From: Pseudomonadota bacterium
GTDB lineage: Bacteria; UBA10199; 2-02-FULL-44-16; JAAZCA01
NCBI GenBank assembly: GCA_043798915.1
Contig: JAZDOG010000020.1
Coordinates: forward strand, 32,001-96,000
Direction: 5' to 3'
Length of the DNA: 64,000 nucleotides
Shown: piece by piece, positions 1 through 64,000 of the stretch
Position numbering within the stretch: position 1 is the first letter of the stretch
Layout of the letters: every line of letters starts with the position of its first letter
Position numbers and translations under genes: made by a program
The notes under the pieces: generated by a model
The model's database searches: none
What the model was told of the DNA's origin: nothing
What the model saw: the letters and a program-made list of their open reading frames with translations, nothing else

Positions 1-1
1 A

Positions 2-439
2 TCCCTCGATTTGGCATTTTTAGGAAAAATCACACGCGGACCAATCAATTATAAATATGGAGATATAACCTGCACAGATTTTAAGAATGCCAGCTTTGAT
101 GCGGTCACTTGTTTGAGCGTAATTGAACACGGAGTAAACGTAGAAGAATATTTCAGAGAAATGTCGCGCATCATCAAGCCCGGTGGAATACTGATCACGT
201 CGGTCGATTATTGGGAATCCCCGGTTGACACTAAAGGCCAGGTTGCATTTGGCGTTCCGATACATATTTATACGCCCGATGAAATCCTGGAGGCAATCAA
301 TGTTGCAAAAAAATACAACTTCGAATTGGTGGGGGATGTTGAATTAAAATGCAAAGACAGGGTTGTTGAGTGGAATGGGCTAAAATTTACGTTCATCTAT
401 TTTACCCTGCGACGGAAAACAAACAAGGACGCCAGCTGA
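2..439 (+). CDS. Class I SAM-dependent methyltransferase (5'-truncated by window edge)
   Basis: Frame open from base 2; Methyltransf_11-type C-terminal motifs 'NASFDAVTCLSVIEH' and 'EMSRIIKPGG'. Confidence 0.8.
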   Translation, partial: SLDLAFLGKITRGPINYKYGDITCTDFKNASFDAVTCLSVIEHGVNVEEYFREMSRIIKPGGILITSVDYWESPVDTKGQVAFGVPIHIYTPDEILEAINVAKKYNFELVGDVELKCKDRVVEWNGLKFTFIYFTLRRKTNKDAS

Positions 440-440
440 C

Positions 441-1640
441 ATGAAAATAGGCATATTTGTAGATATATTGACGAACAAGAAAACGGGTGTCGAATACTAT
501 ACGCAGAACCTGCTGCAGCATCTGCTGGAAATGGACATAAAAAACCAATATTGCCTTATACGGCACGACGGAGTCGGGGTCGATTTTGAATCTGAAAAAA
601 AATATACGGAAATAGTCTGTAAAAAGAGGAATCAGTCGATATTGTTCCTGCGCAGGTTTATCAATGTGTTGCCGCGACAAATAACCCTGACCGTAATCAG
701 GCAGATATTGAAATTCGTGCCGTCAATTTATTATTCCACCAACAAGAAGTTGAGGTCATTTGATATTTTGTTTTCGCCTAATTTTGGCTTGGAGCTGGAG
801 ACCAATCCCCGCGCATATCAGATCGTCATCGTATATGACATAACTCCCATCCGCGTGCCTCAATGCCATAACAAAGAGGTGGGCATATTTTTCAATGCTG
901 TCTTAGGCGATATTCTGAAGAAGGCGGACAAGATAATTGCCATAAGCGAATTTACAAAGCGCGATCTGATAACGCATTATGGCATTGTTGAGGAAAAAAT
1001 CAGCGTGATCTATCCTGGTTTAAACCGGCACATGACGCGGACGCCCAAAAGTTGCGATATTGTCAAAAAGTATAATCTTCCTGAAGATTTTATTCTCAGT
1101 TTTGGAACGCTTGAACCGAGAAAAAATGCCATTGCCGTCGTGAAATCATTCGCTCTGTTAAAGAAAGATGGGCGCAGGGAAATGCTTGTCATAGCTGGCA
1201 GAAAAGGATGGGGTTACGAGGACGTCTTTGTAACACTCAAACAGTTGGGGTTGGAGAAAAGTGTCTTGTTTACGGGGTATGTCGATGAGGAGGACGTTCC
1301 GGGACTTTATGGCGCGGCGAGATTGCTCGTGTACCCGGCCCTTTACGAAGGGTTCGGGCTCCCTGTAATAGAGGCGATGTCATGCGGGTGCCCGGTGATC
1401 ACATCCAGCACATCCTCGCTTCCTGAGGCGGGAGGGGATGCGGCGCTATACATCGATCCGACTGATGAAAAACAAATTTATGAAGCCATGAAAAAAGTGA
1501 TCGGTTCAGAAGAATTGAGGGGAGATATGATCATGAAGGGGCTCATTCAGGCATCCAAATTCAACTGGGATGAATCGGCCAGGAAGGTCATCAAAATCTT
1601 TGAAGAAGCAGAAAGGGCCATGCATAATGAACGAATCTGA
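441..1640 (+). CDS. GT4 glycosyltransferase (MtfB/WbdM-like)
   Basis: 'TGVEYYT' near N-terminus, 'GTLEPRKN', and the '[14 protein letters not shown]' EX7E motif. Confidence 0.92.
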
Positions 1641-3150
1641 TACAGGTGGAAGTGCGTTTCTTGTCACGTTTATAAATGTCCCCGGACATAAGACGGTGAC
1701 GACGACAAATCTGCCGCCCATCGGTATTCTGTCTATGTCCGCATGCTTGAAAAAAGAGGGGAACCGGGCAGATTTTATAGATGCGGATGCATGCAGGTAT
1801 GGCATCGATCAACTGATAAGTCTCCTGAGGAAAAGGGCCCCCGATCTGATCGGCATCACCATGAACGTCGGACATGTATATGCTGCAGCAAAATACATCC
1901 GGGCGATCAAGGGAGAATTTCCAGGAATTCCGATTGTCATAGGGGGCCCGTATGTGAGCGTAACACAGAAACAGATCCTCAATGAGTTTCCGGAAGCCGA
2001 TTATGCCGTCGCGTATGAGGGCGAGCATGCGATAGTCGAACTCGTCGCCGTTCTAAAGGGCACAAGAAAGATCGAAACGGTCCGAAATCTTGTCTATCGT
2101 AAAGGCTGCGATATTAAAATTAACGAAAATGAGAGAATTGTGGACATCGATGCATTGCCGTTGCCGGACTATGGACTTATAAAACATTTGCTTGGAAAGT
2201 ATAGGGGAGTCTACCCCACGATTGCGAGGCCATCTATAGGCGTGATGTGCAGCAGGGGGTGTCCGTTTCATTGCGGGTTCTGTTCGAGCCCGAGCCTTTG
2301 GGGGAGCAAGGTAATATTCCGAAACATAGATGCGGTCATCGATGAAATAAAAATGCTGAGGGACACGCTGGCCGTCAAAGAGGTCTTCTTTCACGATGAC
2401 ACCTTGAATGTGAGGCCCGGCTGGTTTATTGAATTGTGCGACGCGATAATCAAGAGCGGCCTCAATGAGCAGATATATTTCAAATGCGCCCTGAGGGTCA
2501 ACAAAGCCATGTTGAGCGAAGAGCTCCTGATAAAGGCAAAACAGGCAAATTTCTGGATGATTTTCTATGGCGTCGAGAACGGAAACCAGGAGATGTTGAA
2601 TCGCATGAACAAGGGAACGACGATCGAAGAGATAGAGCGTGCGTTCAAGCTGACGAGGGGTTGTGGCATTTGTACCTATGCGTTATTGATCGTTGGCTAC
2701 CCTGGGGAGACCAAGGGGACATTTGCCGACTCATTGGCGCTGCTGGAGAAAATAATGCCGGATTTTTCAGGGTTTGCGGCTGCCATACCCATTCCGGGCA
2801 CTGAAATGCACAGGATTGCTCTTGAGCAAGGATTAATATCTGTGACCGATTTCAAAAACTATCAATATGGCGACATAATAATGGGGACCAGCGAACTTGA
2901 AACGAGGGACATTGCAGCTTCTGTGAACAAGGGCTATGACGAAATCAGCAGACTGGCATCGTCCACAAAATTCAAAAAAATGACGGAGGCTTTTGGCCAG
3001 GAGAGATTTCACAGGATGGTCGATGGGCCATTTTACTGTGAGAGACGCCAATTTAAATTGCGCATCAAACAGATGAGAAGGTGTCTGAGGGCTGCGCCGT
3101 TTCTGTTGGCCATAAAAAGGAAGATAGGAAAACGCCATGAACTGTATTAG
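1627..3150 (+). CDS. Cobalamin-binding radical SAM protein (class B methylase-like)
   Basis: N-terminal B12-binding region ('PPIGILSM', 'IVIGGPY'), 'SRGCPFHCGFC' CxxxCxxC, 'YGVENG', 'GYPGET'; start placed at ATG 1627 overlapping the upstream stop. Confidence 0.9.
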   Translation: MNESDTGGSAFLVTFINVPGHKTVTTTNLPPIGILSMSACLKKEGNRADFIDADACRYGIDQLISLLRKRAPDLIGITMNVGHVYAAAKYIRAIKGEFPGIPIVIGGPYVSVTQKQILNEFPEADYAVAYEGEHAIVELVAVLKGTRKIETVRNLVYRKGCDIKINENERIVDIDALPLPDYGLIKHLLGKYRGVYPTIARPSIGVMCSRGCPFHCGFCSSPSLWGSKVIFRNIDAVIDEIKMLRDTLAVKEVFFHDDTLNVRPGWFIELCDAIIKSGLNEQIYFKCALRVNKAMLSEELLIKAKQANFWMIFYGVENGNQEMLNRMNKGTTIEEIERAFKLTRGCGICTYALLIVGYPGETKGTFADSLALLEKIMPDFSGFAAAIPIPGTEMHRIALEQGLISVTDFKNYQYGDIIMGTSELETRDIAASVNKGYDEISRLASSTKFKKMTEAFGQERFHRMVDGPFYCERRQFKLRIKQMRRCLRAAPFLLAIKRKIGKRHELY

Positions 3151-4078
3151 ATTCAATCTGATTGCGATGTGTTCGGTGGCATCGATTGCTCTGCTTTTGG
3201 TGTGGAGGTACGACTGGTCCACGATATTCGACAATTACAACAAGTGCAAAGATGCCGAGTTGAATGAAGTGGATGGCTATCCAGGCAGAGTCAGATGGTT
3301 TTGGTCGTATGTGCGCCTATTGTGGTGGAGAAGATCGCTGCGCGATCCAGCTCGGATAGAAGAAAATGCTTATAGAAAAAAAGTCGTGCCGGGTTTCCCC
3401 GGGATATTCTATTCGACGGCGAATGATCTTGCCTGCCTGTTCGAAGAGATTTTTTTGTTGAAATATTATTACTTTGAGGCGTCGTCCTCCGAGCCATTTA
3501 TAGTGGATTGCGGCGGCAATATCGGCGTGAGCGTCATATTTTTCAAGATGCTTTATCCAAATGCAAAGATACTGGCATTTGAACCGAGCCGCAGAAATTT
3601 CGAGGCATTGAAAAAGAATATAGTCAGCAATAATTTAAAGGATGTGGAGATTGTCAATAAAGCACTGTCGGACAGGGAAGGTCCTTCATGGCTTCATGGC
3701 GCAGGGCTTGCTCTGGGTTCGATGATAATAGAGAGAGACGGGCAGAAGGAGGGACAGAAAGAGGAAATACATACGGTTCGCCTGTCGGATTATGTGGATC
3801 GAGAAATAGATCTTTTGAAGCTCGACATCGAGGGAATGGAAGCGGTTGTAATTCAGGATCTGGCCGATAATGACAAGCTGAAATTTATCAAGGAAATGGT
3901 GATAGAGGTTCATTATGAGGAAAATGAGCTGGAGGGCAATTTTTCCAAACTCATAAATCTATTTGAGGGAAATGGTTTTGTCTATCAGGTCAGGGGACAA
4001 AAGCTAATTCCGGTTTATAAAGAAAAATTGAGTTATATCATTCTCGTTCAGGCGTATAACAGGAGATTCAGAAATTGA
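3137..4078 (+). CDS. FkbM family methyltransferase with N-terminal hydrophobic segment
   Basis: 'IVDCGGNIG', 'AFEPS', 'LLKLDIEGME', 'IEVH'. Confidence 0.9.
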   Translation: MNCIRFNLIAMCSVASIALLLVWRYDWSTIFDNYNKCKDAELNEVDGYPGRVRWFWSYVRLLWWRRSLRDPARIEENAYRKKVVPGFPGIFYSTANDLACLFEEIFLLKYYYFEASSSEPFIVDCGGNIGVSVIFFKMLYPNAKILAFEPSRRNFEALKKNIVSNNLKDVEIVNKALSDREGPSWLHGAGLALGSMIIERDGQKEGQKEEIHTVRLSDYVDREIDLLKLDIEGMEAVVIQDLADNDKLKFIKEMVIEVHYEENELEGNFSKLINLFEGNGFVYQVRGQKLIPVYKEKLSYIILVQAYNRRFRN

Positions 4079-4093
4079 AGGCGGCGGAGGGAA

Positions 4094-5557
4094 TCAATTT
4101 CCCAGGGTAGTGTAATTGCCGAACCGAAGCTTTTTTGGAAGCTGCATATCCTTCAGGGATTCTATGCCTTTGAATATTCCTGCGGACTTGAGCAGAACGA
4201 GGTAGGCCGCTGCCGTGGCCATGAATATAAAAATTCTCAAGATAATGCCGAATTGGCTGATGCAAAATAAATTGAGCGAAAGGATGCCGCCCGAAAATAT
4301 TATCTTTAGCAGCGGGACCATCTGCACCGGCATTCCGTGCCGGCTGATATCGTAGCTCACCCATAAGAAGCTGATATACTGAAGGAGGATTGCCGATAAA
4401 ACGGCGCCCGGCAGCCCGATCAATTTTACCAGACAAATCAGAATGAAAAGATAAAAAAGCGCCATAGATCCAGTGATCATTGATGATCTCTTAAATCTTT
4501 CCAGGTACACCAATGTGTAGCTGACGATGTGGTTCAGAATTCTTCCGGGAACTACAAAGGCGAACATGGCAAGCAGGGCGCCGCTGTCCGCATATTTCTG
4601 GCCAAGGAGCACAGCGATAAACTCCCTTGCAAAGGATGCCAGAAAAAACACCACGGGAAGCAAAACGATGAGCGAGAGTCGCAATATATCATTCAGAAAA
4701 ACCCTGCCTCGTTCCCTCGTCATCGAATTGAGCGTTGGTATAACGAAAGGTCCGATCGGAAAAAACCCGTAAAAGATCAAGACAATAGCCAGGCATGCCC
4801 GATATGATGCGAGCAGCGATGTGGTAAGAATTCCGCTGATAATTATTACATCCAGATACTCCGTTGCCGCAAAAGCGATGTTCCCCGGCGCCGTTTCCAG
4901 CGCGCCGCGTATGATCCATCCTTTGTCGATTTCAGATTTTCCGGACAGCTTTCTGAGCGTGATGCCCAATGCCATTATCAGCGCAACGGAGACACCCAGT
5001 ATCTGTGCAAATATTATTCCGCTCACCCTCAGGCCGGACCATAAAAAAAATAAGAGCGAGATCAATATGATCACTTCCCGCGGGAGGCACACCTTGAGAG
5101 CAAAGGCCTTGAATTGGTTGAGGCCCGTGAAGGTCCACTCGTAAAATGAAATCAGTGAATACAGGATGTAGAGGATTGCTGACAGGCGGATGAGGTCTAC
5201 GGCATATGGAATGTCATATATTGTGGCAATTGACGGTGCGGAAAGGAAAAGGACAAGCGCAAAAAACATGGTTATGAGACCATAGAGTTTTAAATTGAAG
5301 CGATAATAGGAAGCTGCTTTTGGGTTATCGCTTTCATGATATTGGGATATGCTCTTGATCGTCATGAGGGGCATGCCGATATTGGACACAGAGTTGAATA
5401 AACCCACAATTGCAAAGATCAGGGCCCAGAGGCCATAGTCAGTCTTGGACAGGACGCGGATGATAATCACGCTGCATACGAACGCGATGATCCTCAAAAG
5501 TATGCTGTTGAACGCGCTATAAAATATATTTTTTATAAATGTTGTGACGGGATTCAT
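4094..5557 (-). CDS. Wzx-type oligosaccharide flippase
   Basis: 487-aa polytopic membrane protein with 'IIRVLSKTDYGLW' and 'LLGQKYADS' signatures of PST/Wzx flippases. Confidence 0.85.
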   Translation of the reverse strand: MNPVTTFIKNIFYSAFNSILLRIIAFVCSVIIIRVLSKTDYGLWALIFAIVGLFNSVSNIGMPLMTIKSISQYHESDNPKAASYYRFNLKLYGLITMFFALVLFLSAPSIATIYDIPYAVDLIRLSAILYILYSLISFYEWTFTGLNQFKAFALKVCLPREVIILISLLFFLWSGLRVSGIIFAQILGVSVALIMALGITLRKLSGKSEIDKGWIIRGALETAPGNIAFAATEYLDVIIISGILTTSLLASYRACLAIVLIFYGFFPIGPFVIPTLNSMTRERGRVFLNDILRLSLIVLLPVVFFLASFAREFIAVLLGQKYADSGALLAMFAFVVPGRILNHIVSYTLVYLERFKRSSMITGSMALFYLFILICLVKLIGLPGAVLSAILLQYISFLWVSYDISRHGMPVQMVPLLKIIFSGGILSLNLFCISQFGIILRIFIFMATAAAYLVLLKSAGIFKGIESLKDMQLPKKLRFGNYTTLGN

Positions 5558-5572
5558 TTGTTTATGGACACC

Positions 5573-6442
5573 TCAATCGTGGAAACAGGGAGGATGGGCC
5601 TCGCGGCGTATCAGAAAATAGCGCGGTGGTTCATAGTGATTCTCGGCCGAGAAGGGCTTGGCGAATGACCCGCCGGCCAGATCGTTCCGAACGAAGAAGG
5701 CATTGACGCCGGACAGACCGCAGCCGACGAGCGCATAGCCAAGCTCCTGTCCCAGGAGCTCAAAGGCCTTCAGGCTTGCGCCAAAATAAATTGTTTCATT
5801 GCAAACCTTGCCCGGCGCATAATCCACCTTCCAATCCACATCGGGCGGAAAAGTGGCATTGTATTCTATCACTACGGCGCGCGGCCTGAAAGACCCGAGC
5901 GCCTTCCACACCCAGTAGGTGTTGCGGTCTATGTCCAAGGACAGAAGGTCGAATTCCGCAGGGACCTTCATTTCCCGCAAAATATGTTCGATGTTCGCCG
6001 CAGTGACACATGCGTCAGCCAGCTTCAACCGGCCATCGGCCAACGGGGTCCGGAAGCATTGGCGAATGGCCTCTGCTGAAACAGCGCTGCCTTCCACCCA
6101 AAGGCCATTCCATCCCTGTGACAGAAGGTAGGCCGTGTTGTTCTCCTGTCCGTCGCCTGCTGCTATTTCGACGAAGAAGCGGTTGCTTACCCCAATGCGG
6201 CGGAAGATCTCCGCCAGAATGCCATCCTCGCCGCTCTGCGAAAAAACCTGAAACTCATGCCGGTTCAATTTCCCGGGCTCGCGATATTTTTCCTGCTGAA
6301 GAAGGGTAAAATGCGTGTATTGATTCAGCTGCTGGAGCGTCTGGTTCTGCACGTTTGATTCCAGACTTATGAGAGAACTGGCAATTTGGCGAAGCTCTCG
6401 AATGGCGGGAAGCCTGTGATAGAGGTGGCGCAGCCAACCCAT
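5573..6442 (-). CDS. FkbM-like methyltransferase-fold protein
   Basis: 'FSQSGEDGIL', 'FVEIAAGDG', 'DLLSLDID', 'VIEYN', 'GASLKA', 'NAFFV', a pattern common in glycan loci. Confidence 0.75.
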   Translation of the reverse strand: MGWLRHLYHRLPAIRELRQIASSLISLESNVQNQTLQQLNQYTHFTLLQQEKYREPGKLNRHEFQVFSQSGEDGILAEIFRRIGVSNRFFVEIAAGDGQENNTAYLLSQGWNGLWVEGSAVSAEAIRQCFRTPLADGRLKLADACVTAANIEHILREMKVPAEFDLLSLDIDRNTYWVWKALGSFRPRAVVIEYNATFPPDVDWKVDYAPGKVCNETIYFGASLKAFELLGQELGYALVGCGLSGVNAFFVRNDLAGGSFAKPFSAENHYEPPRYFLIRREAHPPCFHD

Positions 6443-6621
6443 AATCTCCCCCTTCAGCGCCCTCGGCGCGCAACCACTGGAATTTACAAGAACTATCTCA
6501 AAATGACAAGGATGTATTTTGTGACTTTTTCAATAAGGCACTGTCCACTGATTCAAGGAAATGTTACAATCGGCCGAAGGCAAGTTTGGGGCAAGTTGTA
6601 TAAAAAGGCGAAATATCACTG

Positions 6622-7413
6622 GTGATTTCCACGACACATGACTGGCCTCCGAATTCGCTTCTGGGGCATGGCGGCAAGCGCTCGATCCCGAGCGTGTCAA
6701 AATACTGCGACCATCTGGGTTGCACGGGTCCTCTTGTCCTCGATGTCGGCTGCGGCGATGGTATCGTGGTGAGAGAGCTTTGCAGGCGGGGTCTGAAGGC
6801 GGTCGGCGTCGATCGTCTTGCCGGGGCATGGGAGGGGTTGCCTGCTCTCGTAGCCGACGCTTTCCATCTTCCATTTCCCGACTGCTCCTTTGACGCGGCA
6901 GGCTGTTTCGCCGTCCTCGAACATCTGGCGGAGCCGGCGCTCATCCTGAAAGAAATAGCGCGGGTGACAAGGCCGGGCGGCAGGATTGTAATAGGATGCC
7001 CCAACATGCGAGCTGTTTTCCTGCTGCATCCGGGGCATTTTGTGACCCACCGCGGCGGCCTCAGACAGAGGTTTGTAAATTTGATTGTCTATTTGAAAAC
7101 GCTTTTTAGAGCCCTTGGCTCAAAGGACATTCCGTTTGAAATCATGCCCCCCCCTGATATGACAAAAATACCACAGGGCGCCTCCGACTATAATGCATTA
7201 TGCGCAACCAACTTCGTTACAGTCAAATATGCCCTCAGAAGACTCAATCTGAAGATAGTCTACATATCCGCAGGCATGGAATATTCAAAAGGCATTTTGA
7301 AGATTATTCTGGTCAGAATCATCGACAAAATTCCTGTTGTCAGAGAATTGTTTGGTGGAATGTTCGTTGTTGCCGTAAAGAGGGAATGCGGCAGAAAGAG
7401 CGGAGGCCGATGA
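6622..7413 (+). CDS. Class I SAM-dependent methyltransferase
   Basis: 'VLDVGCGDG', 'LPFPDCSFD', 'VLEHL', 'RVTRPGG'; GTG start is uncertain. Confidence 0.85.
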   Translation: MISTTHDWPPNSLLGHGGKRSIPSVSKYCDHLGCTGPLVLDVGCGDGIVVRELCRRGLKAVGVDRLAGAWEGLPALVADAFHLPFPDCSFDAAGCFAVLEHLAEPALILKEIARVTRPGGRIVIGCPNMRAVFLLHPGHFVTHRGGLRQRFVNLIVYLKTLFRALGSKDIPFEIMPPPDMTKIPQGASDYNALCATNFVTVKYALRRLNLKIVYISAGMEYSKGILKIILVRIIDKIPVVRELFGGMFVVAVKRECGRKSGGR

Positions 7414-7474
7414 CAGGGCATGCTCATGGGAGTCGCGCTTTGAGGCGGTTCACAGCCGTCGGATCGGAGTCCGT

Positions 7475-8986
7475 GTGAAGATATGTTGTGTGCAACGGGA
7501 TTATCATTCTGGAAAAATCCATCCATTGCAGTGGAATGGCGATCATCAGGTTCAATATTGCAGCGAATCGCGAGGTTTAAATCCCGATCGTTATTTGAAG
7601 ATGCTCTCCCAGTCAGACGTCATCGTTCGGCTTAAATTATCCCAACTGCCATTGCCTCCCACCCTGCTTGAAAATTTATTGAGCCTGTGGCTGAAGAATA
7701 AATTTTACGTGAAATGCACCGGCAGTCAGATTTTATTGGACAGCCTGTGTATAGAGATATTTGGCAATGAGGCGGTGCGGTCCGTCAAACTTCAGAAACA
7801 TCGTTTTTTAGAGGACGGAGCGCTGAATGCCTTCGTGGACAGCCGCGCGGTGCCCTATTGGATGAGCTTGGAGGAACAGCGTTTTTATCTGTTGGACAAT
7901 TTTGATCGATATTATTCAAAACCGAACACCTATATCATAGAGACGACGCCTTTTTGCAATCTCAAGTGTGTCAAATGCCCCCATCATTCGATGAGGTTGC
8001 CACGCCCGGCGGCAGGGGCCAAGCCCCTGCCGGGGCAGGCGTTCATGACGCTCGAGGAGTGGAAATATATTATAGATATGGTGAGCGAAGTTTCCCGCAA
8101 CGCCCCGCAGCCGCCAGGCATATTCCCGGCCGTCCGCGGCGAGTGCCTTATGAATAAGGATATTATCCCGATGGTCGCCTATGCAGCGAACAGCGGCCAT
8201 ATCGTAAAAATTATCACCAATGGCAATCTTCTGACTGAAGACAAGGCCAAAGGCCTCATCGATGCCGGCCTTGGTTCCATCATCTTCAGTTTAGATGCAG
8301 TCAATGAATCACAATATGACAAACTGCAACCCGGTGGCAGTTATCGGGACGTCGTCAGGAACATAGAGAGGCTGCTGAAGCTCAGGGGCGGCATGAAAAG
8401 GCCATCCGTCGGTGTACTGTGCTGCCAAACACCTGAGAACCAGGATGATTTTCAAGAGTATCTCCGACGTTGGGAGGGGCAGGTGGATACTGTCACCGCC
8501 TCTGTCTGTTATGACATAGAGAAAGGTTTTCGACCATGGAAGGTTTTTTATCCTGTCGCAGATCGATACCCGTGTATCTATCTGTGGGGTTCCATGCTGA
8601 TTCATGCAGATGGCGGGATGGCGCTCTGCGGAATTGATGTGTCCCGAAAATATAACCTGGGCAATATCTTCAAAGGGGATCTGCTTTCAATCTGGAACAG
8701 CGAAAAAATCCATCGCCTGCGCGAATACCAGATGAGCGACAAAAGAAAAGAGGGTTTGTGCCAGGAGTGCATATGCTGGACGAATCCCTATTTTATCGAA
8801 AAAATAGATGGCGACAGGAGCTGGACTATAGGCCCGCAGAACATGTCGATATCGCACTATCGGCCAAAACCGCTCGGCGAACGCGCCGCCGTTCGAACCA
8901 AAAAGCTGTTGCTCGGTCTCGGCGTTCCCAGTGGTATCATCGGCCGTCTTCGAAAATTTTATTTCAAACTTGGAAGGCGACATTGA
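7475..8986 (+). CDS. Radical SAM/SPASM domain protein
   Basis: 'CNLKCVKC' motif, 'ITNG', 'FSLDA'; SPASM cysteines 'PCIYLW...ADGGMALC...LGNI...CQEC'; N-terminal ~140 aa unassigned. Confidence 0.88.
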   Translation: MKICCVQRDYHSGKIHPLQWNGDHQVQYCSESRGLNPDRYLKMLSQSDVIVRLKLSQLPLPPTLLENLLSLWLKNKFYVKCTGSQILLDSLCIEIFGNEAVRSVKLQKHRFLEDGALNAFVDSRAVPYWMSLEEQRFYLLDNFDRYYSKPNTYIIETTPFCNLKCVKCPHHSMRLPRPAAGAKPLPGQAFMTLEEWKYIIDMVSEVSRNAPQPPGIFPAVRGECLMNKDIIPMVAYAANSGHIVKIITNGNLLTEDKAKGLIDAGLGSIIFSLDAVNESQYDKLQPGGSYRDVVRNIERLLKLRGGMKRPSVGVLCCQTPENQDDFQEYLRRWEGQVDTVTASVCYDIEKGFRPWKVFYPVADRYPCIYLWGSMLIHADGGMALCGIDVSRKYNLGNIFKGDLLSIWNSEKIHRLREYQMSDKRKEGLCQECICWTNPYFIEKIDGDRSWTIGPQNMSISHYRPKPLGERAAVRTKKLLLGLGVPSGIIGRLRKFYFKLGRRH

Positions 8987-8988
8987 CT

Positions 8989-10104
8989 ATGACCGATGAG
9001 TCGCCGATGAGCAATCAGGTTTATCAACTGCCTTCTCGCATTCCAGAGCTCGACGGCCTGCGTGCGATAGCCGTGCTGGCTGTGATGAGCGCTCATGCGG
9101 GGCTTCCCGGCTTCGCACGGGGTGGTGTGGGTGTTTATCTTTTTTTCGTGCTTTCAGGATTTCTCATCACCGGAATTCTCCTGGATGCTGACAAGGGTAA
9201 AGGGTATTTCAAAAACTTTTACGCTCGGCGTGCGCTTCGCATTTTTCCGATTTATTACATGACATTTGCGTTTCTATTGGCGCTGGCCTTTCTTCAGGGC
9301 TTGAAAACAAGCGATTGGCCCTGGTATCTTGCCTATGCTCAAAATTATCTTTTCATCTTCAAACATTTTCCGCCGAATTTCCCCAGCTGCTTTAATCATA
9401 CCTGGTCCCTGGCCGTCGAGGAGCAGTTTTATTTCATATGGCCATTCCTCATTGGGATCCTCGGAAAAAGACGAGTGTTCATCGTCTCCCTGATCTTCAT
9501 CCCTTTGGCCATCGGCTTGCGTTGCTTTCATATCCAGGCAATCTTTGGTCCCGAGGTTTGGACGCTGCCCGTGAATCTGAATTCGCTCGGCGGGGGGGCG
9601 GCGCTGGCAGTGGCGGTCCGTACCTTTGACCGGGAAACCCTGAAGAAAGTCTGCCGTGCGCTCTTCCTTGGTGGTGCGATCGCCTGGGTTGTGATTCAGA
9701 TATTCGTGAGCCCATATGGAATGGGCTGGCTTGAGCTTGGAATGGTTTGCTGCACTACAATAACATTCACCGGGCTCGTTGGAACAGCTGTGCTGTCACC
9801 GCCGTCGCTACTATCCGGTTTTCTTAGCCTTGGCTGGATGCGCTATATCGGCAAAATCAGTTATGGATTATATCTGTACCACCCGCTGGTTTTTCTTTTG
9901 ATGTGGCACTTGTTCAGGGGGCAAGTGGTCAGGCCAGATCATGGCAAGGGTGTGATCCTTTTGTTGGTCCTGGCCAAATTCGGTTTGACTTTCGTTGCAG
10001 CCTCCTTATCATGGCTCCTTTTGGAAAAGCGCATGAATGGTTTCAAGAAGAAGTTTGAATATACCAGAGTCACCCTGAGCCGCATTGCCCAAGCTCCGAT
10101 GTAA
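8989..10104 (+). CDS. Acyltransferase-3 (OafA/YrhL) family O-acyltransferase
   Basis: 'LDGLRAIAVL', 'FFVLSGFLI', 'RRALRIFP', 'WSLAVEEQFY', 'GKISYGLYLYH'. Confidence 0.93.
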   Translation: MTDESPMSNQVYQLPSRIPELDGLRAIAVLAVMSAHAGLPGFARGGVGVYLFFVLSGFLITGILLDADKGKGYFKNFYARRALRIFPIYYMTFAFLLALAFLQGLKTSDWPWYLAYAQNYLFIFKHFPPNFPSCFNHTWSLAVEEQFYFIWPFLIGILGKRRVFIVSLIFIPLAIGLRCFHIQAIFGPEVWTLPVNLNSLGGGAALAVAVRTFDRETLKKVCRALFLGGAIAWVVIQIFVSPYGMGWLELGMVCCTTITFTGLVGTAVLSPPSLLSGFLSLGWMRYIGKISYGLYLYHPLVFLLMWHLFRGQVVRPDHGKGVILLLVLAKFGLTFVAASLSWLLLEKRMNGFKKKFEYTRVTLSRIAQAPM

Positions 10105-10150
10105 GGAGTTAGCGGATGCGAGGGTGCTTGTTGAAGGGTGAGAACAGGAG

Positions 10151-11575
10151 GTGTTGATGTGCTCAGCTGATGGTGAAACAGGAACGAGGAAGAGCTTCAT
10201 CGCTGCGACCATAAAGTTTTTTTCGTCATGGCGTGGAATGCATTTTTTTATCTTGGCATTTGTTATGGCGGTTGCCTTTTCTTTTATTTTTCCGCAAAAA
10301 ATTGAATATGATTCCACGCAGTATGAGCATCTTGGATGGAACATTTCCCAGGGAAACGGTTTGTCAGATGCCTCGGCAGCGCCTTTTGTGCCGACCTCAG
10401 GCCGCGAGCCGGTCTATCCGCTCTTTATCAGTTTGTTTTATCTTTTTTTTGGAAGACATCCGGAAATTGTGCTGGTAGCCCAGTCGCTGTTGCATGCAAC
10501 CACTGCTCTTTTGATCTACCGGCTGGCCTGTCGATGGTTTTCCTTAAGCGTGGCCGGTCTGGCCGGCTTTCTGACCGCTGTGGATCCAACCCTTTATGGT
10601 TTTTGCAGCTACTTGCTGACAGAACCCCTGGCTCTCTTTTTGCTGGCCTCGTTCGTCTATTTGGCGGTTTTCGTGCGAGAGCGGAATGGTCTGGCTTTCT
10701 CCTTGGCGGGGGGGGCACTGCTCGGCGCTTTGGCGCTTTGTCGTGCGGTGTTTATGTTTTTGCCGGTTGTTTTTTTTGTGTTTATGGTGTTTTCGCGTTT
10801 TCCATCAAAACTTGGAAAAAGGATCGTTTATGGGATGATTCTGATCCTTGTTTTTATGAGTGTTCTTTCGCCATGGTTGTATAGGAATAAAAAGGCATTC
10901 GGTGTTGCTTTTATCACCGCGCGTTCAGGCGAGATGCTTTTGTGGAAGGCGTTGAGGACAGAGCACTCCCCAAGGGAAATGCTCGTGGATCTTGTTTATG
11001 GAACATCGGATACTCTGGGCCGAAAATTATTTCCCGATGATTATTCGAGGATGAATATCAGCGGGGAACATGGTCCGGAAAACGTATATCCCATTGGCGT
11101 AGAGAGATATATGCGGTATCTTGCCGATGGGTACTCTGAGCTTGAGGCCGATCGCCTGCTTCGAATCGATGCGATTAGGATAATTATAAAACGCCCCTTT
11201 AAATACATCGCTCAGTGTTTTGTCGACGCGTGGAAGCTCTCTTTTTTTGAGATAGTTCCATTTGCCTACTCAACACGGTTCAATCAGTTGATGCAAAGGG
11301 GAGATTGTCTGTTAGGCTTGGGGACCGCCCTGAGGATACTGCTTCGTTATGTGTATTCATGGCTGATAATTTTATTGGCTGTCAAAGGATTTCTGGAAGT
11401 CCAAAAAGAATGGAGACGAAAATGTCTGTTGCTGGTACCAATTATTTATACGATAGGGACGGCCATTCCATTTGATGTTAGCGGGAGATACGTCTATCCT
11501 GCATTGCCATTTATCCTGATTTTAGCATCGGTATCGGTTGTCAATTTCATTGAAAGAAAACAGCCGTCTTTGTAA
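10151..11575 (+). CDS. GT-C (ArnT/PMT_2-like) polyprenyl-phosphate-sugar-dependent glycosyltransferase
   Basis: Multi-TM; 'YDSTQY', 'REPVYPLF', 'LTEPL', 'SPWLYRN', C-terminal 'GRYVYP'; start may be the later ATG (MHFF). Confidence 0.8.
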   Translation: MLMCSADGETGTRKSFIAATIKFFSSWRGMHFFILAFVMAVAFSFIFPQKIEYDSTQYEHLGWNISQGNGLSDASAAPFVPTSGREPVYPLFISLFYLFFGRHPEIVLVAQSLLHATTALLIYRLACRWFSLSVAGLAGFLTAVDPTLYGFCSYLLTEPLALFLLASFVYLAVFVRERNGLAFSLAGGALLGALALCRAVFMFLPVVFFVFMVFSRFPSKLGKRIVYGMILILVFMSVLSPWLYRNKKAFGVAFITARSGEMLLWKALRTEHSPREMLVDLVYGTSDTLGRKLFPDDYSRMNISGEHGPENVYPIGVERYMRYLADGYSELEADRLLRIDAIRIIIKRPFKYIAQCFVDAWKLSFFEIVPFAYSTRFNQLMQRGDCLLGLGTALRILLRYVYSWLIILLAVKGFLEVQKEWRRKCLLLVPIIYTIGTAIPFDVSGRYVYPALPFILILASVSVVNFIERKQPSL

Positions 11576-11593
11576 AACCGCATTTCATGAGAG

Positions 11594-12505
11594 TCAGGGT
11601 TTCTCCGATTTTGTGAGCATGGACAGCGTTCTATCGGGGAGCGCGACGCCATTCTGTTCAGCCAAAAACCCCATTGCCATTATTATAGAGACGGCAATCA
11701 AAAAAAAGCTCGCCAGCGATATTGCGAAACGAGCCTGGGCCGAATATATGGCCAACAGGATCATGAATGCGCCGGTTATTGACATTGCAGTGATCAAGGC
11801 GAGAAATGCCTTGATCGGATTATAGAGCAGGATTGCCCTCACTATAAGCTGGAGCGTCCACAGCACGTCCCTTTTGAATTTAATCTTGCTTTTGCCCTTT
11901 CTTGCGAAATACGTTATCGGCGTGTGCGCGACGAATCTGCCGGAGAGGAGGCTGACCAAGGTGATCGTTGTCGTGATGGAGAAGCCGCCACACAGCACTC
12001 GCCAGAAGTCGGTGAAGATATCCTTTCTTATTACGCGCATGCCGCTGTTTACATCCGGTATGGAGCGGCCGGTCGCAGATTCGCACAGCATGCGGAAGAA
12101 TATACGAGCTATTCGCAGGATTATGTTTCCATGATATATCTTTCCTTGTCTGGCCCCGACCAGCATGTCGAGATTCCTGTCGGCCAGGCTCTGCACCATT
12201 TCTGGCAAAACCTCCACCGGGTATGTTCCATCGGCATCTATCATGGCGATGATTTCGTGTTTTGCGTTTGCGACTCCTGTCTTTACGGAATTGCCGTACC
12301 CTATGTTGCAGGGGTGTCTGAAGACTCTCGCCCCGGCCTCCTCCGACATTCGGGCTGTTTCATCGGCGGAGCCGTCGTCCACGACGATGAGCTCAGCCTC
12401 GATATCGGAGGAATCAAATGCCAGTTTGAGTTTTTCAAGCATTTCAGCAATATGCGGGCCCTCATTGAGGGCCGGGATAACAACGGAGACTCCTAACCGT
12501 TTCAT
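11594..12505 (-). CDS. GT2 polyprenyl-phosphate glycosyltransferase (DPM1/ArnC-like) with 2 C-terminal TM helices
   Basis: 'VVIPALNE', 'VVDDGSAD', 'NIGYG', 'IDADGTY', 'PDVNSGMR'. Confidence 0.9.
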   Translation of the reverse strand: MKRLGVSVVIPALNEGPHIAEMLEKLKLAFDSSDIEAELIVVDDGSADETARMSEEAGARVFRHPCNIGYGNSVKTGVANAKHEIIAMIDADGTYPVEVLPEMVQSLADRNLDMLVGARQGKIYHGNIILRIARIFFRMLCESATGRSIPDVNSGMRVIRKDIFTDFWRVLCGGFSITTTITLVSLLSGRFVAHTPITYFARKGKSKIKFKRDVLWTLQLIVRAILLYNPIKAFLALITAMSITGAFMILLAIYSAQARFAISLASFFLIAVSIIMAMGFLAEQNGVALPDRTLSMLTKSEKP

Positions 12506-12516
12506 AATTTTACCCC

Positions 12517-13737
12517 CTACTTAAGATTGCGCATGTGCTGAGCCAGCTCAACAGACGGCAACAGCTCCTCAGCGATATGTTTTCCGATAAGCTCCGATGT
12601 TTCTTCAGTGGGATGGCTGGTGTCATCGAAAAAAATGTCGCGCGGACGCATTATTTTTTTGCCCCATTTTTCCAGATCGATCACCTGCAATCCACGCTGC
12701 TTTGCCAATCGGCGCAGGTCGAAGTTATACTGTTCAATAAGCTTTGCAAGGACATAGGGATTGTTTGTATAGGGCGGCAGAAAGCCGACCTTAAAGGCCC
12801 TTTCGCTCGGCTCTTCCTCCATGATATAAAGGCTTGGTATTGTGATTATGACTACCTTGCTTCCCACCGATTGCATTTCATCTATGATCTTTGCAATATC
12901 CTTCAAAAATTTTGGGTTGTATCCTTCTGCGCTGTGAACCTGCGGTGCATTTTTGTCGGGAGCCATTGCCCTCCTGAGCCATCCCTGCGATTCAATTTTC
13001 CGCATGCCTATAACCAGATTGGCAAGTCTCATGAAAGCGCTTCTCGCAAGTCGGAAACTCGCTAAATAGCTTTCAATTCCTCCAGCCGGACCTTCCTCCC
13101 ATATGGAATTCCATCCAAGATATATTGTTGTGATTTCAGGTCGAAGCTCCTTCATTTTTTCTATGTTGAGGAGGACGTCCTTTGGTCGATAGCCTTCAAC
13201 ACCGGCATTGACGACCTCAATCCTTTTACCCCGGTTGCGAAGTTCGCGTTCCAACGCTCTCGGGTAGGAATATTTGTCAAATAACGACCGAAATGTGCAT
13301 GAATCGCCGATAGTCAGAATCCTCGGTTGGCTGTGCGTCTTGTCTATCTCGGGTCCTTTGAATCCATCGCTGTTTATCTGATATATGATTTCATCCTGAT
13401 TGAAATTTAATTGAGAGGCTCGGTCGGTTAAATGTTTGACGGCCAAAAATCGCCCTGAATATTCTTTTGCGTTGACTGTTTGTTCCAATGTTCTCGAGAT
13501 TCCAGGCCTCAAAACCCAGCTGAGCGATGGATGTTTCGGGTCTGGCATCTCATATTCGTTCAAATCTGGTGTTGCAGCGAGGTTCAAAAAAGTTTTGATT
13601 TCGTCACGAAAGACGAATGCGAGGCGCGAACCGCCTTCTATAATTATTCCTGTCAATACAATCACAAGGAAGATAAACAAGAACCGAACGTCGTGCGAGC
13701 GTCTTTTAGCGTTCTTTATTTTCCCTCCGTCAGCCAT
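12517..13737 (-). CDS. Membrane-anchored SGNH/GDSL-fold protein
   Basis: N-terminal TM; 'INSDGFK', 'TIGDSCTF', 'VNAGVEGY', 'GWN', 'DTSH'; paralog of 37203-38378. Confidence 0.85.
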   Translation of the reverse strand: MADGGKIKNAKRRSHDVRFLFIFLVIVLTGIIIEGGSRLAFVFRDEIKTFLNLAATPDLNEYEMPDPKHPSLSWVLRPGISRTLEQTVNAKEYSGRFLAVKHLTDRASQLNFNQDEIIYQINSDGFKGPEIDKTHSQPRILTIGDSCTFRSLFDKYSYPRALERELRNRGKRIEVVNAGVEGYRPKDVLLNIEKMKELRPEITTIYLGWNSIWEEGPAGGIESYLASFRLARSAFMRLANLVIGMRKIESQGWLRRAMAPDKNAPQVHSAEGYNPKFLKDIAKIIDEMQSVGSKVVIITIPSLYIMEEEPSERAFKVGFLPPYTNNPYVLAKLIEQYNFDLRRLAKQRGLQVIDLEKWGKKIMRPRDIFFDDTSHPTEETSELIGKHIAEELLPSVELAQHMRNLK

Positions 13738-13797
13738 GTTGTTGTCAGGGGCTGGTCTTCGCGAGATAATTTTATATTGAGCACATGCTTTAAAGCG

Positions 13798-14583
13798 TCA
13801 GGCCTTTTCGGCCAGGACTGTCCATGACATGTCATTGCAATGAACCAGTCTGATGTTTTTCAAGGGCAGCCCTTCCGTGAGGCCGAGGACCTCGTCCCTC
13901 TTCCAGTAGTGGCAAATGCTTGGAATGAGCTGGTCAAAAACAATTCCCTCCACATTTCTGAAGGGCATCTGTTGTAAATGGCGGAAGTATTCTTCTTTAT
14001 TGGGAAATAACAAATATAGCTTCAATATGCAGGCAAGCATTTTTGCGAGCAGGTGATTCAACATGGGCGGCATTCGCGACGTAAGGTGAATTCTCAATGG
14101 GTCAAAAAGCTTCACGTACGTTTCATTTCCTTCATAGGCATACACGTATACGATTAAAGCGCCTCCTCTTTTCAAAGCGCGCACTAGGTTCTCCAGCGCC
14201 CGGCGAGGGTCCGCCAGGCAATGGACCACGCCGATTGAAAAGACTATGTCGAACCTGTCCTGGAAATCGATGTCATAGATCGATCGAAAGGCAACCTCGC
14301 AGTTGGAAAAGCCTTCCAGATTGCTTTTTGCCGCGGCCACCGTCCTGTGATCGTGATCGAACGCATAGCCGGAAGCAGCCCCGGCTTTGAGGGCAAAGAA
14401 GCTGTTGCGCCCGTTCCCGCAGCCGGCATCCATAAAGCTCTTTCCCTTGAATATGGAGGGGTAGAGGCCTCCGGACCAGCGCCGGAACTGCTCTTCATTG
14501 ATCGGCATGATTTCTCTAAATAAATTCCACTCGTAGCCGAACTGTTTTTCGGTTCCAATCGGATGGTCGCTGTTTTTTTTCAT
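13798..14583 (-). CDS. Class I SAM-dependent methyltransferase
   Basis: 'FGYEW', 'MDAGCGNGR', 'FDIVFSIGVVH', 'LKRGG'. Confidence 0.88.
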   Translation of the reverse strand: MKKNSDHPIGTEKQFGYEWNLFREIMPINEEQFRRWSGGLYPSIFKGKSFMDAGCGNGRNSFFALKAGAASGYAFDHDHRTVAAAKSNLEGFSNCEVAFRSIYDIDFQDRFDIVFSIGVVHCLADPRRALENLVRALKRGGALIVYVYAYEGNETYVKLFDPLRIHLTSRMPPMLNHLLAKMLACILKLYLLFPNKEEYFRHLQQMPFRNVEGIVFDQLIPSICHYWKRDEVLGLTEGLPLKNIRLVHCNDMSWTVLAEKA

Positions 14584-14724
14584 GTTTCTCGCTTTTTTCG
14601 GTTTCTTTATGCAAAATCTAGAGTAATACTGCTGAATTGATACAGCTCATCCGTAAATGTAGCAAAAACTCAGTGTTATGAAAAGAACTTTATAATATAA
14701 AACAGAACATTATCAAGCACACCC

Positions 14725-15711
14725 ATGCCAGCGGCAAAAAAAATATTGATAAACGGCGGCGTCGGCTTCATCGGGTATCACCTCTCCAAAAAGCTCCTGG
14801 ACGATGGCCACGATGTCGTCATCTACGATGCCTTTATAAATTATATCCCGGCGGATAAAAGCACATATGCGCTTTATCTGCATGCTCGTCTGGCCGATCT
14901 GGACAAGCGCGTTGAGATCATCAGGGGCGATATAAAAGATGTCGATCATCTGATAAAGACCATCAAAGAACACAGGCCGGAGGTTTTGATAAATCTGGCT
15001 GCCGTTCCGATCGCCACGGCGTCCAATGAAATGCCCTGGGAGCTGATCGAGGTGAATCTCGAGGGCACCATTGCAATTTTGGACGCTATCCGGTCGACCG
15101 ATTCGGTGAGGCGTTTCGTCTATACCTCCTCGAGCTTTGTCTATGGCAATTTTAAAAAGGAACCGGCGGATGAAAACCACATCACGGAACCGATAGATAT
15201 TTACGGTGGCACAAAGCTGGCGGGGGAGATCCTGACAAAAACCATAGGAAAAAAATTTGGCATCGAATATACAATCATCAGGCCGTCTGCGGTGTACGGG
15301 CCGACCGACGCCAACCGGCGGGTGACGCAAATATTTGTGGAGAATGCCCTGAGCGGCAAACCCCTGATTTTGCACGACGGCGGTTCGGGCAGGCTGGATT
15401 TCTCCTGTGTGATGGATGTGGCGGACGGGTTTGCCCTGGCGGCCCTTTCTCCAAAGGCCAGAAACGAGACATTCAACATCACCTGTGGCGAGGGCCGCAG
15501 CATGAGGAGCTTCGCCGAAATTTTGCAAAGGCTGGTCCCTGGCGTAAAAATTATCGAGCGGCCTTCCGATGACATCAGGCCGGAACGAGGGGCCCTGGAT
15601 ATCTCCAAGGCCAGAAGATTGTTGGGGTACAATCCCAAATATCCGCTCGAAAAGGGAATGGAAGAATATGTCAGATATGTGAAGGATTCCGGCATACTGT
15701 CAAAATTATGA
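14725..15711 (+). CDS. NAD-dependent nucleotide-sugar epimerase/dehydratase (extended SDR)
   Basis: 'NGGVGFIG' Rossmann motif, 'YTSSSFVYG', catalytic 'YGGTK'. Confidence 0.92.
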   Translation: MPAAKKILINGGVGFIGYHLSKKLLDDGHDVVIYDAFINYIPADKSTYALYLHARLADLDKRVEIIRGDIKDVDHLIKTIKEHRPEVLINLAAVPIATASNEMPWELIEVNLEGTIAILDAIRSTDSVRRFVYTSSSFVYGNFKKEPADENHITEPIDIYGGTKLAGEILTKTIGKKFGIEYTIIRPSAVYGPTDANRRVTQIFVENALSGKPLILHDGGSGRLDFSCVMDVADGFALAALSPKARNETFNITCGEGRSMRSFAEILQRLVPGVKIIERPSDDIRPERGALDISKARRLLGYNPKYPLEKGMEEYVRYVKDSGILSKL

Positions 15712-16817
15712 TCCCATTATCCGTCATAGACGTAGGGGACGAGGAGCTGAGGGCCGTAAAAGAGGTGCTCGATTCAGGCTGGTTGACCGAGGGCGTCAAA
15801 AACAGGGAATTTGAAGAACGATTCGCCGAATATATAGGCGTCAAAAAGGCGGTCGCCCTGAATTCCTGCACTTCGGCACTTTTCCTGGCTGTCAAAGCCC
15901 TGAATATCACAGGGGAAGTCATTTTGCCCAGCTTCACATTTGTCGCCTCCGCCAACGCAGTGGTCACGGCTGGGGCCATGCCGGTTTTTGCCGACGTGAA
16001 TTACGAGACGTGCAATATCGACCCACACGACATAGAGAAAAAAATCACCAAAAGGACGCAAGCGATCATGCCGGTCCATTTTGGCGGTCTCCCGGCCGAG
16101 ATGGAAGCGATCGTCGGGATAGCCCGGAAACATAATTTGCGCATCATCGAGGATTCCGCTGAGACTATCGGCGGTGAATACGGCGGAAAAAAAACCGGCA
16201 GCTATGACATAGGTTGCTTCTCTTTCTTTCCAACCAAAAGCATGACCACTGGAGAGGGGGGCATGCTGACCACCGGCGACGCCGATCTCTCGGAGAAGAT
16301 AAAAACACTGGCAGGTCATGGTGTTTCAAAAGGCGATCATAAAAACAAAAAAGGGGAAAAGCCGTGGTCCAGGGAGGCTGTTCTTGCGGGCTACAATTTC
16401 CGGATGAGCGATATCCTCGCCGCCATAGGTGTCGAGCAGCTCAAAAAAATTGAAAAAATGAACAGCCTGAGGAGACAGCATGCAGGATATTTGACTGCTG
16501 GCCTTGCCGGGCTGGGCATCGATCTGCCGGTGGAGAGCGCCGGCTGCAGGCACGTCTATCAGATGTACACTGTTAAAACGGGCAGAGAAAGAGACCGGGT
16601 TGTTTTGAGGTTGAGGGAAATGGGCGTGGGCGCGTCCGTTCATTTTGATCCGCCGGCTCACCTGCAGCCGTATTACATGGATAACTTCGGATGCAGGAGG
16701 GGCGACCTGCCGGCAACCGAGCGATTGGCGGACTCTATATTGACCCTGCCGATGTATCCGCAGATGAAAAGGCCGGATCTCGATTTTATAATCTCCGCCA
16801 TGAAGGAGGTCCTGTGA
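15708..16817 (+). CDS. DegT/DnrJ/EryC1/StrS sugar aminotransferase
   Basis: 'NSCTSAL', 'MPVHFGG', 'IEDSAE', PLP lysine in 'SFFPTKSMTTGEGG', 'GYNFRM'. Confidence 0.95.
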   Translation: MIPLSVIDVGDEELRAVKEVLDSGWLTEGVKNREFEERFAEYIGVKKAVALNSCTSALFLAVKALNITGEVILPSFTFVASANAVVTAGAMPVFADVNYETCNIDPHDIEKKITKRTQAIMPVHFGGLPAEMEAIVGIARKHNLRIIEDSAETIGGEYGGKKTGSYDIGCFSFFPTKSMTTGEGGMLTTGDADLSEKIKTLAGHGVSKGDHKNKKGEKPWSREAVLAGYNFRMSDILAAIGVEQLKKIEKMNSLRRQHAGYLTAGLAGLGIDLPVESAGCRHVYQMYTVKTGRERDRVVLRLREMGVGASVHFDPPAHLQPYYMDNFGCRRGDLPATERLADSILTLPMYPQMKRPDLDFIISAMKEVL

Positions 16818-17728
16818 TTGTGGACGACCATCGGAAATTCAACATGCCTTATGTTGTAGTCTTTGTGCCCGCGCACAACGAGGAGGGCTCGATCGGTCGG
16901 GTGATCGAGGCGATCGATAAGAGTTACCGCGGCGATGCCCCCCGCGACTATGTTTTGGATATCGTGGTGGTGGACGACGGATCCAGCGATGAGACTGCAC
17001 GGATAGCCAGGCAGATGAAGGTCAAGAGGGTCATCAGCCATCCGTACAATAGGGGTCTGGGGGCGGCCACAAGGACCGGGATGCAGGTCGCCTATGAGAT
17101 GGAAGCGGATGTCGCCGTCAAGATAGACGCCGACTTTCAACACGATCCTGAGGATATCGAGCGCGTTATCCGTCCGATTCTTGAGGACAGGGCTGACTGC
17201 GTGTTCGGCTCAAGATTTCTCGGGGGCCTTCAATACAAGATGCCATTGTACCGCTCTCTGGGGAATAAATTTTTCGGCTGGATGACGGGCACGATCATCA
17301 AGCAAAAGGTCACGGACGGGCAGACCGGCCTGATGGCATTCAACAGGAGATATCTTTCGAGATTCACAATTTTAAGGGATTACAACGAAACCCAGCAGCT
17401 GATCATAGATTCCTGGGGGAAGGGCATGAGGGTCATAGAGGTCTCGGTGCTGTTTCACAAGCGCGTTTCCGGACAATCATTTATCTCCTGGAAATATCCC
17501 CTTGAAGTCATCCCTTCGATTCTAAGGGCCTGCGCGCATGCAAACCCTTTAAGGGTATTCCTGACTCTGGGGCTTGCGGTGACGCTGACCGGAGTGCTCA
17601 TCGCTGCCGCGTGGATCTCCGGCTTGACTCGGTTTCCTGGAGATGCCGCCGCCTCGATACTGATCGTCGTGGGGGCGCAGATAATCCTTTTTGGTTTTCT
17701 TGCCGATATCATCAAATTCAATCGCTAG
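16814..17728 (+). CDS. GT2 polyprenyl-phosphate glycosyltransferase (DPM1/ArnC-like) with C-terminal TM helices
   Basis: GTG start after AGGAGG, overlapping the DegT stop; 'VPAHNEE', 'VVDDGSSD', 'IDADFQH', 'GSRF', 'VTDGQTG'. Confidence 0.9.
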   Translation: MIVDDHRKFNMPYVVVFVPAHNEEGSIGRVIEAIDKSYRGDAPRDYVLDIVVVDDGSSDETARIARQMKVKRVISHPYNRGLGAATRTGMQVAYEMEADVAVKIDADFQHDPEDIERVIRPILEDRADCVFGSRFLGGLQYKMPLYRSLGNKFFGWMTGTIIKQKVTDGQTGLMAFNRRYLSRFTILRDYNETQQLIIDSWGKGMRVIEVSVLFHKRVSGQSFISWKYPLEVIPSILRACAHANPLRVFLTLGLAVTLTGVLIAAAWISGLTRFPGDAAASILIVVGAQIILFGFLADIIKFNR

Positions 17729-17742
17729 ATGGGAAAGGCGGA

Positions 17743-19119
17743 ATGAACATGAAGTTTTTTTCAACAAGACAGGGGATGATCGTTTTTGTTCTGGGGTTCC
17801 TCATGGTGATGGTGATGGCCTTTTGCTTCAGGTGGGCGCCCATTTACGATGCTGCGCAATACGAACATCTCGGCTGGAACCTCTCGCAGGGGAACGGGCT
17901 TTCAAATTCCATCGCGCCGCCCTTTGTTCTGACGGCCGATCGCGAGCCTCTGTACCCGTTTTTTATCAGCATCATTTACAGAATATTCGGGCGCCATTAC
18001 GGGTGTGTCTATATTGCGCAGGGTTTCCTCGTCGCCCTCTCCTCCTTGTTGACATTCAAGCTGGCCGGGCGCTTTTTTTGCCAGCGCATAGCCTTCCTGG
18101 CCGGCATCCTTGTGGCGGCAGACCCCACCATCTCGGGTTTTGCCGGCCAGTTCTGGACAGAGTCGCTTGCTCTTTTTCTCCTGATCTCCTTCATCTATAT
18201 GATGGCTGTCTTCAAGGAAGAGCGTCCATTTCTCTTTGCGCTATCAGGAGGCGCGCTGATTGGCCTTCTGACTCTTTGCCGCGCCGTGTTTATGCTCATG
18301 CCTCTGGCCGTTGCGGCGTTGTTGATCTTTTCAAAACATCAGCCGTTGAAAAAGCGGCTGCTTCAGGTTGTCGCGCTGATGGCCGCCTTCACAATTATCG
18401 TGGGGCCCTGGATATATCGAAACAAAAAGGAATTCAATGTTCCGTCCATCACGACTCGCTCTGGCCATCTGCTTCTGTGGCGGGCCTTGAGGACAGAGTA
18501 CACGCCGAAGGATATGCTGATACATCTTTCATATGGTGCCTCCGACACTCTGGGACGCAGGCTTTTTCCCGGTGAATATTCACGGATGTCGGTGAGGGGT
18601 GTCTGGGGGCCTGAAAATATATATGAGAAGGGCGCAAGGATGTATCTTGACTATCTTGCCAGGGGGTATTCCGAATTTGAAGCGGATCGCATGCTTCAAC
18701 TCGAAGCCGTCAATATTATCAAAAAGCACCCGGCCATGTATGTGCTTCAGTCCTTTCTGGAATTGTGGAAGCTTTCTTTCTTTGAAGTCGTCCCTTTTGC
18801 ATATTCAGACAAGTACAAACAGCTGATGCAGGGCGGGGCAACATTTTATGTCATAGGAAAAATGCTTCGCGTGGGGCTTCGTTATTATTACTCATGGCTG
18901 ATCATCGCCCTGGCTGCTGTGGGTTTAATCAGAGGCCACCGCAGTCTGGATGGCAGGAAATCGGTATTTCTGCTGCCGATAGTTTATGTGATTATCACCG
19001 CCATGCCTTTAAATGCCGGCCCGAGATACCTGTGTCCGGCCCTGCCATTTATCATGATCTTTGCCGCAGCGGCGTTTTTTGATCAAGACCTGTCCGGTTT
19101 TAAGGAGCGTAGCCCGTAA
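17743..19119 (+). CDS. GT-C (ArnT/PMT_2-like) glycosyltransferase, close paralog of 10151-11575
   Basis: 'YDAAQYEHLGWNLSQGNGLS', 'REPLYPFF', 'WTESL', 'GPWIYRN', 'PRYLCP'. Confidence 0.82.
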   Translation: MNMKFFSTRQGMIVFVLGFLMVMVMAFCFRWAPIYDAAQYEHLGWNLSQGNGLSNSIAPPFVLTADREPLYPFFISIIYRIFGRHYGCVYIAQGFLVALSSLLTFKLAGRFFCQRIAFLAGILVAADPTISGFAGQFWTESLALFLLISFIYMMAVFKEERPFLFALSGGALIGLLTLCRAVFMLMPLAVAALLIFSKHQPLKKRLLQVVALMAAFTIIVGPWIYRNKKEFNVPSITTRSGHLLLWRALRTEYTPKDMLIHLSYGASDTLGRRLFPGEYSRMSVRGVWGPENIYEKGARMYLDYLARGYSEFEADRMLQLEAVNIIKKHPAMYVLQSFLELWKLSFFEVVPFAYSDKYKQLMQGGATFYVIGKMLRVGLRYYYSWLIIALAAVGLIRGHRSLDGRKSVFLLPIVYVIITAMPLNAGPRYLCPALPFIMIFAAAAFFDQDLSGFKERSP

Positions 19120-19135
19120 GGGCTATGTCTGATTC

Positions 19136-19888
19136 ATGATATTCATAATCCTTCCCGCCTACAATGAAGAGAAACATGTTTCATCTCTGCTTCAAATGAT
19201 CGACTTGAGTCTAAAGGAATACAGCCATGAATATAAGGCCATTTTAGTGGATGATGGTTCAACGGATGACACGGTCAAGATCGCAAGATCGTTTGGGGGG
19301 CTGATGCCTGTCGCGGTCATTTCCCACGACAAAAATATGGGATTGGGTGAGGCCATCAAAACGGGTCTCGTTCATGTCGTTCAAGCGGCTGTTGACAATG
19401 ATGTCATAATCACGATGGACGCGGACAACACACACGCCGCCGGCCTCATCATGCGCTTGAACCGCAATATCTGGGAGGGATGCGATGTGGTGATTGCCTC
19501 TCGCTATGTAAAGGGGGCTCAGGTCATTGGGGTCCCGCTCTCAAGAGGGTTCTTGAGCCTTGGGGCGAACATTTTGTTAAGAGTCCTTTTTCATATTCGA
19601 GGGATACGGGATTACACATGTGGTTACCGTGCTTATCGGGTCTCTTTATTGAAGAAGGCGTTTGAAAAATACGGCGATATATTCGTATCGGAATCGGGAT
19701 TTTGCTGCCAGATAGACATCCTGCTTAAATTGAGGGCATTTCAGCCTGTTATCAGCGAGGTGCCTATCATCTTAAGGTATGACCATCGCAAGGCCATATC
19801 GAAAATGAATGTAAAACAAACGATCAAGGACACATTAAAGTTAATATCCAAACAATTCTTCAAAACCAGCCACCATTCCGATCAATAA
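19136..19888 (+). CDS. GT2 DPM1-like polyprenol-phosphate glycosyltransferase (soluble)
   Basis: 'LPAYNEE', 'VDDGSTD', 'MDADNTH', 'ASRY', 'RDYTCGYRAY', 'SKMN'. Confidence 0.92.
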   Translation: MIFIILPAYNEEKHVSSLLQMIDLSLKEYSHEYKAILVDDGSTDDTVKIARSFGGLMPVAVISHDKNMGLGEAIKTGLVHVVQAAVDNDVIITMDADNTHAAGLIMRLNRNIWEGCDVVIASRYVKGAQVIGVPLSRGFLSLGANILLRVLFHIRGIRDYTCGYRAYRVSLLKKAFEKYGDIFVSESGFCCQIDILLKLRAFQPVISEVPIILRYDHRKAISKMNVKQTIKDTLKLISKQFFKTSHHSDQ

Positions 19889-19917
19889 AGGCTCGAAGGC
19901 GATAAAAAACGAAACAT

Positions 19918-20838
19918 ATGAATGAAAAAAATCTAAAATGTCCTGTTTGTAATTCTAAAAATATAATCATCAAATATAGAGAAGGGAAAGAAAAACCAAG
20001 CTTGGAGATAGGGTATGCCCGTGCCGGGGTAATTTCAGAATTATATAAATGCAAAGGATGCGGTGTTAAATTCACAAATGTTTTAATTAATTTTGATAAA
20101 AATATTTATGCTTCTGGCAATGATGTAATTTATAAAAGATCGGAGCGTGCCAGAAAGTTAACATTTAAAAAAGATATTGAAAACCTCTTAAAGAAATTTA
20201 GAGGCGCAAAGGGAGGTATTTTAGACGTCGGCTGCGGACCGGGCTATTTTTTAGAAATTGTTAAAGAAAAAGGATTTAAGGCCGATGGGATTGATCTTTC
20301 AACTGCAGATTGTGCCGAAGCCAATTCAAAAGGATTGAACGTTTATTGCACAGATTTCATGAATTTCTGTGAAAAGAATAAAGACAAAAAATATGATTTA
20401 ATTACAATGTGGGATTTTATAGAACACGTTGAAAATCCTCAAGAGGTAATGGTTAATTGTCATAATATTCTTAATATTGACGGCAAATTAGTAATAAGCA
20501 CGCCTGACGCAGGAAGTTTATTTGCAAAAATAATGGGCAGAAGATGGTGGAATCTTCTGAGCATGCATCTATTATATTTTAATAAAAGAAGCATAAAATA
20601 CCTTCTTGAAAACAATGGATTCAGGGTTTTGGATATTGGATCTTATTCCAGGATTTTAAATATCAAGCATGGTTTAAATTGGTTAAACAGATATCCTGGT
20701 TTGTTTAAAATTGCAGAGTTCTTTATAGCTTTATTGGGAATAGATAAGCTTAATCTGCCTCTTAATTTCTTTGATAGCATGATAGTCTACGCTGAGAAGA
20801 AAGAACCGCTATCCAAGCAAGGCCATCTTGCGCTTTAA
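19918..20838 (+). CDS. Class I SAM methyltransferase with N-terminal Zn ribbon (AT-rich gene)
   Basis: 'CPVC...CKGC', 'LDVGCGPG', 'WDFIEHV', 'STPD', 'HLLYF'. Confidence 0.88.
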   Translation: MNEKNLKCPVCNSKNIIIKYREGKEKPSLEIGYARAGVISELYKCKGCGVKFTNVLINFDKNIYASGNDVIYKRSERARKLTFKKDIENLLKKFRGAKGGILDVGCGPGYFLEIVKEKGFKADGIDLSTADCAEANSKGLNVYCTDFMNFCEKNKDKKYDLITMWDFIEHVENPQEVMVNCHNILNIDGKLVISTPDAGSLFAKIMGRRWWNLLSMHLLYFNKRSIKYLLENNGFRVLDIGSYSRILNIKHGLNWLNRYPGLFKIAEFFIALLGIDKLNLPLNFFDSMIVYAEKKEPLSKQGHLAL

Positions 20839-21948
20839 TATCTTAAGGATCCTCTCGCATGCCCTTCCATCCCCAAAAGGATTCTTGCCGGTCGTTTTCG
20901 GGGGTCTATCCAGCCACTTCATGGCCAATGCAACGATGTCATCTTTTTTCGTTCCGACGATCCGCCCCATGCCGGAGGCTGCGAGCTCCGGGCGTTCAGT
21001 CCTTTTCCTCATCACTATCACGGGCACCCCAAATGACGGCGCCTCTTCCTGTATCCCGCCTGAATCCGTGAGCACGAGAGCGGAACGCGCGAGCAGATAT
21101 AGCAGCGGTTCGTATTCCAATGGTTCTACCAGATAGAGATGTTCGTGGTCAGAGAGTATCTTTCTCACAGTCCCGCGCACATTGGGGTTTGGATGGACGG
21201 GAAATACGCATCTGATGTCACAGCGGCTTTCTAAAAGTGAATGGATGGCATGGCAGATGGATTCCAGTTCCTTTCCAAAGCTCTCCCTCCTGTGGGCAGT
21301 TATGAGCACCAGCTTGCCGAAGGATTTTCCTGTCAGATTCAATTTGTACCTGTCCATGAAAAAATCGGTCCATTTTTTACTTTTCTTGGTGTCTTGAAGG
21401 CGGCGATTAATATATTTCAAGGAATCGACGACTGTATTGCCTGTCACAAATATTCGCTTGGATGAAATGCCCTCGTTCAAAAGGTTCTGCTTCGCGATAC
21501 TTGTCGGCGCGAAGCAGATGTCGGCCAGGCGGTCGATAAGAACTCTATTGATCTCCTCAGGAAATGGGTTGTCGAAATGGAAGGAACGCAGGCCCGCCTC
21601 CACGTGGGCGATTGGGATGCCCTTGTAGGCGGCAGCGATCGCTGTCATCACGGCTGTTGTGGTGTCGCCATGGACGATCACTAAAGAAGGCCTGGTCTTA
21701 TCCAGGAAGGGCCCTAGCTGACCGAGGGCTCGGCTTGAGAATCTGGTCAGATCTTGATCGTCCTCCATTAAGTCGAAATCGATATCAGGTTTGATCTCAA
21801 AGAGGTCGAGCACCTGATCCAGCAGATGACGATGCTGGGACGTGACGCAGACCGTAGTTAGGAATGACCTCTCCCTTTTTAATTTGAGAATCAGAGGGGC
21901 CAGCTTGATGGCCTCAGGCCTTGTGCCAAAGACGAAACATATCTTCAT
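20809..21948 (-). CDS. wecB: UDP-N-acetylglucosamine 2-epimerase (non-hydrolysing)
   Basis: 'GTRPEAIKLAP', 'HGDTTT', 'HVEAGLRS', 'TGNTVVD', 'TDSGGIQEEAP'. Confidence 0.97.
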   Translation of the reverse strand: MKICFVFGTRPEAIKLAPLILKLKRERSFLTTVCVTSQHRHLLDQVLDLFEIKPDIDFDLMEDDQDLTRFSSRALGQLGPFLDKTRPSLVIVHGDTTTAVMTAIAAAYKGIPIAHVEAGLRSFHFDNPFPEEINRVLIDRLADICFAPTSIAKQNLLNEGISSKRIFVTGNTVVDSLKYINRRLQDTKKSKKWTDFFMDRYKLNLTGKSFGKLVLITAHRRESFGKELESICHAIHSLLESRCDIRCVFPVHPNPNVRGTVRKILSDHEHLYLVEPLEYEPLLYLLARSALVLTDSGGIQEEAPSFGVPVIVMRKRTERPELAASGMGRIVGTKKDDIVALAMKWLDRPPKTTGKNPFGDGRACERILKILKRKMALLG

Positions 21949-21980
21949 AGCTCAAAATCTCTTTCTAAAGGCCATCTTCA

Positions 21981-23669
21981 TTATTTATCAAGACGATATA
22001 GTTTAAAATGTGCAGTCTGCACCACAAGAGTCAAATTGAACGTCTGAAAAATCCTCTGATAGTCTGGAGCGAACTCATTATCAAAATAGCCTGAATAACT
22101 TGACAAAAAAAGCGGTTTTTTGTCTTCGAGGAGACCGCGCACAAGCTCATCCGTTGCCAACGGGACAGCCGGGGGAAATATTTTGCCCTTGAAGTAGAAT
22201 TGCAGATCGGCATAGGCCACGTTTGGCGAGACTGCGATAAATGTCACGTTTTTGGAACGTCCCACCTGATGCGTAAATAGTATCGGTTCGAAATCAGAAA
22301 TCAGGAAAGAACCATCCGGCAATTTATTCTTCATAAAGTCCAGATAATCCCGCTTGAGCGTTTCAAATGGCGGATGAGAGTATGAATAGGCGAAGGGAAT
22401 GAAGGTCAGGAGACCGATAAATATTACGGCTGGCGCTTTTTTAAAAAATCGGCCTATCCCTGCTGCCGCAGACAAGATTATGATCGGAGCGACGGGAAGC
22501 ATGTAACACGTGCTTTGTGAGAAGAGAAACACATGCGGCAGGTAATATGCCGCAAAAAAAATGGCAGAAAAAAAGAAAAAAGGTCTATCCCTTCGATAAA
22601 ACTGGACGAGTCCAAAGACAGCAAAGAGCCAGATGATAATTGCGAGAGCTATTTGATCGGGCCGAGCCGATAAAATAGTGGAGGGTTCCGCTCCTGTCGA
22701 GGAAATAAGGTTATATAATATATTTGAACTTGCTCCGTATGCTGGCCTGGAAGCGTAACTCAAGGAAAATGGTCTCTGGATATTGGCCGTGAAATGTGTC
22801 CAGTAAGAATAACCAGTGAGCAACGGCGAACCGAATTCTCTCCATTGATAATAAAAGAGTCCCGCCAATGGAATAATGGCGCCTAGCAAAAGACTTGCGC
22901 TCCTTTTAAGTTTGAATTCCCGCTCGTTCTGCATCAGGAGATAAACAACCGCCGCTGGTACCGCGGCTATGGCGAGATAACGGACGGCCGCCGCGAAACC
23001 AAGCAGGAAACCCGCGATCATCAGCTTTGCTGTGCCGGTCTTTTTATCGGCAAGCAAAAGCAATGCCCCTAAAACAAGAAACAGCGGCGCCATCATGGGC
23101 AATATAATCCGGCTATTGGAGATATGAAGGGGTGAAAACGAAAGGAGCAGAAGAGCCAGCAAGGCAGTTTGCTCATCCGCGATTTTCCGCCCCAAGCGAT
23201 ATATTATGAGGAGCGAAAGAATTCCCAAAAGAAGGGGGCAAAAAACACCCGCCCCAAGATCGCTGCCAAATACGAGGTAAAAAGGCGCAAGCATCATAGA
23301 AAAACCTGGGGCCTTGCTCATCGGGTGATCTGTCTGGTTAATAGGGACGGATAAGGTGCCCGAACTTATAAGCTCTGCCGCAGGAACGGCGTAGTGAACA
23401 CTGTCAAAACTTACCATCTCTTCAAATCCACGGCTAGCGGAAACGACCCTTAATAAAATCGCACTAATCAAAATGACACAATAAAACATCTTATTGATCC
23501 TGATCGAAGAAAATTTAAAGCGATGTTTCAAGAAAAAGAAGACAGTGAAGAGCAAAGCGGCAAGGACCAACCCCTTTTCAAGCAAGCGGAGCTGATAGAC
23601 AGTCCAGGGCAGGAGCTGATGGTCCAGGCTCAGATGTTTTTGAACGAAAAATTCAAGTGGATGCATCAT
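21981..23669 (-). CDS. GT-C (ArnT/PMT_2-like) membrane glycosyltransferase
   Basis: Many TM helices; 'FDSVHY', 'APGFSMML', 'FGSPLLTGY'; soluble C-terminal domain. Confidence 0.72.
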   Translation of the reverse strand: MMHPLEFFVQKHLSLDHQLLPWTVYQLRLLEKGLVLAALLFTVFFFLKHRFKFSSIRINKMFYCVILISAILLRVVSASRGFEEMVSFDSVHYAVPAAELISSGTLSVPINQTDHPMSKAPGFSMMLAPFYLVFGSDLGAGVFCPLLLGILSLLIIYRLGRKIADEQTALLALLLLSFSPLHISNSRIILPMMAPLFLVLGALLLLADKKTGTAKLMIAGFLLGFAAAVRYLAIAAVPAAVVYLLMQNEREFKLKRSASLLLGAIIPLAGLFYYQWREFGSPLLTGYSYWTHFTANIQRPFSLSYASRPAYGASSNILYNLISSTGAEPSTILSARPDQIALAIIIWLFAVFGLVQFYRRDRPFFFFSAIFFAAYYLPHVFLFSQSTCYMLPVAPIIILSAAAGIGRFFKKAPAVIFIGLLTFIPFAYSYSHPPFETLKRDYLDFMKNKLPDGSFLISDFEPILFTHQVGRSKNVTFIAVSPNVAYADLQFYFKGKIFPPAVPLATDELVRGLLEDKKPLFLSSYSGYFDNEFAPDYQRIFQTFNLTLVVQTAHFKLYRLDK

Positions 23670-23765
23670 GTTAAGGGTATCGCTAAAAACCGCATTTGCA
23701 AGGCAAAGTTTCTCCTAAGGAAATCATTGCCAAGGAGCCGCCTTTTAAGTATAAAGCCGTCGCTT

Positions 23766-24761
23766 ATGAAACGCGCCTTAATCACAGGGATAACCGGCCA
23801 GGATGGTTCTTATCTGGCAGAGCTTCTGCTGCAGAAGGGCTATAGTGTGTACGGCGTTGTTCGGCTTTCGCGCACCTATGGTTTTGAAAACATAAAAGGA
23901 ATCCTCGACCGGATCACGCTGCTTGATGCTGACCTGTTGGAGCACACATCGCTGACCGCTCTATTGGAAGATGTTGAGCCTGACGAGGTGTACAACCTGG
24001 GCTCATTGTCCTATGTGCCAACATCATGGAAGATGCCGGTATTGATGGCAGAGATAAATGCCGTTGGCGTCGGTCGCATCCTGGAAGCCATTCGGTGCGT
24101 GAATCCCAAAATAAGATTTTACCAGGCCTCCAGCAGCGAGATGTTTGGGGCTGTCAAGGAAGTTCCGCAAAACGAGGATACGCCGTTCAATCCGGTCAAC
24201 CCCTATGCGGTCGCGAAGGTCTATGGCCATCACATCACACGAATATACCGTGAGGCTTATGGTCTCAATGCCTGCAGTGGCATCCTTTTTAATCACGAAT
24301 CCCCGCGCCGCGGCCTGCAGTTTGTCACCAGAAAAGTAACCAGGGGCGTCGCACAGATCAAACTCGGGCAGGCCAAGGAGATATGCCTGGGGAATTTAGA
24401 AGCCAAGAGGGATTGGGGGTATTCCCCTGATTACGTGGAGGCGATCTGGATGATGCTGCAGCAGCGGAAACCCGACGACTACGTCATCGCAACCGGAAAA
24501 ACGCGCAGCGTCGAAGAACTGCTGGACTGTGCCTTTAGCTATATCCGCCGCCCATGGCGGGAACACGTCAGGATTGATCCAAAGATGAAAAGGCCAGTCG
24601 ATGTAAATCTGCTCGTGGGCGATGCGAGCAAGGCCAAACAGCATTTAAATTGGTCGCCGAAGAAGACTTTTCAAGAGATGATCTGGGAAATGGTAGAGGC
24701 TGACATCAGAGATCTCACCGATAATCGACAGGGTATGTCGCCCATCAGCACGGCCGGGTAA
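23766..24761 (+). CDS. gmd: GDP-mannose 4,6-dehydratase
   Basis: 'MKRALITGITGQDGSYLAELLL', 'FYQASSSEMFG', 'FNHESPRRG', 'KRDWG'; start at ATG 23766. Confidence 0.97.
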   Translation: MKRALITGITGQDGSYLAELLLQKGYSVYGVVRLSRTYGFENIKGILDRITLLDADLLEHTSLTALLEDVEPDEVYNLGSLSYVPTSWKMPVLMAEINAVGVGRILEAIRCVNPKIRFYQASSSEMFGAVKEVPQNEDTPFNPVNPYAVAKVYGHHITRIYREAYGLNACSGILFNHESPRRGLQFVTRKVTRGVAQIKLGQAKEICLGNLEAKRDWGYSPDYVEAIWMMLQQRKPDDYVIATGKTRSVEELLDCAFSYIRRPWREHVRIDPKMKRPVDVNLLVGDASKAKQHLNWSPKKTFQEMIWEMVEADIRDLTDNRQGMSPISTAG

Positions 24762-24771
24762 GGCGCGGCCG

Positions 24772-25902
24772 TCACGACCTGACCTGACAGCCGACTTTTT
24801 CCCGAGATGCCTTCAGGTAGATGGCCTTCAGAGTTTCGCAGTATAATCGATAATCGTATTTTTCTTCGATCAGGCGCCGGGCTTGCGCCCCGATATTGCC
24901 ACAGAGGCGGTTGTCCTCCAGAAGGCCGGCAATGGAACCTGCAAATTTATTAAAATCATCCTCGATTATTATATTCTCCCCATGCACTACATCCAGGCCC
25001 TCGGCGCCCTTGCTGGAAGACACGGTTGCCTTGCCCATGGCCATATATTCGAGAATCTTGAGCCTGCTGCCGGATCCATACCGGAGCGGCGCTATGCAGA
25101 CCCGCGCCTTCTGCACATAGGGGCGCACGTCCTCCACCCGGCCCAGAAATTTCACGTTGGGCGGCGCCGGCATATTCAATGACCCTCCACCCAATATGTG
25201 GAATTCGGCATTTACCCGCGGCGCTATATCCTCGCAGATGATGCGAACTGCGTCGATATTTGGAAAATAGATCAGAGAGCCCATAAACAGGACGATCCTG
25301 CCGTCGTTGGAGCTCGTTTGATATCTGTCTATGTCCAGGCAGTTGGGGATATAGCTGATGCGCCCTTTCAGCTGAGGCAACTTGCCCAGGATGATATCCC
25401 GATCGGCGGTCGAACAAACGATGACATGGGATGATCTGTTCAGCGCTGCAAGTTCATACTTGGTGGCGCGGCTGAGCAGCCATCCCTTCAGCGTTTTTTT
25501 TAAAGGGACCCGTCTGAGGGTGGGTCCTCGGTGCATTTCGTATTCCGCAAGCTTCCAATACACATTGTGTTCATCCAGGACAACCGGCACGCCCGGGAAC
25601 TGGGCCGCAAGAGCAAAGAGGGATGGATGCTCGACTTGGATGATGTCGGGCTGTTCATCGATCCCGATCGGTTTGAAGGAGGTCCGATAGTAACTGGTCA
25701 GCCGTTTGATTCTGGAGGACAACCCCTCGGGAAACAGCCGGTGATGAAATTTAACCCCGGCTATCGCCGGAACATCTGGATCAAAGGTGGAAAGCACAGA
25801 CACCTGCGCTATTTGCGAGCACATCTGTGCCAGACTATGGACCCGCAGCGGGAATCCACCCCCAAAAGGGTTGCAGCTGGTGGTTATGATGAGCACCTTC
25901 AT
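24772..25902 (-). CDS. GT4 glycosyltransferase
   Basis: 'DEHNV', 'FMGSLIYFPN', 'GSGSRLKILEYMAMG'. Confidence 0.9.
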   Translation of the reverse strand: MKVLIITTSCNPFGGGFPLRVHSLAQMCSQIAQVSVLSTFDPDVPAIAGVKFHHRLFPEGLSSRIKRLTSYYRTSFKPIGIDEQPDIIQVEHPSLFALAAQFPGVPVVLDEHNVYWKLAEYEMHRGPTLRRVPLKKTLKGWLLSRATKYELAALNRSSHVIVCSTADRDIILGKLPQLKGRISYIPNCLDIDRYQTSSNDGRIVLFMGSLIYFPNIDAVRIICEDIAPRVNAEFHILGGGSLNMPAPPNVKFLGRVEDVRPYVQKARVCIAPLRYGSGSRLKILEYMAMGKATVSSSKGAEGLDVVHGENIIIEDDFNKFAGSIAGLLEDNRLCGNIGAQARRLIEEKYDYRLYCETLKAIYLKASREKVGCQVRS

Positions 25903-26966
25903 CGTGCGCTTTCTATGACGCGAAACAGGATTTCCTCAAACAAAGACCAATTGTATTTTTTTAGGATCAATTCCTTCGCATTGTCGCCGATGCTCTGACC
26001 CAGGTCAGCGCCGGCGATCAGCGCCCTTATCTTATCGGCAAAGCCGGCTTCGGTATCGGCGACCAGGCAATTTTTGTTGTTTTCAAGTTCCGGGATTCCC
26101 AGCAGGGCAAATGGAGTGACCACCGTGGGTTTTCCATAAGCCATCATCTGCAGGACCTTTTCCAGAATTCCAACGCCGCGCCAGATTGGAGCGATGCATA
26201 TATCCGATGCGCTGATGTATGGCCCCAAGTTGTCCACGAATCCCCTGAAGTCGACGTTGTCTTTGAATGGGATGTCCAGCTTGCCTCTGCCTGCCAGAAT
26301 TATTTTTGCCTCCGGAAAGGAAGGCGCCAGCCTGTCATTGATGAAATTTGCAGCCTCCAGGTTGGGAAAGTAGTTGTAGGAGCCAAGAAAAAGAATTATT
26401 TTTATGTCAACCGGCAGTCCAAGCATGTTGCGCGCCTCGGCCTTGGCGATTGAATTGACATCGTCGAAATCTACGCACGTCGGAATGACTTCGACTGTAT
26501 TTTCATTGAAACCCATCCGGATATAGGCGATCCTGTCGGTCTCCGAGACCGTGATGATCTTCTTTGTTTTTCCAAGGAGGTTTTTTTCGGGAAGGATATT
26601 CCTCAGCCTGAAGAAATAACCCGCGTTCAAATTTCTGCACAGGAGTTCGGGGTTGCCGTGGCTGTCGAATATGAAAGGGCGTCGCAGTTTCTTCGCAATT
26701 ATGCTGCCGATGAGCGCATGCCTGCCCTGACTCGCAAAGACGATGTCCACGTCGTCGAATAAATCGCAATTCAAGAACAGCGCTTTGAACAATTCAGCAA
26801 GGCGTTCGACAATTTTGAATGGGCGGTCGAAAATCGGATGCGGGCTGTGAAGCAGGGTCGAGGGCAGGGCTGTCAGGGAGTGCCTCTTCGAGAGGACCAT
26901 CATGAGGCTTGGAATGCGCGCAATCGTGTTGCGCTCATTCTGCTCTGGAATGAATAATATTTTCAT
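25899..26966 (-). CDS. GT4 glycosyltransferase
   Basis: Start MKILFIPE at 26966; 'FLGSYNYFPN', 'GVGILEKVLQMMAYG'. Confidence 0.88.
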   Translation of the reverse strand: MKILFIPEQNERNTIARIPSLMMVLSKRHSLTALPSTLLHSPHPIFDRPFKIVERLAELFKALFLNCDLFDDVDIVFASQGRHALIGSIIAKKLRRPFIFDSHGNPELLCRNLNAGYFFRLRNILPEKNLLGKTKKIITVSETDRIAYIRMGFNENTVEVIPTCVDFDDVNSIAKAEARNMLGLPVDIKIILFLGSYNYFPNLEAANFINDRLAPSFPEAKIILAGRGKLDIPFKDNVDFRGFVDNLGPYISASDICIAPIWRGVGILEKVLQMMAYGKPTVVTPFALLGIPELENNKNCLVADTEAGFADKIRALIAGADLGQSIGDNAKELILKKYNWSLFEEILFRVIESAR

Positions 26967-26982
26967 TATAAAAGGCGCGCCA

Positions 26983-27297
26983 TTATCGATTGTGCTTGTT
27001 TTGCCAGCTCTTATAAAATGCGCTGCTCTCCTTTGTGATGTCGATATCGAGCAGCGAATGACAAAAGGAAACGATGCCGAGCAGTGCCGCGACAACCCAC
27101 AGAATTGCCTTTGCCCAGCTCCATACGGAAAATTTGTTTCTTATGAATGTGAGGCATAGAAAGGGGATGAAGATGATGGGCAGGATGAACAGATAGGTGA
27201 TTCTGAAATCGGATGGAATCTTGAACCAAAGGAGCAGCCAGGCAAAGATCAACATTGTGTTGACGGATATGTATATTGAATCGCGATTTAATTTCAT
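26983..27297 (-). CDS. Small hypothetical membrane protein (~104 aa, about 3 TM)
   Basis: Hydrophobic ORF filling the gap between manC and the GT4 gene on the same strand. Confidence 0.55.
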   Translation of the reverse strand: MKLNRDSIYISVNTMLIFAWLLLWFKIPSDFRITYLFILPIIFIPFLCLTFIRNKFSVWSWAKAILWVVAALLGIVSFCHSLLDIDITKESSAFYKSWQNKHNR

Positions 27298-27319
27298 AAA
27301 TCTGATTTTTTCCAAGAGT

Positions 27320-28270
27320 TCATCCGCGTTCCTTGGCCCGATTTGATTCCTCGTTGAGACAGTCAATCACTTCCTTCGGAGGGCTTATTTTGCCCGACGC
27401 ATATAATTTTGCAACAATCTCCCATCCGCCCACGTCGGACCAGCCGACGTCGAGCGGGAGCACGATTGCGCGATCGATCTTTTCCATCAGGGCGCGATCG
27501 ATGGAGATGCCGGGCGATTCATTAAAAAAAACGCACAGCGAGTCCTGGTCAACGATGCCATCTTCAATTTTCAGTTTCAGAGCGCAGGAGGCGATGTCAG
27601 GCGCATGTTTTTTTATAAGGCGCATCAGGACATCCGTCCGCCACACGAACATGCCGCTGTTCCAGAAGTAACAGCCTTCGCGGATATACTTCACGGCGGA
27701 TTTACGGTCGGGTTTTTCGACGAAACGATCGACCTCAAATGCCCCGTCCGGCCTTTTTTTGCCGCGCTTTATGTATCCATATTCCTGGGAAGGATGATTC
27801 GGGGTGATGCCAAGGATCAGCGGGGATTTCTCAGAATCAGCCAACGCTATGGCCCTCCTCATGATATCTATGTATTCCCCGTATTCCCCGGTTTTTTCGA
27901 TGAGGTGGTCCGATGGCGCGGCAACCAAAACGGCATCCCGGTCTCGCGAGGCAACGATGGCGCCTGCGAGGGCTATGGCAGGGGCGGTGTTTTTTCTGAA
28001 AGGCTCGCCTATTATATTTGAAGAGGGAATCTGCCGCAGCTGTTCTTTGACCAGGGGTATGTATTCTTTGTTTGTGGAGACAAGGCATCGCTCAGGCGGC
28101 ACCAGCCGGAGCATGCGCTCGCATGTCTCCTGAATCATCGTGCGTTTTGGATGCGTTATGGGGAGGAATTGCTTGGGTTTCCGGGATGTGCTGTAAGGGG
28201 TGAACCTCACGCCTTCGCCACCGGCCAAGATCAAGACATAGGTTCTCTCCGAGACCGGTTTTTTCACCAT
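27320..28270 (-). CDS. manC: Mannose-1-phosphate guanylyltransferase (no isomerase domain)
   Basis: 'LAGGEGVRF', 'PKQFL', 'NTAPAI', 'PSDH', 'FVEKP', 'WNSGMF', 'GWSDVG'. Confidence 0.93.
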   Translation of the reverse strand: MVKKPVSERTYVLILAGGEGVRFTPYSTSRKPKQFLPITHPKRTMIQETCERMLRLVPPERCLVSTNKEYIPLVKEQLRQIPSSNIIGEPFRKNTAPAIALAGAIVASRDRDAVLVAAPSDHLIEKTGEYGEYIDIMRRAIALADSEKSPLILGITPNHPSQEYGYIKRGKKRPDGAFEVDRFVEKPDRKSAVKYIREGCYFWNSGMFVWRTDVLMRLIKKHAPDIASCALKLKIEDGIVDQDSLCVFFNESPGISIDRALMEKIDRAIVLPLDVGWSDVGGWEIVAKLYASGKISPPKEVIDCLNEESNRAKERG

Positions 28271-28399
28271 GGGGAGGGATAGATTTTTGATTGCGCTATG
28301 TCAATGACGCAGTACGGTTCGGATAATGAAAGCCCTTGAATAAATTATGGATATGCTGTATTTATGATATGCTGGATGAGTTGGAAACGGGGACATGCC

Positions 28400-29284
28400 A
28401 TGTACAAAGCCTATTGGTCGCTCAGCATCAAGCCGTTTGAAAACACCCCTGATCCCCAGTTCATGTTCAACTCCGCAAAGCACGAAGAGGCCCGGATGCG
28501 CATGCTGTATGCAGCGCATGAGCGCAAGGAGGGCGCGCTCCTCACGGGCGAGTATGGGAGCGGCAAAACGGTTTTATCCCGGGTGTTGCTCAACACCCTG
28601 GCTCGGGATGAGAAATACAGGACAGTTTTGATCCTGAATCCCAAGGTCTCTCATTCCGAAATGCTCAAGGAGATCCTGTTCCAGCTGGGCGAACCAGCCA
28701 CCGACGGCAGCAGGATGGCCCTGCAGTATCAATTGGGGCGGCGGCTGGAGGGGTTGGCCGATGAGGACAGAAGCGCGGTCATAATCATCGATGAAGCCCA
28801 GGTTATGGATGCCAATGATTTCAATGAGTTAAGACTGCTCTTGAATTTCAAACGAAGCGATCGCTTCCTCTTTACGCTCCTTTTGGTCGGTCAGACCGAT
28901 CTCAAGGAGAAGATACTGTCGATAGAGCCTCTGAAGCAGAGGCTGGCCATGCGGTACCACCTGAGCGCCCTGGATGAGGCGGAGACGGCGGGATATATAG
29001 AGCACAGGTTGGGCATCGCAGGCAGAAGAAAGCTGACCTTCAGTCAAGAGGCTTCAAAGCTGGTATATCAGGGCTCCGAAGGGATACCGCGCAGGATCAA
29101 CAACATTTGCGACTATTGCCTGTTGATCGGTTTTGGAAGAAAGGCGAGCCAGATAAGCGCGGGCATCGTTGAGGATGCCCTGAAAGACCTCGAAGAGAAT
29201 GTCTGCGAAAAGAAGGAAGAGAGGGGCAAATGGTCAGGATTGCTGAAATCGTGCGCGAAGAGATTGGTGCCGACGAGACTCTGA
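28400..29284 (+). CDS. ExeA/GspA-like AAA ATPase (type associated with EPS/PEP-CTERM loci)
   Basis: 'MYKAYWSLSIKPFENTPDP', Walker A 'GEYGSGKT', 'IIDEAQ', 'LVGQ', 'GIPRRIN'. Confidence 0.9.
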   Translation: MYKAYWSLSIKPFENTPDPQFMFNSAKHEEARMRMLYAAHERKEGALLTGEYGSGKTVLSRVLLNTLARDEKYRTVLILNPKVSHSEMLKEILFQLGEPATDGSRMALQYQLGRRLEGLADEDRSAVIIIDEAQVMDANDFNELRLLLNFKRSDRFLFTLLLVGQTDLKEKILSIEPLKQRLAMRYHLSALDEAETAGYIEHRLGIAGRRKLTFSQEASKLVYQGSEGIPRRINNICDYCLLIGFGRKASQISAGIVEDALKDLEENVCEKKEERGKWSGLLKSCAKRLVPTRL

Positions 29285-30360
29285 TCCCGGACCGCGCGCC
29301 AGCGCAAGAGCAGCGCGATTCGACTCCGCGCGAGAAGGATGTGAACTTCAGGCTTTCGTCTTCTCTGGCGGATGAGATGATGAACAGGCAGGTCGCATCG
29401 GCGCAGACGGGCGATGTCGAAGGCCATGATTACAGCCTGAACGAACACACCGAAAAAAACTATGCGCGCCTGCTCGTCGTGGCCAGGGAAGTGATGCGCA
29501 ATGCAGAGAACGGCCTTCCTCTCGATTGCCGCAGCGTTGAACGGGCCGCGGGCGACCTCATCGATGAATTTGTGAGCGGAAATGAGCAGCTGATCGCCGC
29601 TGCCTGTTCGCCGGTCAAGGGGGATGAAAATTATCTTTATGCGCACATCGTGAATGTCACCATATTGTCTCTGGCGATGGGCATGGACCAGAAGCTGAAT
29701 ATTTCAAAATTGATCGATCTGGGTGTCTCGAGCTTTTTTCACGACGTCGGAATTACAAGGGTCCTCCATCTTGTGAATAAGCAGGATTATTTGAGTCCGT
29801 CCGAAAAGGGATTGGTGAGAGAGCACCCCATGTTCGGAGTGGAAATTCTCAAGAAGACATCTGGCATCAGCGACACCGTTCTCAAGGTTGTCTATCAGGA
29901 GCATGAGCGCCTTGACGGCTCCGGCTATCCTGAGGGGATCACCGATGCAGGGAAGCTTGACGAATGCTCGCGCATAGTGGCTGTGGCGGACGTGTTTGAA
30001 GCGATCACGCACAGGCGCCCGCATCGCGACGGTGTTTTGCCGCACGAGGCGATGAAGCGCATGCTGGGCAGCGAAGAGGTCGTCAAATTTGACTCCGGGG
30101 TGCTCAAATCGCTGGTGAATCGCGTGGGGATATATCCGGTCGGGAGCTGGGTCAGGCTATCGAATGGAGAGGTGGCCAGGGTCGTGGGGCTGAATGCGGG
30201 GCGGGCCCTGAAGCCCAAAGTAAAAGTGATATTCGACAAGGACGGGTGGAAATTGCGGGAGGCGAGGCTGCTGAATATGGCCGATTGTGACGCAATCCAG
30301 ATCGTAAAGCTGGTTGGCGACAGCGAGCTCAATGGATATTTTAATAGAAGTTTGATATAA
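29230..30360 (+). CDS. HD-GYP domain protein (putative c-di-GMP phosphodiesterase)
   Basis: 'HIVNV', 'FHDVG', 'HERLDGSGYPEG', 'VADVFEA'. Confidence 0.92.
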   Translation: MVRIAEIVREEIGADETLIPDRAPAQEQRDSTPREKDVNFRLSSSLADEMMNRQVASAQTGDVEGHDYSLNEHTEKNYARLLVVAREVMRNAENGLPLDCRSVERAAGDLIDEFVSGNEQLIAAACSPVKGDENYLYAHIVNVTILSLAMGMDQKLNISKLIDLGVSSFFHDVGITRVLHLVNKQDYLSPSEKGLVREHPMFGVEILKKTSGISDTVLKVVYQEHERLDGSGYPEGITDAGKLDECSRIVAVADVFEAITHRRPHRDGVLPHEAMKRMLGSEEVVKFDSGVLKSLVNRVGIYPVGSWVRLSNGEVARVVGLNAGRALKPKVKVIFDKDGWKLREARLLNMADCDAIQIVKLVGDSELNGYFNRSLI

Positions 30361-30405
30361 AGATCAGAGTCTTTTATACTGAGTCAGTTTTTACGCAAGG
30401 CGGGG

Positions 30406-31158
30406 GTGTTTGTGAGGTTCTTTTCTCTCAGCGTTGTCGTTTTCATAATCATGGTCGCCAGCGCGGGTTGTGCCACCTATGCTCACACTCAAGGTAAACA
30501 TGCGCCCGCAGCTGCGTCTGCGAAGGGCGAATTAGCTGCAGTTCCTGCCATGCCGCCGAAGATCATGCCTTACAGGATAAACGTGGGAGATGTTATCGAG
30601 GTCTCCGTGTGGCGGACCAAGGACATGGACAAGGACGTCATCGTCAGGCCCGACGGCGTCATATCATATCCTCTCGTGGGCGATGTCCCTGTCGTGGGTC
30701 TGACGCTGACTGAACTGGACCGCAAGCTCACCACGGACCTCAAGGCGTTTATCCGGAATCCGATCGTCTCCATCGCGATAAAGAAATTTGGAGGCACAAA
30801 GGTTATCATCCTGGGCGAGGTGAAGGCGCCTGGCGTCTATACGCCATCGGGTCAGGGAAGCGTCCTCGAGCTGATCGCCTTGGCCGGCGGTTTTACGGAC
30901 GATGGGGTCCGGAGCAGGACGCTCCTGATACGAGGCGGGCTTGAGAGTCCGAGACCCATTCCTCTGAACCTCGCTGCGGCGCTTGCGCGGGGCGATCAGG
31001 ACGAAAATCCGCCCCTGATGCCGAATGACATAGTCTATGTGCCGAAGAGCGCCACGGCCTCGTTCAATTATATCATGAAGCAGATAACTCCTGTGCTGTC
31101 CAACTTCCTGCTGGGCACGACGATCGCCAACGATTTCGGCTGGCGCGGGACGCGATAG
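30406..31158 (+). CDS. wza: Polysaccharide export lipoprotein (Wza/OPX, short form)
   Basis: Lipobox 'ASAGC', Poly_export 'VRPDGVISYPLVG', SLBB 'GEVKAPG...AGG', 'PNDIVYVP'. Confidence 0.88.
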   Translation: MFVRFFSLSVVVFIIMVASAGCATYAHTQGKHAPAAASAKGELAAVPAMPPKIMPYRINVGDVIEVSVWRTKDMDKDVIVRPDGVISYPLVGDVPVVGLTLTELDRKLTTDLKAFIRNPIVSIAIKKFGGTKVIILGEVKAPGVYTPSGQGSVLELIALAGGFTDDGVRSRTLLIRGGLESPRPIPLNLAAALARGDQDENPPLMPNDIVYVPKSATASFNYIMKQITPVLSNFLLGTTIANDFGWRGTR

Positions 31159-31175
31159 CGGGCGTCTAAAAAATA

Positions 31176-33164
31176 ATGCAGAGACTGGAATTCAACCTCT
31201 CCGATTATTGGCGCATCGTCAGGCGTCGGAAAGCTGTCATCATCGCTTCCGCGCTGTTTGTGACGGCTATTGTCTTTTATAAAAATTATACAACACCCCC
31301 GCTCTTCAAGGCCTCAGCCGTGGTAATGGTGGAGATGGCCACTTCGCTCATGACGGGCGCCCGCGATTACTATTATCCTTATGAAGGGGATTTTTTTGAG
31401 ACGCAGCAGCATGTCATTGCCAGCAAGCCGGTGGGCGAGGAGGCAGGAAGGTACATCGGGCTCATAAGCGAGACGACGCCTGCGGAGGAGCGCGACAGGA
31501 TCGCGGCTGGGCTGGCCGGCAGCGTCAACGCCGATAAAGTGGGTTCGACCAACCTCATCAGCATAAACGCCACGGCCGTGGAGGCCGGGAAGGCGGCTGC
31601 GATTGCCAACGCCATTGCCCACGGTTATCAGGTCTGGAGTTTGAAAAACAGAAACGAACAGGCGCGCAAAGTCAGGGAATTCGTGGAGGGCCAGCTCAAA
31701 GAGACAGGCGCGCGTCTTGCCGAAGGGGAAGATACGCTCAAAAAATTTCAGGAATCTTCGGAGGAGGCCGGCCAGATCACGGCGCTCCAGTCTCAGCTGA
31801 TGAACCTCCAGGTGGATATGGCCACCCTGCTTCAGCAGTATACCGAACAGCATCCGGATGTGATCGAACAGCGGGCAAGGATTGCCGAGGTGAAGGAGGA
31901 GATGGCAAGGAATCCGGGGCTGCAACTCGAGTACGCGCGCTTGAAGCGCGAGGTCGACACGAACAACGCGCTTTATTCCAATTTGAGACAGCGGTATCAG
32001 GATGCGAAGATCAGGGAGGCTGAGAAGATCAGCGGCGTCACCATAGTCAACGCCGCGGAGGTTCCGGGCTACCCCATAAGCCCAAAGACAAGGGCCAATA
32101 CGATGTTTGCGCTCATGGTGGGCCTGCTTCTGGGCTTTGTTCTGGCATTCGTGAAGGAAAATCTGGATACCTCCATAGCGACCATCGAAGATGTGGAGGA
32201 TTTTCTCGGTTTGCCGATCCTGGGCGTCATACCCCAGATGGAGACCGATGCAGGCGGCGGGCGAAAGTTTTCCTTCTTCAGGCTCTTCGAATCGTTTATC
32301 CCGTCGCCTCCGCACATCACCAAGCGCGAGATGAGAAGGCTGCTCGTCCTGATCGGCGGGGGGACTTCGGCGCCGGTTGAGGCCTATAAGACTTTGAGGG
32401 CCAATATACAGTTCGCGGTGTTGCAGAAAAAAAGCCGGGTGCTCCTGTTCAGCAGCTCCGGCCCCCATGAAGGAAAGACGATAACCGCCAGCAACTGCGC
32501 CATAGCGTTCGCACAGAACGGCCAGAAGGTCCTTCTGGCCTCCGCAGATCTCAGGCGCGCCGGGATTGCGGATGTCTTCGGGCTGCGCAGCGAGCCGGGG
32601 CTCTCGGAAGTGATAAGCGGCGACGTCGATTGGAAAAAGTCGCTGCGCACAATCGAGGATCTGATGGTGGGAGAACTGGACACGGCGAAGCTCCTTGAGA
32701 CGCCGGGCATCGACAACCTGTCGATCCTCACGGCCGGCCGAGTTCCGCCGAATCCGGCCGAGTTCCTCCAGTCGGAGCGCATGAAGAGTTTTATAAAGGA
32801 GGCGCGCGAGGTTTTTGATTTTGTCCTGCTGGACTGCCCTCCTGTGCTGCCGGTGAGCGACGCCCTCGTCCTTTCGCCCTTCGTGGACGGCATCGTCCTC
32901 ATTTACCAGACTGGCCAGACGGCCCGCGGTGCGCTCAAGCGTGCAAAATCGATGCTGGCATCGGCGGGCGTGGAGATACTCGGCGTGGTGCTCAATGGCA
33001 TCAAGGCCCAGGAGATGAAGCTGGCGCCATCCTATCGCTACTATGGCGGGTATTACGGCGGCAAGTACGGCAGCGCTTATGGGTATGGATATGGCCCCGA
33101 GGAGGAGCCTAAAAAAAAGCCGGGCTGGTGGCCTTTCGGAAACAAGGTTAAGAAACAGGAATAA
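31176..33164 (+). CDS. wzc: Polysaccharide co-polymerase / BY-kinase (Wzc-like)
   Basis: Two TMs flanking a coiled coil ('YTEQHPDV'), Walker A 'SSGPHEGKT', 'ADLRR', 'LDCPP', C-terminal tyrosine cluster 'YRYYGGYYGGKYGSAYGYGY'. Confidence 0.93.
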   Translation: MQRLEFNLSDYWRIVRRRKAVIIASALFVTAIVFYKNYTTPPLFKASAVVMVEMATSLMTGARDYYYPYEGDFFETQQHVIASKPVGEEAGRYIGLISETTPAEERDRIAAGLAGSVNADKVGSTNLISINATAVEAGKAAAIANAIAHGYQVWSLKNRNEQARKVREFVEGQLKETGARLAEGEDTLKKFQESSEEAGQITALQSQLMNLQVDMATLLQQYTEQHPDVIEQRARIAEVKEEMARNPGLQLEYARLKREVDTNNALYSNLRQRYQDAKIREAEKISGVTIVNAAEVPGYPISPKTRANTMFALMVGLLLGFVLAFVKENLDTSIATIEDVEDFLGLPILGVIPQMETDAGGGRKFSFFRLFESFIPSPPHITKREMRRLLVLIGGGTSAPVEAYKTLRANIQFAVLQKKSRVLLFSSSGPHEGKTITASNCAIAFAQNGQKVLLASADLRRAGIADVFGLRSEPGLSEVISGDVDWKKSLRTIEDLMVGELDTAKLLETPGIDNLSILTAGRVPPNPAEFLQSERMKSFIKEAREVFDFVLLDCPPVLPVSDALVLSPFVDGIVLIYQTGQTARGALKRAKSMLASAGVEILGVVLNGIKAQEMKLAPSYRYYGGYYGGKYGSAYGYGYGPEEEPKKKPGWWPFGNKVKKQE

Positions 33165-33208
33165 GATCCGGATGATGGACCAAGAGATAGACCAGGAAAT
33201 ATCCCCTT

Positions 33209-33991
33209 ATGCCAAATTGTCGCCTGCATTGCCGCCTGTCGCCGCGCGATTATGATCGCGGGTGGCTGCAGTTCTTTGAAACAAACGGCCTCGTCCCTGA
33301 AATTTATTTCGTCGACAATGATCTGGAAGATGGGCAGGGAAATGCGCTGGGTGAAATTGCGGATTGGCTCAAATCCAGAAACTTAAGGCCGTCCCTTCAT
33401 GCCCCGATCGGGAGCGGCGATCCGGTCGTGCTGGATGACGCAGCAAAGAATTATGGGCGCCGGATGACCGGGCAGATCGCCGCCATGGCGCGGAAATTCG
33501 ATGCCAGGGTCGTGGTCTTTCACCCGGTTTTCGACAAGTACAGCGTCGGAAAGAAATTTCCGAAATGGGTGGAAGAAAATCTGGATTTTTTTGAAGGGGT
33601 CCTCAACAGGACAGCTGGCCTCGACACGACGATCGCAGTCGAGAATATTTTCAGCGACCAGCCTGACCCGATAGCTGAATTGATCTCCGATCTTGGTTCC
33701 GAAAGATTCAGGTTCTGCTTCGATGTGGGGCATTTCAACAAATATTCCTCCGTCGGTCTTTCAAAATGGTTCAAGCTTCTTGGCGACAGGATCTGCGAGA
33801 TTCATGTCCACGACAATTTCGGAAAACACGACGAGCATCTCCCTCCCGGCGAGGGCAATTTTCCGTTTAAAAAGCTTGTGGATTTTATAAACAGCGTCGA
33901 TCGCGAACTCATTCTCACGATAGAAACAGTGGACAGAGAAGCTGCGCTCCGCGCCGTCGGCAATTTAAAGGGGTTTTTAGGGATAGAATGA
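33209..33991 (+). CDS. Xylose-isomerase-like / AP_endonuc_2 TIM-barrel protein
   Basis: 'SLHAP', 'VFHP', 'VENI', 'CFDVGH', 'HVHDN...DEHLPPGEG'. Confidence 0.85.
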   Translation: MPNCRLHCRLSPRDYDRGWLQFFETNGLVPEIYFVDNDLEDGQGNALGEIADWLKSRNLRPSLHAPIGSGDPVVLDDAAKNYGRRMTGQIAAMARKFDARVVVFHPVFDKYSVGKKFPKWVEENLDFFEGVLNRTAGLDTTIAVENIFSDQPDPIAELISDLGSERFRFCFDVGHFNKYSSVGLSKWFKLLGDRICEIHVHDNFGKHDEHLPPGEGNFPFKKLVDFINSVDRELILTIETVDREAALRAVGNLKGFLGIE

Positions 33992-34497
33992 AAAAGAGCG
34001 GCCGTCCGTGGATCGTCGTGGCCTGCTATGTCGCGCTGATGTATCTTGCGACGTTCATCGCGAGTGCAACCCGGCTTCTCGACGACAGGGTCAGGACGGC
34101 AAACCTTTCCATTGTTGCGTACATAGTCTTCGGGATTGCGCTGATCGCCCTGGTTGTTTTAAGGTTCGGTTTCAAAAACGCTTACGGGTGGATATACACG
34201 GGTTTTTTTGCGGCGCTCCTTGCGATGGTGGCTTTCTACCTCCCGGAGCCGAAAGACCGGCTGCATTTTCTTGAGTATTGTTTGATGTTCGTCCTGATCT
34301 ATGCGGCCTTTAAAAGGAGCGTCGGAGGTCCTCTGCGCTACGCCCTGGCCCTGATCTCGATTTTTGCTCTTGGCATTTTTGACGAAACGCTGCAGTCTTC
34401 CTATCCGAACGGTTTCTTTGACTTTTCGGATGCCTTGCACGACGCATTTGCCGGCTATGTTGCGGCCGGCGCAGTCCTCATTTGGGAAAGGCTCTGA
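33988..34497 (+). CDS. VanZ-like membrane protein
   Basis: 'DRLHFLEY', 'GIFDETLQ...P...FDFSD' VanZ pattern with multiple TMs. Confidence 0.75.
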   Translation: MKKSGRPWIVVACYVALMYLATFIASATRLLDDRVRTANLSIVAYIVFGIALIALVVLRFGFKNAYGWIYTGFFAALLAMVAFYLPEPKDRLHFLEYCLMFVLIYAAFKRSVGGPLRYALALISIFALGIFDETLQSSYPNGFFDFSDALHDAFAGYVAAGAVLIWERL

Positions 34498-34498
34498 C

Positions 34499-35314
34499 AT
34501 GTATAGAAAATATTGGGGGTTGACGGAAAAGCCGTTTGAGAACACGCCTGACCCGCGTTTTTTCTACCGTTCTCAGGAGCATGAGGAGGGGCTTCTGCGC
34601 CTGCTCTATGCCATTCAGGAGGCCAAGGGCGCCGCCATGCTCACGGGCGTGTTCGGCTGCGGCAAGACGCTGCTCGGCAGGGAGCTGATGAGGGAGATGG
34701 GCAAGGATGTCTACAAGGTCGTCTGCATAAGCAACCCTCTCCTTACTTCTCTGGAACTCCTGATGATGATAACCACCGAGCTGGGCGTCACCGATCTGCC
34801 GACAAAGAAGACGGAAGTGCTGACCAGCATGGTGTTGCAAAGGCTGGGCTGTGCGCTGAACAACAACCTGAACGACGGCAGGCGCACGGTGATTATCATA
34901 GACGAGGCCCACATAATCACCGAGCATGATGTCTGGGAAGAGCTGCGCCTTCTTCTGAACTACCAGCTCGATTCGGCATTTCTTCTGACGCTCCTCTTGA
35001 TGGGCCAGCCCGAGCTCAAAAAAAGCATCGACAGCAACAAGCAGCTCTCCCAGAGGATCGCAATCCGCCATCACCTCAAGCCCTTGAGCGTGGAAGAGAC
35101 AACCGACTACGTCCTCCACCGCCTGAATGTCGCCGGGCGTTCGTCGGCGCTCTTTGACGACGAGGCGCTGAAGGTCATCTATGAAAAAGCGGGCGGCATC
35201 CCCCGCCGCATAAATCACATATGCGATCTGTGCCTGCTCACCGGCTTCAGCAGAAATCTCCAAATGGTCGGAGCCGACGTGGTGCGCGAGGTGGCCGCCG
35301 ATCTGGAAGGGTGA
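34499..35314 (+). CDS. Second ExeA/GspA-like AAA ATPase
   Basis: 'MYRKYWGLTEKPFENTPDP', 'GVFGCGKT', 'IIDEAH', 'GQPEL', 'GGIPRRIN'. Confidence 0.92.
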   Translation: MYRKYWGLTEKPFENTPDPRFFYRSQEHEEGLLRLLYAIQEAKGAAMLTGVFGCGKTLLGRELMREMGKDVYKVVCISNPLLTSLELLMMITTELGVTDLPTKKTEVLTSMVLQRLGCALNNNLNDGRRTVIIIDEAHIITEHDVWEELRLLLNYQLDSAFLLTLLLMGQPELKKSIDSNKQLSQRIAIRHHLKPLSVEETTDYVLHRLNVAGRSSALFDDEALKVIYEKAGGIPRRINHICDLCLLTGFSRNLQMVGADVVREVAADLEG

Positions 35315-35332
35315 CAGCAGGGGAGCCATCGG

Positions 35333-37162
35333 ATGCTGATTCTGGGGATATCCGCTTACTACCATGACAGCGCTGCCTGCATCGTCAGGGATGGCGTCAT
35401 CGTCGCCGCTGCGCAGGAGGAGCGTTTTTCGCGCAAGAAGCACGACATGCGCTTCCCTTCTCATGCGGTCGCCTGTTGCCTCGCGGAGGCTCAGGCCGGG
35501 TTCAAGGACGTGGACGTTGTTGCCTTCTACGAAAAACCTTTCGTGAAGTTCGAACGCCTCCTCGAGACCTATCTCACGTTCGCTCCAAAGGGTCTTCGAT
35601 CCTTCGCCATGGCGATGCCGGTCTGGATCAAGGAGAAGCTCTTCCTCAAGAGGACGATCGAGAGGGAGCTTCGGTCGCGTTTCGGCAAAGGGGCGCCCCG
35701 CTTCATCTTCTCCACGCATCATCAGGCCCACGCTGCCTCCGCGTTTTTTCCTTCGCCGTTTGATGAGGCTGCGATTCTGTGCCTGGATGCTGTGGGGGAA
35801 TGGACGACGACTTCCGCGTGGACCGGGCGCGGCAACGCGGTGAAACCCCTATGGGAGCTGCGCTTCCCGCATTCGCTCGGGATGCTCTACTCCGCTTTCA
35901 CGTACTACACCGGCTTCAAGGTCAACTCCGGCGAGTACAAGGTGATGGGGCTGGCCCCCTATGGCCGTCCAACCTATGTCAGGACGATCCTCGACAACCT
36001 GATCGACTTGAAGCCCGACGGCACCTTCCGCCTCAACATGGAATATTTCGGCTTCTGCACGGGACTCGCGATGACCAACGCGCGTTTCCACGGGCTCTTC
36101 GGCGGAGAGCCTCGCAAACCGGAGACCGGACTGACGCAGAAGGAGATGGACCTGGCGCGCTCGATACAGGAGGTCACGGAGGAGATAGTCATGCGCCTGG
36201 GGCGATCGCTCCATGGCGACACGGGGCTTGGGAGCCTCTGCCTTGCCGGGGGCGTCTCGCTCAACTGCGTTGCCAACGGGAGGCTCTTGCGCGAAGGGCC
36301 CTTCAAAAGAATATGGATCCAGCCCGCTTCGGGCGATGCTGGAGGGGCGGTGGGGGCCGCGCTTGCAGCCTGGCACACGCACTTCGGCAACGAGCGGCAT
36401 CCCCAAAACCCCGACGGCATGAAGGGGGCGTATCTCGGCCCGGCCTTCTCCGGCGATGAGATCGAGGCGTTCCTCAAGGGGCACGATATCCCCGGCCGTT
36501 TCGTCGCAGAGAAGGATATATTCGATCTTGTCGCCGGCGAGCTTTCCGCCGGCAAGGTCATCGGCTGGTTTGCCGGGCGGATGGAGTTTGGCCCACGGGC
36601 GCTGGGGGCGCGCAGCATCATCGGCGACGCCAGGTCCGCAAAGATGCAGTCGATCATGAATCTGAAGATCAAGCATCGCGAGTCCTTCCGGCCCTTCGCG
36701 CCTTCGGTCTTGAGGGAGCGCGTCGCCGACTACTTCGAGATGGATTGCGACAGCCCCTACATGCTCCTGGTCGCCGCGGTTAACCCGGAGCGCAGGATAG
36801 CTCCCGCTGAGAACGCGGGGAATCTCTGGGGAATCGATCTCTTGAATGTCCCCAGGTCGGACATCCCCGCGGTGACCCACATCGATTACTCGGCAAGGGT
36901 CCAGACGGTCCATCGCGAGACCAACCCCCGCTACTGGCAGCTGATCAAGGCGTTCGAGAAGCTCACCGGATGCGGCGTGATCGTTAACACCTCCTTCAAC
37001 GTGCGCGGCGAGCCGATTGTCTGCACGCCCGAAGACGCATATCGCTGCTTCATGAGGACGGAGATGGACCTGCTCGTCATGGAAAACTTCGTTCTGGATA
37101 AGAGGGAGCAGCGCGGTATCGCAGAAGATAATGACTGGATGAAGGAGTTTGAGCTCGATTAG
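35333..37162 (+). CDS. O-carbamoyltransferase, NodU/CmcH/TobZ family (SxtI-like)
   Basis: 'GISAYYHDSAA', 'EERFSRKKH', 'HHQAHAASAF', 'GEYKVMGLAPYG', 'EFGPRALG', 'RESFRPFAP', 'NTSFN'. Confidence 0.96.
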   Translation: MLILGISAYYHDSAACIVRDGVIVAAAQEERFSRKKHDMRFPSHAVACCLAEAQAGFKDVDVVAFYEKPFVKFERLLETYLTFAPKGLRSFAMAMPVWIKEKLFLKRTIERELRSRFGKGAPRFIFSTHHQAHAASAFFPSPFDEAAILCLDAVGEWTTTSAWTGRGNAVKPLWELRFPHSLGMLYSAFTYYTGFKVNSGEYKVMGLAPYGRPTYVRTILDNLIDLKPDGTFRLNMEYFGFCTGLAMTNARFHGLFGGEPRKPETGLTQKEMDLARSIQEVTEEIVMRLGRSLHGDTGLGSLCLAGGVSLNCVANGRLLREGPFKRIWIQPASGDAGGAVGAALAAWHTHFGNERHPQNPDGMKGAYLGPAFSGDEIEAFLKGHDIPGRFVAEKDIFDLVAGELSAGKVIGWFAGRMEFGPRALGARSIIGDARSAKMQSIMNLKIKHRESFRPFAPSVLRERVADYFEMDCDSPYMLLVAAVNPERRIAPAENAGNLWGIDLLNVPRSDIPAVTHIDYSARVQTVHRETNPRYWQLIKAFEKLTGCGVIVNTSFNVRGEPIVCTPEDAYRCFMRTEMDLLVMENFVLDKREQRGIAEDNDWMKEFELD

Positions 37163-37202
37163 GCCAAGGATAAGCGCAACATGTTTCACCGGGAGGGTAT
37201 CT

Positions 37203-38378
37203 ATGGCTGACATGAAGAAACAACACGGTTTCGGAGCGCGGCTAGCCTTCGCCGTCATCGTTATCTTTTTAGCGGCGGCCCTCATAGAGGCGGCGGCGCG
37301 GATCATCTTCCCCTCCAGAGACGCAATCAAGACCATCATGAAGATGGATGCACGCCGGGATCTCAACGAATATGAGATGCCCGACCCGCGCTATCCCTAT
37401 ATCAACTGGGTGCTGAGGCCCAGTTTTTCGCGCACGTTCAAAGAGGCGATCGAGGCCAAACAGAGAGAGGGGCGGGCCTTGGGCGCGGCTAATCTCGAGA
37501 AATTAGCGGCGGATCTGGGAGTTGGCGAGGACGAGGTGGTCTATCGGATCAATAGCGATGGTTACAAGGGTCCGGAGATCGACAAGGCTCATAGCAAGAC
37601 CCGCATCCTGACGATCGGAGACTCCTGTACCTTCGGATCCCTTGTTGATAAACATTCCTATCCGCGGGTACTGGAGCGAGAGCTCCTCGCCCTGGGCAAG
37701 AATGTCGAGGTCATCAACGCCGGCGTGGAGGGCTACCATCCGAAAAACGTACTTTTGCGGATGGACGAGCTTAAGGCCCTGAAGCCCGACATAGCTACCA
37801 TCTACATCGGCTGGAATGCCCTGGATGGTGAACCGGCTACCGGTCTCGAGCGCTCTCTCTACAGCGTCCGGCTCGCGAAGAGCGCCCTCAGAAAGATATT
37901 CCATTTTTTCGATTCGCCCCAGAAGGCGGCCCTCTTCGAGTACAGCCAGCCCAGGCATCCTGATGCGAGCGCACCGGATGTCAAATCGCTCGATGGATAT
38001 AGTCCCCTGTTCATGAAGGATGTTGAGAAAATTGCGGAGGAACTCCGGTCGATCGGATGCAAGGTCGTCTTCGTCACGCTCCCGAGCCTCTACGTGATGT
38101 GGGAGGTCCCCAGCGAAACGGCGATGAAGGTGGGAAGCCTGCCGCCTTACACGGACAACCCCTACGTATGGGCTAAGGTGGTCGAGCAGTACAACATCGA
38201 CATCAGGAAGCTTGCGCAGGAGGATGGACTTGCGGTGGTCGACCTCGAGCGCTGGAGCCGCACGGCGCTCGTGCCCCGCGACGCCTATTTCGGCGACTCC
38301 GTGCACCTCGATGATCGTGGGCAGGAGATGATCGGGGAATACATGGCGGAGGAGATCTCCCCGCTTCTCCCGAAATGA
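37203..38378 (+). CDS. Membrane-anchored SGNH/GDSL-fold protein
   Basis: Basic N-terminus then a TM helix; 'TIGDSCTFG', 'INAGVEGY', 'GWN', 'DSVH' catalytic D-x-x-H. Confidence 0.88.
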   Translation: MADMKKQHGFGARLAFAVIVIFLAAALIEAAARIIFPSRDAIKTIMKMDARRDLNEYEMPDPRYPYINWVLRPSFSRTFKEAIEAKQREGRALGAANLEKLAADLGVGEDEVVYRINSDGYKGPEIDKAHSKTRILTIGDSCTFGSLVDKHSYPRVLERELLALGKNVEVINAGVEGYHPKNVLLRMDELKALKPDIATIYIGWNALDGEPATGLERSLYSVRLAKSALRKIFHFFDSPQKAALFEYSQPRHPDASAPDVKSLDGYSPLFMKDVEKIAEELRSIGCKVVFVTLPSLYVMWEVPSETAMKVGSLPPYTDNPYVWAKVVEQYNIDIRKLAQEDGLAVVDLERWSRTALVPRDAYFGDSVHLDDRGQEMIGEYMAEEISPLLPK

Positions 38379-38385
38379 GCGCTGC

Positions 38386-38787
38386 ATGAAGATGCAAAAA
38401 AAATGCACGACGAAGGACCTGCGCTTCTTTGGATTTTTGCTCGCCGCGTTTCTGGCCCTGGTGGGCATCTGGCCAGCCCTCTTCCGCCATCAGCCGGCAA
38501 GAATCTGGGTGCTGGCAGCAGCGGCACTGCCTCTCCTGATAGCTGTCCTGCGGCCATCGGTCCTGGCTTGGCCTTGTCGGGGCTGGCTCTCGATCGGCAA
38601 TATCATCGGGGGTGTCGTCACCCGGATCGTCCTGGGCGCTATTTTTTTTCTCATGTTCACGCCGGTGGGATTGATCCGGAGGATATTAAAGCGCGACACG
38701 CTCTCCTTGCGCTACGATGCGGGAGCTGATAGCTACAGAATAGCGGTGAACCTGAATGATATCCAAAGCATGGATCGGCAATATTAG
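38386..38787 (+). CDS. SxtJ-like membrane protein
   Basis: 'KDLRFFG', 'W...G...G.V.TRIVLG..FF..FTP.G..RR...D.L', C-terminal 'MDRQY'; usual position next to a carbamoyltransferase. Confidence 0.82.
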   Translation: MKMQKKCTTKDLRFFGFLLAAFLALVGIWPALFRHQPARIWVLAAAALPLLIAVLRPSVLAWPCRGWLSIGNIIGGVVTRIVLGAIFFLMFTPVGLIRRILKRDTLSLRYDAGADSYRIAVNLNDIQSMDRQY

Positions 38788-38808
38788 ATGTCGGGAGGAG
38801 AAAAGAGC

Positions 38809-38961
38809 ATGATATCGTTTCTGAGAGAACTCTGGGCCTTCGCGAAAGCGCGGAAGAAGTATTGGCTCCTTCCTTTCATCGTCAGCCTGCTCCTCCTGGG
38901 AGTCCTGATCGTCTTCACGGAGGGCAGCGCGGTGGCCCCCTTCATCTACACGCTCTTTTAG
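38809..38961 (+). CDS. SxtK-like/DUF5989 small protein (50 aa; not in ORF track)
   Basis: Translated by hand: MISFLRELWAFAKARKKYWLLPFIVSLLLLGVLIVFTEGSAVAPFIYTLF*; preceded by a GGAGG SD. Confidence 0.9.
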   Translation: MISFLRELWAFAKARKKYWLLPFIVSLLLLGVLIVFTEGSAVAPFIYTLF

Positions 38962-39017
38962 GCGCCTGTCTTCGGCCGCTTGCGGCATTTCTCCGGGCGG
39001 TGTATACTTTCCGTCTG

Positions 39018-39950
39018 ATGCGCTCTATTAAGCCATTCAGGCTCGTTCCCGGGGACCGCGTCGGTGTCGTGGCCCCGGCCTCCTCCTTCGAGAGGCGGGG
39101 ATTGAGGCGCGGGCTGGAGAAACTGCGCTGGTGGGGATTCGACCCGGTCGTGCCGAAAGAGGTTTTGAAGCACGCCCATCGTCCGCTCGAGCGCGAACGG
39201 ACGCGACGTTATGAGGAGAAGGCCTTCGAGATCGTCCGGATGTTCATGGACCCGACGATCGCCGCCATATTTTGCGCCGAGGCGGGCTATGGGACGATAG
39301 CCCTCATACCGTTTCTTGAGAAGGTCGATCTTTCGCCTTATCCAAAGGTCTTCCTCGGATTCTCGGACATCACGATACTCCTTCTCTATTTCCACGTGCG
39401 CTACGGATGGGTCACCTTTCACGGCCCGACGGTGGCTCAGGAGTTCTACAAGGGTATGCCGCCTGTCACGGAGATCGCGCTGCAGGAGGCGATCACCAAA
39501 CGCACCCGGCTGGGAGATGTCTTCGGCAAGGACCTGGAGGTGATTGTGCGGGGAGAGGGGCGCGGCCCGATCATCGGCGGCAATCTGACCAGGATGCTCA
39601 GGACGCTCGGGACATCCTTCGAGATCGATACGCGCGACCGGATACTCTTCATAGAGGAGGTGGACGAAGGGCACATCCAGATCGACGGCGACCTTAATCA
39701 GTTGAGGCTCGCCGGCAAGTTCGAGGGGCTCAGGGGCATCGTCTTTTCTGAGATGACAGGGTGCATGAACGGCGATAAGAGGTCGGTGCTGCGGTATCTC
39801 AGGCGGTATTTCAAAGGGGCGTCGTTCCCGGTGCTGGCCGGTTTTCCATCCGGGCACGGGGTCGAGAACATAACTCTGCCGATTGGCATTCGGGCGCATA
39901 TGTCATCTTCGCCGCCGAGGCTGATTTTGGAAGAGGGAGGGGTGAGGTGA
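39018..39950 (+). CDS. S66 family LD-carboxypeptidase (LdcA/MccF-like)
   Basis: 'VVAPAS', 'FLGFSDIT' nucleophile, 'TFHGP', 'GGNL', 'FIEE', 'GH...TLPIG'. Confidence 0.92.
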   Translation: MRSIKPFRLVPGDRVGVVAPASSFERRGLRRGLEKLRWWGFDPVVPKEVLKHAHRPLERERTRRYEEKAFEIVRMFMDPTIAAIFCAEAGYGTIALIPFLEKVDLSPYPKVFLGFSDITILLLYFHVRYGWVTFHGPTVAQEFYKGMPPVTEIALQEAITKRTRLGDVFGKDLEVIVRGEGRGPIIGGNLTRMLRTLGTSFEIDTRDRILFIEEVDEGHIQIDGDLNQLRLAGKFEGLRGIVFSEMTGCMNGDKRSVLRYLRRYFKGASFPVLAGFPSGHGVENITLPIGIRAHMSSSPPRLILEEGGVR

Positions 39951-39954
39951 CGAT

Positions 39955-40284
39955 ATGGGTCAGCAACTCAAAGAAGCTCTGATGAATGCCGGGCTTGTCT
40001 CGCAGAAGGACATCGAGCGCGAGAAGGTCAAGAAGCAGCACTTGAGCAAGAGCTCGAAGATGCGCGAGGACCAGATCCGCATCATGTGTGAGGTCTGCGG
40101 CAAGACCGCGCCGGACGTTGAGCGCTACACGCACAAGAACAGGAAGATAACTGGCAAGGAGTGGCTCTGCATCCCCTGTGCGGACGAACATTACATAGAT
40201 GACGAGTGCCGCGCGACCTCCCAGAGCTCGCAGTCGAAGGCGGGGCTTTTCCGCCGCCAATATGGCAGGACAAAAAAGTTCTGA
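39955..40284 (+). CDS. Hypothetical basic protein with CxxC...CxxC putative zinc site
   Basis: Good SD, typical codon usage, 'CEVC' and 'CIPC'; followed by a terminator. Confidence 0.8.
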   Translation: MGQQLKEALMNAGLVSQKDIEREKVKKQHLSKSSKMREDQIRIMCEVCGKTAPDVERYTHKNRKITGKEWLCIPCADEHYIDDECRATSQSSQSKAGLFRRQYGRTKKF

Positions 40285-40303
40285 ATCTTCTTTGCTTCGC
40301 TCG

Positions 40304-40336
40304 AAAAAAATCCCCCCGCAGATGCAGGGGGATTTT
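40304..40336. terminator. Bidirectional intrinsic terminator
   Basis: AAAAAAATCCCCCCGCA-GA-TGCAGGGGGATTTT hairpin between convergent genes. Confidence 0.8.
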
Positions 40337-40359
40337 ATGTTCAGCGATTTGTCAGATTT

Positions 40360-40563
40360 TCATGCCGGCGTTACATTCGCGGCCTGCAGACCCTTGGGGC
40401 CCTTGACGACCTCGAACTCGACGGTTTGGCCTTCCTTCAGGCTCTTGAAACCTTCGCCACCGATTGCGGAGAAGTGAACGAATACGTCCTCCCCACCACC
40501 CTCCGGCGCGATGAATCCGAAGCCCTTCGCGTCGTTGAACCACTTCACTGTTCCCTTTGCCAT
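40360..40563 (-). CDS. Cold-shock protein (CspA family)
   Basis: '[18 protein letters not shown]', 'VFVHFSAI', '[10 protein letters not shown]'. Confidence 0.97.
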
Positions 40564-40607
40564 ACAAAAACCTTCCTTTCTTTGATCGCCGACCATGCAC
40601 CCAACGC

Positions 40608-40639
40608 AAAAAACCGCAAGCCATTTTCATGACCTGCGG
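40608..40639 (-). promoter_or_regulatory. Terminator-like hairpin with U-tract in the csp leader
   Basis: Minus strand reads CCGCAGGTCAT-GAAA-ATGGCTTGCGG-TTTTTT, about 45 nt upstream of the csp ATG. Confidence 0.6.
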
Positions 40640-40799
40640 CAAACCGTAACCATTACGTCGCGCTAAGTGCAAATCGAGTGATCATGAATACAGGCGGAAC
40701 CCTATGCCAGATAAGGGAAATAAGCAATATGAATTTTCGAGACACACAGGATTATTTGCAGTATCCAAGATTGTTGTTTACAAACAACCAGTTACAAAC

Positions 40800-41534
40800 C
40801 TATCGATCGTTACATTTGACCCCTTCCACCATGCGCGCCGCCAGCCCCTCGAACATACCCACGTCTCGCGCGGTGAGTCCCCCGCGGCCGAAGAGGCGTT
40901 CGAGCCGGTGAAGGATTTTCGACTTGAGCGGCGCCCTTGGGGTGTCGTCGTAGCCCATGGCAGCGAGCATCTCTCCCATGCGCTCCATGACTGTTGCAAT
41001 CTCCCGTCTTGTGACAAACTCCTCCACCGGGGCTGCCCGGGTGGTTCTCCGTCTTCCCCCGGCGAGTTCATAGCAGGCGATGAGGACGGCCTGTGCCAGG
41101 TTGATTGAGGGGAGCAGGGCGGAGGTCGGGATGGCAACTATCGCGTCGCATCGCCTTATCTCGGCGCTTGTGAGGCCACTGTCCTCGCGTCCAAAGACAA
41201 GGGCAGTCTTCCCCAGGCTGCGTCCCTTTCCGACCCAGGCGGCCAGATTCCCGATATCCAGATGCCGCTTCCTGGCACGGCCCAACCTCCTCGTGAAGGC
41301 AAGCGTCCGGGAGGCGTCGCTGAGGGCTTCATCAAGGTCTTTGAATGTCTTCGCTTTTTTGAGGACGTCGCGCGCGTCCACCGCCCACATATAGGCCCTT
41401 TTTGTGCGGTGCGGAACACCGTTCACAATTCGCAAGTCCGTGATGCCGAAATTCTTCATCGCGCGAGCGGCTGCGCCGATGTTGGCGTCTCCCTGGGGCG
41501 CAACGAGGACCACCGAAACCTTTGGATTCTTCAT
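40800..41534 (-). CDS. TrmJ/LasT family SPOUT RNA methyltransferase
   Basis: 'NIGAAARAMKNFG', 'VFGREDSGL', 'SINLAQAV...YE'. Confidence 0.93.
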   Translation of the reverse strand: MKNPKVSVVLVAPQGDANIGAAARAMKNFGITDLRIVNGVPHRTKRAYMWAVDARDVLKKAKTFKDLDEALSDASRTLAFTRRLGRARKRHLDIGNLAAWVGKGRSLGKTALVFGREDSGLTSAEIRRCDAIVAIPTSALLPSINLAQAVLIACYELAGGRRRTTRAAPVEEFVTRREIATVMERMGEMLAAMGYDDTPRAPLKSKILHRLERLFGRGGLTARDVGMFEGLAARMVEGVKCNDR

Positions 41535-41640
41535 GTAGAGGGAAATAGTGGCGCAGAAGATTGTTGTCAATGGAGGCCAATAGATTATATATAATACGAA
41601 GCATTGTCAGTATATTGAACTGGAACGAACGGGAGAAGAA

Positions 41641-42012
41641 ATGGAAACCAACGATTCAGAACGCAGAAAATATGCGCGGCTCGACCTCGCGCTCACCGTG
41701 AGCTACCGCGTAGCGGGCCAGGCTGCGGGATATCCAGTGGATCCACGCGAAAGCGTATCGAGCGATATAGGTCTCGGGGGCTTGAGGCTCATGACCCCGA
41801 CCCCCCTCGAAAACGGCACGATGCTCGACCTCGAGATACTCCTGGGCGAGGATGAGTCCTATCCCGTGAGCGCGGAGGGGGAAGTCGTCTGGCAGAACAA
41901 GATATCCGACGTGAGCTATGAGACGGGTGTGCAGATCAGCGGGATGCCCCCTGCCGACAAAAAGCGCTTTATGGAGTTCGTTTTCGACCAAATGAGCAAG
42001 GTTATGATCTGA
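41641..42012 (+). CDS. Single-domain PilZ protein
   Basis: 'ERRKYAR' RxxxR, 'DIGLGG', 'GEVVW'. Confidence 0.85.
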   Translation: METNDSERRKYARLDLALTVSYRVAGQAAGYPVDPRESVSSDIGLGGLRLMTPTPLENGTMLDLEILLGEDESYPVSAEGEVVWQNKISDVSYETGVQISGMPPADKKRFMEFVFDQMSKVMI

Positions 42013-42097
42013 AATCCTGGGTCAAAAAAAATGCAAACATTGGCCAGATAACACGCAACTTTTTTGATGGGGATGCGATAAGAGGGGTGAGGAGATT

Positions 42098-42649
42098 ATG
42101 CCGCGCACATACTACGACATCCTCAAGGTCTCCAGCGACGCCGAGACAGAGCTGATCGAATCGGCTTGGCGAACGCTCCTTTCAACGCTTAAAAAACACC
42201 CGGATCTCGGCGGCCTGCCGGAAGAGGCCGCCCTCATCAACCAGGCGCATGATGTCCTCTTGGATCCCATAAAAAGGAAGCGATACGACGCATCGCTTGG
42301 GGCTGTGAAACCCGCCGGCGTGGCGCCGAAGGCGGCCTTTGCGGAGCGAAGGCGCGATCCCAGACACCTGATAGATGCGACTGTCTCCTATTGCCTGGGC
42401 CACGATCTCAACTGGCAGCCTGCGCGCGTGAAGGATGTCTCGACCCTCGGGCTTCGCATCCAATCGAGGGCCCCGCTTTCAGCCGGCCAGCATCTGGTCA
42501 TTGCCCCTGCAAACCTCGCCGCGACGGCCATCCACGGGACGGTCCGGTGGGCGAGGGTCTTCCACCCGTCGCTCTTTGAGCGCATCTATGAAGCCGGTAT
42601 CGAATTCGCCGACCAGATCACCGACGTCGACCAGCGCCTGTCCGTCTAA
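42098..42649 (+). CDS. J-domain (DnaJ-like) + PilZ fusion protein
   Basis: 'TYYDILKV...HPD...INQAHDVL.DP..R..YD', then 'ERRRDPR' and 'DVSTLG'. Confidence 0.85.
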   Translation: MPRTYYDILKVSSDAETELIESAWRTLLSTLKKHPDLGGLPEEAALINQAHDVLLDPIKRKRYDASLGAVKPAGVAPKAAFAERRRDPRHLIDATVSYCLGHDLNWQPARVKDVSTLGLRIQSRAPLSAGQHLVIAPANLAATAIHGTVRWARVFHPSLFERIYEAGIEFADQITDVDQRLSV

Positions 42650-42668
42650 TATCTTCAGCACAAAAACC

Positions 42669-45602
42669 TTAAGAGATTGGCTTCAGAATGACGCCGCGGC
42701 CGGAGCGGCCGTCGATGCGGGTGACAATAGGGGATGACAGCCTGATGTGTTTAATGAATCCAGTTTCCGCCGTCGCTGGTCTGTCTGCAAGCCACTGCCA
42801 GTCCACGAAGTCGGGGCCGCCCGCGACATCTATTGAAAGATATCCGATGTGGCTTGACGAAATATTGTGAAAGAAATGTGTTCCCTGTGATGGCTCGACG
42901 TCCATCTCCGGCGTCGATATCTCGCCTATTACCTTGGCGTGCGATACCTGCGCATATGTGACCGGCAACCCCAGCCTCGGGTTCACCGTCCCCCATCTTC
43001 CAAATCCCAGGAGTATATACGTCTCGCCCTTTGCGACCATCTCCGCGTTGAGCCTGCCGATCTCCGCCGCGATCTCCGCTGTGCGCAGCGGATCGAACGC
43101 TTCGGGTTTCACGTAGACCAGGTTTGAGATGTTGTCGAAGACGCCGTTGCCCATCGCCCTGTGGGTGGTGGCCACGCAGGCCTCTTTCCCGAAGCTCTCC
43201 ACATCCACCTCTTCGGTCGCTTCGCTGGAGACGAGCGGCCGGACCTGGAGGAAGGCGAAGGAGGCTGGTTCGTCTTCGATCGGGAGGTTTGCCGCAAATT
43301 CGATCTCCACGGCGCAGCCCATCCCGTGTGAGCCGATGTCGAGAAGACGGTCGAGTATCGCCGGGAGCGGAAATGCCGATTCGTCAATCACCTTTTTGAA
43401 CGTAAGGACCCGCTTGCCCGGGCGGTGAAGTCCCTCGTAGATGATATCATCCTCGGTGGAATAGACTCCGCCCAGGAGCTTCAACAACCCGTGTTCCTCC
43501 GCTGTGCCGAGGTCCAATGTGGCCAGCGTGACGCCCTCGTCGACGAGGGGGCCGCTTCGAGCGGTTGTCAGATCGAGGGCATGGAACTCGCGCTGCGAGC
43601 GGGCGACGATGTCGCGCGCCCTCCCAAATTGAGGCAGGATGCCTGGGTGTCTGGGCGAGAACCTCAGGGCGTTTCCACCCCTCACGGCCATGGTTCCGAG
43701 CCCCATGACCAGCTCCGCAACGCCATCCTCCGGCTTCAAGTAGCCGACAGGGAAGTAGTTGTAGGACTGTGCGACACCGGCCATATCCGGGTAGTAGTAG
43801 TTTCCATGCCGTCTCCCCACAACCTGCTGGACGAGCACGGCCATCTTTTCGCCTTCGATGGCGATCCGGTTCGCCTCCATGTAGGCCTTGGGATTGGCAA
43901 AAAATGTAGAGGCGTAGACGAGCTTGATCGCGTTCAAAAAAGCATTGAGACGCTCCCCGAAATCGGGATTGTTGTTTGGGATGAAATAGGTCGTGTAGAG
44001 GCCGGCGAACGGCTGAGAGAGCGAATCCTCAGAGAGCGAGGAGGAACGAACCGCCAGCGGCTGATCGATGCGCTTGAGGAAGGAAGCCAGCTCGTCGACC
44101 TGCTTTTGCTCAAGCTGCCCCGCGAGAAAGCTCCTTGCGATCTCCTCGTCGTCGCTGGCCTCCATCGCCACCTTGTGGAGGCGGTTTCTGTCCAGAAATC
44201 GGTCGAACACGTCGGTGCCGATCGCCGCCGTCTGCGGGACGATGATGCGCTGGCCGTCGAAACTCCCGGCCGCGTCCGGATCGGCTAGGAGCCTTGCCAT
44301 GAATGCTATTCCGCGGCCCTTTCCGCCGATCGAGCCCTCGCCGAAGCGGATGAACGGAATTGCGAGGTCGAAATCGCGCTCCGAGAAGCGCGCGATCGTT
44401 CCTTTGCGCTTTGCTATTCGCGTGGCTTTCAGGTCGCGCCTGAGCATCTGCCTCAAGTTCTCGATCGAGGCAAAATCTGAAAGCTGCATCGGTTTGAGCT
44501 TTGCGGCCAGCTCGAACTCGCCCCGCGCGAAGAGCCAGTTGGAGAAGTGGTTGCGCCTCGAGTGATAGTCGATCGACTCCTCGGGCACCCACGCGAGCAC
44601 CTCCTCCATCTCGCGAAGCCTGTGGGCGCGGACCACCTCCGTGCCGTCGGGCATCCTGAAGACGAAGTCGCCGAATCCGAAGTAGGTCTGGATGAAGGTG
44701 CGCAGGCCGTGGAGGAGATGGGGGGAATTCTTGTCGGCGAAGGAGGCCCCGAGCGTCTGGGCGCGCGCGGCGTTTCCGGTGTCCTGGGATTGCAGGAGTA
44801 CGGGCACGTCGGGATTTTCGCCCTTTACGAGCTCGGTGAAGAAAAAGCCCGCCTGCGGGTCGACGGCCCCTCCACGGGGAAAGCGCACGTCGCTGATGAT
44901 TCCGAGCAGGTTGGCGCGGTATTTGTTGTAGAGGGCCACCGCCTCCTCGTACGATTCGGCCATGAGTATCTTGGGGCGCGAGCTCAGCCTTCGGAGCTTC
45001 TCTTCGTCGCTCACCCCCTCGGAGATCAGCGCGCGGGTCTGCTGGAGTATCTCCGTGTAGATGAGCGGAAGGTAGGCGCTGTAGAAGGCGGGCGAGTCCT
45101 CGACGAGGATTATGGCGCGCACCTGCTCCTCGAGGCAGTCGCGTTCTGCGTTGACGCTATCCTCGAACATCTTGATGATCGCGAGGAAGAGGCGCGTGTC
45201 GCCGTGCCAGTAGAACGCCTTGTCGATTCCGCTGGTCTCGCGCCGTTTCGCAAACTGCGCGATGCGCCAGCTCTCCGGGGTGACGAGCGCCACCGGCAGC
45301 TCCGGGTGCATCGCCTTGATGCTCTTCGCCATGTCGAAGACGCCCATGGCCTTGCCCACGCGCGTGCCGGTGATGACGAGATCGAATCTCTTCTCCTTCA
45401 CCATAGCCAGCGCCTCGCCGGCCGCCGAGACGCGGGTGATCGCGGGCGCATTGGTGAGATGGAGGAGCGAGTATTCGTCGGAGATCCTGTCGGCCAGGAG
45501 CCCCTCCTCCTCCATGATGTAGAGTTCGTAGGGGCTCGACACGAGGAGTATCTCGTGCACGCGCTGACCCATGAGCCGGTGGCTGTCGTGTGTGAACGCC
45601 AT
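42669..45602 (-). CDS. Receiver-like + PEP/pyruvate-binding (PPDK_N ATP-grasp) domain protein
   Basis: 'IGGKGRG', 'PLAVRSSSLSEDS', 'FAGLY', 'VLVQQVVG', 'EIEFA', 'LQVRP', C-terminal 'SQGTHFFHN'; REC-like 'ILVEDS...IISDVRFP'. Confidence 0.85.
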   Translation of the reverse strand: MAFTHDSHRLMGQRVHEILLVSSPYELYIMEEEGLLADRISDEYSLLHLTNAPAITRVSAAGEALAMVKEKRFDLVITGTRVGKAMGVFDMAKSIKAMHPELPVALVTPESWRIAQFAKRRETSGIDKAFYWHGDTRLFLAIIKMFEDSVNAERDCLEEQVRAIILVEDSPAFYSAYLPLIYTEILQQTRALISEGVSDEEKLRRLSSRPKILMAESYEEAVALYNKYRANLLGIISDVRFPRGGAVDPQAGFFFTELVKGENPDVPVLLQSQDTGNAARAQTLGASFADKNSPHLLHGLRTFIQTYFGFGDFVFRMPDGTEVVRAHRLREMEEVLAWVPEESIDYHSRRNHFSNWLFARGEFELAAKLKPMQLSDFASIENLRQMLRRDLKATRIAKRKGTIARFSERDFDLAIPFIRFGEGSIGGKGRGIAFMARLLADPDAAGSFDGQRIIVPQTAAIGTDVFDRFLDRNRLHKVAMEASDDEEIARSFLAGQLEQKQVDELASFLKRIDQPLAVRSSSLSEDSLSQPFAGLYTTYFIPNNNPDFGERLNAFLNAIKLVYASTFFANPKAYMEANRIAIEGEKMAVLVQQVVGRRHGNYYYPDMAGVAQSYNYFPVGYLKPEDGVAELVMGLGTMAVRGGNALRFSPRHPGILPQFGRARDIVARSQREFHALDLTTARSGPLVDEGVTLATLDLGTAEEHGLLKLLGGVYSTEDDIIYEGLHRPGKRVLTFKKVIDESAFPLPAILDRLLDIGSHGMGCAVEIEFAANLPIEDEPASFAFLQVRPLVSSEATEEVDVESFGKEACVATTHRAMGNGVFDNISNLVYVKPEAFDPLRTAEIAAEIGRLNAEMVAKGETYILLGFGRWGTVNPRLGLPVTYAQVSHAKVIGEISTPEMDVEPSQGTHFFHNISSSHIGYLSIDVAGGPDFVDWQWLADRPATAETGFIKHIRLSSPIVTRIDGRSGRGVILKPIS

Positions 45603-45719
45603 GGCCCGAATAAACCAGAATCGGTGCTGCTGCGCAACTGTCTTCCCTCTCGAATATTACCTGTTGAAAGGGTTTCTGGTTTTAATTAGTGTGAAGCCTT
45701 GGTTTTTTATCGAGGCGCC

Positions 45720-47174
45720 ATGGGCTGGGACAAAAAAGAGCTGGAGGCATTGCCGGCGAAGGGCGGTGTGATAATGGCCGGCGACGACCGGCTCGAGACC
45801 TATTCCGAAGATTCGATGATGCGCGGCCGCCCGGATGCGGTCCTCGTCGCCCGCGACGAGCAGGAGGTCGCCGAGGCGATGGCCTGGTGCAACGCCAAGC
45901 TGATCCCGGTCACCCTGTGCGGATCTCAGACATCCATGACCGGCGCATCTGTGCCTATGGAGGGGCTCGTCATATCGACCGAGAAGCTCGAGGGGCTGGT
46001 CGACATATATAGCGATGGGGACAGGAACTTTGCCGTCGTCCGCCCCGGCACCGTGGTGGCGGATTTTCAGAGGGCGGTGGCCGATGCAGGTTTTTTCTAT
46101 CCGGTTGCGCCCACGTCGCGGGACGAGTGCCGCATAGGCTCGAACGTCGTGACCAACGCCACGGGCGAGGATTCGCACAAATACGGGCCGGCCAGGCCAC
46201 ATGTGAAGGGCGTCGAGCTCATCCTCCCATCCGGCGAGAGGCGCATCTTAGAGCGCCAGGCAGGCGAAAAACCGTCGTGGGATAGAAATCGCGCGGGATA
46301 TTTCGTGGGCTGGAAGAATCCGATCGATCTCATCATCGGCTCCGAGGGCACCTTGGGTTTCGTATCGAGGGCGACGTTTGAACTCCTGCCGGCATCGAGG
46401 GACTTCTTCTCGGCGCTCATCCCGCTCCCTTCCAATGATGTTGCGCTGAGGCTCGTCGTAGAGATAGCGCAGAGGCGCCGGGATATCTCGCCGCGCACGC
46501 TGGAGTTTATAGACGGCAACGCGCTTGAGGTCATGCGCACGGCCGACGGTTTCCCCGCGATCCCGGGTGAGGCGCGCGCCTTCCTCTATATCAAGCAGGA
46601 GTTTGAGGGGGACTCGGATCGCGACAGGCAGCTTGAGCTCTGGTACGAGGCGGCGCTGCCGTTTGCCGGCCGGGCGCTGGCCGACAATATCCTCATCGCG
46701 AGCACGTTCAAGGAGAGGGAGAACTTCCGCCTCTGGCGGCATCATATACCCGAGACCGAGAACGAGACCGGGCGCAAGTTCTGGGCCGACGGCGGCGGGA
46801 AGGTCGGGAGCGACTGGTGGGTTCCGATCGATCGGCTCCTCGAGATGATGAAATTCTTCTACGAGACAGTCGGTGCGACCGGACTGTCGCATATAGCCTA
46901 CGCGCACATAGGGGCCGGGCATCCGCACACGAACATTCAGACGAGGAATGCAAAAGAGAAGGCCATCGCGCTCGACGCCCTCAGGGCGTGCTGCAGAAGG
47001 GCCGTGGAATTGGGAGGCGGAGTCGCTGGCGAACATGGAATCGGGAAGATCCATACCGACCTCGTGCCGATACAGCATTCATCAGCCATCATAGAGCAGA
47101 TGCGGAAGTGGAAGAGCGAATACGATCCGAACTGGATATTGGGGAGAGGGAATATATTCGAACGGAAACCGTGA
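45720..47174 (+). CDS. FAD-linked oxidoreductase (GlcD/D-lactate dehydrogenase family)
   Basis: 'SMTGAS', 'TNATG', 'IGSEGTLG', 'AHIGAGHPH', 'AGEHGIG', 'DPNWIL'. Confidence 0.9.
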   Translation: MGWDKKELEALPAKGGVIMAGDDRLETYSEDSMMRGRPDAVLVARDEQEVAEAMAWCNAKLIPVTLCGSQTSMTGASVPMEGLVISTEKLEGLVDIYSDGDRNFAVVRPGTVVADFQRAVADAGFFYPVAPTSRDECRIGSNVVTNATGEDSHKYGPARPHVKGVELILPSGERRILERQAGEKPSWDRNRAGYFVGWKNPIDLIIGSEGTLGFVSRATFELLPASRDFFSALIPLPSNDVALRLVVEIAQRRRDISPRTLEFIDGNALEVMRTADGFPAIPGEARAFLYIKQEFEGDSDRDRQLELWYEAALPFAGRALADNILIASTFKERENFRLWRHHIPETENETGRKFWADGGGKVGSDWWVPIDRLLEMMKFFYETVGATGLSHIAYAHIGAGHPHTNIQTRNAKEKAIALDALRACCRRAVELGGGVAGEHGIGKIHTDLVPIQHSSAIIEQMRKWKSEYDPNWILGRGNIFERKP

Positions 47175-47187
47175 AACGGGAGGCCAA

Positions 47188-48348
47188 ATGGATTTCAACC
47201 TTACGCCAGAGCAGTCGATGCTTCGCAGCGCGGTCCGCGAGTTCGCGGAGGGCGAGATAGCGCCCCGGGTCGAAGAGCTGGACCTGAGCGAAAAATTCTC
47301 ATGCGAGCTGACGCGAAAGATGGCGGGCATCGGTCTCTTCGGCATAACGGTCGATCCGAAATACGGCGGGCAGGGGATGGACTACCTCTCCTATGCCATA
47401 GCTGTCGAGGAGCTCTCTCGCATCGATGCGTCGCAGGCGGCGACTGTGGCAGCGGCCAACTCCCTGGGGATAGGTCCTCTCTACAAGTTCGGGAGCGAGG
47501 AACAGAAGCAGAAATATCTCCCCGACCTCTGTGCTGGAAAGAAACTCTGGGGCTTTGGGCTGACCGAGCCTGATGCGGGCTCAGACGCCGCCGGCACAAA
47601 GACGTGCGCCGAGCTCAAAGGCGACGGCTGGGTCATCAACGGATCTAAGATATTCATCACGAACGCCGCCAACGAGATGACCTCAGGGGTCACCGTTCAA
47701 TGCGTCACGGGAAAGCGCCCCGACGGAAAAAACGAGCTCTCCTGCATCATCGTGGAGAGCGGGACGCCCGGCTTCACGCAGAAGGAGATGCACAAGAAGA
47801 TGGTGTGGCGATCGTCGAACACCGCCGAGCTCTATTTCGACGATGTGAAGGTCCCGGAGGGAAACATCGTCGGCAGGCGCGGAGAGGGTTTCAAGCAGAT
47901 GCTGGACACGCTCGACTCTGGCCGCCTCGCCATTGCAGCCATGGGGCTCGGCGGCGCGCAGGGTGCGTATGAACTCGCGCTGAAATATGCGAAGGAGCGG
48001 CGGCAGTTCGGCCAGGCCATATCCACATTCGAGGTGAACGCGTTCAAACTGGCCGACTGCGCCACAGAGATCGCGGCGGCGCGCTCGCTCCTCTACAAGG
48101 TGTGCTGCCTCAAAGATGCGCACAAGCCGTTTGCCACCGAGGCGGCTATGGCCAAACTCTATTGCTCCGAGGTCATGGGCCGTGTCGTGAACCACGCCGT
48201 CCAGCTCCACGGATGCTATGGCCTCATGGAGGAGTACAAGGTGTCGCGCTTCTATCGCGACCAGAAGCTCCTCGAGATAGGCGAAGGCACGAGCGAGATA
48301 CAGAGGCTGGTAATCGCGCGCGCGATAGGATGTTTCACCAGCTCCTGA
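47188..48348 (+). CDS. Acyl-CoA dehydrogenase
   Basis: 'FGLTEPDAGSD', 'INGSKIFITN', 'RRQFG', 'VQLHG', 'EIGEGTSEIQR'. Confidence 0.96.
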   Translation: MDFNLTPEQSMLRSAVREFAEGEIAPRVEELDLSEKFSCELTRKMAGIGLFGITVDPKYGGQGMDYLSYAIAVEELSRIDASQAATVAAANSLGIGPLYKFGSEEQKQKYLPDLCAGKKLWGFGLTEPDAGSDAAGTKTCAELKGDGWVINGSKIFITNAANEMTSGVTVQCVTGKRPDGKNELSCIIVESGTPGFTQKEMHKKMVWRSSNTAELYFDDVKVPEGNIVGRRGEGFKQMLDTLDSGRLAIAAMGLGGAQGAYELALKYAKERRQFGQAISTFEVNAFKLADCATEIAAARSLLYKVCCLKDAHKPFATEAAMAKLYCSEVMGRVVNHAVQLHGCYGLMEEYKVSRFYRDQKLLEIGEGTSEIQRLVIARAIGCFTSS

Positions 48349-48892
48349 CGGGTCCTGCGTCGATGTGAACGAAATTGCTTGAGTGGTATACCCCGACGCC
48401 TCCGGATTCGAGTGAGCGGGCGTAATGGCCGAGCTCCTCTTTCCCGATCCCGGCAAGCCGGATGTCCATCGCGAGCCCCTTCATGTGCAGGCTGTCATGC
48501 GCGACGCGCTTTATTCGCCGCTTGAGCGCGGCGTTGTATTCCGGGCTCCTGTAGCCGGAGACGACCATCACCCCGTCCACGCCGAAGTGATCCTGGATGT
48601 GGTCGATGAGTTCGATGAGCTTTAAAGATATCGGGAATGTCTCATGGTCGCCGTGGCAGCGCAGCACCCGCTCGACGGCGTCGAGAGCCGATTCGTTGTA
48701 GGCGCCGGAGGCATCCCGATACACGATCGACAGGCGCTCCCCCGTCTGCACATCGGTGAAGTTGACCCGGCCGTCGCCGGTCAAGCGGAACACGGATTCG
48801 TGAAGAACCGCGGTCTCGATCTGTGAGATGCCCGAAAGGAGCAAAATGGTCGCGATGGCCGCTGTAAAGGCTATCCTTGTCTTCAATTTCAT
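48335..48892 (-). CDS. YcbK/DUF882 (MepK-like, M15) peptidoglycan endopeptidase
   Basis: Signal peptide; 'VSGYRSP', 'SLHMKGLAMD', 'FVHIDAG'. Confidence 0.9.
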   Translation of the reverse strand: MKLKTRIAFTAAIATILLLSGISQIETAVLHESVFRLTGDGRVNFTDVQTGERLSIVYRDASGAYNESALDAVERVLRCHGDHETFPISLKLIELIDHIQDHFGVDGVMVVSGYRSPEYNAALKRRIKRVAHDSLHMKGLAMDIRLAGIGKEELGHYARSLESGGVGVYHSSNFVHIDAGPVRSW

Positions 48893-48976
48893 CCTCCGTT
48901 ACTATATGCATCCATATATATCTATCGGCCCAAAAGCCTTGGAAGTTGCGTAAAAAATTCAAAAAAAGAGGTATTT

Positions 48977-49879
48977 GTGAAATTGTCTTGTGTTATCGCT
49001 ATGTTAGCTCTCCAGCTCTCCGCTGGAATTTTGTGGGCAACGCCGCCGGCCGCTCCGGGACAGGAGAGCACGGGCCGGCTTTCAATCTACAATTTCCACG
49101 AGGACGAGTACCTGGATATCGTCTACAAAGAGGGCGGGAAATACCGTCCGGAGGCCCTGAAGGAGATCTCCCGCCTCATGCGTTCGCGGGGCGACGGAAC
49201 CGAGCGTCCGGTCGATCCTCGCCTGATAGAGCTCATCGATCAGATCCAGCACCATTTCGGCGCCGAGACCGTTGAGCTGATATCTGGCTACAGGAGCCCG
49301 TCCTACAACCGCTCCCTCTCGCTCGGGGGACGCGGGGTGGCGAGCGAGAGCCTCCATATGCGTGCCCAAGCCGCCGATATACATCTCGACGAGATACGCG
49401 AGGAAGAGCTCTTCAACTATGCCAAAAAGCTGGGCGTCGGGGGCGCCGGCATCTACCCCAGATTCGCCTTCGTCCACGTGGATGTGGGTCCGCCGCGAAC
49501 CTGGCAGGAGGGGAGGGCACAATCGAGGGTGCTCGTCGGAACTCAGAACAACCCGAACTCGAGCTGGTCCATGCTGACCGACAAGGATATCTACGCCAGG
49601 GGCGAGGCGCTTTCATCGAAGATCACAAACGGCGACTATCGGAAAGGGCGCCTGGTGAAGAATGTCTGGATAGAGCGCTTTCGCCGGGGCAAGTGGTCGG
49701 ATCAGACGAGGCTGGAAGAAAAGCCATCGGTCGTGTCGCTCGAACCGAACGAGGCCACCGAATACGGCTGGCGGATCCCGGACGAGCAGCCGTTTGGAAA
49801 ATACCGGCTGGTGATATTCACGAGCAAGGATTTTTCCATTCCGCCGGTCTATTCTAACGAATTTTATATCAAGCACTGA
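48977..49879 (+). CDS. YcbK/DUF882 (MepK-like) peptidase with extra C-terminal beta-rich domain
   Basis: Signal peptide; 'ISGYRSP', 'SLHMRAQAAD', 'FVHVDVGP'; ~110-aa C-terminal extension ('TDKDIY...GKYRL...SNEF'). Confidence 0.88.
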   Translation: MKLSCVIAMLALQLSAGILWATPPAAPGQESTGRLSIYNFHEDEYLDIVYKEGGKYRPEALKEISRLMRSRGDGTERPVDPRLIELIDQIQHHFGAETVELISGYRSPSYNRSLSLGGRGVASESLHMRAQAADIHLDEIREEELFNYAKKLGVGGAGIYPRFAFVHVDVGPPRTWQEGRAQSRVLVGTQNNPNSSWSMLTDKDIYARGEALSSKITNGDYRKGRLVKNVWIERFRRGKWSDQTRLEEKPSVVSLEPNEATEYGWRIPDEQPFGKYRLVIFTSKDFSIPPVYSNEFYIKH

Positions 49880-49880
49880 C

Positions 49881-50627
49881 ATGCAATACTCGATTTCATT
49901 TCCGGAGGCGGGCGATACGCTGGCTCTGAGGCTTGGCGAGCTTGGGCTCCCTGCGCAGGTAGTGCTGACCGACAATGTGAGAACGATCCTCTCCATCAGG
50001 CGAGGCAAACCGGCGGCGTCTCTGCGGGTTCACAGGTGCTTCGCCTCTGCCCCCGACGAGGTGGTCGATGCGCTCGCGCGATTTATCCGTCGCGGCGACA
50101 AGGCTGCCAGGGCCGAGATCAGCAGGTTCTTCCGCGCGCAGCCGGAGATCGTTTCGCATGTCCCGCGCCGGCGCGCGATGGATATCAGGCCTTCCGGAGA
50201 ACACCACGATCTTGCGGAGATACTCAGTGATATCAGCCGCCGCTTCTTTGACGGGGCTGTTGGCGCGAGGATCACATGGGGCCGTGGTCGCTTGAAGAGA
50301 CCGAGGCGCGGACGACGCTCGCGCCATATAACCCTGGGCAGCTACTCCTCGAAGGAAAAACTGATAGTCATTCACCCGAACCTCGACCGGCCGCGCGTGC
50401 CGCGGCGCGTGGTCGAATCGATCGTCTTCCACGAGATCTGCCACGAGGTCGCCGGAGAGGCCCAAGGCGGCAAGCGGAGGCGCCTGCACACCAGGGAGTT
50501 TCGCGAGCTGGAGCGGGGCTATCCGCATTTTGCCCAAGCCGGGGAATGGGTGAGGAAGAATCTGGACTATCTCCTTAAAAATGAGCTGAAGAGTGAGAAG
50601 ATAAAGGGAGGAAATAATTCCCTGTGA
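49881..50627 (+). CDS. YgjP/SprT-like zinc metallopeptidase-fold protein
   Basis: 'LGSY', 'IHPNL', 'VFHEICHE' HExxH, 'HTREF'. Confidence 0.8.
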   Translation: MQYSISFPEAGDTLALRLGELGLPAQVVLTDNVRTILSIRRGKPAASLRVHRCFASAPDEVVDALARFIRRGDKAARAEISRFFRAQPEIVSHVPRRRAMDIRPSGEHHDLAEILSDISRRFFDGAVGARITWGRGRLKRPRRGRRSRHITLGSYSSKEKLIVIHPNLDRPRVPRRVVESIVFHEICHEVAGEAQGGKRRRLHTREFRELERGYPHFAQAGEWVRKNLDYLLKNELKSEKIKGGNNSL

Positions 50628-51628
50628 AAAAACGATTTGCCGACATAAATATCTTGAAAGGGATAGGCATTATCCTGGTCGTATGGGGACATATTGGCAT
50701 CACTTGTTCGTACGATAGCGGGGCTTACCTGCCATGGTATGAGATCAAGAGTATAATTTATTCATTTCACATGCCGCTATTTTTTATAGTTTCGGGTTTT
50801 CTCGCGGCGTATTCTACTGAGAACAGGCAAATTGATTACCTTGCTTATGTAAAAAAAATTGTCCCCAGATTTGTCATCCCGTTTTTTTCTTTTTCACTCA
50901 TTATAGCCACAGCTAAGCTTTTATCTGTTCATTTCTCACAATCGGGTCTGATGTACCCGGTAAGCGTTGGTACGATTTATTGGAATTTCATAAACCCCTA
51001 TTTTGGATATGCTCCTCTGCTCTGGTTTATCTACACATTATTCATTATTCAGCTGGCATATCCATTGCTTGTTCGTTTGCTGGAGCATGATGCGCTTGTG
51101 CTCGTCATCTCGCTGCTCTTTACCCCATATGATTTGCCTGCCGTTTTCTGCATAGGCCCGGTTGTTATCCACCTGCCGTTCTTTGCCATTGGAAGCATTC
51201 TTTTTAAAACAAATTTCAGGCAGCCATCGATGAAAAAAATACACATCCTTTGGTCGTGTGTTGCAATTATGCTATTTGCAATGCTCCATGTATACTTCTG
51301 GCATGCTACTTTTTCATATTTTTTCTTGGGGTGTTTAGGGACATATGTCTGTTGGGTGCTTTCCAGTATGCTGGCTGAAATCAAATTATATTTTATGGAG
51401 TATATAGGGAAAATAAGTTTGGATATATATTTATGGCATACTACTTTCAACGGAGTCTTTCTATTTATGTTCTCAATAATTTTACCTGCAAACTCGTTTT
51501 GGCTTCTTGCGGTGACGGTGTGTTTCTCGATAGTTTTAGTGAACGTATGCCTGGCTAAGATTTTAGTCAGGTTTCCTAAGATATGCTATGCGCTCTATGG
51601 CAGGGCGGCTGAAGCTAACTCAATGTGA
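50624..51628 (+). CDS. Acyltransferase-3 family protein (AT-rich)
   Basis: 'LKGIGIILVVWGH', 'YSFHMPLFFIVSG', 'LWF', 'IGKISLDIYLWH'. Confidence 0.9.
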   Translation: MKKRFADINILKGIGIILVVWGHIGITCSYDSGAYLPWYEIKSIIYSFHMPLFFIVSGFLAAYSTENRQIDYLAYVKKIVPRFVIPFFSFSLIIATAKLLSVHFSQSGLMYPVSVGTIYWNFINPYFGYAPLLWFIYTLFIIQLAYPLLVRLLEHDALVLVISLLFTPYDLPAVFCIGPVVIHLPFFAIGSILFKTNFRQPSMKKIHILWSCVAIMLFAMLHVYFWHATFSYFFLGCLGTYVCWVLSSMLAEIKLYFMEYIGKISLDIYLWHTTFNGVFLFMFSIILPANSFWLLAVTVCFSIVLVNVCLAKILVRFPKICYALYGRAAEANSM

Positions 51629-51658
51629 AAGTCGCAATGATTGACCTTGGGAGGCCGT

Positions 51659-52051
51659 ATGATGTATGTCGTTGCGATCGCCGTCCTCGTGATTTTCTCC
51701 ATCATTCTCACGAAAATAAGAGACGTATGCCGCAACGCCGCCCTCTTTAGAAATATTTGTAATTCTACTGTAATGCGCGGTTCAGAGGAGGCCCCTTTTG
51801 TCGAGTGGCTTCTCGAAAAGCCAAATCGAAATGAACAGAAAAACATCTTTCTGCAACTTATGACCGAACGAGGCCTTTCCAAGGCCCAATGCGCCGAATC
51901 GGTGGTTCGGTGTATTAAAAACTCACGGATGCCAGACGGAAAGCCGTTCGGCCAGCTGCTTTCGTTTGAAATCAATAGTCATGTTTCGCCGGATGATCCG
52001 GCGAAGGAGCTTCTCTCGGAGGCGAAGGCGAGATTGACTGCGCTGGATTGA
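51659..52051 (+). CDS. Hypothetical protein with N-terminal TM segment
   Basis: GGAGG SD before ATG 51659; hydrophobic N-terminus; no family recognised. Confidence 0.65.
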   Translation: MMYVVAIAVLVIFSIILTKIRDVCRNAALFRNICNSTVMRGSEEAPFVEWLLEKPNRNEQKNIFLQLMTERGLSKAQCAESVVRCIKNSRMPDGKPFGQLLSFEINSHVSPDDPAKELLSEAKARLTALD

Positions 52052-52080
52052 GTTTTATATATTCCGTACCCAAATTTCCT

Positions 52081-52112
52081 CTTGTCCTTCGTTCCCGGCC
52101 GCCATATACACT
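52081..52112 (+). promoter_or_regulatory. Promoter-like repeat, copy 1 (27/32 identical to 56784-56815)
   Basis: CTTGTCCTTCGTTCCCGGCCGCCATATACACT, containing TTGTCC and a TA-rich -10-like box. Confidence 0.6.
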
Positions 52113-52139
52113 GCTTCCATACCACTTAAAGGGGGGAAT

Positions 52140-52769
52140 ATGAACAACCTGGCTTACAGTTCGCAAAAACCGGAAGAAGTAGCTTCAAAGGTGGAGGAGT
52201 TGTTGAGGAAGGAGCTCAACTCACAGAGCCCGATACAGTATCAGATCGAGGATGAAGGCGCGAGCAGGACAAGCCTTGGCAGCATATTGAAAGAGAGCGC
52301 GGGCCTTCTGCTCGGCGGCCGGGAGGAAGTAAAGCTGTTCACAATCGTCTTCAATATAACGCAGCCGCGCCCGATTACGCTCAGAGTTCACTTGAACAAG
52401 CAGGGAATCGGCTGCCACGCAGGTTCGCTTTTGTACACGTCCAATATTTCCAAACCTGTGAGCGGCGAAGCCTCGCTCGAGGAACCGAAGATGCTGGGGG
52501 CGTCCAAATTCAAGGGGGCCACAGATGTGGCTGAAAAACTGAACGGCAATAAGGACCTCCTTAAATTATGCGGCAAATTCGCCAGGACCGAAGGCAACAG
52601 CGGCGGAATAAAGCTGACGGTGCCGCGCATCTGCAAGGTCGTGCCGGCGGGGGCGGGGACGATGCTGGTGATCAACACTTTGCCGAGGCCGACGTCGATG
52701 GGGTTTGGCGCCGCCATGGATGCCAAGGATTTTTTCAGCATCGCAGAGCTGGTGGAAAAAGCGCTGTAG
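52140..52769 (+). CDS. Hypothetical protein (209 aa)
   Basis: Clean ORF with G-rich SD and plausible composition; no family recognised. Confidence 0.8.
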   Translation: MNNLAYSSQKPEEVASKVEELLRKELNSQSPIQYQIEDEGASRTSLGSILKESAGLLLGGREEVKLFTIVFNITQPRPITLRVHLNKQGIGCHAGSLLYTSNISKPVSGEASLEEPKMLGASKFKGATDVAEKLNGNKDLLKLCGKFARTEGNSGGIKLTVPRICKVVPAGAGTMLVINTLPRPTSMGFGAAMDAKDFFSIAELVEKAL

Positions 52770-52834
52770 CCGATAAGCTCATCAAAATTGAATATGGGTC
52801 ACGGGCGTTGTGACTGTCGACCGGGAGGCTGGCG

Positions 52835-53896
52835 ATGAATCTTACGGTCAAGGAACTTCCCGCCGGGACATCCAGGAAGAAGAATCCCGAAAACCTCAAA
52901 TTCGGCGAGCTCTTTACAGACAGGATGTTCCTGATGCAATACGATTCCGGCGCCGGCTGGAGCGGCGCGAGGATCGAGGAGTTCCATAATTTTTCGCTCT
53001 CCCCCGCGACGATGTCGTTTCACTATGCGCAGGAGATCTTCGAGGGGATGAAGGCGTACAGGTTCAAGGACGGGAAGACGGCGATATTCAGGCCGATGGA
53101 GAACTTCAACAGGATGAACGCCTCGGCGGAGCTTCTGGGCATGCCTGGCTTCGACAGCGAATTCGTCCTCGGCGCGCTCCGGAAGCTCATCCGGCTCGAA
53201 GAGGGCTGGGTCCCGACCCAGCGCGGAACATCGTTGTATATACGACCCGTGATGATCGGCGTCGATCCCGTGATAAAGGTCCGTTCCTCCGATTCGTTCC
53301 TGTTCTACATCATACTCTCGCCGGTCGGGCCGTATTTCAGCGCAGACAGGACGATGTCGAGGATCATGGTCGAGGACAGATACGTCCGAGCGGTCAGGGG
53401 CGGGATCGGCTGTGCGAAGACGGGCGGCAACTATGCGGCTTCGATCCGCGCCGGGATGGAGGCCGCGAAGAAGGGATACGATCAGGTCCTCTGGCTCGAC
53501 GGCGTCGAGAGGAAATACGTCGAGGAGATAGGCTCGATGAACATCTTCTTCGTGATCGACGGCGTGATCACGACGCCGGCGCTGAACGGCTCGATACTGC
53601 CCGGGATAACGAGGAAATCGGTCCTGGAGCTTGCAGCGAAGCTGGGCTACAAAACCAGCGAGCGAAACGTGGAGATCGGAGAGGTGATGTCGGGGCTCGC
53701 CGCCGGGCGCGTGAGCGAGATGTTCGGGACCGGCACGGCATGCGTGATAAATCCTGTCAGCACCATTTGTCACAAAGGCAAAGATTATACGGTGACGGAT
53801 GAGCCCGGAAAGTATTCCAGTATCCTGCACGAATACCTCACCGGCATCCAGCATGGGGATAAGGAAGATATCTTCAACTGGATGATGATCGTCTAG
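52835..53896 (+). CDS. ilvE: Branched-chain amino acid aminotransferase
   Basis: 'HYAQEIFEGMKAY', 'LYIRP', 'KTGGNY', 'EEIGSMN', 'ILPGITR', 'GTA'. Confidence 0.96.
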   Translation: MNLTVKELPAGTSRKKNPENLKFGELFTDRMFLMQYDSGAGWSGARIEEFHNFSLSPATMSFHYAQEIFEGMKAYRFKDGKTAIFRPMENFNRMNASAELLGMPGFDSEFVLGALRKLIRLEEGWVPTQRGTSLYIRPVMIGVDPVIKVRSSDSFLFYIILSPVGPYFSADRTMSRIMVEDRYVRAVRGGIGCAKTGGNYAASIRAGMEAAKKGYDQVLWLDGVERKYVEEIGSMNIFFVIDGVITTPALNGSILPGITRKSVLELAAKLGYKTSERNVEIGEVMSGLAAGRVSEMFGTGTACVINPVSTICHKGKDYTVTDEPGKYSSILHEYLTGIQHGDKEDIFNWMMIV

Positions 53897-53897
53897 T

Positions 53898-54020
53898 GCA
53901 GCGTCAAATAAATTCTTTTATACTGCGTTGCCCTCCTCGCGAGACCCTCAACGTACACCCAAGTACGCCTCGGGCCTCACTCGTCGGGCGCCTTGTCTAA
54001 AAGAATTTCTTTGACGCTGC
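53898..54020. repeat. 123-bp MITE-like palindromic element
   Basis: 23-bp terminal inverted repeats with 1 mismatch (GCAGCGTCAAATAAATTCTTTTA / TAAAAGAATTTCTTTGACGCTGC) and a central CGTAC-N6-GTACG hairpin. Confidence 0.8.
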
Positions 54021-54182
54021 TATCATGGATTAAATTTACAGCACACTAGCAGGCTGTTTGTTGCCCGGATGCATAATCGCAAAAACCCCTTGCCCGGCAC
54101 CATCCAGCGATGTACATCCCTGTCGTTTTGAGATGCTGCGATTTGATAATATCACGCCAGAGGCTCTAAGAAAGGGTTCGCT

Positions 54183-55481
54183 ATGGAGAAGGGTTTTGAT
54201 CTGGGACAGGCGATAGCGGAGGCGAACCGCTGCCTGCTCTGCCACGACGCCCCGTGTTCCAGGGGCTGCCCATGCGGGACCGATCCTGCGGCCTTTATAA
54301 GGAAGCTCAGATTCAGAAACATCAAGGGGGCAATTCGCACGATCAAACGGAACAACATCCTCGGCGGCGCTTGCGGAGTCCTGTGCCCGAGCGCACGCCT
54401 TTGTGAGAAGGAGTGCAGCGCGGCGGGGCTCGACAGGCCGATACGGATATCCAGGCTGCAGAGGTTTCTCGTCGAGCATTCATGGAAGATCGGGTTCGAC
54501 GCCTTTGAGAAGCAGGCGCCCGTGAAGGCCAGGGTCGCGGTCGTGGGTGCAGGACCTGCCGGGATCAGCTGCGCTGCGGGGCTTGCGAAGGCTGGTTTCA
54601 AGGCGACGGTTTTTGAGGAGAAGGCAGAGGCAGGGGGCGTCCTCCGCTACGGCGTTCCCGCCCACCGGTTTTCGAAGGATTTTCTGAAGAGGGAATTGCA
54701 CGACCTCAAGGTTCTGGGCGTCAAATTCCGATGTTCCTCCCCCGTCCGCGGAAAGGGGGCGATCGCCAGACTCCTCAACCGCGGTTACAAGGCGGTCTTC
54801 ATAGCGACCGGCCTTTGGCAGCCGGTCAGGCTGAAAGGCTCAGATGGCAAAATGAAAGGCGTCTTTGACTCGGTGGAATTCCTTGAAGCGATAAACGGCT
54901 CGCGGCTGACGAAGTTGAGGTCCGCGATCAAGGGTAAGGTCGTGGCGGTGATCGGAGGCGGTTCGGTCGCCATCGACTGCGCAGAATCCGCGCTGCTGCT
55001 CGGGGCGCGCGATGTGTATCTCGTATATCGCAGATCGTACAGCCAGATGCCGGCCGAGGAGAATGAGAGGATCCGCACCTTGGGTTCCGGAGTCCATTTT
55101 CTGCTCCTCAATCAGCCGGCCGGTTACACAGTCGGAAAAAAGGGAGAGCTGTCGGGCGTGAGGCTTTTGAGGACGAGGCTTGGCAAGATGGATGCCTCCG
55201 GCAGGAGACGGCCTGAGCTGATACCCGGGTCGGAGTGGACGCTTGGCGCGGGTGCGGTGATCGAAGCGATCGGCAATCAGGCGTTCGATGGTTCTCCAGT
55301 ATTGTACCCTGATGTCCGGGTGTCGAAAGACAGGCTCATCATCGCAGATGCGAAGACCGGGAAGACATCCGCGAAGGCGATATTTGCCGGCGGAGATATC
55401 GTCAGGGGGCCTGGCTTGGTAGCGGAGGCGGTAGGCGACGGGAAGATCGCCGCGGCGGCGATCGAGGAGGCACTCTCATGA
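54183..55481 (+). CDS. preT: Dihydropyrimidine dehydrogenase subunit PreT (GltD-like)
   Basis: 'EANRCLLCHDAPCSRGCP', 'GAGPAG', 'GGGSVAID', 'FAGGD'; ATGA overlap with preA. Confidence 0.85.
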   Translation: MEKGFDLGQAIAEANRCLLCHDAPCSRGCPCGTDPAAFIRKLRFRNIKGAIRTIKRNNILGGACGVLCPSARLCEKECSAAGLDRPIRISRLQRFLVEHSWKIGFDAFEKQAPVKARVAVVGAGPAGISCAAGLAKAGFKATVFEEKAEAGGVLRYGVPAHRFSKDFLKRELHDLKVLGVKFRCSSPVRGKGAIARLLNRGYKAVFIATGLWQPVRLKGSDGKMKGVFDSVEFLEAINGSRLTKLRSAIKGKVVAVIGGGSVAIDCAESALLLGARDVYLVYRRSYSQMPAEENERIRTLGSGVHFLLLNQPAGYTVGKKGELSGVRLLRTRLGKMDASGRRRPELIPGSEWTLGAGAVIEAIGNQAFDGSPVLYPDVRVSKDRLIIADAKTGKTSAKAIFAGGDIVRGPGLVAEAVGDGKIAAAAIEEALS

Positions 55482-56719
55482 AAAGGCACCCCGATCTGTC
55501 CGTGAATTTCTGCGGTGTCAGGTTCAAGAATCCATTCATGCTCTCTTCATCCCCCGTCTCCAATACGGCCGAGATGGTGGGGAGGGCGTTCGACGCCGGG
55601 TGGGCCGGAGTCGCTTACAAGACGCTGACGACCGGGCCGACCAAAATCATCCATCCATCGCCCAGGATGCATGGCTACAATTACGGAGACAAGAGGCTCA
55701 TCGGCCTGCAGAACGTCGAACAGCCATCCGACCGCGCTCTGAAGGAGAACCTGGCGGATCTCGCGCTTCTGAAAAAACGCTGGCCGGATCATGTGCTGAT
55801 GGCGAACATCATGGGGTTCTCGACCGGGGAATGGGTCGAACTCGCCAAGGCGTGCACCGGCGCCGGCGCGGACATGCTCGAACTCAACTTCTCGTGTCCG
55901 CACATGACCGTCGAGGGCTCCGGCTACAAAGTCGGCCAGGCGTTCGAGCTGTTGTGCCGTTTCACCGAGGTGGTGCGCAAAGCCACGAGCATCCCGATCG
56001 TCGCCAAGATGACGCCGAATATCACGGACATGACGGTGGCGGCGATGTATGCCAAAAAGGGCGGGGCTGACGGGATATCCGCCATCAACACGGTCAGGGG
56101 AATATCCGAGATCGGCCTCGGTGATCATATACCGATGCCAAACGTCGCAGGCAAGGGCGCGATCAGCGGATACTCCGGACCCGCGTGCAAACCTATAGGG
56201 CTTCGTTTCATCGCCGAGCTGGCGCAGGATGGGGAACTCAATCTGCCATTGTCCGGAGTCGGCGGCGTTGAAACGTGGGTCGATGCCCTGGAATATATCC
56301 TGGTCGGCGCGACGACGGTCCAGGTGACGACCGGCATCATCCACTACGGATACCGCATCGTGGAGGACATGATCGAAGGCATGTCGGATTACATGGATGG
56401 CAAGGGGATTGGGAAAGTATCCGATCTGATAGGCATGGCGCTTCCGAATCTCTGCAACACGGGCGACTTCGACTTGAGCCGGAAGGGAGCCGCAAAATAC
56501 GATATGGAAAAATGTATCGGTTGCGGGCAGTGCTATACAGTCTGCAGGGACGCCGGCGGACAAGTCCTCGGATGGGATGCGAAGAAGAGGTGGCCGGTGA
56601 CGGATGACGAGAAATGTTTGAGCTGCATGATCTGCAGCTTCGTCTGTCCTGTGGATGGGATGATCGAGTTCAAACCTCATCAGGCGAACCCCATCAGACG
56701 GAGCGGATTTGGGGAATAA
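55478..56719 (+). CDS. preA: NAD-dependent dihydropyrimidine dehydrogenase subunit PreA
   Basis: 'LELNFSCPH', 'AKMTPNITD', 'SAINT', 'GYSGPA.KPI', C-terminal 2x[4Fe-4S] motifs. Confidence 0.93.
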   Translation: MKRHPDLSVNFCGVRFKNPFMLSSSPVSNTAEMVGRAFDAGWAGVAYKTLTTGPTKIIHPSPRMHGYNYGDKRLIGLQNVEQPSDRALKENLADLALLKKRWPDHVLMANIMGFSTGEWVELAKACTGAGADMLELNFSCPHMTVEGSGYKVGQAFELLCRFTEVVRKATSIPIVAKMTPNITDMTVAAMYAKKGGADGISAINTVRGISEIGLGDHIPMPNVAGKGAISGYSGPACKPIGLRFIAELAQDGELNLPLSGVGGVETWVDALEYILVGATTVQVTTGIIHYGYRIVEDMIEGMSDYMDGKGIGKVSDLIGMALPNLCNTGDFDLSRKGAAKYDMEKCIGCGQCYTVCRDAGGQVLGWDAKKRWPVTDDEKCLSCMICSFVCPVDGMIEFKPHQANPIRRSGFGE

Positions 56720-56783
56720 TGCAGAATGAACAGCTGGTGCCCACGACGATGCCTAAACCCTGGCGCCCAACCGCAAAAAACCC

Positions 56784-56815
56784 CTTGTCCTTCGCCCCCA
56801 GCCACCATATATACT
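56784..56815 (+). promoter_or_regulatory. Promoter-like repeat, copy 2
   Basis: CTTGTCCTTCGCCCCCAGCCACCATATATACT upstream of the ATPase gene; related sequence at 54078-54118. Confidence 0.6.
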
Positions 56816-56857
56816 ATTATTATTTTGAGACAGTTCCTATTGTATAGGAGATTCACA

Positions 56858-57877
56858 ATGAGTTTAACTAAATTGAATTGCGAAAAGTTTACTGCTTTTG
56901 AAAAGCTCACGCTGGACTTCTCGCCCGGCATCAATGTCTTTGTTGGCGCAAACGGAACCGGCAAGACGCATTTGATGAAGATTGCGTATGCCGCTTGCGA
57001 CATCACAAAGACAAAGATAGATTTTGCCGAGAAACTCTCTCGTGTATTCTTGCCTTCAGGTCGGGCGCTCGGGCGGTTGGTAAAGCGGCACAAGGCGAGT
57101 TCGCGTGGAATGGTGGAAATTCATCGTGTCGACTCCAAATTGCGGGTTTCGTTTTCAAATCATGCCGAAAAGGCCGATTCGGCGACAGTGACCGGTAAAA
57201 CGGAATGGATGTCGAGACCGATGGAAAGCGTTTACATTCCCGTCAAAGAGATGTTGTCCAATGCTCCGGGATTTCGTTCGCTCTACAACCAGCGCGAGAT
57301 TCATTTTGAAGAGATATACGCGGACATTCTCGACCGTGCGGACCGCCCTCCCTTGCGCGGGCCGGTGGACAGGGCCAGAAAAGATCTTCTCTCCAAGTTG
57401 CAGAAGGAAATTGATGGGAAAGTTGTGGTCAAGGAGGAGGAGTTCTTCCTGAACAACAGGCAAGGTAATCTGGAGTTCACCCTGCTGGCGGAAGGAATGC
57501 GGAAACTCGGTTTGCTCTGGCTTCTCATTCAGAACGGAACCTTGCTGGACGGCTCGGTGCTGTTTTGGGACGAACCGGAAACAAACCTCAATCCCAAGAT
57601 GTTTGGCGTGCTTATGGAAATTATCCTACAATTGCAGCGGTCGGGCATACAGGTGTTCATGGCAACCCATGATTATGTAATTCTCAAGGAACTTGACCTT
57701 AGGAAAAAGGAAGCGGACAAGATTGTTTATCACTCCTTGTATGGCGATGACACCGGACAGATTAAGTGTCAAACGGCCACCCGATACCTTGATATTCATC
57801 CGAACGCTATCGCGCAGACCTTCGCTGATCTTTACGACCGGGAAGTGAAACGGACGATGGGAGGGAGTGCGCAATGA
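56858..57877 (+). CDS. ABC-superfamily ATPase (AAA_21/AAA_15-like), putative defence component
   Basis: AGGAG SD; Walker A 'GANGTGKT', signature-like 'LAEGMRK', Walker B/D-loop 'LFWDEPETNLNP', H-loop 'ATHD'. Confidence 0.9.
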   Translation: MSLTKLNCEKFTAFEKLTLDFSPGINVFVGANGTGKTHLMKIAYAACDITKTKIDFAEKLSRVFLPSGRALGRLVKRHKASSRGMVEIHRVDSKLRVSFSNHAEKADSATVTGKTEWMSRPMESVYIPVKEMLSNAPGFRSLYNQREIHFEEIYADILDRADRPPLRGPVDRARKDLLSKLQKEIDGKVVVKEEEFFLNNRQGNLEFTLLAEGMRKLGLLWLLIQNGTLLDGSVLFWDEPETNLNPKMFGVLMEIILQLQRSGIQVFMATHDYVILKELDLRKKEADKIVYHSLYGDDTGQIKCQTATRYLDIHPNAIAQTFADLYDREVKRTMGGSAQ

Positions 57878-58383
57878 CCACGACGATCACCGAAGGCGAT
57901 CTCCAAATACTGTTTCCAACCGGGGTCAGCGCTCGGAAGTTCGACGATGACCATCACGGCCTTGCCCATTGCATGAAGGCGGTAGACTTCATTGTGGAGC
58001 TCAATGACCGTTATCTTTTCATTGAGTTTAAAGACCCACAGCACCCGAACGGTCGGCAAAAGGATCGGGACAAGTTCATCCAGGAGTTTCTCGCAGGAAA
58101 AATCGACGAAGATTTCAAATACAAGTACCGTGATTCATTCCTTTACGAATGGGCTTTGGAGCGGGCCAACAAGCCCATTTACTACTATGTTTTGGTGGCC
58201 ATGGACACGTTGACCGACGCCGACTTGATGGCTCGCACAGACGACCTGAAACGAAAGCTGCCGCTCGAAGGCCCACCGTCAGGCGCATGGAAACGAAGAG
58301 TCGTGGCTGGTTGTGCCGTCTTCAATATGGCCACATGGAACAAGCATTTGTCGTCGTATCCGGTCTCACGAATGTCGCTTTGA
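57874..58383 (+). CDS. Putative PD-(D/E)xK nuclease-fold protein
   Basis: 'KAVDFIVE...LFIEFKD'; ATGA-coupled to the ATPase gene. Confidence 0.7.
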   Translation: MTTTITEGDLQILFPTGVSARKFDDDHHGLAHCMKAVDFIVELNDRYLFIEFKDPQHPNGRQKDRDKFIQEFLAGKIDEDFKYKYRDSFLYEWALERANKPIYYYVLVAMDTLTDADLMARTDDLKRKLPLEGPPSGAWKRRVVAGCAVFNMATWNKHLSSYPVSRMSL

Positions 58384-58466
58384 GTGAGTAACCCTGAACA
58401 TCGGGACCGATGTGGATGCAAATTCGCAAATTCGGGAAAATTCGGGGGACACGACACCTATAGAAA

Positions 58467-58618
58467 TTCGCAAAAGTAACGGATAGGGGGCGTCGAGCGG
58501 CCTCTTGAGGCGCCGAAATCAGAAGCCGTAAAGGCTCGGCGCCGAAAGGGCAGGCGGTGAGCTGGCGTCTGAGGCGAGCCGCCGAAGCGAGATGCCCCTT
58601 GTCCGTTACTTTTGCGAA
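58467..58618 (+). repeat. 152-bp MITE-like / structured-RNA element
   Basis: 28-bp terminal inverted repeat (25 Watson-Crick pairs + 3 G.U on the + strand) enclosing smaller hairpins. Confidence 0.78.
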
Positions 58619-58647
58619 GCTCAATAACTCCCTCCCCAATTATCTCC

Positions 58648-59196
58648 TTATGCCTTCTTGACTATCTTAAAGGACCTCTCCTCGAGGACTTCGCCGCTGG
58701 TCGTGATGATCTTCACACGAAGGTCGGAGTGATTCGCATCGATCACCGCGAACGTCGGCGGCATTCCCCTGTCCTCCTCCGCCTTGAGGTGCCCCGGGTT
58801 CACGATGATCAGGCCGTCGGCCGCCTCCTCGACCCGGCAGCGATGGGTGTGGCCGTGGAGGAGGACGTCCGCGCCGTAGCGGCTGTGCGCTAAGCCGGGG
58901 TCCGGGTCACCCCGGCTGTCATGCGGATCGCGGCTCGGCGTGTGGCTTATGAAAAAAGTGATGCCGCCGAAATCCTCTATGCGGCGGTGCGCGATCGCAG
59001 GCACCTTCCATGCAACCTCGAAGAGGCCGGGCACCGCCACCAGGGTGCGGCCGTGCGCATTCAGCTGCATCGTATCGGCATAGTCATCGCCCAGATGGAC
59101 AATCGCCTCCACGCCATGCTCGCCCACCATGGCATCCGCAACCCGCTGCATTGCATCCAGCCTTCCGTGCGTGTCGCTCATCACACCGATGCGCAT
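58648..59196 (-). CDS. Metallophosphoesterase (YfcE/MJ0936 family)
   Basis: 'MSDTHG', 'HLGD', 'HGHTH', 'VNPG'. Confidence 0.9.
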   Translation of the reverse strand: MRIGVMSDTHGRLDAMQRVADAMVGEHGVEAIVHLGDDYADTMQLNAHGRTLVAVPGLFEVAWKVPAIAHRRIEDFGGITFFISHTPSRDPHDSRGDPDPGLAHSRYGADVLLHGHTHRCRVEEAADGLIIVNPGHLKAEEDRGMPPTFAVIDANHSDLRVKIITTSGEVLEERSFKIVKKA

Positions 59197-59243
59197 AGAT
59201 GCCTCCTTGGGAAATAAACGGCTTCAAGCCAATACGCATGGCG

Positions 59244-59846
59244 TCATGCGGTTTGACGCGGTGCGCAGGGGGCAAAGACCAGGAGACAGCGCTCCTCGCC
59301 CCCTCGGAGCCGATAGGGGTGAGTGCCATCCAGGGCTATTGTGTTTGTAGCGATTCTTGGAGCGGCGGCCTCGAGCTCCTCGTGCCATTGTTTTCCCTTC
59401 ATCGCGATGCATCGCCCTCCGTCGGCGATGTAGGGCAGCGCGATCTTCAGAAATTTGGCGAGATCCCATGTCGCCCGGGAGACGACGAGGTCGAAGCGGC
59501 CGAGCGCGGCGACAACGGACTTGTCTTCCGCGCGTCCCCTGACGGCGCGGATGCCTGTAAGGCCGAGCCTCCTGATCGCCTCGTCGCAGAACGACACCTT
59601 CTTGCGGGTGGAGTCCAGAAGGGTCACTTCGATGTCCGGCCTTGCGATCTTCAAGATGATGCCGGGTATCCCCGCGCCGGTTCCGATGTCCAGGAGCGTT
59701 TTCGCGGCGCCCAGATGGGGGAGGATGGGCAAGGCATCTTCCAGGTGCTTGTCGCGGAAGGCCTCCCAGCCCTCGATCGCCGTCAGGTTGATCTTGCGGT
59801 TCCACTGTTCGAGGATCTCAAAATATTGGCGGATGAGATCTTTCAT
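59244..59846 (-). CDS. rsmG: 16S rRNA m7G527 methyltransferase
   Basis: 'WNRKINLTA', 'KHLED', 'LDIGTGAGIPGI', 'RAED', 'VSRA', 'MKG'. Confidence 0.95.
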   Translation of the reverse strand: MKDLIRQYFEILEQWNRKINLTAIEGWEAFRDKHLEDALPILPHLGAAKTLLDIGTGAGIPGIILKIARPDIEVTLLDSTRKKVSFCDEAIRRLGLTGIRAVRGRAEDKSVVAALGRFDLVVSRATWDLAKFLKIALPYIADGGRCIAMKGKQWHEELEAAAPRIATNTIALDGTHPYRLRGGEERCLLVFAPCAPRQTA

Positions 59847-59848
59847 CG

Positions 59849-60694
59849 TCAGAGGGTAAACGAGAGGCCTTCCTTTGCGAGCTCCACAGCGAGCGCCGGC
59901 TGCGATCTGCGCGCGATGGCGCGGGCCTTCTTCAATACGCGACCCAGATGCCGGTCGTCATCGCCGGGATCGAAATGGAAAAGGAAGAGCTTCTTCACGC
60001 CGGCCTCTTTTGCGAGCTCGATCGGATAGGTGAACGGGCTGTGCCCCCAGCCGCGGTGGCAGGGATAGGTTTCCGGGCTGTATTGCGCATCGTGGATGAG
60101 GATGTCCGCGCCGTCGATCCATTCGATGGTGCGGCGAAGCTCCGGGCCCTTCACCGGCTCGTTGTCGGTGACGTACACGAGCGATCTGCCGTCCTTGAAG
60201 GAGAATCGCCATCCGAAAGAGCCTCCCGGGTGATTGAGGGCCTTCGCATTCACTTCCACGTCGCCGATCCTGAAGCACCCCTCTGGGAGGGTCCTGAATT
60301 TGAGCCCGGCGGGAATCATTGAGAACGGGACCGGAAAGAACGGTGGGTTCACCACCCGCGACAGGGCGGCGCCGAATCCGAGCCGCCCGCCCTTGGGGCC
60401 GGCGATGGTGAAGCGGTTTTTTTTGCTGTAGAGCGGCTTGAAGAACGGCAGGCCGATGTAGTGGTCCCAGTGGAGGTGCGACAGGAGCAGGTGCGCAGCT
60501 ATCGGTTTTTCACCGAAGCGCCGCGCGAGCGAAAGACCCAGGGGCCTGATCCCCGTGCCCGCATCGCAGATGATCAGCGCCTTGCCCGTTTTGATCTCCA
60601 GGCAGGCCGTGTTGCCGCCGACCCTGGCGGTAGAGCGGCCCGGAGTCGCTATAGAGCCGCGCACGCCCCAGAATGTGATCTTCGCGCATGCCAT
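59849..60694 (-). CDS. MBL-fold metallo-hydrolase
   Basis: 'FWGVRGSI', 'GGNTAC', 'SHLHWDHYIG', 'HDAQY', 'GWGHS', 'FHFDP'. Confidence 0.92.
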   Translation of the reverse strand: MACAKITFWGVRGSIATPGRSTARVGGNTACLEIKTGKALIICDAGTGIRPLGLSLARRFGEKPIAAHLLLSHLHWDHYIGLPFFKPLYSKKNRFTIAGPKGGRLGFGAALSRVVNPPFFPVPFSMIPAGLKFRTLPEGCFRIGDVEVNAKALNHPGGSFGWRFSFKDGRSLVYVTDNEPVKGPELRRTIEWIDGADILIHDAQYSPETYPCHRGWGHSPFTYPIELAKEAGVKKLFLFHFDPGDDDRHLGRVLKKARAIARRSQPALAVELAKEGLSFTL

Positions 60695-60781
60695 GATGCC
60701 TGAAAATACCACAATCGAGAGTGTAGTAAAATGCTAATTCCGTATCGACATCGCGTCCCGGTATCATTATATTGCATGCCC

Positions 60782-62284
60782 ATGGAAACTTTGAACGACA
60801 TCTTCAGTTCGCTGGCAGGGCAGGGACCAACCTTGGCCGCTACTGCGGCGCTTTTGATCTACAAGTTTGCGGCCTCAAAGATCAAACGCCTGCCGATGCT
60901 GCCCGTGGGCCTTTTTATCCTCTACTGTGCGCTGGGCATCTTCCTTTCGGTCATGCCTGCGGATGCGGATGAAAAGGTGAGGCGTGCCATGGTCGTGGCC
61001 GTGACGGCGACGTTTGCCTGTGCGGTCGTGAGGCTCCTGTTCTTCATCTTCGCCGAATCGGTGTACAAGTGGCGGCGGCATGATGCGATCCCCAAGATCA
61101 CGCGCGACCTGTTTCTCACCGTCTCCTACGCCATCATCGTCATCGTGGTCCTCAGCACGCGCGGAGGGGTCAATCTCGTGGGCCTCATCACAACGTCTGC
61201 GGTCCTCACCGCTGTCATCGGCTTGGCTGCGCAAAACGCCCTCGGCAACCTCTTCGCGAGCCTTTCGATACAGCTCGAAAAACCCTTTCGGATCGGCGAC
61301 TGGATCCAGTACAAGGAATTCATCGGGAAGGTGACCGGTGTCGGCTGGGAGGCGACGAGGCTCTCCACATTCGAGGACGAGACGGTCATCATTCCCAACC
61401 TCGATATCTCGAAGTCTGTGATCAGGAACTATTCCATCCCCACGACGCGCCATGCGATGAAGATAGAGGTCGGCGTCGAATACGGCGCGCGGCCGAACCT
61501 CGTGCGCGAGATTCTCCTCGGGGTGTGCGGCCAGGAACCGGCTGTCCTGAAGGTCCCATCTCCTGTCGTTCGCATAGCGAACTACGGCGACTTTGCGATC
61601 ACCTACCAGATGAGGTTTTTCTACGAGGACTACGGCAACTCGCCCGACGTCAGGGCAGCTGTGATGAACCGCGTGTGGTACGCCCTTCGCCGACACAACA
61701 TCCGGATTCCGTTCCCTGTCCGCGACATGCAGCTCAAGCATGTCGAGCGCCGCTTCGAGGCGAAGGGACAGGCGGAGCTTCGCGCGTCGGCTGTCTCGAA
61801 GCTGTCGGGCGTTCCGATCCTCAAGCCCCTGGCGCCCGATGCGATGGATTCGATCGCGGGCCACATGGCGATCGAGGAGTACGGCGATGGCGAGGCTATT
61901 GTGAGGCAGGGCGATGCGGGCGATTCCCTTTACATCATTCACCGGGGCGCCTGCGACGTGGAGGTTTCGGCCGCCGCGGGGCCGACCGCAAAAATAGCAA
62001 CGCTTGCGCCGTCGGCATTTTTCGGCGAGATGAGCCTGCTCACCGGCGAGCCGCGCTCCGCAACCGTCCGAGCGAAGGGAGACACGACCGTATTCTCGAT
62101 CGGAAAAGAAATCTTCAGGGATATCCTGGTGGCTCAACCGGAGATCTTCGGGGAGCTTGCTCGCGCGCTCGCCAGCCGCCAGACCGAAACCGCGGAGATC
62201 GTGGGCAGACAGCGCGAGGAACAGGATCGCCATGCATCCAGGCTCCTGGTCCGCATCAAATCTTTCTTCGGCATGGCAACGTGA
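60782..62284 (+). CDS. MscS mechanosensitive channel with C-terminal cyclic-nucleotide-binding domain
   Basis: 'IGLAAQNALGNLFASL', 'PFRIGDWI', 'IIPN'; cNMP domain 'QGDAGDSLYII...FFGEMSLLTGEPRSATV'. Confidence 0.93.
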   Translation: METLNDIFSSLAGQGPTLAATAALLIYKFAASKIKRLPMLPVGLFILYCALGIFLSVMPADADEKVRRAMVVAVTATFACAVVRLLFFIFAESVYKWRRHDAIPKITRDLFLTVSYAIIVIVVLSTRGGVNLVGLITTSAVLTAVIGLAAQNALGNLFASLSIQLEKPFRIGDWIQYKEFIGKVTGVGWEATRLSTFEDETVIIPNLDISKSVIRNYSIPTTRHAMKIEVGVEYGARPNLVREILLGVCGQEPAVLKVPSPVVRIANYGDFAITYQMRFFYEDYGNSPDVRAAVMNRVWYALRRHNIRIPFPVRDMQLKHVERRFEAKGQAELRASAVSKLSGVPILKPLAPDAMDSIAGHMAIEEYGDGEAIVRQGDAGDSLYIIHRGACDVEVSAAAGPTAKIATLAPSAFFGEMSLLTGEPRSATVRAKGDTTVFSIGKEIFRDILVAQPEIFGELARALASRQTETAEIVGRQREEQDRHASRLLVRIKSFFGMAT

Positions 62285-62302
62285 AAGCTCGATTACAAGG
62301 GT

Positions 62303-62370
62303 TGTCATTCCCGCGAAAGCGGGAATCCCCTGAATTCAAGGGACCCCCGATTAAGGCCTCGGGGGTGACA
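62303..62370. repeat. REP-like doublet (dRS3-type ATTCCC-N8-GGGAAT unit)
   Basis: TGTCATTCCCGCGAAAGCGGGAATCC plus an inverted partner ACCCCCGA-N8-TCGGGGGTGACA. Confidence 0.85.
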
Positions 62371-62747
62371 TTCGTTGTCGTGTGTATCTGAACGGTCACT
62401 TTTTTTCTTTTCTCCGAAAAGGGCAGGTTGCTCATGCCCTGATAACCTGCAGGCTCTTATTTTTCTTGATTTTCCCGTCGTCTCCGGCTTCAAATGGCCT
62501 CTTACAAACACTTTGCTGACTTAGACGACAGCTGAACCTTCTGCATCAAGGCTCTGTAGCTTGAGCTGCTCTTTGAAAATATAACAAAAATATTATGCTG
62601 TATTTTCAAGTAGTTATGCCCATTATCGATAGATTACTTTTATTCATCTCCACAACGTTTCAATTTAGAGCCCTTTTTTTATACGAACCTTTATGGCAAA
62701 AAATGCAAAAAACTCCATTATTTCAAGCAATTACAAATAGAAAAAAC

Positions 62748-62822
62748 TTGACGGGGTAAGGTTTTTTCCGTTAAGTTGCCCATAAAGTGGGATGAAGTGG
62801 TAGAAAGTGTCTAAATAGTGAG
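62748..62822 (+). promoter_or_regulatory. dcw promoter with MraZ-binding direct repeats
   Basis: TTGACG-N18-TAAGTT, then 10-bp-period repeats AAAGTGGGAT/GAAGTGGTAG/AAAGTGTCTA just before mraZ. Confidence 0.8.
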
Positions 62823-62830
62823 TTTATAAT

Positions 62831-63271
62831 ATGTTTCGTGGGCGATACCAGCATCAGATCGATACGAAAGGACGGCTTTCCGTCCCATCCCGCTTTCGCG
62901 AGGTTTTGGCCTCAAACTATGACGAGCGGGTGATCGTCACGAACTTCGATCAATGCCTGTGGGCCTATCCGGCGCCCGAGTGGGCGGAACTCGAGAAAAA
63001 AGTGGGCGCCGCGCCGCAGTTCACCGAGGAGATCAAGGCATTCCAGCGGGTCTTCGTATCCGCGGCGGTCGAATGCCCGATCGACAAGCAGGGGCGGATA
63101 CTCGTCCCGCCTTCGCTTCGCGAGTACGCAGGCATTGCACGCGATGTCGTCGTCGTGGGTATGACGCGCAGGTTCGAGATATGGGCGCGGGAGCGTTGGG
63201 ACGTAGTCTTCCAGTCGGCGCAGACCAAGCTCGAAGGGCTGGGAGAACGACTGGCCAGCTTGGGGCTCTGA
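62831..63271 (+). CDS. mraZ: Division/cell wall cluster transcriptional repressor MraZ
   Basis: 'MFRGRYQHQIDTKGRLSVPSRFR', 'IDKQGRILVP', 'FEIW'. Confidence 0.97.
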   Translation: MFRGRYQHQIDTKGRLSVPSRFREVLASNYDERVIVTNFDQCLWAYPAPEWAELEKKVGAAPQFTEEIKAFQRVFVSAAVECPIDKQGRILVPPSLREYAGIARDVVVVGMTRRFEIWARERWDVVFQSAQTKLEGLGERLASLGL

Positions 63272-63273
63272 CA

Positions 63274-63627
63274 ATGTTTGAAGTGAATCACATTCACGGT
63301 ATCTCGGTGGTTGGCCTTCAGGGCGAGCTCTCCCGCCGCAACGTGCACGTGCTCGAGTCGGTTCTGAGCTCCCTCTCAAAATGCGAACAGCGCAACGTTG
63401 TCCTCAATTTCTCGGAGCTTCGCCACCTCGACTACAGCCTCGTCCAGCGGATCGCCGAGAGGATCATCGAATTCCAGTGCGACGGCGGCGACCTCAAGAT
63501 GGCCGCGGCCAGCGGCTACATCAAGGAGATATTCCAGGCCATGGGGCTGGCCGACCCAGTCTACGCGTCGGTCGAGGAGGCGCTCCTCGACTTCGTTGGC
63601 GATATCCCCGACGAGGACCCGCAATGA
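63274..63627 (+). CDS. STAS-domain (anti-anti-sigma-like) protein
   Basis: 'VVGLQGEL', 'VVLNFSELRHLDYS', 'GGDLKM', 'YASVEEAL'; sits between mraZ and rsmH. Confidence 0.82.
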   Translation: MFEVNHIHGISVVGLQGELSRRNVHVLESVLSSLSKCEQRNVVLNFSELRHLDYSLVQRIAERIIEFQCDGGDLKMAAASGYIKEIFQAMGLADPVYASVEEALLDFVGDIPDEDPQ

Positions 63628-64000
63628 TCGAAGCGCAGTGTGGCGCTGCTGCCTTCGAGTTTCATCTGCCGGTGATGGCGAGGGAAGTTGTCTCCCGGCT
63701 GGGTCTTAAAGCTGGCATGCGCGTCGTGGATTCGACGCTCGGCGGCGGCGGCCACGCGGCGGCGATCATCGAAGCGATATCACCGGGCGGAGAGTTCATT
63801 GGCATCGATCGCGATCCAGACGCAATCTCGGCTTCGATGGCGAGGCTTGAGGCGCCAGGTTCACGCATCCGCCTGATCAGGGGGAGGATGGGCGAGATGG
63901 GCACGATATTGAACGACAGCGGTTTCGAGTCGGTCGACGCCATCCTCGCCGATCTGGGCGTTTCGAGTTTTCAGCTGGACACCGCTTCCCGCGGTTTCAG
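63624..64000 (+). CDS. rsmH: 16S rRNA m4C1402 methyltransferase (3'-truncated by window edge; not in ORF track)
   Basis: Translated by hand: MIEAQ...HLPVMAREV...VDSTLGGGGHA...GIDRDPDA...ADLGVSSFQLD...RGF. Confidence 0.96.
   Translation, partial: MIEAQCGAAAFEFHLPVMAREVVSRLGLKAGMRVVDSTLGGGGHAAAIIEAISPGGEFIGIDRDPDAISASMARLEAPGSRIRLIRGRMGEMGTILNDSGFESVDAILADLGVSSFQLDTASRGF

What the first reader, a model, noticed from the sequence alone, without database searches (positions are those of the whole stretch)
35333..38961. Candidate MBOAT-free transmembrane carbamoyl relay: carbamoyltransferase + SGNH + SxtJ-like + micropeptide ending in a DltX-type FIYxxF motif
Seen: four tightly packed co-directional genes. 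They encode a soluble NodU/CmcH carbamoyltransferase, an N-anchored SGNH protein with intact GDS/DxxH, a small SxtJ-like membrane protein, and an unannotated 50-aa peptide. The peptide has a basic N-terminus (KARKK), one TM helix and the C-terminus GSAVAPFIYTLF; the positive-inside rule predicts this tail is periplasmic. No MBOAT gene is present in the window. Known: in teichoic-acid D-alanylation the small protein DltX ends in an F-I-Y-x-x-F motif whose tyrosine carries the acyl group from MBOAT DltB to SGNH-like DltD, and AlgI/PatA-type MBOATs have the same tail. SxtI/J/K-like triads occur in many genomes, but as far as I know SxtJ and SxtK have no assigned mechanism. Inference: the carbamoyl group is activated in the cytoplasm, passed through an SxtJ/SxtK membrane complex onto the peptide tyrosine, then to the SGNH serine and onto the periplasmic glycan. 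That would be a new route for extracytoplasmic O-carbamoylation.
Basis: partly seen in the sequence, partly recalled or inferred. Interest (0 to 1): 0.88.

Follow-up and report, generated by a model that had tools for sequence, protein, structure and literature searches.

The report
Carbamoyltransferase module with tyrosine-tailed membrane microprotein
Four neighbouring genes form a widespread, uncharacterised unit in which a carbamoyl-adding enzyme travels with a tiny membrane protein ending in the same tyrosine motif that other bacteria use to carry acyl groups across the membrane to esterase-like enzymes, so it may be a new way of decorating cell-surface sugars.

Summary
Window 35333-38961 encodes a NodU/TobZ-type carbamoyltransferase (CT), an N-anchored SGNH protein, SxtJ and a 50-aa DUF5989 peptide (K) ending APFIYTLF.

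- The tail F-I-Y-x-x-F directly before the stop is present in 80 of 80 loci from many phyla.
- CT, SxtJ and K lie together in 71 of those 80 loci.
- The only enriched neighbour is this SGNH family (46 of 80 loci).
- In the window's phylum, all 16 genomes with this SGNH type are among the 18 K-positive genomes, and 0 of 47 K-negative genomes have it. In sampled Pelagibacteraceae the split is 32 of 40 against 3 of 41.
- The window's genome has no MBOAT. Thirteen of 18 K-positive relatives lack one.
- AlgI/PatA-type MBOATs of the same phylum end F[IL]YF[QN]F.

What is not supported:
- K is not a DltX family member by sequence.
- The complex prediction gave no verdict.
- How a carbamoyl group would cross the membrane is unknown.
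- No chemistry is shown.

The layout equals sxtI-J-K-L. I found no paper linking DUF5989 to the tyrosine shuttle. Earlier notes of this scan, unchecked here, describe soluble tyrosine-ended microproteins with CT and SGNH genes on phage DNA.

Best reading (about 45%): an MBOAT-independent carbamoyl-tyrosine relay.

The parts
35333..37162 (+). O-carbamoyltransferase of the NodU/CmcH/TobZ type, SxtI-like, 609 aa. No hydrophobic anchor was seen.
   Evidence: PF02543 4.9e-103 and PF16861 9.8e-75. Full-length phmmer matches to the solved NovN 9s2t (9.6e-101), GdmN and TobZ. It is the only PF02543 match in the genome.
37203..38378 (+). SGNH/GDSL protein with an N-terminal membrane anchor, 391 aa, SxtL-like. 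Catalytic Ser141 is at 37623-37625 and His368 lies in D-S-V-H.
   Evidence: PF13472 7.3e-18. GGGAGG lies 6 nt before ATG 37203. AF2 model pLDDT 75, with helix 4-35 followed by an SGNH core. Z about 20 to TesA-type SGNH structures. G139, S141 and H368 are invariant in 27 of 27. One N-terminal hydrophobic helix in 27 of 27.
38386..38787 (+). SxtJ-family small integral membrane protein, 133 aa.
   Evidence: PF19588 1.3e-11. AF2 pLDDT 90 with helices 9-33, 40-55 and 57-100. Invariant W67 and P93; near-invariant R13, F15, G16 and Y117 in 37 sequences. No PDB fold match with E <= 0.001.
38809..38961 (+). DUF5989 (SxtK-like) microprotein, 50 aa: a basic amphipathic N-terminus, one transmembrane helix and a 14-residue tail.
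   Evidence: PF19451 2.7e-25. GGGAGGA lies 9 nt before ATG 38809. 3200 related 90%-identity clusters and 3017 50%-identity representatives. K/R count 5.0 on the N side against 0.04 in the tail.
38941..38958 (+). C-terminal hexapeptide F45-I46-Y47-T48-L49-F50, directly followed by TAG. Tyr47 is the candidate carrier residue (codon 38947-38949).
   Evidence: Sequence read. F-I-Y-x-x-F then a stop in 80 of 80 loci. It fits the FXYXXF acyl-shuttle motif of DltX and PatA (PMC12148441) and the F[IL]YF[QN]F tails of 7 MBOATs of the same phylum.
12517..13737 (-). Second SGNH paralogue of the same family, 406 aa, 25 kb upstream in the same polysaccharide locus. It is a possible second acceptor-specific transferase fed by the same shuttle.
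   Evidence: 51% identity over 384 residues, E 7e-147. PF13472 3.5e-15. Second-best match of the A2 profile in the genome, 3.7e-40.

Best explanation
The four genes are one conserved functional unit with the same gene set as sxtI-J-K-L. It sits in a PEP-CTERM/Wzc-type exopolysaccharide locus.

Proposed mechanism:
1. The soluble CT makes carbamoyl-adenylate from carbamoyl phosphate and ATP. This is established chemistry of TobZ-type enzymes, recalled from memory.
2. CT does not act on the final substrate. It carbamoylates Tyr47 in the invariant C-terminal F-I-Y-T-L-F of the single-pass microprotein K.
3. SxtJ serves as the membrane scaffold or conduit that brings the tail and the enzyme together.
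4. The O-aryl carbamate on the extracytoplasmic tail is handed to Ser141 of the membrane-anchored SGNH protein. That protein, and probably its paralogue at 12517-13737, transfers the carbamoyl group to a hydroxyl of the exported polysaccharide.

This is the logic of DltX/DltB/DltD and PatA/PatB, with a carbamoyl group instead of an acyl group and CT plus SxtJ in place of the MBOAT.

Shown here: gene content, motif invariance, predicted orientation of K, tight co-inheritance of CT, SxtJ, K and this SGNH family, and independence from MBOAT.

Inferred: every chemical step, the acceptor, and above all how a cytoplasmic enzyme reaches a tyrosine predicted to lie outside.
For: Motif
- The tail F-I-Y-x-x-F directly precedes the stop in 120 of 120 close clusters and in 80 of 80 loci from Alpha-, Beta- and Gammaproteobacteria, Nitrospira, Cyanobacteria, Acidobacteriota, Gemmatimonadota, Bacteroidota, Omnitrophota, Planctomycetes, Actinomycetota and others.
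- 121 of the 150 best 50%-identity representatives end this way. Nearly all the rest look like point changes of the stop codon.
- The published shuttle motif is FXYXXF with an invariant acylated Tyr at the extracellular C-terminus of DltX and of PatA. NgPatA ends FIYANF, and the acetylated hexapeptide alone donates to the SGNH protein PatB (PMC12148441, passages).
- 7 of 20 MBOAT loci of the window's phylum end F[IL]YF[QN]F. These 7 were the only frames with such an end among 1917 closed frames.
- A profile comparison aligns K with these tails in register: helix, linker, PFIY.

Orientation
- K has 5.0 K/R before the helix against 0.04 in the tail.
- SGNH family members have one N-terminal helix in 27 of 27, with the N side more basic: 3.2 against 2.3 K/R.

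Linkage
- CT, SxtJ and K lie together in 71 of 80 loci.
- Among 482 neighbouring ORFs the only widely shared family is the SGNH. It is in 32 of 80 loci by BLAST clustering, and the next family is in 8.
- By profile the SGNH is in 46 of 80 loci. In 34 of them it lies within 200 bases of the triad (my count of its table).

Genome-wide co-occurrence
- Window's phylum, 65 genomes: K in 18. The SGNH type at E <= 1e-15 is in 16, all of them K-positive, and in 0 of 47 K-negative genomes. The pattern is spread over 9 families.
- High-scoring CT is in 17 of the 18 K-positive genomes. The 18th has the CT cut by a contig end.
- Pelagibacteraceae sample, 81 genomes: SGNH at E <= 1e-13 in 32 of 40 K-positive against 3 of 41 K-negative genomes. 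This includes one unpublished genome, G124; without it the count is 31 of 39.

No MBOAT needed
- None in this genome.
- 13 of 18 K-positive relatives have none. The 5 with both carry them on different contigs.

Enzyme competence
- The SGNH Ser and His are invariant.

Chemistry (established knowledge, recalled)
- O-aryl carbamates are classical carbamoylating agents of active-site serines.
Against: - K is not a DltX relative by sequence. PF12459 gave no match in the genome even at E <= 10. A K profile found no DltX chain in the PDB at E <= 10. hhalign against MBOAT tails gave only 14% probability, P 0.0019.
- CT homologues with solved structures (NovN, GdmN, TobZ) carbamoylate their final substrates directly, without carriers (recalled).
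- SxtJ has no conserved His, Asp or Ser that could play the MBOAT histidine's part. It has no known fold relative. Its topology is unresolved: the model shows a single 44-residue helix, while the charges suggest both of its ends are cytoplasmic.
- No route is known by which carbamoyl-adenylate, or the CT active site, could reach an extracytoplasmic tyrosine.
- The SGNH is not universal. 34 of 80 loci have none within about 8 kb. 2 of 18 and 8 of 40 K-positive genomes have none detectable. Of 5 genomes checked for a distant copy, 3 had a strong one.
- The window's own SGNH has 3 K/R before and 4 after its helix, so its periplasmic location is not secure.
- The nearest solved structures of the SGNH are ordinary esterases.
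- Two AT3 acyltransferases in the window could in principle be SGNH partners.
- Ten K-CT read-through 'fusions' exist. If genuine they would put the tail in the cytoplasm. They look like stop-codon errors.
Confidence: 0.45

Rival explanations
1. Membrane tether or assembly factor. SxtJ and K only recruit or activate the CT at the inner face of the membrane, where it directly carbamoylates a lipid-linked sugar or a cytoplasmic precursor. The SGNH protein acts separately in the periplasm as an esterase, or as an editing 'decarbamoylase', which is the old annotation of SxtL.
For: - CT is full-length homologous to NovN, GdmN and TobZ, which need no carrier (recalled).
- SxtJ lacks conserved catalytic-type residues.
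- The conserved basic amphipathic N-terminus of K and the conserved basic C-tail of SxtJ face the cytoplasm by charge and could bind CT.
- SxtL has been proposed to be a decarbamoylase on family grounds only (PMC2885083, passages).
- The SGNH fold matches are esterases.
Against: - It does not explain why the 12 residues at the far, extracytoplasmic end of K are the most conserved part: G, S, A, P, F, I, Y, T, L and F are invariant in 27 of 27, and the motif is in 80 of 80 loci.
- It does not explain why the protein must end exactly after the motif.
- It does not explain why this SGNH type occurs only in K-positive genomes of the phylum: 16 of 16, and 0 of 47 K-negative.
Confidence: 0.25
2. A tyrosine relay that does not cross the membrane. 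K Tyr is carbamoylated by CT and passed to the SGNH serine, but all partners face the same side, the cytoplasm or the inner leaflet. The membrane parts only localise the reaction next to the lipid-linked substrate.
For: - The window's SGNH has ambiguous flanking charges, 3 against 4 K/R.
- Ten clusters show K read straight into CT through a 4-9 residue linker.
- Earlier notes of this scan describe soluble tyrosine-ended microproteins with CT and SGNH genes in phages. These are unchecked AI notes.
- This reading removes the unexplained transmembrane step.
Against: - K has 5.0 K/R before its helix and 0.04 after, a very strong N-in/C-out signal.
- The SGNH family as a whole is more basic on the N side.
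- The residue after the terminal F in the 'fusions' is almost always one that a single base change in a stop codon gives (L, Q, K, R, W, S, C, Y, G). Most are single-member clusters on short contigs.
Confidence: 0.12
3. Non-covalent role of the tail. The FIYTLF end is a docking or gating peptide, for example a plug of the SGNH active site or an SxtJ-binding element. The tyrosine never carries the group.
For: Only the motif and the co-occurrence are shown. No covalent intermediate is shown. Profile similarity to true shuttle tails is weak.
Against: The same hexapeptide frame, with the Tyr fourth from a free C-terminus after a transmembrane helix, is exactly what was shown to be acylated in DltX and PatA (PMC12148441).
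Confidence: 0.1
4. Coincidence. The tail resembles the shuttle motif by chance, and the SGNH is linked only because both sit in glycan loci.
For: A six-residue pattern with three fixed positions is short. Many SGNH genes lie in polysaccharide loci.
Against: - Linkage holds in streamlined Pelagibacteraceae genomes, where the neighbours are housekeeping genes such as M23 peptidase, a Cys/Met PLP enzyme, TENA and MFS.
- It also holds across 9 families of the window's phylum.
- No other frame in the window, and none but MBOATs in 20 control loci, ends this way.
Confidence: 0.05

Closest known systems
DltX-DltB-DltD (teichoic-acid D-alanylation) and PatA-PatB / AlgI-type MBOAT-SGNH O-acylation systems
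   Same: - A helix followed by a short linker and a C-terminal F-x-Y-x-x-F with an invariant Tyr, predicted outside the membrane.
- A membrane-anchored SGNH partner with intact Ser and His.
- A donor activated in the cytoplasm and, probably, an acceptor polymer outside.
   Different: - No MBOAT.
- K does not match the DltX model.
- The donor enzyme is an ATP-dependent carbamoyltransferase, not an acyl-CoA or acyl-carrier-protein user.
- The membrane partner is a 133-aa protein without a conserved histidine.
- The group would be a carbamoyl, not an acyl.
sxtI-sxtJ-sxtK-sxtL of cyanobacterial saxitoxin clusters
   Same: - The same four gene types. Published sizes are 1839, 405, 165 and 1281 bp (PMC2679770 table). 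Cyanobacterial loci fetched here show CT, SxtJ, a 165-bp K gene and a 421-aa SGNH in that order.
- The literature says SxtJ and SxtK are uncharacterised and 'work in conjunction' with SxtI.
   Different: - Here the set sits in an exopolysaccharide locus, in the order CT-SGNH-J-K.
- That SxtK itself belongs to DUF5989 is inferred from size and position. I did not fetch it.
- SxtL is annotated as a decarbamoylase, the opposite of the role proposed here.
Stand-alone O-carbamoyltransferases TobZ, NovN, GdmN, NodU, CmcH
   Same: Two-domain architecture and full-length sequence similarity.
   Different: - Those enzymes act directly on small-molecule hydroxyls and have no SxtJ, K or SGNH companions (recalled).
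- The NodU equivalog score is 139.5 against a cut-off of 1000 bits.
AT3-SGNH O-acetyltransferases (OatA type)
   Same: An extracytoplasmic tyrosine intermediate that feeds an SGNH domain (PMC12148441 discussion).
   Different: - The tyrosine sits in a loop of a 10-helix AT3 domain fused to the SGNH.
- Here the AT3 genes of the window are not adjacent to either SGNH gene.
- I did not test whether AT3 genes co-vary with K.

Membership tests
DltX (Pfam PF12459) | Sequence matches the family model | tested here: not met
   PF12459 against the whole genome, K gene included, at E <= 10: 0 matches. A K profile against the PDB at E <= 10 found no DltX chain.
DltX (Pfam PF12459) | Single-pass microprotein with an extracytoplasmic C-terminus | tested here: met
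   By prediction only. 50 aa with one hydrophobic helix. K/R 5.0 before the helix and 0.04 in the tail, over 27 sequences.
DltX / bacterial MBOAT tails (acyl-shuttle motif) | C-terminal hexapeptide F-x-Y-x-x-F with an invariant Tyr | tested here: met
   80 of 80 loci, 120 of 120 close clusters, 121 of 150 distant representatives. The motif definition comes from PMC12148441.
DltX / bacterial MBOAT tails (acyl-shuttle motif) | The tyrosine carries the transferred group covalently | not testable with these tools
   Needs mass spectrometry of K.
MBOAT-SGNH acylation systems (DltB/D, PatA/B, AlgI/J/X) | An MBOAT protein with a conserved His is present | tested here: not met
   PF03062: 0 matches in the 97%-complete genome. 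13 of 18 K-positive genomes of the phylum have none.
MBOAT-SGNH acylation systems (DltB/D, PatA/B, AlgI/J/X) | A dedicated SGNH-fold partner with an N-terminal anchor and a catalytic Ser | tested here: met
   for the protein. for the linkage.
MBOAT-SGNH acylation systems (DltB/D, PatA/B, AlgI/J/X) | The SGNH partner is structurally closest to the known transferases (PatB, DltD, AlgX/J) | tested here: inconclusive
   The top 50 rows of Foldseek and of VIA-align are esterases and CgnD. A family that is not listed is not excluded.
SxtI/J/K/L-type carbamoylation gene set | CT with Carbam_trans_N and Carbam_trans_C, plus an SxtJ-family gene and a DUF5989 gene, adjacent | tested here: met
   The triad is present in 71 of 80 related loci.
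SxtI/J/K/L-type carbamoylation gene set | A GDSL/SGNH gene of the SxtL kind in the set | tested here: met
   One profile built from the window's SGNH and its relatives scores the 420-422-aa SGNH genes that follow K in cyanobacteria at 1e-146 to 1e-153. Pairwise identity to the window's protein is only about 20%. SxtL itself was not fetched.
SxtI/J/K/L-type carbamoylation gene set | Lies in a saxitoxin biosynthetic cluster | tested here: not met
   The neighbours are a Wzc-like kinase, a PEP-CTERM ATPase, a VanZ-like protein, glycosyltransferases and an LD-carboxypeptidase.
NodU/CmcH/TobZ O-carbamoyltransferases | Kae1-like N-domain plus YrdC-like C-domain, with full-length similarity to solved members | tested here: met
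NodU (NCBIfam NF041651 equivalog) | Score over the equivalog cut-off | tested here: not met
   139.5 bits against a cut-off of 1000.
SGNH hydrolase superfamily | Block I GDS serine, block V D-x-x-H, and the flavodoxin-like fold | tested here: met
   G139, D140, S141 and H368. Z 20.7, rmsd 2.4 over 164 residues to 4rsh; Z 19-20 to TesA.

The most novel reading that the evidence does not exclude
A very widespread envelope-modification machine that needs no MBOAT or AT3 protein. It is found in at least 567 species-level genomes, about half of the Pelagibacteraceae genomes sampled, Nitrospira and many cyanobacteria. A cytoplasmic ATP-dependent carbamoyltransferase loads a carbamoyl group on the C-terminal tyrosine of a 50-aa microprotein held by SxtJ. 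The tail carries it to one or several periplasmic SGNH transferases that O-carbamoylate surface glycans or other exported molecules. As a corollary, the SxtL-type SGNH proteins would be the terminal carbamoyltransferases rather than decarbamoylases. DUF5989 and SxtJ, unexplained since 2008, would get a function.
Probability: 0.4. Interest if true: 0.9.

Novelty: new variant of a known kind. Interest (0 to 1): 0.78.

Why it matters
If the relay is real, it extends the recently established tyrosine acyl-shuttle principle in three ways: to a different chemical group (carbamoyl), to a different activating enzyme (an adenylate-forming carbamoyltransferase), and to a membrane partner unrelated to MBOAT or AT3.

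It would assign a function to two families of unknown function, DUF5989 and SxtJ. These occur in thousands of protein clusters, including some of the most abundant marine bacteria.

It would also give a concrete, cheap test: a +43 Da adduct on one tyrosine of a 50-residue peptide.

If the relay is wrong, the strict co-inheritance of four gene families shown here still defines a module whose mechanism is unknown.

Tried and rejected
- Complex prediction of SxtJ + K + SGNH, each with an alignment and with the SGNH as partner: 'no answer', score 0.00 in two runs, controls not run. This is neither for nor against binding.
- K profile against PDB sequences at E <= 10: only chance transmembrane matches, no DltX.
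- ESM Atlas look-up of K: only DUF5989 clusters, no structure.
- Natural fusions as topology evidence (108 longer proteins). About 14 SxtJ-K clusters, 10 K-CT clusters, one K-SGNH and one SGNH-SxtJ-K form exist. All look like stop-codon point changes or frameshifted high-GC ORFs, so I drew no inference from them.
- SxtJ 'longer' search for fused forms: nothing at E <= 0.001 among 2623 candidates. This is weak evidence.
- SxtJ model against the PDB (Foldseek): best E 2.5, no relative.
- Foldseek and VIA-align of the SGNH model did not list PatB, DltD or AlgX among the top 50 rows. I treat this as inconclusive.
I did not resend it. I clustered the ORFs locally and scanned 34 representatives.
- Small DltX-like ORFs beside the short MBOATs of the phylum: none within the 3-4 kb loci.
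- Literature. 'DUF5989': 0 papers. 'acyl shuttle': 6 papers, none on carbamoylation. 'acyl shuttle' with 'carbamoyltransferase': no paper holding both among the 20 best-ranked of 2,224 papers holding either term. SxtJ/SxtK: 11 papers, and those I read in passages call them uncharacterised. Subscription-only papers are outside the library. These include the original 2023 DltX mechanism paper, which I only saw cited inside PMC12148441.

Full report
**What is there**

Window 35333-38961 holds four co-directional genes with gaps of 0-40 bases. Pfam identifies them as follows:
- a two-domain O-carbamoyltransferase, CT (PF02543 4.9e-103, PF16861 9.8e-75);
- a GDSL/SGNH protein (PF13472 7.3e-18);
- an SxtJ-family protein (PF19588 1.3e-11);
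- a DUF5989 peptide, called K here (PF19451 2.7e-25).

The order is CT, SGNH, SxtJ, K. GGGAGG-type ribosome-binding sites precede ATG 37203 (SGNH, 391 aa) and ATG 38809 (K, 50 aa).

The surroundings are an exopolysaccharide locus. It includes a Wzc-like tyrosine kinase, a PEP-CTERM-system ATPase, a VanZ-like protein and glycosyltransferases. An LD-carboxypeptidase lies just downstream.

**The peptide**

K reads MISFLRELWAFAKARKKYW, then a 17-18-residue hydrophobic helix, then TEGSAVAPFIYTLF and a stop.

The family is large and unusually conserved:
- 3200 clusters at 90% identity are related, and the best 120 are 69-100% identical.
- 3017 representatives of 50%-identity clusters are related.

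The last twelve residues are the most conserved part. G39, S40, A41, A43, P44, F45, I46, Y47, T48, L49 and F50 are invariant in a 27-sequence sample.

The tail pattern holds widely:
- F[IV]YT[LIV]F ends 120 of 120 close clusters.
- F-I-Y-x-x-F followed by a stop ends 80 of 80 loci taken from species-representative genomes of more than ten phyla.
- Among the 150 best-scoring distant representatives, 121 end F-x-Y-x-x-F. Nineteen keep the motif but run on into unrelated sequence, and ten are garbled at the very end.
- In those 29, the residue after the last F is almost always one that a single base change in a stop codon produces. I read them as errors or recent mutations.

K is the only stop-closed frame of 20 aa or more in the whole 64-kb window that ends F.Y..F.

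The charge distribution is extreme: 5.0 K/R before the helix and 0.04 in the tail. N-in/C-out is therefore a strong prediction.

**Comparison with the known tyrosine shuttle**

From PMC12148441 (passages read):
- Other bacterial MBOATs carry the same motif at their own C-terminus.
- PatA auto-acetylates this Tyr.
- The acetylated hexapeptide FIYANF is sufficient as donor for the SGNH protein PatB.

To compare with real sequences, I extracted MBOAT genes from the window's own phylum. Seven of 20 MBOAT loci are long AlgI/PatA-type proteins ending F[IL]YF[QN]F, one of them ...NPFIYFQF. These seven are the only frames with such an end among 1917 closed frames in those loci.

A profile-profile comparison aligns K with these tails in register (helix, linker, PFIY). 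The probability is only 14% and the P-value 0.0019.

K does not match the DltX Pfam model or any PDB chain of DltX.

So K has the architecture and the motif of a shuttle tail, but membership in the DltX family is not shown.

**Co-occurrence at the locus level**

In the 80 loci, single-sequence searches find CT, SxtJ and K together in 71. They find CT and K in 2 more, SxtJ and K without CT in 2, and K alone or with an SGNH in 5. All five genomes that I checked from the last two groups have a high-scoring CT elsewhere.

I clustered 482 ORFs lying within 3.5 kb of the triads. The only widely shared family is the SGNH, with 38 proteins in 32 loci. The next cluster occurs in 8 loci and is confined to cyanobacteria.

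A profile built from these SGNH proteins finds a member in 46 of 80 loci. In 34 of them it lies within 200 bases of the triad, and it is often present in two to four tandem copies.

Other neighbours are unrelated housekeeping or glycan genes.

**Co-occurrence at the genome level**

Window's phylum, 65 genomes at 90% completeness or more:
- K is in 18.
- The SGNH type at E <= 1e-15 is in 16.
- All 16 are K-positive, and none of the 47 K-negative genomes has it.
- The two K-positive genomes without it are G047 and G060.
- The pattern is patchy over nine families, so it reflects several gains or losses, although kin are not independent.
- High-scoring CT is in 17 of the 18 K-positive genomes. The 18th has it cut by a contig end. 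One K-negative genome, G048, also has a high-scoring CT.

Pelagibacteraceae, a sample of 81 genomes:
- K is in 40.
- The SGNH at E <= 1e-13 is in 32 of these 40 and in 3 of the 41 others.
- At E <= 1e-10 the figures are 34 of 40 and 9 of 41.
- The count includes the unpublished genome G124. Without it, it is 31 of 39.

Of five genomes whose K locus lacks an SGNH, three have a strong copy elsewhere, one has only a weak one, and one incomplete 0.8-Mb genome has none.

The window's own genome has a second paralogue 25 kb upstream, 51% identical.

**MBOAT independence**

- The window's genome (97% complete) has no MBOAT.
- In the phylum, MBOAT is in 18 of 65 genomes and overlaps K in 5. That is what independence predicts. 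In those five the two genes are never on the same contig.
- AT3 acyltransferases are present: three in the genome and two in the window. None is adjacent to either SGNH gene. I did not test whether AT3 genes co-vary with K.

**The other proteins**

- CT aligns over its full length with the solved NovN, GdmN and TobZ. It is the only such gene in the genome.
- The SGNH model has a long N-terminal helix and an SGNH core (pLDDT 75). Its nearest solved structures are ordinary SGNH esterases, with Z about 20. The longest alignment is to CgnD, the hydrolase of the carbamoylated RiPP crocagin. Ser141 and His368 are invariant.
- All 27 aligned SGNH family members have one N-terminal hydrophobic helix, and the N side is on average more basic. 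The window's own protein is ambiguous, with 3 K/R before the helix and 4 after.
- SxtJ is modelled with high confidence (pLDDT 90) as helices 9-33, 40-55 and one 44-residue helix 57-100. It has no structural relative in the PDB. Its invariant residues are W67 and P93. R13, F15, G16 and Y117 are nearly invariant. No conserved His, Asp or Ser lies in the membrane part.
- Charges suggest that the SxtJ 55-66 loop and its basic C-tail are cytoplasmic. This does not fit a single straight third helix, so the SxtJ topology remains open.

**Mechanism**

The simplest account of all these facts is a relay: CT to K-Tyr47 to SGNH-Ser141 to acceptor.

Arguments for it:
- The motif, its position at a free C-terminus outside the membrane, and a dedicated anchored SGNH partner are exactly the features that define the shuttle in Dlt and Pat systems.
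- O-aryl carbamates are good carbamoyl donors to active-site serines (recalled chemistry).
- Multiple SGNH paralogues per K would then be acceptor-specific transferases.

The weak point is the first step. A soluble CT that forms carbamoyl-adenylate in an internal chamber (recalled from TobZ work) must reach a tyrosine predicted to be on the other side. SxtJ shows nothing like the MBOAT histidine or funnel.

The complex prediction gave no verdict. The natural fusions are not trustworthy.

I therefore give the relay 0.45. The rivals are a tether model at 0.25, a same-side relay at 0.12, a non-covalent tail at 0.10 and coincidence at 0.05.

**Relation to what is known and novelty**

The gene association itself is old. 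sxtI, sxtJ, sxtK and sxtL are adjacent in saxitoxin clusters, with published sizes of 1839, 405, 165 and 1281 bp (PMC2679770, table and passages).
- SxtJ and SxtK are described as uncharacterised helpers of SxtI.
- SxtL is described as a GDSL lipase that might remove carbamoyl groups (PMC2885083; bioRxiv 10.64898/2026.06.11.731795).
- That SxtK itself is a DUF5989 member is my inference from its size and position.

What I could not find in print is any link between DUF5989/SxtK and the tyrosine shuttle, or any MBOAT-free version of that shuttle. The library lacks most subscription papers.

Earlier notes of this scan report related things on other DNA. These are soluble tyrosine-ended microproteins with CT and SGNH genes in phages (e1-5945606, e1-5970416) and a DltX-like peptide beside an MBOAT in a Gram-negative (e1-1430855). 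They are unchecked and I did not test them.

I class the finding as a new variant of a known kind. It is well supported as a conserved four-part module and unproven as a mechanism.

Noticed in passing
window 12517-13737 (-): A second SGNH paralogue, 51% identical to the one in the module. It lies between a GT2 glycosyltransferase (11594-12505) and a methyltransferase (13798-14583). Tandem or multiple SGNH copies per K gene also occur in relatives, with 2-4 copies in several loci.
   Followed up: partly
window 9043-10017 (+) and 50639-51553 (+): Two AT3-family (PF01757) membrane acyltransferases lie in the same window, and a third is on another contig. They are the other known route for extracytoplasmic O-acylation. 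I did not study them further.
   Followed up: no
L011, L019, L027, L041 and other cyanobacterial loci, about 9400-12060: In filamentous cyanobacteria CT-SxtJ-K-SGNH is followed by two more 441-445-aa proteins. They match the SGNH profile only weakly (1e-6 to 1e-12) and have no Pfam hit, so they may be highly diverged SGNH-like paralogues.
   Followed up: partly
SGNH model against PDB 8a2n (CgnD): The longest structural alignment of the SGNH model (259 residues, Z 19.5) is to CgnD. CgnD is the very slow 'protease' of the crocagin pathway, which also contains a carbamoyltransferase (CgnI) and a carbamoylated product. This may be a coincidence of fold.
   Followed up: partly
L082-L101 (MBOAT loci of the window's phylum): The phylum has two MBOAT kinds. 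Long ones (473-575 aa) end F[IL]YF[QN]F. Shorter ones (404-449 aa) have a GGHPQG region and no such tail. No DltX-like small ORF lies within about 1.5 kb of the shorter ones.
   Followed up: partly
proteins P0288, P0301, P0303, P0304, P0328, P0346, P0374, P0295, P0298 and others: Public protein sets contain K read through into CT, SxtJ read through into K, and K read through into an SGNH. The residue at the former stop is nearly always one base change away from a stop codon.
   Followed up: yes
L104, L106 (genomes G051, G052): In one family of the phylum CT is followed directly by K and the SGNH, with no SxtJ between them. Within the 3.1-kb loci no SxtJ was detected, so it may lie further away or be dispensable there.
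   Followed up: no
G048 (phylum relative): One K-negative genome has a high-scoring SxtI-type CT (1.4e-112) on the same contig as an MBOAT, about 25 kb apart.
   Followed up: no
window 39019-39950 (+), 39955-40284 (+), 40360-40596 (-): Downstream of the module lie three genes: an LD-carboxypeptidase (S66), which probably starts at ATG 39019 and does not overlap K; a 109-aa Cys-rich ORF without a Pfam match; and a cold-shock-like ORF.
   Followed up: no
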